Assembly: GCA_964016885.1 (NCBI GenBank)
Contig: OZ024740.1
Coordinates: forward strand, 343,046,001 to 343,110,000
Direction of reading: 5' to 3'
Length of the DNA: 64,000 nucleotides
Source: Eledone cirrhosa
Lineage: Eukaryota
Below are positions 1 through 64,000 of this stretch, in pieces. How positions within the stretch are numbered: position 1 is the stretch's first letter; each line of letters starts with the position of its first letter. The translations under genes were made by a program, and so were the position numbers. The notes beneath the pieces are model-generated. The model did not search any database. It had not been told where the DNA came from and saw only the letters and a list, made by a program, of their open reading frames with translations.

Positions 1-30914: not shown

Positions 30915-30950
30915 TCTTCTGATGAAGGACTAGCGTCCGAAACGTTAAGA
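30915..30950 (+). ncRNA. Minimal type I hammerhead ribozyme
   Basis: tctt-CTGATGA-a-ggac/tagc/gtcc-GAAA-cg-TT-aaga; canonical PLE-type minimal HHR. Confidence 0.75.
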
Positions 30951-31031
30951 CCCTGTTCCTGCTATTTTAAGCGTTAGCCTAATATATTCCTTCCAGATAC
31001 GGTACCGATTGTGTTGTTATTTCTGTTTACC

Positions 31032-31132
<101 letters not shown>

Positions 31133-31234
31133 ATGAGTTATTTGGTTTGTTGATTATTCAACAAAGTTAATATTACAACAGATTAGAAGCACTCAATAGA
31201 ATTTATCTGGAGTATCATTAATATCAATAATATT

Positions 31235-31405
31235 AATTGTTTCTACTTTTGGCACAAGGCCAGCAATTACCCAGTGCATTACTGGTACTTTATTTTATCG
31301 ACCCCGTAAGGATGAAAGGCAAAGTCAACCTCGGCGGGATTTGAACTCAGATCGTAAAGGGACGTAACTATGCTGGAAAGCATGGCGTCCGACCCTCTAC
31401 CGATA
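31235..31405 (-). mobile_element. tRNA-headed SINE
   Basis: Reverse complement of the 10303-10495 family. Confidence 0.85.
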
Positions 31406-31468
31406 GATATTAATAAATGGAAAATATCTTTATAAAACCATATTTATTTTATTATACGTATTTCAAGG

Positions 31469-31557
<89 letters not shown>

Positions 31558-31961
31558 AACCGTATTTCTTTGGAGATACGAAATTTCTCTACATATTGTA
31601 TAAAGCTATGCTTGAAGCGAAATCTTATTTCTTTTTTATTATAAGTTGAGCCAACTTATGCAGCTTCATATGCAAATGAGATTAATTACCTCATTTACAC
31701 AGACGAGAAAACTATATATTCTCGGCTGTCTTCTAGTCCAGCAGTCGCAAGTGGTGGGAGGAAAACAGTTAAGCCTGAAATGCATAGACGGTTGTCCCCC
31801 TTGCTTCTGCTGGACATCACCAGAGGGGGTTAGCACCCCCCCCCCCGTGTTTGCATAGCTACGGCTTCCTAAAACCGTATTTCTTTGGAGATACGAAATT
31901 TCTATATATATTGTATAAAGCTATGCTTGAAGCGAAATCTTATTTCTCTTATATATATATA

Positions 31962-33225
31962 CTAGCAGTAAAGCCCGGCGTTGCTCGGGGTCGCTCAGTA
32001 GCTGTGTTAAAGTTACAATGTTAAGTTTCTTTTTTGGCTTAAAAACTGTAGTGTCTACTGTGCAGACTTGCATGTGGTGTTTTTGATTAATATTCCTTCA
32101 ACCAACAATATGCCTTATGAAGTTAAGAAAACATAACGATAACCCGAATGTTATAACAAAAGAGGATGCTGGGGATAGAAACTGCACTGGTTATTTATTA
32201 ACAAAGATCGAAAATGTAAACACTGCAACGCAGAGAAAAACATTAGCGTAACCAAATTATCAGTTACTAGCAGTAAAGCCCGGCGTTGCTCGGGGTCGCT
32301 CAGTAGCTGTGTTAAAGTTACAATGTTAAGTTTCTTTCTTGGCTTAAAAACTGTAGTGTCTACTGTGCAGACTTGCATGTGGTGTTTTTGATTAATATTC
32401 CCTCAACCAACAATATGCCTTATGAAGTTAAGAAAACATAACGATAACCCGAATGTTATAACAAAAGAGGATGCTGGGGATAGAAACTACACTGGTTATT
32501 TATTAACAAAGATCGAAAATGTAAACACTGCAACGCAGAGAAAAACATTAGCGTAACCAAATTATCAGTTATGTCTGTCTGCACGCCTATATCACCTCTC
32601 TGCACGACTGTCTGTCTGCACGCCTATATCACCTCTCTGCACGACTGTCTGTCTGCACGCCTATATCACCTCTCTGCACGACTGTCTGTCTGCACGCGTA
32701 TATCACCTCTCTGCACGACTGTCTGTCTGCACGCGTATATCACCTCTCTGCACGACTGTCTGTCTGCACGACTGTCTGTCTGCACGACTGTCTGTCTGCA
32801 CGCCTAACGACGAAATATTTGCTTGTTTTACGTAGTCTTTAAATAGACTTGTTTTCAAGTAAAAATATTGTTTTAAAATGCTTTTAAATGGAAATGAAGC
32901 AAAACGGAAGTTTAGTGTTCGAACTGATGAATTTTGCAGCAATGTCATTTTAAACGCTGAGAAAGCCAACGTAATTTTTTACGTAAGACGCTCAATGTAA
33001 ACAGAACAAAGGGAAATAACTGATAACTTACGCTCAAAAATCGATACATTATATTCGATTTCGTCACATAGGGTGGGTCAATTTGAAATTTTTTTTTCCG
33101 ATGTCTTCGCTAGGGCTCAATGTACAAGTATAGCAATTTCAGTGCAATTCCGTGAGAGATTCTAAGAGGAGATGTGTGCCAAAAATCGATAGACAGACAG
33201 ACAAGCACAGTTTTATATATATAGA
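31962..33225 (-). mobile_element. Non-autonomous Helitron with duplicated 3' end and internal 37-bp minisatellite
   Basis: Minus strand begins A|TCTATATATATAAAA...(TGTC)n and ends CCCGAGCAACGCCGGG...CTAG|T; second CTAG end at 32267; minisatellite at 32572-32805. Confidence 0.8.
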
Positions 33226-33599
33226 TGTATGTGTAAGTTTGTTTTGGGACAGCGAGCGAAGTTTGAAATTTAATAGAAATAGAAGCTTTCGCCGTATTTT
33301 TGACTAAAGAAATTTTAGCCTGATAGTGGGGTTTAAAACCCTCATGGAAAAGGATGAGTATTGACGTACATGGGACGTACACATACACACACCTACATAT
33401 ATTTATATGTATATATATATGTGTGTGTGTATATATATATAATATACAGCACATATATTACGTACGTGTGTGTTTGTATTTGATGTAGTCGTGAATGTGT
33501 TTCTTTTGCATGTTTGGCTGTTAATGGATGTTGGCATATTAATGGTAATTAAACATGGAGTGATAACATAAAGGAATAAATACATTTCTGTAGACATCA

Positions 33600-34120
33600 A
33601 TGGTGGTGGTGGTGTTGGTGGTGGTAGTGGTGGTGGTTATGGTGGTAGTGGTTGTGTTGTTAGTGGTGGTGGCGGTGGTGGTGGTGGTAGTGGTGGTGGT
33701 GGTAGTGGTGGTGGTTATGGTGGTAGTGGTTGTGTTTTTAGTGGTGGTGGCAGTGGTGGCAGTGGTGGTGGTGGTAGTGGTGGTGGTGGTAGTGGTTGTG
33801 GTTATGGTGGTAGTGGTTGTGTTGTTAGTGGTGGTGGCAGTGGTGGTAGTGGTGGTGGTTATGGTGGTAGTGGTTGTGTTGTTAGTGGTGGTGGCGGTGG
33901 TGGTGGTGGTGGTAGTGGTGGTGGTTATGGTGGTAGTGGTTGTGTTCTTAGTGGTGGTGGCGGTGGTGGTGGTGGTAGTGGTGGTGGTGGTAGTGGCTGT
34001 GTTGTTAGTGGCGGTGGCGGTGGCGGTGGTGGTAGTGGTAGTGGTAGTGGTTGTGCTGTTAGTGGTGGTGGCGGCGGCAGTTATAATGGTAGTGGTTGTG
34101 TTGTTAGTGGTGGTGGTAAT
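33600..34120. repeat. Degenerate (GGT)n/(GTA) array
   Basis: Directly visible. Confidence 0.9.
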
Positions 34121-34689
34121 AAAGAGGGGCCAGTGATGGTGGTGGAGGTTCTCTTAAAGTTGGTGATGAGAGAGATACGGGTAGTAGGGGGAAGGGCGGT
34201 TGTAGCCTCAGTGGTAGAGAAGCATTTGGTAGTGTTTGTGGTAGTGATACCGGGTGACAGTGGTAATGGTGGTGGTCATTGTGTCGTTGATAGTAGTTAA
34301 GGTAGTAGAAATAATAGAGATGGTAGAGGCGGTAATGGTGCGTGTGTTGTTGTTAGTGAGAGTAGTACTGGTGGTAGTGTTGACGGCTGTAGTAGTGGTA
34401 GTGTCGGTAGTGATGGAGCCGGTAATATAACATGTGATGGTTGTAGTGACACTTGCAGGAGGTAGGAGTAGTAGTATTGGTTGAGGAAATAGTGTTAGTG
34501 ATGGTTATGACAGAAGAGTTAAAGAATTTCGATTTCTTTCAGATTTCATTTACTTTTCATTTAGTCATTGGAAAATAAAACTCAACTCTGCAGCTATTCT
34601 GAGAGTTCTGTTTCTCCGACATTCTGAACCTAACTTCAAACGAATAAATAAACGTAGACTGAGTTCTTTTCCCTTTTCCCTTATACATT

Positions 34690-34767
<78 letters not shown>

Positions 34768-35292
34768 TTTCCGTTAGTTCATGTTTCATTCTGAAAAAGT
34801 AATTCATCATATAAAATTTGTTCTTGTGACGGCATTCGGACACTATCTCAGTTCTTTTGTATTAACACATTCCCTCTCACAACACTAAACATCGGCTATA
34901 GTTTCGTTACCACTTTTTGTTGAAACACCATCTGTGAATCGTATATTTCGAGTATAACTTGAAGTAATAGAATAGTAGTCTGCGAATAATATAATATGAT
35001 ATAAATCAAAAGCTAAGATTTTAATACGAGTACAAATGATATAAGATATATCTACTAACTTGGGTAAAAAAAGGACAAGACCTCTCACAGTATTAGAAAA
35101 TCCTATCCACCGATTATATCACAGATCGCCCGTTGTTTTCGTCTGTCAAATGAGGTTATAAATGTTTTATTAATTTAATCTAATACTTCTGCCTCAATAA
35201 ATATCACATTTATTCCTCAGCTAATTCATCTGTCACTCACCCCAACAGATTGACTATTCTGTCCCAAGCTAGTGCTTATAAAGTTGTGTATC

Positions 35293-35392
<100 letters not shown>

Positions 35393-35964
35393 GTGTGTGT
35401 GTGTGTGTATGTGTGTGTGTGTGTGTTACCCACATATATAAGATAAGTTAGCTGTATGTGGTCACTCGCACTGTTAGGAATAGCATCCATTTAGCCCTTA
35501 AACCTCATTCTATTATCTTAAAAAGAGCTGGAACGCCTTTGTTCATACATCTGCTAGACCATTACTGACCATCAACATCATTTAAGGAACTCACAATTGA
35601 TAGACAATATTTACTGTTATCGATTTAGCCAGTTATTCGGAAAGAAATGATACTGTGTCTAGTCGAAAGAGAAGGCCATAACAAACCTCAGTGATCTCTC
35701 ACTGCATCTAAGTTTCAATAGTCACTTGAAAAGAATTCAGTTTTATTACATTAAACAATATTGTCATTGTGTAAGTAAATACAGCAATATATATATATAC
35801 ATATACAAACAAATTTTATGTGCGTTTGTTTGAATAGAAGGATATACTATCCTGGTATTTCTCACAGAGACAGACATTGCTACTGATAATTGAAACAGGT
35901 AAATAAATTAGTCCCACTCACATGTACACCAGATCCAAACACAGAGGAACCAAACTCCCACTGT

Positions 35965-36295
35965 CACCGCCTCTGTCTCTCCTGCTCTACCCATCTCTCA
36001 TTATTTTGAGCAAATGGGGACCCACGCGCGGTCAGAATAGAAAAAGCGTTTACCCGGTGGATAGTGAGGGAGATGCGCTGGAAGCGCCATTCCGGATCGA
36101 GAGGCTCACTCCTGCGAGTAGGGACACCAGAAGTCTCCACTGCTACGAGCTCGTGTGTAAACCTTTCGGACGGCGATCGATATTTGGAAAGTTTGCCCTC
36201 CGCAGCCCGAAGTGCAGCAGACTGCACCAGGTTGCCGCGGGATCAGGGGTTTACCACCGCTGAACAGGAAGATGGTCATGCTGTCTGGCATGAGG
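35965..36295 (-). mobile_element. CRE-like non-LTR retrotransposon RLE-domain remnant
   Basis: PDSMTIFLFSGGKPLI (cf. RPDGxTxxP...GK.L.WD), AEGKLSKY, AVETSG, QRISLTIHRVNAFSIL; internally deleted. Confidence 0.75.
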
Positions 36296-36504
36296 AGTTT
36301 TATTACGTTACTAATGTCATTGTGATGGCGACGCACATTACAATTCTCAATTTCTACACACCTAAAATATAGAGGTCTTTAACTTTTCATCCAAATCAGT
36401 ATATTTTATTCTAAGTGTGATATGAGGCGTAGAATAAGAGGTGAAATTTAAGAGAACTGAATTCATGTGACACTCTAGATTTCTTGTTGGAGTCGCAAAT
36501 ACTC

Positions 36505-36650
36505 ATAGCCGAATGGATAAGAAATTAATTTCGAAATCATGACGCCTTGGATTCGGTTCCCTGAATGACATCTTGGACAAGTGACTTTTAATACAACCCC
36601 ATGTCTATGATTGAAATTGGGTAGACGGAAAGTGTATGGAAGCCCGTCGG
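36505..36650 (+). mobile_element. Diverged tRNA/CORE-type SINE
   Basis: A-box TAGCCGAATGG, CTTGGACAAGTG core; related copy on the minus strand at 40165-40320. Confidence 0.5.
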
Positions 36651-37006
36651 AAGAAATGTACCTATAATTCAAATATGCAGTTTTGTACCATTGCGTCATT
36701 GTGATTCCTCTTGAGAATTTCGTTATGGTTACCTATGTCTGTGGAACATTTAAGTACTTAGCTGGCTAATTCAATGAGTCAGTCGTTTCGTAGTTCAAAC
36801 AAGTCAAATAACCATCGTCGAAATCGACAAAGGTCCATTCTTTCCATCCCGCTCTTGAAAGTGGTTGAATGTCAGAATCACTCATTTCTCACTTACCTAA
36901 AATAGAGAGAGAGGGGGGTAGAGAGAGGGAGGGAGAGAGGGGGTAGAGAGAGAGGGAGGGAGAGAGGGGGAGAGAGGTAGAGAGAGAGGGGAGAGAGGTA
37001 GAGGGA

Positions 37007-37043
<37 letters not shown>

Positions 37044-37119
37044 CTTTGCGTTTAGTACAAAGTTACCATTAAAAAAAAAGAACTCTTTGTGTCACACAGT
37101 GGATCTCAAAATCATTAAA

Positions 37120-37330
37120 AGTGCCGCAGAAAATGCCTTGTGATATTCTGTTACTTTTTGAGTTCAAATCCAACTGGAGGTCGATTTTTGCCTTTCATCC
37201 CTCCAAGGTCGATAAAATAAGTAGTTCCAGTGAAGAGCTGAGTCGATTCAATCGACTATAACATCAGCCTCTACTCCCTCTGTCTTCCACTCTCTCCGAA
37301 AAGTTTGGCCTTGCGACAATGTTAGAAATC
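37120..37330 (+). mobile_element. tRNA-headed SINE (diverged)
   Basis: GAGTTCAAATCC...GCCTTTCATCC...GGTCGATAAAATAAGTA. Confidence 0.7.
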
Positions 37331-37348
37331 AATATTCATTGTTGTTTG

Positions 37349-37383
<35 letters not shown>

Positions 37384-37849
37384 ACCCACCCAACGCCACC
37401 GCTAATAAAAATAAAATAAAATAAAAGGAAACAAAAGAAGAGAAAAATAAACAATGTTTAACATTGAAAACACATTTTGCAGAGTTAAAATTTTAAAGGG
37501 ATCAAATTCTTGATAATAATCACAGTTTATTGCAATAACGTCCACAGAAATGGTAACTTTGAAGAATTGAAATGACGCGTGAAATGGCTGTGTTCTCCCA
37601 TCTTCTCTCTCACTTCTCCAATCTCATTTCTCTTTTCCCATCTCTCCCTCCTCCTATCTCTCTCTCGCTCTCCTCTTTTCTGAAAGATAACATTGAATCC
37701 AAATGTTTCTTCTATAAAGTAACGTATCGAAGTACAACAAATAGTAAGAGGCCTGATAGATTTTTTATGAGTATAACTGTTGTGAATGTTATTGTTGTTT
37801 AGACCTACATCAGTCCTGATTGAACATATATAATGATTTCTTATATGAG

Positions 37850-38050
37850 CACAAGGCAAGCAATTTTGGGAGAGGGGAAAGTCGATTAAATCGACCCCAG
37901 TGCGTAACTAGTACTTTATTTTATCGACCCAGTAAGGATGACAGGCAAAGTTAACCTCGGCGGGATTTGAACTCAGAACATAAAGAGCCGTAACTCTATG
38001 CAAAGCATGGGCGTCCGACCCTCGACCGATACTGCCAATCCACCGCCCTA
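37850..38050 (-). mobile_element. tRNA-headed SINE
   Basis: Reverse complement of the family consensus, apparently complete. Confidence 0.85.
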
Positions 38051-39787
38051 ATTGAACATATATAATGAAAAACTTTCTAGTCATGAGCAATCTATCCTGT
38101 TGTCAGCAAAAGTGTTTCTAGGATTAAATTATTCAATCTATTTTTTCCGCTTAAAAAAATAGAAGTATTTTCTTTTAGGAAAATTTGGCTGCTATTTCTA
38201 ATGAGTCAAGTTAGACACAGAGCTTTGTGTTTGGAGAAAAGCATGTATTTTTCTTTGTTTATAACTGTTGTTGATTAACCCTAGACACTACTCATTGCGT
38301 AAATCTATAATGAAACGAGTTCCAATCGTGACCATCCACTCGTATTTATAGAGGAATTTAGGACTAAATTTTTTAAGGTCTGGGTGTAATTTTCGAGAAA
38401 ATATCTGCTATTTATATCATGTTGCGTTTCACTTAGTGTCTCTTCGGATAGATAGCTCGTATGGATTTGACTATATCTTTTAGCAAGTTGAGCGGCTGCG
38501 TCGAGGCTTCCTCACTCGCTCGACGGAGGAATTGTTTAGTTAGTGTGAGAAGTGTTTTAGTTCTCAGTAGATGGTAGTTTAACAGCTTTATTTACAGCAG
38601 TATTTCCGAAATTGGTCTCAGCGAAAATATTTGGAGTTCCGCGACATAAGTTGTGTTTTAATAAAAAATTATATAATGTTTTTATATGAATAAATTCTCT
38701 CTCTAAACCAATTTTTGTTTTATTTAATGTTTTGAGAAAATTGTTCGTAAGATAATAGATATGGTTTGTGGGATTTTTACGAAAATCGTGTAAGGATTCC
38801 GCGGAAAAATCAGTTTGGCAACCACAAAGATTTATTGTGTAATTACACAACCAAAGTCGCGCGAGTAAGCCAAATTGTTACGTAGCAGAGTCGTTAGGGC
38901 CTCGTTATTTTTTCCGGCTCACAGGGCTCGTGGTTCAAATGCCACCGAGGTAAAATTTGCCTTTCATCCTTTCGATGTTGATAAATAAAGTATTGGAGTC
39001 GAACTTCTCCAACTCTCTCTGGAAGAAATCGGCTGTGTTCAGATCTGGAGAGGAATGGGGTTCCGCCAAGTTTAAAATGCTCAAGAGACGGCGTGTCGAG
39101 GGGATGGAAGAGTTGGGAGTTGATTAAATCGACTCCAGAAGGATGAAGCATACCTGTCAATTCTCCCCGTCCGACGGGGAGATCTCCCAAACACTTTGGG
39201 GGTGGTTGAGAGATGTCTTCTTTTGTGAAAATGGGTATAGCTTTCATTATGTAAAAAATCTCCCCATTTTGCCCCATTTCTCCCCGTTTGTCATGGTTCT
39301 CCCCGTTTGGGTATTTAGAGGTTGGCAGCTCTGTGAAAGCCATGTTGATATCGGTGTGGTTTAAATCCAGAACCTAAAGAGCCGAAAAAATAATGCAATG
39401 CTTTAATTCCGACACAAATGAATCTACCAATCCACTGCCATCATCGCCCTTAAATGTAATAACATCACCCTCAACTATAATGACGTCTAAGATGATACAT
39501 AAGGCCAGACATTTTAGTAGGATGCATTAAGTCAATTATGTTAACCCTGGTATTTTATATTATCGAGCCCGGAAAGATGAAAAACAAAGTTGACATTATC
39601 AGGATTTGTTTTCAGAACTCAAAATGACGTAACTAAATTTCGTGCGTCATTGTCTCAGTTGCTTTGCAGATACTGCTAATTCAATACGATAGATGAACGG
39701 ACCTCCGTCGGTTTAGACGATAAGTGTTCCAGTTGTCCAGGCAACGGAATAGCCTACTCGATAAACTAACGTGTAAGTAGCAGAGTA

Positions 39788-40084
39788 CGTGGGTCGGCTG
39801 AAAAGTTCATAGGCTGAAAAAGATACTTTCATGGAATGGCCAAATGCGGTTTATATTTTTCAACAAAGTCCCCGGAAAGAAACAATGCAGTTATTAATAA
39901 GAAGAGTTGAAATTAATGCATGCAAGATTTCACAGCTCTAGCATCACTCCGTCATATCAGCCTATACACTTTTCAGTCTCGTATATACAAATAAACTGGT
40001 AAGTTGAAATTAATGCATGCAAGATTTCACAGATCTAGCATCACTCCGTCATAGTCAGCCTATGAACTTTTCAACCGACCGTCG
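39788..40084. mobile_element. Tc1/mariner-type MITE
   Basis: TIRs CGTGGGTCGGCTGAAAAGTTCATAGGCTGA / TCAGCCTATGAACTTTTCAACCGACCGTCG, flanked by TA on both sides. Confidence 0.8.
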
Positions 40085-41421
40085 TATTTCAAAGATTCCT
40101 GCCCCCTGAACAATTCTCAGGGAGATTCAACTTGGCTCTTGGAATTACAAGAACAATTCATTCGACGGCTTCTTAACAGTTTTTATTTGCCCAATTTTAC
40201 TCACAAGGTTATGTCTGCCCGAAGCCATAGTAAAATACACTTACCCAAGATACCACATAGCTGGACCGAACTCGAGACTCTAAGATTATGAAGTGAAATG
40301 TTTAACCATTCGGCTATGCTATGTCCATGCTGATCCAATAACCTCACTAATAATTAGCCAATAATAACACGAATCTCAACAATGATAAACACAAGTATTG
40401 GTATAGGTTAAGGAGGAAATTGAATGTACTTTGGTGGAGTTCAAGTGTAAATTAGCCGATTGGTTGGCAAGTTATTCACTACCCTTTGTTTTCTATCACC
40501 TGCAGGTGAGGATTTAAACAAGACAAGGAAGTAAGAATTCAAAACAAGAATCTAATTTTGTCTTTGGAATAAACACCCTTCTTTTCTTTTTTTTCTTATT
40601 CTTCTCTGTTTCTTCCGCTTTCTTTTGCCTGCATTGCCTTGCCTTTCTCACAACACATTATATTACACATACACACACACGCACTAATACACACATACAC
40701 ACACTATTGCCATTCTTAAACACACACATACAGTACCCTCTCTTTTAAACACACACGCACACTATCGTCATTCTTAAACACACACACACATACAATATCC
40801 TCTCTCTTAAACATACACGCAAGCATTCACACATACGCACACATACACACCCTTTTCTTTCTTTCTGTCTTTCTTTCTCACAACACTCTCTCTTACACAT
40901 CCACATACAGAGAAACACTTACACACACGGACACATACAGAAGCGTGCACACACGCAAATACATAGACGAAACACAGAGCTAAACACACACACACACATA
41001 AATATATCACAACCACAAACATCACATGATCACATATTCATAAACATATATCACAAGCTCACATATAAACACATATTCACACTAACACATTCTCACAAAT
41101 AGACGCATATCATATATTCACATTGATACATAAACATTGGCATACACACACACACACACACAAACATATACTAATAGATGCAATTACATTATCTATCTAT
41201 CTATCTATCTATGACTGGGATGGACACACGCGTGAAACTTGCTGAGTAAGTTCTGCTTAAATTTCTATAGAAATTCTTGACTGTAAACTTTCATTTTGTA
41301 TCATTTTGTAGAGGGACTGCCAGGTCAAACTTTGATCTGGTCAGTCTCTCAAAATATTCTACGCCTTTAGGCGAAATAGTTAACAAAAGTTTTTTTTTTG
41401 AAAAGCTAACATTTAAAAAAA

Positions 41422-43030
41422 ATGGCTGAAGCTTCTTCACCAAAATTCGAAGGAGGAAAGGGGAAGATATGTTTACAGCTTCCCCCTCCCACTGTCATAG
41501 TAGCAGATGTCAAAGACAAAGGTCAGCCAGAGGAAGGATTTTCTCCACCTGCTGACCGACAACTTGACGTTGCCATGGCAACAAACCAAACACCCAGCGG
41601 CACCAGCAACAACAACAACAACAACAATGCTACGGACGAAAACAACACCAATAACAATAACAACAACAACAACAAGACCAATAACTGTGATAACAACAAC
41701 AATGATAACAACAACACCACCAACTACAACAGCAACACAAACAAGGAAAAGGTCTCCTTCGCCCAGACGGCAAGGAAAACCCTCGACTATCTGCCAGTAG
41801 ATATAACCAAAGCGAAGGAGCTACTGGCAGATGCCAAAAAATACATATGTACGGGGAAAATGGATCATTTTCGGCCCCCCCCCCCCCGGAACTAAAAAGC
41901 CAGAGACTCCTAAACACTGTCATGTTTAGGACAGTCTCAAACAAAAGCAAAAAACCAGCTCAACCACCACAGAGTGAGATAGAGCTGGTTTTAAAAGATG
42001 TCATGAAAGACATCATATTCATTCAGAACGATAGACTCTACGGCATTCTCATGAAGGACAGGGACACAGCAGTGAAACTGTCCATAAAACCAATTACATC
42101 CACCGCATACACCTTCTACCCTACGTACATGGGTAGAAGGACACAAAAAATAAAAATTCACACCATCCTGCCGATTATGGACATGGTGGGTTTTGACAGG
42201 TTTCCTGAACCTAGACGATGACACACTAATATCCATGGGAAAGGCATCGGGTGACGCGTTCAGTGGAACGAGCCTCGAACTTGTAGTTCAAATGAGGCCC
42301 GAAAGGATCGCCCAGATCCCTGAACGCGTCATACTGGATGATCAAACTTTTATCAACATTACCGTTGAGGGTAGGCGGCCCTCGTGTTACCTCTGTGGAG
42401 CCAGAGGTCACCCGAGGGCTGTCTGTCCTCAACTTAATAAGAAAACCCCAATCCTGCCTACACCACCAACAACTGCACAACCAACACAATCACCACAACC
42501 ACCACTATAAAAACAACAACCACAGCTCAAACCAAAACAAAACAATGTCCAACCCATCCCCGCCCCCCACAAAAAAAAAACAATTTCCAAAACACCCGCA
42601 CCGCAAACACAACCCGAAAATCTATCCCTCCCCTCCAACGCGGAAGATGACCCTCGTTCGTCGTCAGACGAGGAGGAGCACTTCCACACAATCAAAAGAA
42701 AAAAAGAAAACACACCTCAGACACACAAATGAAAACAACCCCTCCCCAAAACATAACACTGACACCAACACAAAAGAGCGCACAACAACAGCAAACAAAA
42801 AACACCACACAAAAACAAAAACATGCATACACATACATAAACACAAGAAATAAAAAACTGTTAAACATTGTGTACAACAACAATTTAGTAAAAACCTAAG
42901 GGCCTAACTTCACCCAGGCAGGGGATTTCCCCCACCTCAAAATGATTAAGGCCCCAGAGGACACATATAAAACACTAAAAAACAACTTTAAAGAGGACGT
43001 GCCCCCCCCCCCCCCCCTGCGTCGGGCCCA
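41422..43030 (+). pseudogene. Tx1/L1 ORF1 (gag-like, CCHC zinc knuckle), frameshifted
   Basis: ORF pieces 41422-41895, 41847-42221 and 42193-42510; VEGRRPSCYLCGARGHPRAVC; poly-Asn N-terminus; 3' end approximate. Confidence 0.8.
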
Positions 43031-43237
43031 TTAACCACGTCCTCCTAAAAAACTACCCCACCCCCTCCCACAAACACCCACACAACTCCAAACACCTCAA
43101 CCACACAACACACTGATGCCCCTACACTTCCACAAACCACCACCCCACCCAACAACCCATCCCCCACCCTCATGGAAATTGTGTAGCCCGATACCCGGGA
43201 CGCAGAGAGGTAAGTGCCTTTTCTCTTCACCACCAAC

Positions 43238-46200
43238 ATGGCTATGCTAAGAGTAGGCTGTCTAAATGCGCGTGGCCTGGGCTCAACTTGGAAGCAAGCA
43301 ATGCTTCTAAATGACCTCAGGTCACAACGTATAGATGTGATGGTTATTTGCGAGGCCCGGATCAGCAACGTGTGACAGCTGGCCCCCACCTTTGATGACT
43401 TTGAGATGCCTGCATCTCTCTGTCAGCCCGGAGGTGGAGATGGGGTTGTCGTTCTGCTGCAAAAACATCTGGGTCTCGCAACACAGACGGTACATTTGGA
43501 CCCGGAGGGTGGACTAGTGGTTCTAGACCTTGGCAGTGGTGAAGGCGGAGCGTTTAGGTTGGTAGCCGTCTACGGCCCTTTCGGGTCAATGCGGCTGGAC
43601 TTCTTCCATCGTCTGAAGACTTTTCTAGGTGCACGCTGGGACTACGTAGGGGCCTGTCCCGATAGAGAGGGGTGTAATAGCTTCAAAGAGTTAATCGGTC
43701 GATTTGACCTGGCCGATAGATATCGACTAGATTTTCCGACTGCGCCAACCTGGACTTGGGCAAACCATAGCAGATCATCTAGGTCGTACCTAGATAGGTT
43801 CTTAGTTAGAAATAAGGATAAGGACTTTTTAAGTTGTCCAATAATGCGCATGGTTGGCTATTCAGACCACAAGTTAGTGACCTGCATGGTCAACCTTGAC
43901 AGACCGCATAGACAGGGACCCGGTTACTGGAAGCTCAACTTGTCCTTACCGACAAGTAAGGCTTACAGGGACCGGATTAGCACTTTAGTTAAGGAGCTGT
44001 TGACGGGCGCCATCGTCAACAGCAGGTGGTGGGGATCTCTCAAAAGAGAGATTAGAGTAGTCTCTATAGAATTTAGTAAGGAGTTAGCCTCAAATAGAAA
44101 TAGGAAGGAAAGGGAGTTGGTAGATAGTGTAGAAGAGGTAATTAGAAGCGGCGACGTGGCCAGAGTGCTAGCGTCGAGAACGGCTCTGGGCCAGTTCTTC
44201 GACGCGAAACACGAAGGCTGCTTCGTCCGAAGCAAAATACGTGCTCTGGGAAACGAGGGGACCAAAGCTGTTAGCTGGGCCCGCTTGACAGAAGCCAAAA
44301 GAGGGAGTAGATCCACTATCCGGTCTTTGCGAGACCAGGATGGACGGGTGATCTTTGAGCCTAAGCAGATGTGCGAGGCTTTTCAAAAGCACTTTGCCAG
44401 ATTGTTCGGAAGGGGCGGGAGCCGGTTGGGGAAGTGGACTTCGGTCCATACCTCGACGGCCTGCCGCATCTCTCGGACAAGGAGGCGAAGTCCTGCGAGG
44501 ACCGATTTCAGCCGCTGAGATAGAGGACGTGCTGAGCCAATGCGGCAAACGCAAATCCCCGGGTCTCGATGGTCTTCCATACGAACTATATCTAGCTATG
44601 CCGGACTTGTTCCCGATCTCCTTGAGGCGGTCTACTGCAACTGGCAACAGAACGGGAGAATTCCCTGTGCTGTGACCAAGGGCGTAGTCACGCTAGTGAG
44701 GAAGGACGAGAACAAGGGGGACGATATAAATAATTCCAGGCCCATAACTCTGCTAAATACAGAGTTACAGATTTTGGCGAAGGTGCTAGCAAAGAGGTTG
44801 GCGCTTGTCGTGGGAAACCTGGTGGGAGATGCGCAGACATGTGCTATTCCGTCCAGGTCCATCCACGACAACCTCCACCTCATGCGATACATCATAGAGA
44901 GGGTTGGGAACGAACCCGGCTTTGGTGGGGCCCTGATCAACTTGGATCAATCTAAGCCGTTCGATAGGGTCGACCATGGTTACCTGGATGCGGTGCTAGC
45001 GGCGGCAGGCTTCGGACCCGCTTTCAGGGGTTGGATCAATGCCATGCACAGCAGCCGCATCTGCTCTAGGGTCAAGGTGAATGGCTACATCTCGGAGCCG
45101 TTCGAAATCGCGCGGTCCACCCGACAAGGGTGCCCTCTCTCCTCCCTTCTGTATGTAATGACTCTAGAGCCACTGCTGCGGAAGTTGGAGTTGTTGCAGG
45201 GCATCCCGTTGGAACCGGGTTTGCGGAAAGCGGTGTCGGCCTACGCGGATCACGTAACAGTAATGGTGTCGACGGCCTCGGAAATCGGGGCGATCGGCAC
45301 CTTACTGGAGGAGTACGAAAGGTTTACAGGGGCTAAGCTGAACCGGGACAAGTCGATCGGTCTGCAACTCGGCACGTGGAGGGGCAGATCGATGCCCTCC
45401 GATGGCGTCGTCGGGCGCTGGACGGAGGGCCTGGTGAAGTTGCTCGGGGTCTGGTTCGGACCAGACCTCCAGGTGGAGAAGAACTAGGGTGAGGTAACGA
45501 ACAGGGTGTTTGCACTGACCCAGAAGTGGGCCGAGTGCAAACTGTCCCTGAAAGGTCGGGCGGAGGTGGCGAACACTTATATAGCGTCCGTCATCTACTA
45601 CCGCCTGACCGTTGTGCCTTGTCCAAGGGAAACACTCGCCAAAATGGAGCGCGCACTCTTCCAATTCCTTTGGAAGAAGCGGGCTCCTATGGTGAGGAGA
45701 TCCATCTGCTGTCAACACCCTTCGAAAGGAGGGCTGGGAATGCCGTGGCTAATGATACGTAAACACGCATTAAGGCTACGGCACCTCCAGGTATACCTCA
45801 CCGGTCAACCGGTGTGGGCCCCGTTTGTGAGGCGAGCCTTTCCCAGACTCGTCTCACTCACCAAGCTGCAATCCTGGGTCAAGCAAAGACCGAGAAAACT
45901 GGGCGCCTGGCACACCGAGTGTGCCCAGGCGCTCACGGCTCTCTGGCAGGCGGACCCGGCTGTCAGTGGAAAATCGACCTCGTCATTCTATAGAGGGCTG
46001 GTGGTTAGCAGGTGCGACGACGCCCCCGGAGAAGCCCTAGGCATGTAGGAAGACGAACTGGCCAACCTGTTTGGTAGGATATTCAGCCCGGGACCCATGG
46101 ATAACTTCCAGAGGTCCCTGGCCTGGCAGTACTACCAAGGGGCTCTGCCCGTTCGAGAAAGGCTCTACAGACACGGGCGCCCGGGTAGGGACCCCTCGAA

Positions 46201-46624
46201 AAAGATCTGTCCCAGATGCGTGTGCGACGAGGAATCCGTTGCACACGCATTGGTACACTGCTCGGGCATTGCTGATCTGTGGGGCTATGTCGAACAACTG
46301 CTGTCAAGGGTGGGACCGATCCGGTTGACCACCGAGTCTATTGTAACGATCAAGCCGCCTCCCCTCTTCAAAAACGAAGGAGAGGCGGTGTTTCTGTGCG
46401 TAATAGCCATGGCGAAAGAGGTTGTATGGTGGACGCGTCTGAAAGGACTGAGGTCAGACACCTTTCTCTCTGGCCAACAACTGGTCCGTTTCTTCCGATA
46501 TCATTTCGGAAGAAGGATCAGGATGGAGAGAGAAGTGCTGCACCCCAGCCGTTTTTATGAAAGATGGGTGAAAGTGGCGAGAATGGCCCGTGTGAATGGG
46601 CCTTCACTCTACATCAGACTATAG
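43238..46624 (+). pseudogene. Tx1/L1 ORF2 (APE endonuclease, reverse transcriptase, C-terminal CCHC), disrupted
   Basis: MAMLRVGCLNARGL start; SYLDRFLV, SDHK, YWKLN; KSPGLDGLPYE, RPITLLNTE, LDQSKPFDRVDH, RQGCPLS, YADH (mutated YADD); CPRC...H...C; several stops and frameshifts. Confidence 0.93.
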
Positions 46625-46900
46625 GTGAGGAAGATGAAAGATCAAGGGAGCACTCCCTCTCTGTGCTCCTGAGGAGAAGGGTTGCACACTTTTTTCGGGG
46701 GTGTGTGCGACCCCCAAGGCGCCTCCTCCCTATTGAGGATTTTGTTATTAAATTTATTTTGTTATATTTTATTTTATTTTTATATCTTGTTATTGCCTCC
46801 TCCTTATTGAGGACGCCTTTTTATGTAAACTCCCCCCTTTGTACTTGTCCCACTTTTTTATGTCCTGGTGGCAAATAAAAAGAAAGTTATCTATCTATCT

Positions 46901-46971
46901 CTGTATGTAAAATCCCCGGCATGTCTTTGTATTGTCCCCTTTTCTTGTGCGCCCTTGTGGCTAATAAAGAA
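46901..46971 (+). mobile_element. Tx1 3'-UTR-only insertion (~70 bp)
   Basis: TGTATGTAAA...CCCTTGTGGCTAATAAAGAA between two (ATCT)n tracts. Confidence 0.8.
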
Positions 46972-47015
<44 letters not shown>

Positions 47016-47452
47016 CTGAAAGAGGTTATATGGTGGACGAGGTTAAAAGGGGTGAGGTCAGACACCTTTCTCTCCGGCGAGCAACTGATTCGTTTTTTCA
47101 AATATCATTTTGGAAGAAGAATCAGGATGGAGAGAGAGATACTGTACCCCAGCAAATTTTATAAAAGGTGGGTGAATGTGGCAAAGATGGCCCGAGTGGT
47201 TGGGCCTTCTCTCTATATAAGCCTGTAGATTGAGGAAAAAGAGGAAGAGAGGAGGGGAGTACTCACTCTTGGTGCTCCTGGAGATGAGGGTTGTACATTT
47301 TTTCGGGGTGTGTACAACCCCTGTGTAACGTCTCCCCCCTATTGGCGATATCAATTGTTATTTGTTATTTTATTAATAGTTTTATACCTCTATGTAAACT
47401 CCCCATTTGTATTTGTCCCATTCTTTTGTGCCCTTGTGGCTAATAAAGAAAT

Positions 47453-47454
<2 letters not shown>
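47016..47454 (+). mobile_element. Tx1 5'-truncated copy (~440 bp)
   Basis: Homologous to 46413-46888 and 49801-50250; flanked by (ATCT)n. Confidence 0.9.
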
Positions 47455-47527
<73 letters not shown>

Positions 47528-50251
47528 GGCAATTAGAAGTGGCAACGTAGCCAGCGTGCTAGCAACGAGAACGGCCTTGGACCAGTTCTTCGACGCAAAG
47601 CACGAGGGCTGCGTTGTCAGAAGCAAAATACGTGCTCTGGGAAACGAGGGAGCCAAAGCTGTTAGCTGGGCCCGAGTGACGGAGGCAAAAAGTGGCAACA
47701 AGTCCACGATTCGGTCTTTGAAGGACCAAAACGGACGCGTGATACGTGAGCCGAAGCAGATGTGTGCGGCTTTTCAGCGGCACTTTGCTCGGCTGTTCGG
47801 GGGGAGCGGCGCGCCGGGAGAGGCTATAGATTTCGGTCCATACCTCGACGGCCTACCGCGACTCTCGGACAGCGAGGCGAAGTTCCGCGAAAAGCCGATT
47901 TCAGCCACTGAGATAGGGGACGCGCTGAGCCAATGCGGCAAACGCAAATCTCCAGGTCTCGACGGTCTACCCTACGAATTTTACGTAGCAATGCCGGACT
48001 TATTCTCCGGTCTCCTGGAAGCGGTCTACTGCAACTGGCAACAGAACGGGAGAATTCCCAGTTCTGTAACCGGGGGCGTGGTCACACTAATCAGGAAGGA
48101 CGAGAATAAGGGGGATGACATAGGCAACTTCCGGCCCATAACTCTGCTAAACACAGAGTTACAGATTTTGGCCAAGGTGTTGGCAAAGAGGCTGGCGCTT
48201 GTCGTCGAGAACCTGGTGGGAGAAGCGCAGACATGCGCGATCCCGACCAGGTCCATACACGACAACCTCCACCTCATGCGATACATCATAGAGAGGGTAG
48301 GGTGTAAACCCGGCTTCGGTGGGGCCCTGATCAACTTGGATCAGTCTAAGGCTTTCGATAGGGTTGACCATCGTTACCTGGATGCGGTGCTCGAGGCGGC
48401 AGGCTTCAGACCCGTGTTCAGGGGCTGGATTGCTGCAATGCACAACAGCAACATCTGCTCAAGGGTCAAGGTGAACGGCTACCTCTCGGAGCCGTTCCAT
48501 ATTACGCGATCCATTCGACAGGGATGCCCTCTCTCCTCCCTTCTGTACGTACTGACTCTCGAGCCACTACTGCGGAAGCTGGAGCTATTGCAGGGCATCC
48601 CTCTGGAACCGGGACTGCGGAAAGCGGCGTCGGCCTACGCCGACGACGTGGCAGTAATGGTGTCGAGCGCCTCGCAAATCGAGGAAGTCGGCACCTTACT
48701 AAAGGAATACGAAAGTCTCACAGGAGCGAAGCTGAACCGGGACAAGTCCATCGGTTTGCAACTCGGATCGTGGAGAGGCAGACCGATCCTTCCGTCGTCG
48801 GACGCTGGACGGAAGGACCGGTAAAGCTGCTCGGGGTCTGGTTTGGTCCGGACCTCCAGGTGGAGAAGAACTGGAACGAAGTGACGGCCAAGGTGTTTGC
48901 ACTCACCCAGAAGTGGGCCGAGTGCAAACTATCCTTGAAAGGTCGAGCGGAGGTGGCGAACACTTTTATAGCGTCCGCCATCTACTACCGCTTGACCGTC
49001 GTGCCTTGTCCAGCCAAAACGCTCGCCAATATGGAGCGCGCGCTCTTCCGATTCCTTTGGAAGAGGCGGGCTCCTTTGGTGAGAAGATCCATCTGCTGCC
49101 AACACCCTTCTAACGGAGGGCTGGGGATGCCGTGGTTGACGATGCGCAAACACGCGCTCAGGCTGCGGCATCTCTACGTATTCCTCACCAGACAACCGGT
49201 GTGGGCCCCGTTCGTGAGGCGAGCCTTCCCACGACTCGTCTCGCTGACCGAGCTGCAGTCCTGGGTCAAGCAGAGACCGAGGAAAATGGGCGACTGGCAC
49301 ATCGAATGTGCTCAGGCGCTCACAGCCCTCTGGCAGGCGGACCCGGCGATCAGTGGAGACTCCACTTCGTCATTCTATAGAGGGTTGGTCCGCAGCAAGT
49401 GCGACGACGCGCTCGGTGAAACTCTGGGCGTAGAGGAAGATGAACTGGCCAGTCTGTTCGGTAGGACCTTCCGCCCAGGACCGATGGACAACTTCCAAAA
49501 GTCCCTCGCCTGGCAGTGCTACCGAGGAGCTCTACCAGTTCGAGACAAGCTCTACAGACATGGGCGCCCGGGCAGGGACCCTGCAAAAAAGATCTGTCCA
49601 AGGTGCGTGCGAGACGAAGAAACCGTCGCGCACGCATTCATACACTGCCCGGGCGTCACTGAACTCTGGGGCTATGTAGAACGACTATTGTCGCGGGTGG
49701 GACCAATCCAGTTGACCACCGAGTCCATTGTCATGATCAAACCGCCACCCTCCTTCAAAAACGAAGGAGAGGCGGTTTTCCTTTGTGTGATAGCTATGGC
49801 GAAAGAGGTTGTATGGTGGACAAGGTTGAAAGGGCTGAGGTCAGACACCTTTCTCTCCGGCCAACAACTGATTCTTTTTTTCAAATACCACTTTGGAAGA
49901 AGAATCAGGATGGAGAGAGAGGTGCTGTACTCCAGCAAGTTTTATGAAAGGTGGGTGAAAGTGGCGAGAATGGCCCGAGTGAATGGGCCTTCTCTCTATA
50001 TCAGCCTGTAGGTTGAGGAAAAGGAGGAGGAGAGGAAAGGAGTACAAGCTCTTCGTACTCCTGGAGATGAGGGTTGCACATTTTTTTTCGGGGGTATGTG
50101 TTACCCATATAAACTGTCTCCCTCTATTGGGGAAAATCGACTAACTTTTAAATTCCATCTGTGATAACATTTTACACGTTTTTATTGTATGTAAACTTCC
50201 CCCTTTGTATTTGTCCCCTTCTTTTGTGCCCCTGTGGCTAATAAAGAAATA

Positions 50252-50252
<1 letters not shown>
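47528..50252 (+). mobile_element. Tx1 5'-truncated copy (2.7 kb) with near-intact RT and C-terminus
   Basis: ORFs 47556-48824 and 48524-50011 joined by one frameshift near 48790; LDQSKAFDRVDH, YADD intact; flanked by (ATCT)n. Confidence 0.95.
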
Positions 50253-50318
<66 letters not shown>

Positions 50319-50479
50319 TTTCACATACATACAAACAAAAACAGACACATATATGTATGTGACTTTATATACATAAATACAAAGATAATTCCAAAAGGTT
50401 AGCATGTAATAAGTGCATATACATACATGTAGACCTACAAATATACATGTGTGTACATACACATAATTAGCAACATACA

Positions 50480-51625
50480 GATCCACACGTGTAATGACGT
50501 CATGCATGCATACATACACACATACATAGAAACATAATGCATGCATGTATATATACATATATACATACATAGATACATAGAAACATAATACATGCATGCA
50601 TACATACGTAATACATACATGTTTATATACATACGTACATAATACATACATGTATATATACATATATACATACATAGATACATAGAAACATAATACATGC
50701 ATACATACGTAATACATACATGTTTATATACATACGTACATAATACATACATGTATATATACATATATACATATATACATAGAAACATAATACATGCATA
50801 CATTACGTAATACATACATGTTTATATACATACGTACATAATACATACATGTATATATACATATATACATACATAGAAACATAATACATGCATGCATACA
50901 TACGTAATACATACATGTTTATATACATACGTACATAATACATACATAGAAACATAATACATGCATGCATACATACGTAATACATACATGTTTATATACA
51001 TACGTACATAATACATACATAGAAACATAATACATGCATGCATACATACGTAATACATACATGTTTATATACATACGTACATAATACATACATGTATATA
51101 TACATATATACATACATAGAAACATAATACATGCATGCATACATACGTAATACATACATGTTTATATACATACGTACATAATACATACATGTATATATAC
51201 ATATATACATACATAGATACATAGAAACATAATACATGCATACATACGTAATACATACATGTTTATATACATACGTACATAATACATACATGTATATATA
51301 CATATATACATACATAGATACATAGAAACATAATACATGCATGCATACATACGTAATACACACATGTTTATATACATACGTACATAATACATACATGTAT
51401 ATATACATATATACATACATAGATACATAGAAACATAATACATGCATACATTACGTAATACATACATGTTTATATACATACGTACATAATACATACATGT
51501 ATATATACATATATACATATATACATAGAAACATAATACATGCATGCATACGTAATACATACGTACATAATACATACATGTATATATACATATATACATA
51601 CATACATAATACATACATACATTAT
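50480..51625. repeat. Complex ~70-105-bp minisatellite built from (TACA)n variants
   Basis: Recurrent CATAGAAACATAATACATGC...TACGTAATACATACATGTTTATATACATACGTACATAA blocks. Confidence 0.9.
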
Positions 51626-51632
51626 ATACACG

Positions 51633-51892
51633 ATGGCTGCAAACTCTGCTAAGAGTATTGCAATCATTTGTCAGATTACAGAAAATGGTGCTCTTTTAGG
51701 GCACGGCCATTCACACGAACCTGTAACATAACCTCAACAAACAATACCTGTGTTTTTAAAGTGGGGAAAGGCCTTGCACTCGACCAATCCCACTTTCTGA
51801 GCATCGAAAACACTACCCGAAAAGGAGAACTGGTCAACATCATCGGATGTTTCCGAAGCCGCAGGTTTTTTTTCAGAGTTTCCCGCTCTTAG
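51633..51892 (-). mobile_element. Diverged relative of the RTE-derived element at 575-933
   Basis: Minus strand CTAAGAGCGGGAAACTCTGA...GATGATGTTGAC..., ending GCAATACTC...GAGTTTGCAGCCATC followed by TATG-rich tail. Confidence 0.6.
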
Positions 51893-51914
51893 AAAGGTGT
51901 TGTGATAACAACTG

Positions 51915-52240
51915 GGAGCAGTCGATTAAATCGACCCCAGTGCATTACTGGTGCTTTATTTATCGACCTCGTAAGGATGAAAGGTAAAGCTAATCTCGGC
52001 GGGATTTGAACTAGAGCCAGAACAAATAATAATTTATAATAACAAGGCCAGCAATTTTGAGGGAGGGGGAAGTCGATTAGATCGACCCCAGTGCGTGACT
52101 GGTACGTTATTTTATCGACCCCGTAAGGATGAAAAGCAAAGTGAACCTCGGCGGGATTTGAACTCAGATCATAAAGGGCCATATCTCTGTGCTGCAAAGC
52201 ATGGCACCCGACTCTCTACCGATACTGCCAATCCACCGCC
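51915..52240 (-). mobile_element. Two adjacent tRNA-headed SINE copies
   Basis: Two family cores at 51915-52015 and 52040-52240. Confidence 0.85.
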
Positions 52241-52668
52241 ATTGAGCCAGAACAAATAATATGAAGCATTATATCTGGTTTTATAACGAGTCTTCACTTC
52301 GTCATAGACACAAACGCAGCAATAGTCATAGGCACGAAATACGCAGTTGAAAGACTAAAGCTGAGTGATAGCAACTAGTTAAACGGTAATACATACAGGA
52401 AAAGAAAACCAAAAAAACTTCAGACCGATTATCTAAACACCTTTGATATAGAAACTGTCAATATCTTTTGTGCAAATTTCTAAAATTTCTCACTCAACAT
52501 AGAAACATTAGAACAACATAGAAAGACAGAAATAACGAAAGGAAGAAAGGAAGAAACAATGAAAAAGAACATATAAAAGGACTAACAAAAATAAAGAAAT
52601 ATACAATAATAAAATGAATTATCTGAAAAATAAAAAACGATCACCCCAAAACAAACGAAAACAATGAA

Positions 52669-52744
<76 letters not shown>

Positions 52745-52921
52745 GAATAAAGTTAGTCCTTCATCAGTGATCTTCCAACCATCACTGGTATTTCATCGCT
52801 TTAAAGACCATATACCTCCGGTATATATATATACACACACACACAGAGGCACACACACACAAAACACACATATATATATATAAATATATACATATATATA
52901 TACATATATATGTATATGATA

Positions 52922-52970
<49 letters not shown>

Positions 52971-53000
52971 ATATTAATAATAATAATAATAATAATGATA

Positions 53001-53033
<33 letters not shown>

Positions 53034-53093
53034 TATAAATACATATACATATACATATATATATATAATGTATATATATATACGCACATATAT

Positions 53094-53248
<155 letters not shown>

Positions 53249-53556
53249 CACCAACGGAATTGTTGAAAAGAGAATAGATTACAAACCTTGCTTCAAAAAC
53301 TGAGAAGTATTTCCTTGTTATACACAATGTGGAATTTCACTTTAAACGAAAATAAGCTGAATATTTTTCGTTGATTAGTATAGTGTAAAAAATGTCAACT
53401 CCCATCAGCCCACCCTTCCTTGTAGATTCCATAAAGCATGCGCTAACTGTGGGGCCTCATAGTAGTGGCCCAGCCAGGTAGAAATAGCAGCTAAATGTTC
53501 CTTGAATCATACCATGTCATCTTAATAGAAAGAACCACACATTGGTCAATATAGTT

Positions 53557-53650
<94 letters not shown>

Positions 53651-54239
53651 TAAAATAACAGATTAAAGTTTAAGCAAAGAATCGCTGCTTTCACCCTTAA
53701 CGGGATCTTCTGAAACTAAAAAAGTTAATCTGTGAACGCAGAAGTAAATATTTCAAAAAACGTTGCTCTACGGTTCTTATATATTTGATATATATTTATC
53801 CTTATCGAGCCCTCTTTGGATTTTAGTCTTCAAATTTATTATTATTACTATTATATATATATATAAGTATGTACACGTACATACATATATGTATACAGAC
53901 GTACAGTAGTATGTATATTTATATACATACATGCACACATATATATATATGTACGTATGGATTCACCGAACATTTATTATAATGCTCGGTGTGTTTGTAA
54001 ACAAACATCCCGTATTAAGCCGTAGTGTCTAGCAACCATCGTTGCTCGTTTGTTCAACACTGACAAAGGAACGCTGTACTAGTTTCAAGCTTATTAGCTA
54101 TCGTCAGCAACGTATACATTCCTGCCAGATTGTTGAACAATCTGGCAGGAAGGTATACGTATTTTTAATTGACTTTTCGATTGGTATCTTTTATCACTCT
54201 TTCGTAAAAGGCTACAGCCCCCCCCCCCCTCGGCGCCCG

Positions 54240-54960
54240 TCTGATCTCCAATTTTAGAAGTGGTTGGGGTGAAACTCTTGTGAGGAGAGAGGACGGAGGA
54301 GAGCATGTTGTTGTTGCTGCTGTGGGTTATTCTTTCTTTTTTTCTATGTCTCCCTCCTTATCCTCCTCTATTGTAGCTGAAGAAAGGAATTTCTCAGTTT
54401 CCTTGATACCTCATGAAGAGGAGGATGGAGCAATTTTCTCATATATTCCTAAAGTTAAGACCGGTGTAGTCTTTGGAGTAACCCTACACTTGATTTGTTG
54501 CTGTTGTTCTTTTCCTGTTTTTGAAATTTCTAAGCTGAATGCTCTCAAATGACTTTTACTTTCGTATGTGTAGCAGCTGAGATTCTGCCTTCATGTTTGG
54601 TCTGAAGGCTCTCCTCACGGCACTACGACAGGTTTGTTTTGTCGTTTGGCGAGGTCATGAGGACCTGTATATCCATGGTGACTCCATTCAACCACACATC
54701 ACAGAAAGTTATATCGACACTGATACCCTCCACTTATTACGCCACAAACGTAACTACCAGAAAGAGGCCAACATTGTCACCAATGTTTCTTCGGTTTCCT
54801 TCATCCCAAACATTGTAAGACTAGTTTATGGGCATCATAATATATAGGATTGTGCTTCCGTGCCACCCTCAGTTTTGAAGATGATACATATCGTACCTTA
54901 TCCTCTACTTCCCCCAAATGATAGATATTTCATTCAATGTGTCTGTTGTGAACGCTGCCT
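54240..54960 (-). mobile_element. Highly degraded Tx1/L1 ORF1-like remnant
   Basis: Minus strand EGR..SCYTYESKSHLRA resembles EGRRPSCYLCGARGHPRA; upstream GTICIIFKTE; frameshifted. Confidence 0.4.
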
Positions 54961-55884
54961 CCGGCTGGCCATTGCCTTGACAAAGCACAAATATGTCACT
55001 TTTTTCGTTTTCTTTCGTGATTGGGTAGAGAGGCGATGACCATTTTTTTGTCCTTTCGAAAAAAATGTTTCTTGTTGCATATATACTTTCAAACAATTGG
55101 TTTTGGCCTGGGTTTGAAGCATTTTCGTTTGACAATGTACGTAACGTACTCAATGTACGAAACCTACTCAATGTACTCAATGTACTCAACGTATGCAATG
55201 TACACGAGCGTTATTGTTGTTATTGTCAAATTTATATTTTTTTCTTTTTGTTAAATATCTTCATTTTTTCATTTCTGTAGTTAAAAAGTCACTTTGTTTA
55301 GTGATATTTGTTTTAGCTTTTATTTTAATGTGTACGATAGAATTATTTTGAGGGACTGTGCCCACACAGAAGGACGTCATTACAAAATTTAAAGCTCTGC
55401 TGCCTTCATATAAAAACAAATGAATGTTAGAATATCTAGAAGAAAATCTAAGGAATTATACCAAACTAGCTTTTAAATTAAACACATAAGCAATGTAGTC
55501 ACCAAGAGAAATTTTGCAAGGCGGTACAAGACCCCTTTGGGGCCCAAAGCAGGCAAAAATGTTTCTCAAAATGGATGTTGCATGGTTGCTGTGGGGCCTT
55601 CTTAGCTCTTGGGCCCCGGATGGATGTACCGGCTGGATGTATCGGCTGGATGCCCCCCTCTCATAAGCCCTGGTCATCACCCATCTGTAGTTTAAATGTT
55701 CAACTGGAATAATACAACAGCCCTTCTACAAAGACATTAACAGGTTCCCTATTAGGATAGTCATAGGTAGGTTATAGAAAGAATCATTGTTTTCCAAGGT
55801 ATGCTTTAAACTTTTTGATAAAAAAAGAAACTCTTAATGTACTTCTCAAACTATGAACATGAAAACGTCGGTTTATAGCTTTAT

Positions 55885-56420
55885 TTTAGTAATGAAAGTC
55901 AAAGTTGACCTCAGCAGGATTCAGACTCAGAACGTAAAGAACCGGAACAAATACTATTAAGCATTTGTCTGAGGCTCTGACGACCCAGCCAATCCAGAGC
56001 CCTTTCTAACTATTAAAAGAACATTTGGGGAAAGGGAAAATTAATTATAAGTACCTCAGTACTAAACTAGTATTTTATTACTTCAACTTCAGAAGTATGA
56101 AAACCTCGACAGGATTTGAAACCAGAACATAGAAAGTTGTAACTAAATGCGGTAAAGCAATTTATCGGACGTTCTACCGATATTACCAGCCCACCACCTT
56201 AGAACAACAACAATAATAATGGTTTTTGATTTAAACAAAATGTCAGCAGTTTTGAGAAAAGTTGGTTGAAAGTCGATTCCATCGACCCCAGTACTTGACT
56301 GGTGCTTTATTTTATTGACACCGAAAAGCTGAAATTTGAATACAGAACTTAAAAAGCCAGAACGAATACCGCAAAGCATTTTGACCTACGCTCTAACGAT
56401 TTTGTCGCTCTACCACCCAA
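55885..56420 (-). mobile_element. Three diverged tandem SINE copies
   Basis: Repeated GGATTTGAA(C)TCAGAAC B-box complements and core remnants. Confidence 0.65.
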
Positions 56421-56880
56421 ACTATAATTATGATAAAAAAACCGAGGAAAATGCAAAAACATAATTTTCATTTGCGTTTGTGCACAACACAAAAGGCATA
56501 CAACAGTAAAATGTTGCTACATTACTTATAGCACAAAAACGTAACACAATTTCTTTAACTTGGTTTTTGCTGTAAAAACAACAGGAGAAAATAAATACGA
56601 TTTTATGTGGCTAAAATTTGGAAATAATTATATTTCTTTTTACTATTCATTGATTTTAACTAAAAAAAAAAAAACAAAGCCCAAGAAAAGAAAGCAAAAG
56701 AAAGGAAAACACCTATAGGGAAATACATCAACTACAAATGTCATAAATTGATCCTTTATTTCAGACAGTTCCTTCTCGAATGAAGCTGAGTCAGAGAAGC
56801 TGAAATTTGTACTCTCACTTTTCACATCGTTAAAACGAAAATTCGATATGCGAACGATATATATATATAAATATATATAT

Positions 56881-56957
<77 letters not shown>

Positions 56958-57062
56958 TGTGTGCGTGTGTGTGTGAGTGTGTGTATGAGTGTGTGTGTTT
57001 GTGACTGTGGGGGGATTATTGATGCGTACATTCCCTGTATGATGTCTGTTATATATATATGT

Positions 57063-57114
<52 letters not shown>

Positions 57115-57291
57115 CACATATATATATATATATATACACACATATATATATATATATATATGTACACACACGTGTGTGTGCGTGTGTGTGTGTATCTGTG
57201 AGTGTTGTTTGTGTGCGTATGCATATATGCGTGTGCATGTAGTAGTGAGTATATATACATATATATATATATACTCACTACTACACACACA

Positions 57292-57328
<37 letters not shown>

Positions 57329-57723
57329 ACACTCATATATATATATATGTAGATGTATTGATGTGTGTGTATGTGTGTTGAAGTGTAACCTGTCACAGGG
57401 AACTAATTAAAATGAACTCTAAACGAGGCAGTAAAGCTAATCGAGAAGTAGCGACGGCAGATGTATTTTTTAACTGCTGCCTTGATTATTACACGACACA
57501 TAATTGTTTCTACTTTAGGCACAAGGCCAGCAATTACCCAGTGCATTACTCACTGAAAGACAATATTCTTATATATACTCCCAATTTCCACACTCACCAT
57601 CTCTCTATTTCATCTCAACTAGTTATCTCCCCCATCCACCCATTCACTCCGCACTCCCTGCGCGCAAGCACACACACACACATATTCACACACACACATA
57701 TTCACACACACACACACACATAT

Positions 57724-57757
<34 letters not shown>

Positions 57758-57843
57758 TCACACACACATATATTCACACACATTCACACACACACACATT
57801 CACACACACACATATTCACACACATTCACACACACACACATTC

Positions 57844-57878
<35 letters not shown>

Positions 57879-59004
57879 CACACGCCCCCCCCACACACAC
57901 ATAATATAAATGTTATAAATAATGTAAATACGTGTATGTTAATGTGTATATGTTTGTATATAATTGTATACATGTATATAAATTCCTCTCTTTCTATCTC
58001 TCTCTCTTTATATATATAAAGTAAGGTACTCAATACATAACAGAGTATAAATGTTTAATATAGAAATGATACTTTCTACAGGACGAGAACTGTTTCATTC
58101 GAAGGATATCTTCATGATTTCCTTCGAATGAAACAGTTCTAGTCATGTAGAAGCCATTTCTATATTAAATATATATATATATATATATTTCTATATTAAA
58201 TATATATATATATATACGTACGAGAAAGACAGGAAGACAATACTTTGGTTCGTAGAATCGTTCCCTGGCAAAGAACGAAAAAAAAAACGAAGATAATATA
58301 TATATATATATATATATTAAAATAACAGATTAAAGTTTAAGCAAAGAATCGCTGCTTTCACCCTTAACGGGATCTTCTGAAGCTAAAAAAGTCAATCTGT
58401 GAAAGCAGAAGTAAATATTAAAAAAAAAAGGTAGCAACCGGAGGAAGACAGGAAGACGATACTTTGGTTCGTGGAAACGTTCCCTGGCAAAGAACGAAAA
58501 AAAAATGAAGATAATACGCCATTATTTGGAGCGGTGAAAAACAATTACACGCAAAGACAAAACCACGTTTATGGTATAAAAGAAGCCGTAGACTAATATT
58601 CTATTAGGTGGTTCGTGGAGACGTTCTCTGGCAATGAACGGAAATAATTCATTATGTGGAGCGGTGAGAACAATTACACGCAAAGACAAAACCACGTTTA
58701 TGGTATAACTGAAGTCGTAGACTAAAATTCTATTTAGGAAACCGAATGATTCTCGGCTACAGAGTTAAGAATAAAGTAAATAAAATACAGAGTTAATTGA
58801 AATTAAATATATACATACACGCATCTATATACGTACATACACAAGCATACGTGAAAACACTCGCCATGGGTATGCAAATACAAGCACGTACACAAAAAAA
58901 AAACAAAAACAAAAAAAACGCACGCACATACAGAACCGACGCAACGCCTGTACCCGCACACATACGAACGTATACACCAAATACACATAAAAATATATAT
59001 TAAA

Positions 59005-59940
59005 AAATAGGTCACATGGTCTTTTATTTCCGTTATACGATCTAGCCCTAACTAGGATCTTCCAGCGTAACTTATATTGGGTGTGGTTGTCTTTTAGACT
59101 CCAGATATAAGTTGAAAGTGACGTCATATTCCTTCTTAAAGGGTTAAGAAAAGAATGGGTATGCATGTGAAGACGCTGCTTGAATCTATTGGCGGTTAAC
59201 CCTATGTAGGCTCTACGGGACGTGGGTGTTTCAACCTTACATTTGTAGACAATGTTACTAGAGAGGCATTTCCCGCTAAGGGGCAGTCAACCCGATTCCT
59301 ACAATTACAATTAGTACTAGCTACAGGGTTGCACGTGTTCCTACGGCTAGGTAATTTAGCTAAATTTGAAGCTGTGATGTTATGTGCAAGGTTAGGAGTC
59401 GTAGAGTAAGACATTTTAATGGTATTTCTATAAAAAATGTTACTATATTTATGTGCTGGGGGGAAATGCTTCATAATAAGGGAGAGAAAGATCTTAGCTA
59501 ATGGTGTGGCCACCTCCATATTATATGGTGGGTTATACCATATAATGCGTCGGGATCTATTTTTCCTAGGTCTATTCTCGTACTCTGTATATGCTACCTT
59601 ATCGACAAATCCATTCCGAGCAAGAGCTTCATTGTAATATGTGGAATGGTCGTTGAAAATATGCTCGTTTGTAGATAGACGGGAAAGCCTCAAAGAAACG
59701 TTTCTTACCAGGTTCTTGATTATGATGACAGATGGTTAGAATGCTTACTTATGTAATTAAGCGTATCATTCGGCTTTCTATACGGGTAGTGCAAGCCATT
59801 CGACAAATTGAGGGTAACGTCGAGGTAATTAACGACCGAGAGGTTGGCCTCAACCTGTATGGAGAGGTTGAAGCCTTTAAAGAAGGCTGTGAGTTCTTTT
59901 CTGAACCTGTCGTAAGCACGTGGGCCGCACTTTGTCATTG
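59005..59940 (-). mobile_element. Penelope-like (Naiad-type) element: RT thumb, CxCx5C linker and GIY-YIG, frameshifted
   Basis: VNYLDVTLNL, YISKHSNH, IWYNPPY, CNCRNRVDCPL, (Y)IGLTANRFKQR, TSLSTYIWSLK...WKIL...CDL. Confidence 0.88.
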
Positions 59941-59944
59941 AATA

Positions 59945-60570
59945 TGAGATTACTCCTTTGTTTTCATGGCCATGATGATTTTTTTTCTGACTTTTGCTCT
60001 AACCAATCTCTGATTTGGTCGCAATCAAATCATTTCTAGAACAGAATTTTGCAAGAGCACCTCAGTCATCAACATTCCCAAGAGTATGTTTACCTATGGA
60101 AGATGGATAAGTTGCATGAAGATTCCCTATTTTGCAATTAAAGATTCCCATAATAGAAAGATGATCTTTAGTTGGTATGTTGTCTACGATAGACTGGATT
60201 TGGTCATAGAGTTCGTCAACTTCTTCATCAGAATGAGAAGTGTCAGGAATTAGCATTGTATGAATGAAAGTTTTGTAAACTCTCCCTTCAGACTAACCAC
60301 TGACAGTCTGTCAAATATGGGCTCATAGTCATCAAAGAAAGAGACATGATTTACAGAGAAGAAATCCAACGCCTTTAGATCGAGAGATATTGCTGTCGGA
60401 AAGAAATAGTTGACAACCCGACCCTGGAAGGGTTCCAATTGTTTTAAATAATCCCCAAATACTCCAGTTCACGTTCTCTAACTCATACATCCTAGTGTCA
60501 AGTGTATGCATATTTAGATCGTTGATTGTTCTAGGTAAGTACATACATTTAAGGTTTGATTCATTTGGGG
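59945..60570 (-). mobile_element. RTE-type APE endonuclease remnant
   Basis: LENVNWSIWGL, GVGFL, SHSDEEVDELYDQIQ...IMGIFNCKIG (cf. GDFNAKVG). Confidence 0.8.
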
Positions 60571-60974
60571 TTATTTAATTCTTCTGATTCGTGGTTGCTG
60601 GCATGATCCCATGATCGTCCCTGTCACATCAGTCCGGGGATATTGATGCGCCCCGTTGTTCGTATGGCAAGGATCAGGAAGTAGTCCCCTCTGATCTCGG
60701 AATCTTTGATTTGATATTTTCTATTAGTTCTATCAGCCTACTTTCCCATGCTGGCTTAGGACAAATTGGAAGCGGGCGTTTCTATTTGTGACACCATCAT
60801 CAGGAGATTGTTTTACTGGACTAGAGAGTTCTCCAAACCAATTGACTAATGGACTCTTCTACTCAATGGATGTTTAGTGCCATCTTGTGATGATGACACG
60901 AATATATATATATATGAATGTATGTATAGTATATTTGGCAATATACCGTATATTTAATTAAAAACTATTATATA

Positions 60975-61062
<88 letters not shown>

Positions 61063-61212
61063 GAGTATATGTTGGTTGTTTACCGACACCTAAGTATGCA
61101 GATTGGAGCACTCGACGAAGTACGCAGGCTAGTTTGTTTACCCCGGAGTAATGTAAAATAATTAAGTCAAATAGGTAAAAATTTGGCTTCGTTTATTATA
61201 AATTATAGATAT

Positions 61213-61267
61213 ACTGCTATGTATATTTCGGTGACAGCCATCATTGGCTGTGACGTCTTCAGGCAGT
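61213..61267 (-). ncRNA. Type I hammerhead ribozyme (left arm of palindrome)
   Basis: Mirror copy of 61491-61545. Confidence 0.7.
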
Positions 61268-61490
61268 CCGAATTGGTGTGGTAGAGACAGGTACACATGT
61301 TTAAGTGTGTTTTACTCCGTCAATACTCCGATATGTCCAGCTCCTGGTTGCGTTGTTATTTCTCTGAGGAACTGGGATTTCAGTTCCTCAGAGAAATAAC
61401 AACGCAACCAGGAGCTGGACATATCGGAGTATTGACAGAGTAAAACACACTTAAACAACATATCTACCTATCTCTACCACACCAATTCGG

Positions 61491-61545
61491 ACTGCCTGAA
61501 GACGTCACAGCCAACGATGGCTGTCACCGAAATATACATAGCAGT
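61491..61545 (+). ncRNA. Type I hammerhead ribozyme (right arm of palindrome)
   Basis: actgc-CTGAAGA-c-gtcacagcca/acga/tggctgtcac-c-GAAA-tataca-TA-gcagt. Confidence 0.7.
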
Positions 61546-61755
61546 ATATCTATAATTTATAATAAACGAAGCCAAATTTTTACCTATTTGACTTAATTAT
61601 TTTACATTACTCCGGAGTAAACAAACCAACATGCGTACTTCGTCGAGTGCTCCAATCTGCATACTTAGGTGTCGGTAAACAACCAACATATACTCAAAAT
61701 TTATCTAGCTCCACCACGTGTTGAGCGCTTCAAACAGTAGCGGACTTAAGTCGCA

Positions 61756-62395
61756 ATGGAAAAACTGGCAACCTTGGCGTCACTGAAGGATACCCCCCTA
61801 CCTGGCAAACGAGAATACACCAGTGATCTCATCAAGAGTACGGACTCCCTTGCTCGTAGGATGAAATGGAGGGCGTTCCACTCTGAAAGAGGAACGCCTA
61901 AAATTACCAATACTCAAAACATGGAGTACCTTTTTAGATCAAGGCGGAACCCTCCCCACAACAGGCTAATGGAGGAGTTCGAAAACGAGATGATTAACAT
62001 TATCTCCAATTCTCCGGAAACCCACCCCGGAGTCGGGAGTACCTCAGACACCTGGGAAACGGGATTACTAAACTTAAAGAGACAACTGGAATACTTGTCC
62101 ATGCCGATAAAACCAACAACCTCTACAGCATGGACATGGAACTGTATGATAAGATAATTCTCAGGGAACTGAGGAAGTGCTACAAAAAACACCTGGAGTT
62201 ACCCTGGATGAGATCAACGCCACAGCTCACAGGATAATATCCGGACTCGGCATAGAGGATAGGACGGCCCCATCATACCAACCAAGGGAGCCGAGGATTA
62301 CCTTTAAAGATCACAAGCCAAACTTCGAGTTCGACCTCCCGGTTAGACTAATAGCCCCCTTCAGATCGGACCCTAGGTATCGTCAGTAAAAGCAA
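61756..62395 (+). pseudogene. Penelope-like (Naiad-type) ORF N-terminus and RT motifs 1-2, frameshifted and truncated
   Basis: SLKDTPLP...RMKWRAF, ADKTNNLY, ITFKDHKPNF...RLIAP. Confidence 0.8.
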
Positions 62396-62396
62396 T

Positions 62397-62427
<31 letters not shown>

Positions 62428-62468
62428 CGATATTAAACAAATGGAAACTATATTTATAAAACCATATT

Positions 62469-62534
62469 TATTTCATTATACATATTTCGGGGATACCATA
62501 TTAAAAATATGGCATGCCTTCTTCAGATAAAATA
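62469..62534 (-). ncRNA. Type I hammerhead ribozyme in an inverted pLTR
   Basis: Minus strand: tattttat-CTGAAGA-a-ggcatgccatatt...aatatggtatcccc-GAAA-tatgta-TA-atgaaata. Confidence 0.6.
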
Positions 62535-62762
62535 CAATATATAAACAGTTTTATAAATAATTTTGACGTACCATAAATATTGATCAACTTTTATGTAAGA
62601 AGTTGGTTTGGTAGTGAAATGTTTATAAATATTTAGTGTTAAGCACAGTTAAAAAGAAAGACGGAGAAAAAGAAGAAATGTATGTAAAGAAAAACAGAGA
62701 GAAATAGAGAGAAATAGAGAGAAATAGAGAGAAATAGAGAAATTAAATATAACAATAATAAT

Positions 62763-64000
62763 AAATTTATTCAACTAGATATTGCTAACTACTATTCATC
62801 TATTACCCCTAATCTACTGAATAAGGCACTAAATTACGCATTCAAACATACAGACCTAACTAGCAATGAAATGCACATTATATTATCGGCAAGGAAAACA
62901 TTGATAGAATTTAATAACCAACTATGGACTAGGGCAGATAGAGATAATAATTTCGACATTACTATGGGATCATCTGACTCAGCCCAGGTAACGGACCTTG
63001 TGGGCCTATTTATAATTAATTCGCTGCATAGAAAAATACCTGGTGTAACCGGAGGATTATATCGTGATGACATGCTTTTACTTATTGAAAATAATAACTC
63101 TGAACTAAATAGAAAAAGAAAACAAATTATACAATTTTTTAATTACCTTAATCTAAAAATAGAAATAGAGAATAACCATAGAATAGTCAATTTCCTAGAT
63201 GTAACACTAAATCTCAACACATGTCTTCACTATCCATTTCACAAACTAAATGAAAACTTGAATTATGTCAATTTTAACTCTAATCACCCCAGATCTGTTA
63301 AAAATACTATAGGGAACTCTGTTCAAGAACGTATCTCAAGAATTTCATCTAATAAAAATATTTTCGACGAAAAAGCGCAGTATTACAATGAAGCGTTAGC
63401 TAGAGCAGGATATAGTGATAAAATTAAGTACATCGATAATAATAGGCAAACTCACCAAAATAATAACAATTTTAATTACGGTAACAACTTTAACAACTAT
63501 AATAGAAAACATTACAATAATTCCAAAAGCCAGAAAAGAAATAGAACTAGAAATATAATATGGTTTGCCCCCCCCCCCCCTTCTCACTAAATATTAAAAC
63601 CCACATTGCTAAACTATTTTTTAATGCTCTTGACAAACGCTTCCCTAGAACACATAAATATCACTCAATTTTTAATAGACATACTATAAAATTAACTTAC
63701 TCGTCCACCAAAAATTTAGCACAAAATATTAACAGAATAAATAATAGGAATCTAAAACCTAGCCAAAATACCGATAATAGCCAAAACAATATTCAATTAA
63801 ACAACTGTAACTGTAGAAATAAATCTAAATGTCCGTTAAATAACAATTGCTTAGTTAAAAATATAATATACAATTGTAATGTTAAAACTAACTTAAATTC
63901 TTTTAACTATGTTGGTTCCACCTCGACAGAATTTAAACTTCGCTACAATAATCATAAGAATTCTTTCACAGATCCAAACAAGAAATCTTCAACTTCACTA
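62763..64000 (+). mobile_element. Penelope-like (Naiad-type) RT, linker and GIY-YIG start; runs off the window
   Basis: FIQLDIANYYSSI, FDITMGS, GLYRDD, NFLDVTL, SNHP, IWFAPP; after a poly-C shift, IFNRHTIKLTYS, CNCRNKSKCPL, IIY...YVGST. Confidence 0.92.

Follow-up and report, generated by a model that had tools for sequence, protein, structure and literature searches.

Four separate insertions of a Tx1-like LINE joined by (ATCT)n repeats in the cephalopod Eledone cirrhosa

In the 64,000-nucleotide stretch of Eledone cirrhosa DNA analyzed here (the window), four copies of one LINE family, A to D, stand head to tail on the same strand, with ATCT at 8/8 copy junctions and no poly(A) at any 3' end. 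The copies arose by separate insertions, and we consider it probable that they belong to a Tx1-like APE-RT element that prefers (ATCT)n in one orientation, with a nick in the AGAT strand and some help from RNA pairing.

Organization of the stack

41190..41212, + strand: (ATCT)n run 1, 23 bp, 5' flank of copy A
41213..46887, + strand: copy A, a decayed but plausibly full-length Tx1-like LINE, with a 5' UTR of ~210 bp, ORF1, ORF2 and a 3' UTR with the end AATAAAAAGAAAGT
41422..43140 (end approximate), + strand: ORF1 region of copy A, frameshifted, homologous to sister-lineage ORF1
43238..46624, + strand: ORF2 of copy A, with APE endonuclease (GDWN deleted), RT (RVT_1, E 6e-22) and zf-RVT
46888..46900, + strand: (ATCT)n run 2, 13 bp, between copies A and B
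46901..46971, + strand: copy B, 71-bp tip of the 3' UTR, extreme 5' truncation
46972..47015, + strand: (ATCT)n run 3, 44 bp
47016..47453, + strand: copy C, last 70 ORF2 codons and 3' UTR, starting at the A-equivalent of ~46414
47454..47527, + strand: (ATCT)n run 4, 74 bp
47528..50251, + strand: copy D, 2.7 kb, 5'-truncated, starting at the A-equivalent of 44136, with RT (E 4e-27), zf-RVT and one 7-bp gap near 48790
50252..50318, + strand: (ATCT)n run 5, 67 bp, 3' flank of the stack

The run coordinates of the initial annotation agree with these to within 1 bp. All five ATCT/AGAT runs of at least 12 bp in the window lie at element joints, all on the + strand, and there are no ATCT runs in the remaining 54,871 bp, of which other perfect microsatellites occupy 10,074 bp (18%). 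AC, ACT, ACC, AT and CATA runs are far commoner in the window and carry no copies of the ATCT-flanked family. The truncation points of copies B, C and D are all different and each of these copies starts directly after ATCT; therefore, a tail alone cannot account for the repeat. For copy A, a target duplication lengthened by TT was rejected, being within chance expectation.

All four copies end in GTGGC(T/A)AATAAA(AA)GAA(A) without a poly(A) run, as had been described, and AATAAA lies ~6–7 nt ahead of the repeat. Cleavage normally takes place 10–30 nt past AAUAAA. GAA is followed by a 4-nt unit that varies in sequence but not in length (AGTT, ATCT, ATTT, ATAT or ACAT), as if inherited. Rfam gave no matches within the window, and folding of the copy D 3' end revealed no stable structure (z = -0.66). 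Fusions of the IYLS type (translated ATCT) were found in 0 of 152 C-terminal homologues, an insensitive search, as the repeat has no start codon.

Divergence and coding regions of the copies

Pairwise identity among the copies is 83–92%, and their 3' UTRs are distinct. Over the last 407 ORF2 codons, copies A and D differ synonymously at 100 codons and non-synonymously at 61, with 114 of 188 nucleotide changes at third codon positions; the synonymous example quoted in the initial annotation is present in the sequence. Based on this identity, the mostly third-position changes and the different 5' truncations, the four copies are separate insertions of one LINE family, as had been proposed.

The term "intact" overstates copy A, since its ORFs are broken. 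Its ORF1 is frameshifted, and its ORF2 contains three stops (at 43373, 45485 and 46046), single-base gaps relative to copy D near 44419, 44502 and 44613, and a 16-codon gap across the APE catalytic GD(W/F)N motif; copy A is thus decayed. Because its ORF1 matches those of a sister lineage (E ~1e-10), copy A is plausibly full length, with an exact 5' end that is a single-copy estimate. ORF1 contains one CX2CX4HX4C knuckle near 42390–42430, common to the sister ORF1s, and a weak Pfam match to zf-CCHC_4 (E 0.09); a CCHC zinc knuckle in ORF1 is typical of Tx1. None of 77 candidates was an ORF1 homologue, and the ESM Atlas gave CCHC-type leads only (<0.9).

RVT_1 and zf-RVT exceed the Pfam cut-offs in both A and D, while Exo_endo_phos is weak in copy A (E 0.04), with APE motifs that align with intact homologues. 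These domains fit the earlier assignment to an L1/Tx1-type APE-RT LINE, as do the absence of LTRs and the 3' end that the 5'-truncated copies share. A PDB search with the broken APE of copy A gave no true match; the GDWN motif is kept in other copies, e.g., at the X1 loose end at 43625.

Copies beyond the window

A joint in sequencing run X19 (sample S17, study P13), from 46880 to 45560, runs from a 3' end through (ATCT)5 into a truncated copy whose truncation point is absent from the window; it was covered by 78 reads, a number that may include several reads of one molecule. Its 3' junction, GAAACA, is unlike those of A–D, so the joint involves two further copies and the ATCT link reaches beyond the stack. 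The phase of the upstream run at the junction (ending in complete ATCT) is identical in B, C and the X19 joint, and the runs at A and D do not conflict with it. ATCT was found on both sides, in fixed orientation and also at 5'-truncated copies, for A–D and the X19 joint. The repeat precedes three truncated copies in the window and one more in a different sample, which bears out the earlier view that it is more than a passive tail.

Of the 12 joint rows listed (284 in total), no other row starts at a 3' end; the library of the X19 joint also yields many single-start joints. The association amounts to 4/4 window copies and 1/1 3'-end joint among the rows listed, a small sample. The listing covered a fraction of the loose ends (24 of 7,187) and of the joint rows (12 of 284), so copies flanked by other sequences may have escaped notice. 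In the reads, the ATCT-flanked family is high-copy and heterogeneous, and in X1 and X4 the 3' part of ORF2 is covered more deeply than the APE region. A 23-nt pattern of the 3' end had no matches in genome, metagenome and viral contigs, and protein scans of contigs located no member of the ATCT-flanked family with its DNA. The best matches of these scans reached 45–52% in genome contigs and 28–31% in viral contigs, with 28–41% among the metagenome matches listed.

Relatives and the sister lineage

Close homologues of the family are P0001 (72%), P0210 and the Argonauta hians proteins GAB1606090.1 and GAB1599396.1, which form a 100% clade with copies A and D in the RT tree. In these octopod-type Tx1 homologues, ORF2 is laid out as in the window copies, and the APE hairpin region is likewise short. 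P0210 aligned with human L1 ORF2p over residues 5–883 (E 1.5e-53) and with R2 at E ~1e-19. The midpoint-rooted tree comprised 120 rows, including 4 of 42 G001 loci and 26 stored proteins, and omitted L052–L058, loci with <250 aligned residues, named Repbase references and Kibi/Koshi sequences. The window copies fell among loci flanked by U2, U1 and TC repeats, with joining branches at 87–89% SH-aLRT. They formed no supported grouping with the TC-flanked loci L065, L080, L081 and L087, which suggests that the ATCT association had an origin separate from theirs.

Host-derived contigs of G001 contain a sister Tx1 lineage with 38–47% amino acid identity to the window family and a shared 99% clade. 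The ORF1s of the two are homologous, and both elements terminate at AATAAA with no poly(A). The sister lineage also stacks head to tail, truncated copies included, in arrays of 2–10 copies, most of them 97–100% identical to a reference unit; most of these arrays may have grown by unequal crossover. None of its 32 examined 3' ends was followed by a microsatellite. Instead, the spacers are array-specific, 11–18 bp long, match the host flank and also lie ahead of truncated copies. One 12-nt spacer after AATAAA is common to the G001 arrays C9 and C19, the 3' host flanks of which differ.

The same host contigs contain three free ATCT arrays, none directly adjoined by a Tx1 copy. A further member of the clade, an old relic in the window (5533 to ~4925, minus strand, 55% amino acid identity to P0001), is without an ATCT run. 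Given the sister ends, the free arrays and this relic, the ATCT association is not clade-wide. Stacking, which the initial annotation had taken as evidence for targeting, proves nothing on its own, since the sister lineage stacks without any microsatellite; the ATCT spacers and the second case in X19 are the actual evidence for the link.

Explanations of the ATCT association

The explanation that we prefer predicts a nick by the endonuclease in the (AGAT)n strand, where reverse transcription would start; the GATA specificity proposed for this enzyme in the initial annotation is putative. Read-through RNA would carry AUCU units just past AAUAAA, and these may pair with the nicked strand, likely aiding priming. 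As each insertion would leave target on both sides, later copies could enter the same run and stacks would grow, with run lengths then shifting by slippage. Counting against this explanation, its support comes from one locus and one read joint, the association is not clade-wide, and the window contains no empty ATCT run elsewhere, which is also what one would expect of a self-made tail.

Guidance by RNA only seems unlikely to us. Here, a loose endonuclease or existing nicks would suffice, and an ATCT tail borne by the element would pair with nicked (AGAT)n, both seeding and finding runs. The missing poly(A), the AATAAA so close to the repeat and the inherited look of the 4-nt variant agree with this, as do the contact of every window run with a copy and the sister 12-nt spacer with two different host flanks, as if a short read-through had been carried. 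Nevertheless, the run 5' of copy A requires an earlier ATCT site, octopod-like host DNA has free ATCT arrays without an adjoining element, and for the microsatellite-targeting APE elements described, the endonuclease is seen as the main determinant (PMC4494074; PMC3812793). A broader proposal, to which we give rather little weight, is that a short 3' read-through of the RNA, not the endonuclease, sets the landing site. The sister lineage would rebuild arrays at sites matching its 11–18 nt spacers, and the window family would have captured ATCT and so locked onto a genome-wide microsatellite. If this were true, target specificity could switch in one step by a swap of the RNA tail.

It is also quite unlikely that new copies simply land behind old ones and reuse a short locus-specific spacer, the founder having chanced on an ATCT run. 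The sister arrays are built in this manner, the A–B spacer of 13 bp is of sister size, and the later copies all lie 3' of A, the most decayed one; however, the X19 joint has an ATCT spacer between two copies other than A–D, a chance founder match is unlikely with 0 ATCT runs in 54.9 kb, and the mostly near-identical, possibly crossover-grown sister arrays contrast with the divergence seen here. A passive origin, either from A-rich tails after insertion or by gathering of copies in a repeat-rich, tolerant region, appears very improbable: although the window is microsatellite-rich and retrotransposon tails are a known microsatellite source (PMC3812793), an identical unit and strand would have to arise five times, with three insertions exactly at run ends, and the far commoner repeats lack copies of the family. 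We give almost no credence to local tandem duplication or an assembly artefact of one insertion. The head-to-tail layout and the near-identical sister arrays would suit it, but the identity values, third-position changes, three truncation points and distinct 3' UTRs oppose it, as does the heterogeneity of the family in reads. Local duplication was thus rejected on divergence under coding constraint, copy B (71 bp) being the least secure case.

Comparison with known elements and significance

Tx1 families are known on (TC)n, (TTC)n, (TTCC)n and (TTTC)n, their target choice being ascribed mainly to the endonuclease, and a family is counted as target-specific when >20% of its genomic copies are flanked by the target (PMC4494074). 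Teleost Kibi inserts in (TC)n and teleost Koshi in (TTC)n (PMC4494074; PMC3812793), and the crocodilian Tx1-1_Crp/Tx1-2_AMi group in (TTCC)n/(TTTC)n (PMC4494074). Like the window family, these are L1/Tx1-type APE-RT LINEs with microsatellite on both sides in fixed orientation; the window family differs in its ATCT/AGAT unit, which is not pyrimidine-only, and in its cephalopod host. It works like Kibi/Koshi, yet we do not file it as a member of that lineage, as its target is ATCT and it has no supported grouping with TC-flanked loci. In the R1 clade, SART1 and R1Bm combine, like our working model, an APE nick with pairing of the RNA end to the nicked repeat strand; in SART1Bm, accurate priming rose from 36% to 76% once target-like sequence had been added to the end of the RNA (PMC7265360). 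SART1 belongs to a different clade and inserts with a poly(A) tail (PMC7265360), which the window copies lack.

Our literature search, which did not extend to Repbase, Dfam or the target list of PMC4494074 (Fig. 3 and supplements), found no LINE targeting ATCT, GATA or TATC, and the family may already be catalogued in Repbase or Dfam. For O. vulgaris, 80 L1-Tx1 families are catalogued, with no ATCT/GATA entry in one supplement (PMC13282606). PMC3862624, considered as a report of an ATCT-targeting LINE, was a false match in the text available from it.

The mechanism of microsatellite targeting is described as not well understood (PMC3812793). The finding adds one target to a habit already known and is, as such, of moderate significance. 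If confirmed, ATCT/GATA, with its different base make-up, would join the short list of microsatellite targets of APE-type LINEs, and a habit known in fish and crocodilians would probably have originated separately in cephalopods. Furthermore, the two sister lineages with different spacers form a natural pair for swaps of the endonuclease and the RNA end.

Structure and independence of the stacked copies

The interval 41190-50318 of the window contains four LINE copies on the same strand (A to D, copies of one Tx1-like APE-RT element), with an (ATCT)n run at each outer edge and at each joint; the five runs measure, in order, 23, 13, 44, 74 and 67 bp.

Copies in the stack, all on the same strand
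41213-46887, copy A: 5' UTR (about 210 bp), ORF1 and ORF2
43238-46624, ORF2 of copy A: APE, RT and zf-RVT domains
Copy B: 71-bp tip
Copy C: starts at A-equivalent about 46414
Copy D: starts at A-equivalent 44136

Copy A, which the initial annotation regarded as full-length with an intact 5' end, is decayed: ORF1, with a single CCHC knuckle, is frameshifted, stops occur at 43373, 45485 and 46046, three single-base gaps are present, and a 16-codon gap covers the catalytic GD(W/F)N motif. The motif is kept in other genomic copies (loose read end at 43625, sequencing run X1). Copy D has a single 7-bp gap. Pairwise identity among the copies is 83-92%, and A and D differ over 407 codons by 100 synonymous and 61 non-synonymous codon differences, third positions accounting for 114 of 188 changes. 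This identity and third-position excess indicate sources that diverged under coding constraint, not a local duplication, and bear out the proposal of four separate insertions. At 46968-47228 the third run is in frame with the ORF2 tail of copy C, adding IYLS repeats at the C-terminus, since (ATCT)n read on this strand is free of stop codons. Gene callers could be misled by chance fusions of this kind.

All five ATCT/AGAT runs of at least 12 bp in the window lie within the stack, with none in the remaining 54,871 bp, where other perfect microsatellites occupy 10,074 bp. By a rule-of-three estimate from this outside sequence, ATCT runs make up less than about 0.3% of DNA of this kind, too little for repeated chance hits to be credible. 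The association of the copies with (ATCT)n at their joints is a real feature. The window also contains a (TAG)n tract (26160-29526; 3.4 kb, about 1,087 units, 85% matches), a 305-bp duplication (99% identity) followed by a 37-bp minisatellite of 6.5 copies (31960-32806), and two long minisatellites, with a 27-bp CATCAC-based unit in 49 copies (8677-10300) and an 8-bp AGCC-based unit in 130 copies (21741-22786).

Classification and relatives

The closest proteins were P0001 (72%), P0210 and two from Argonauta hians, which form one clade with copies A and D (100% support); the sister of this clade is a group of 17 rows at 44-47% (99% support). This placement makes an octopod the probable host. 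The intact homologue P0210 gave a far better match to human L1 ORF2p than to R2. More distant related loci have U2, U1 or TC repeats at their flanks, like Keno- and Kibi-type elements, although the branches linking them to the window family have support below 90% in a tree without a named reference. The family is likely to be a Tx1 member; the RT tree gave no sign of descent from the TC-targeting group. Some distant relatives (L050:8910-9083, L047, and the 3' ends of L064, L069, L083 and L088) end at U2 (Keno-like) or U1-like sequence or sit in U1/U2/5S clusters, several in contigs filed under bacterial MAGs. TC-flanked, Kibi-like elements of Tx1-like type occur in metagenome contigs (L065:22-39, L080:1-192, L081:713-793 and 6380-6426, L087:6158-6190), and L061 terminates in TTTG-type repeats.

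Part of the element was present in 16 runs from 12 studies under 13 organism labels. In three of these runs (X1, X4 and X5) and in X19, 3,815 to 249,301 records aligned to the element, mostly less than 95% alike; the family is therefore high-copy and old. Another member of this Tx1-like clade, 55% identical to P0001 in amino acids, survives as an old, 5'-truncated relic on the minus strand from 5533 to about 4925; it has a different 3' UTR, enters a long (GGT)n tract on its 3' side and lacks ATCT.

Stacking in the sister lineage

The bacterial MAG G001 (contigs C3-C19; L001-L041, L054, L144-L163) includes many contigs of animal host DNA, a contamination of the MAG, and the LINE in them may be self-targeting. 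The host-derived contigs gave 68 sister-lineage matches, in most of which ORF2 is open. They form head-to-tail arrays with 2-10 copies each, some of which mix subfamilies and truncated copies. Of 32 examined 3' ends, none leads into a microsatellite or poly(A); they continue into an array-specific 11-18 bp spacer, which matches the beginning of the host flank at all four terminal copies examined and also lies upstream of truncated copies. One 12-nt spacer is common to arrays with two different 3' flanks. No copy of the element lay directly beside three free ATCT arrays in these host contigs. As the sister lineage stacks without ATCT and the window relic lacks it, stacking is, judged from these sequences, a habit of the lineage, and the ATCT preference, if real, would be specific to the window family.

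Target or tail

The initial annotation took ATCT as a target. Stacking itself is no proof of this, given the sister arrays; what stands is the junction evidence. Each of the three truncated copies has ATCT upstream of it; whatever produced the repeat, later copies therefore landed in it. RAD sequencing of another sample (X19) gave 78 reads in which a 3' end is followed by GAAACA, (ATCT)5 and a copy truncated at 45560, a figure that counts reads and not independent molecules. The window has neither this 3' junction nor this truncation point, which implies two further copies, in the simplest case at another locus. This is the sole 3'-end joint among the best 12 of 284 rows and the sole independent datum on ATCT beyond the stack; the 24 listed of 7,187 loose read ends were uninformative for or against ATCT targeting. 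The upstream run terminates directly after ATCT in B, C and the X19 joint, and A and D are compatible. Past AATAAA on the 3' side come GAA, a single 4-nt unit that varies (AGTT, ATCT, ATTT, ATAT or ACAT) and then pure repeat; poly(A) was never seen at the 3' ends of the copies or at the X19 joint.

Mechanism and novelty

We consider it probable that the family inserts into (ATCT)n by target-primed reverse transcription: the APE would, by analogy with Kibi/Koshi, nick the AGAT strand, and RNA terminating within AUCU units would pair with the primer. The AATAAA signal and the repeat are 6-7 nt apart; mRNA is usually cleaved 10-30 nt downstream of AAUAAA. Such insertion would account for the orientation, the missing poly(A) and the stacking. 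RNA-end pairing of this type raised accuracy in SART1Bm and is reported for R1Bm (PMC7265360). RNA guidance with a loose nuclease is unlikely but deserves consideration. Self-stacking after a founder hit ATCT by chance would draw on the stacking habit, yet we hold it improbable, the X19 joint placing ATCT at what is most simply another locus. A passive origin is very improbable, and duplication, set against the divergence of the copies, is barely conceivable.

Published targets of Tx1 elements include the microsatellites (TC)n, (TTC)n, (TTCC)n and (TTTC)n, besides U2, U5, 5S, satellites and transposons (PMC4494074); for microsatellite-targeting elements a review names ACAY, AC, TC, TTC and TAA (PMC3812793). 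The O. vulgaris annotation, in the portion examined, has 80 L1-Tx1 families without stated targets. In the literature searched, as distinct from Repbase and Dfam, we found no ATCT/GATA target of a LINE; the family may already be named in those databases. Keno- and Kibi-type elements have U2 or TC flanks, whereas the window family has ATCT flanks. Some form of ATCT targeting at the family level is quite likely, and on the prediction that the endonuclease itself is ATCT-specific we are evenly divided.
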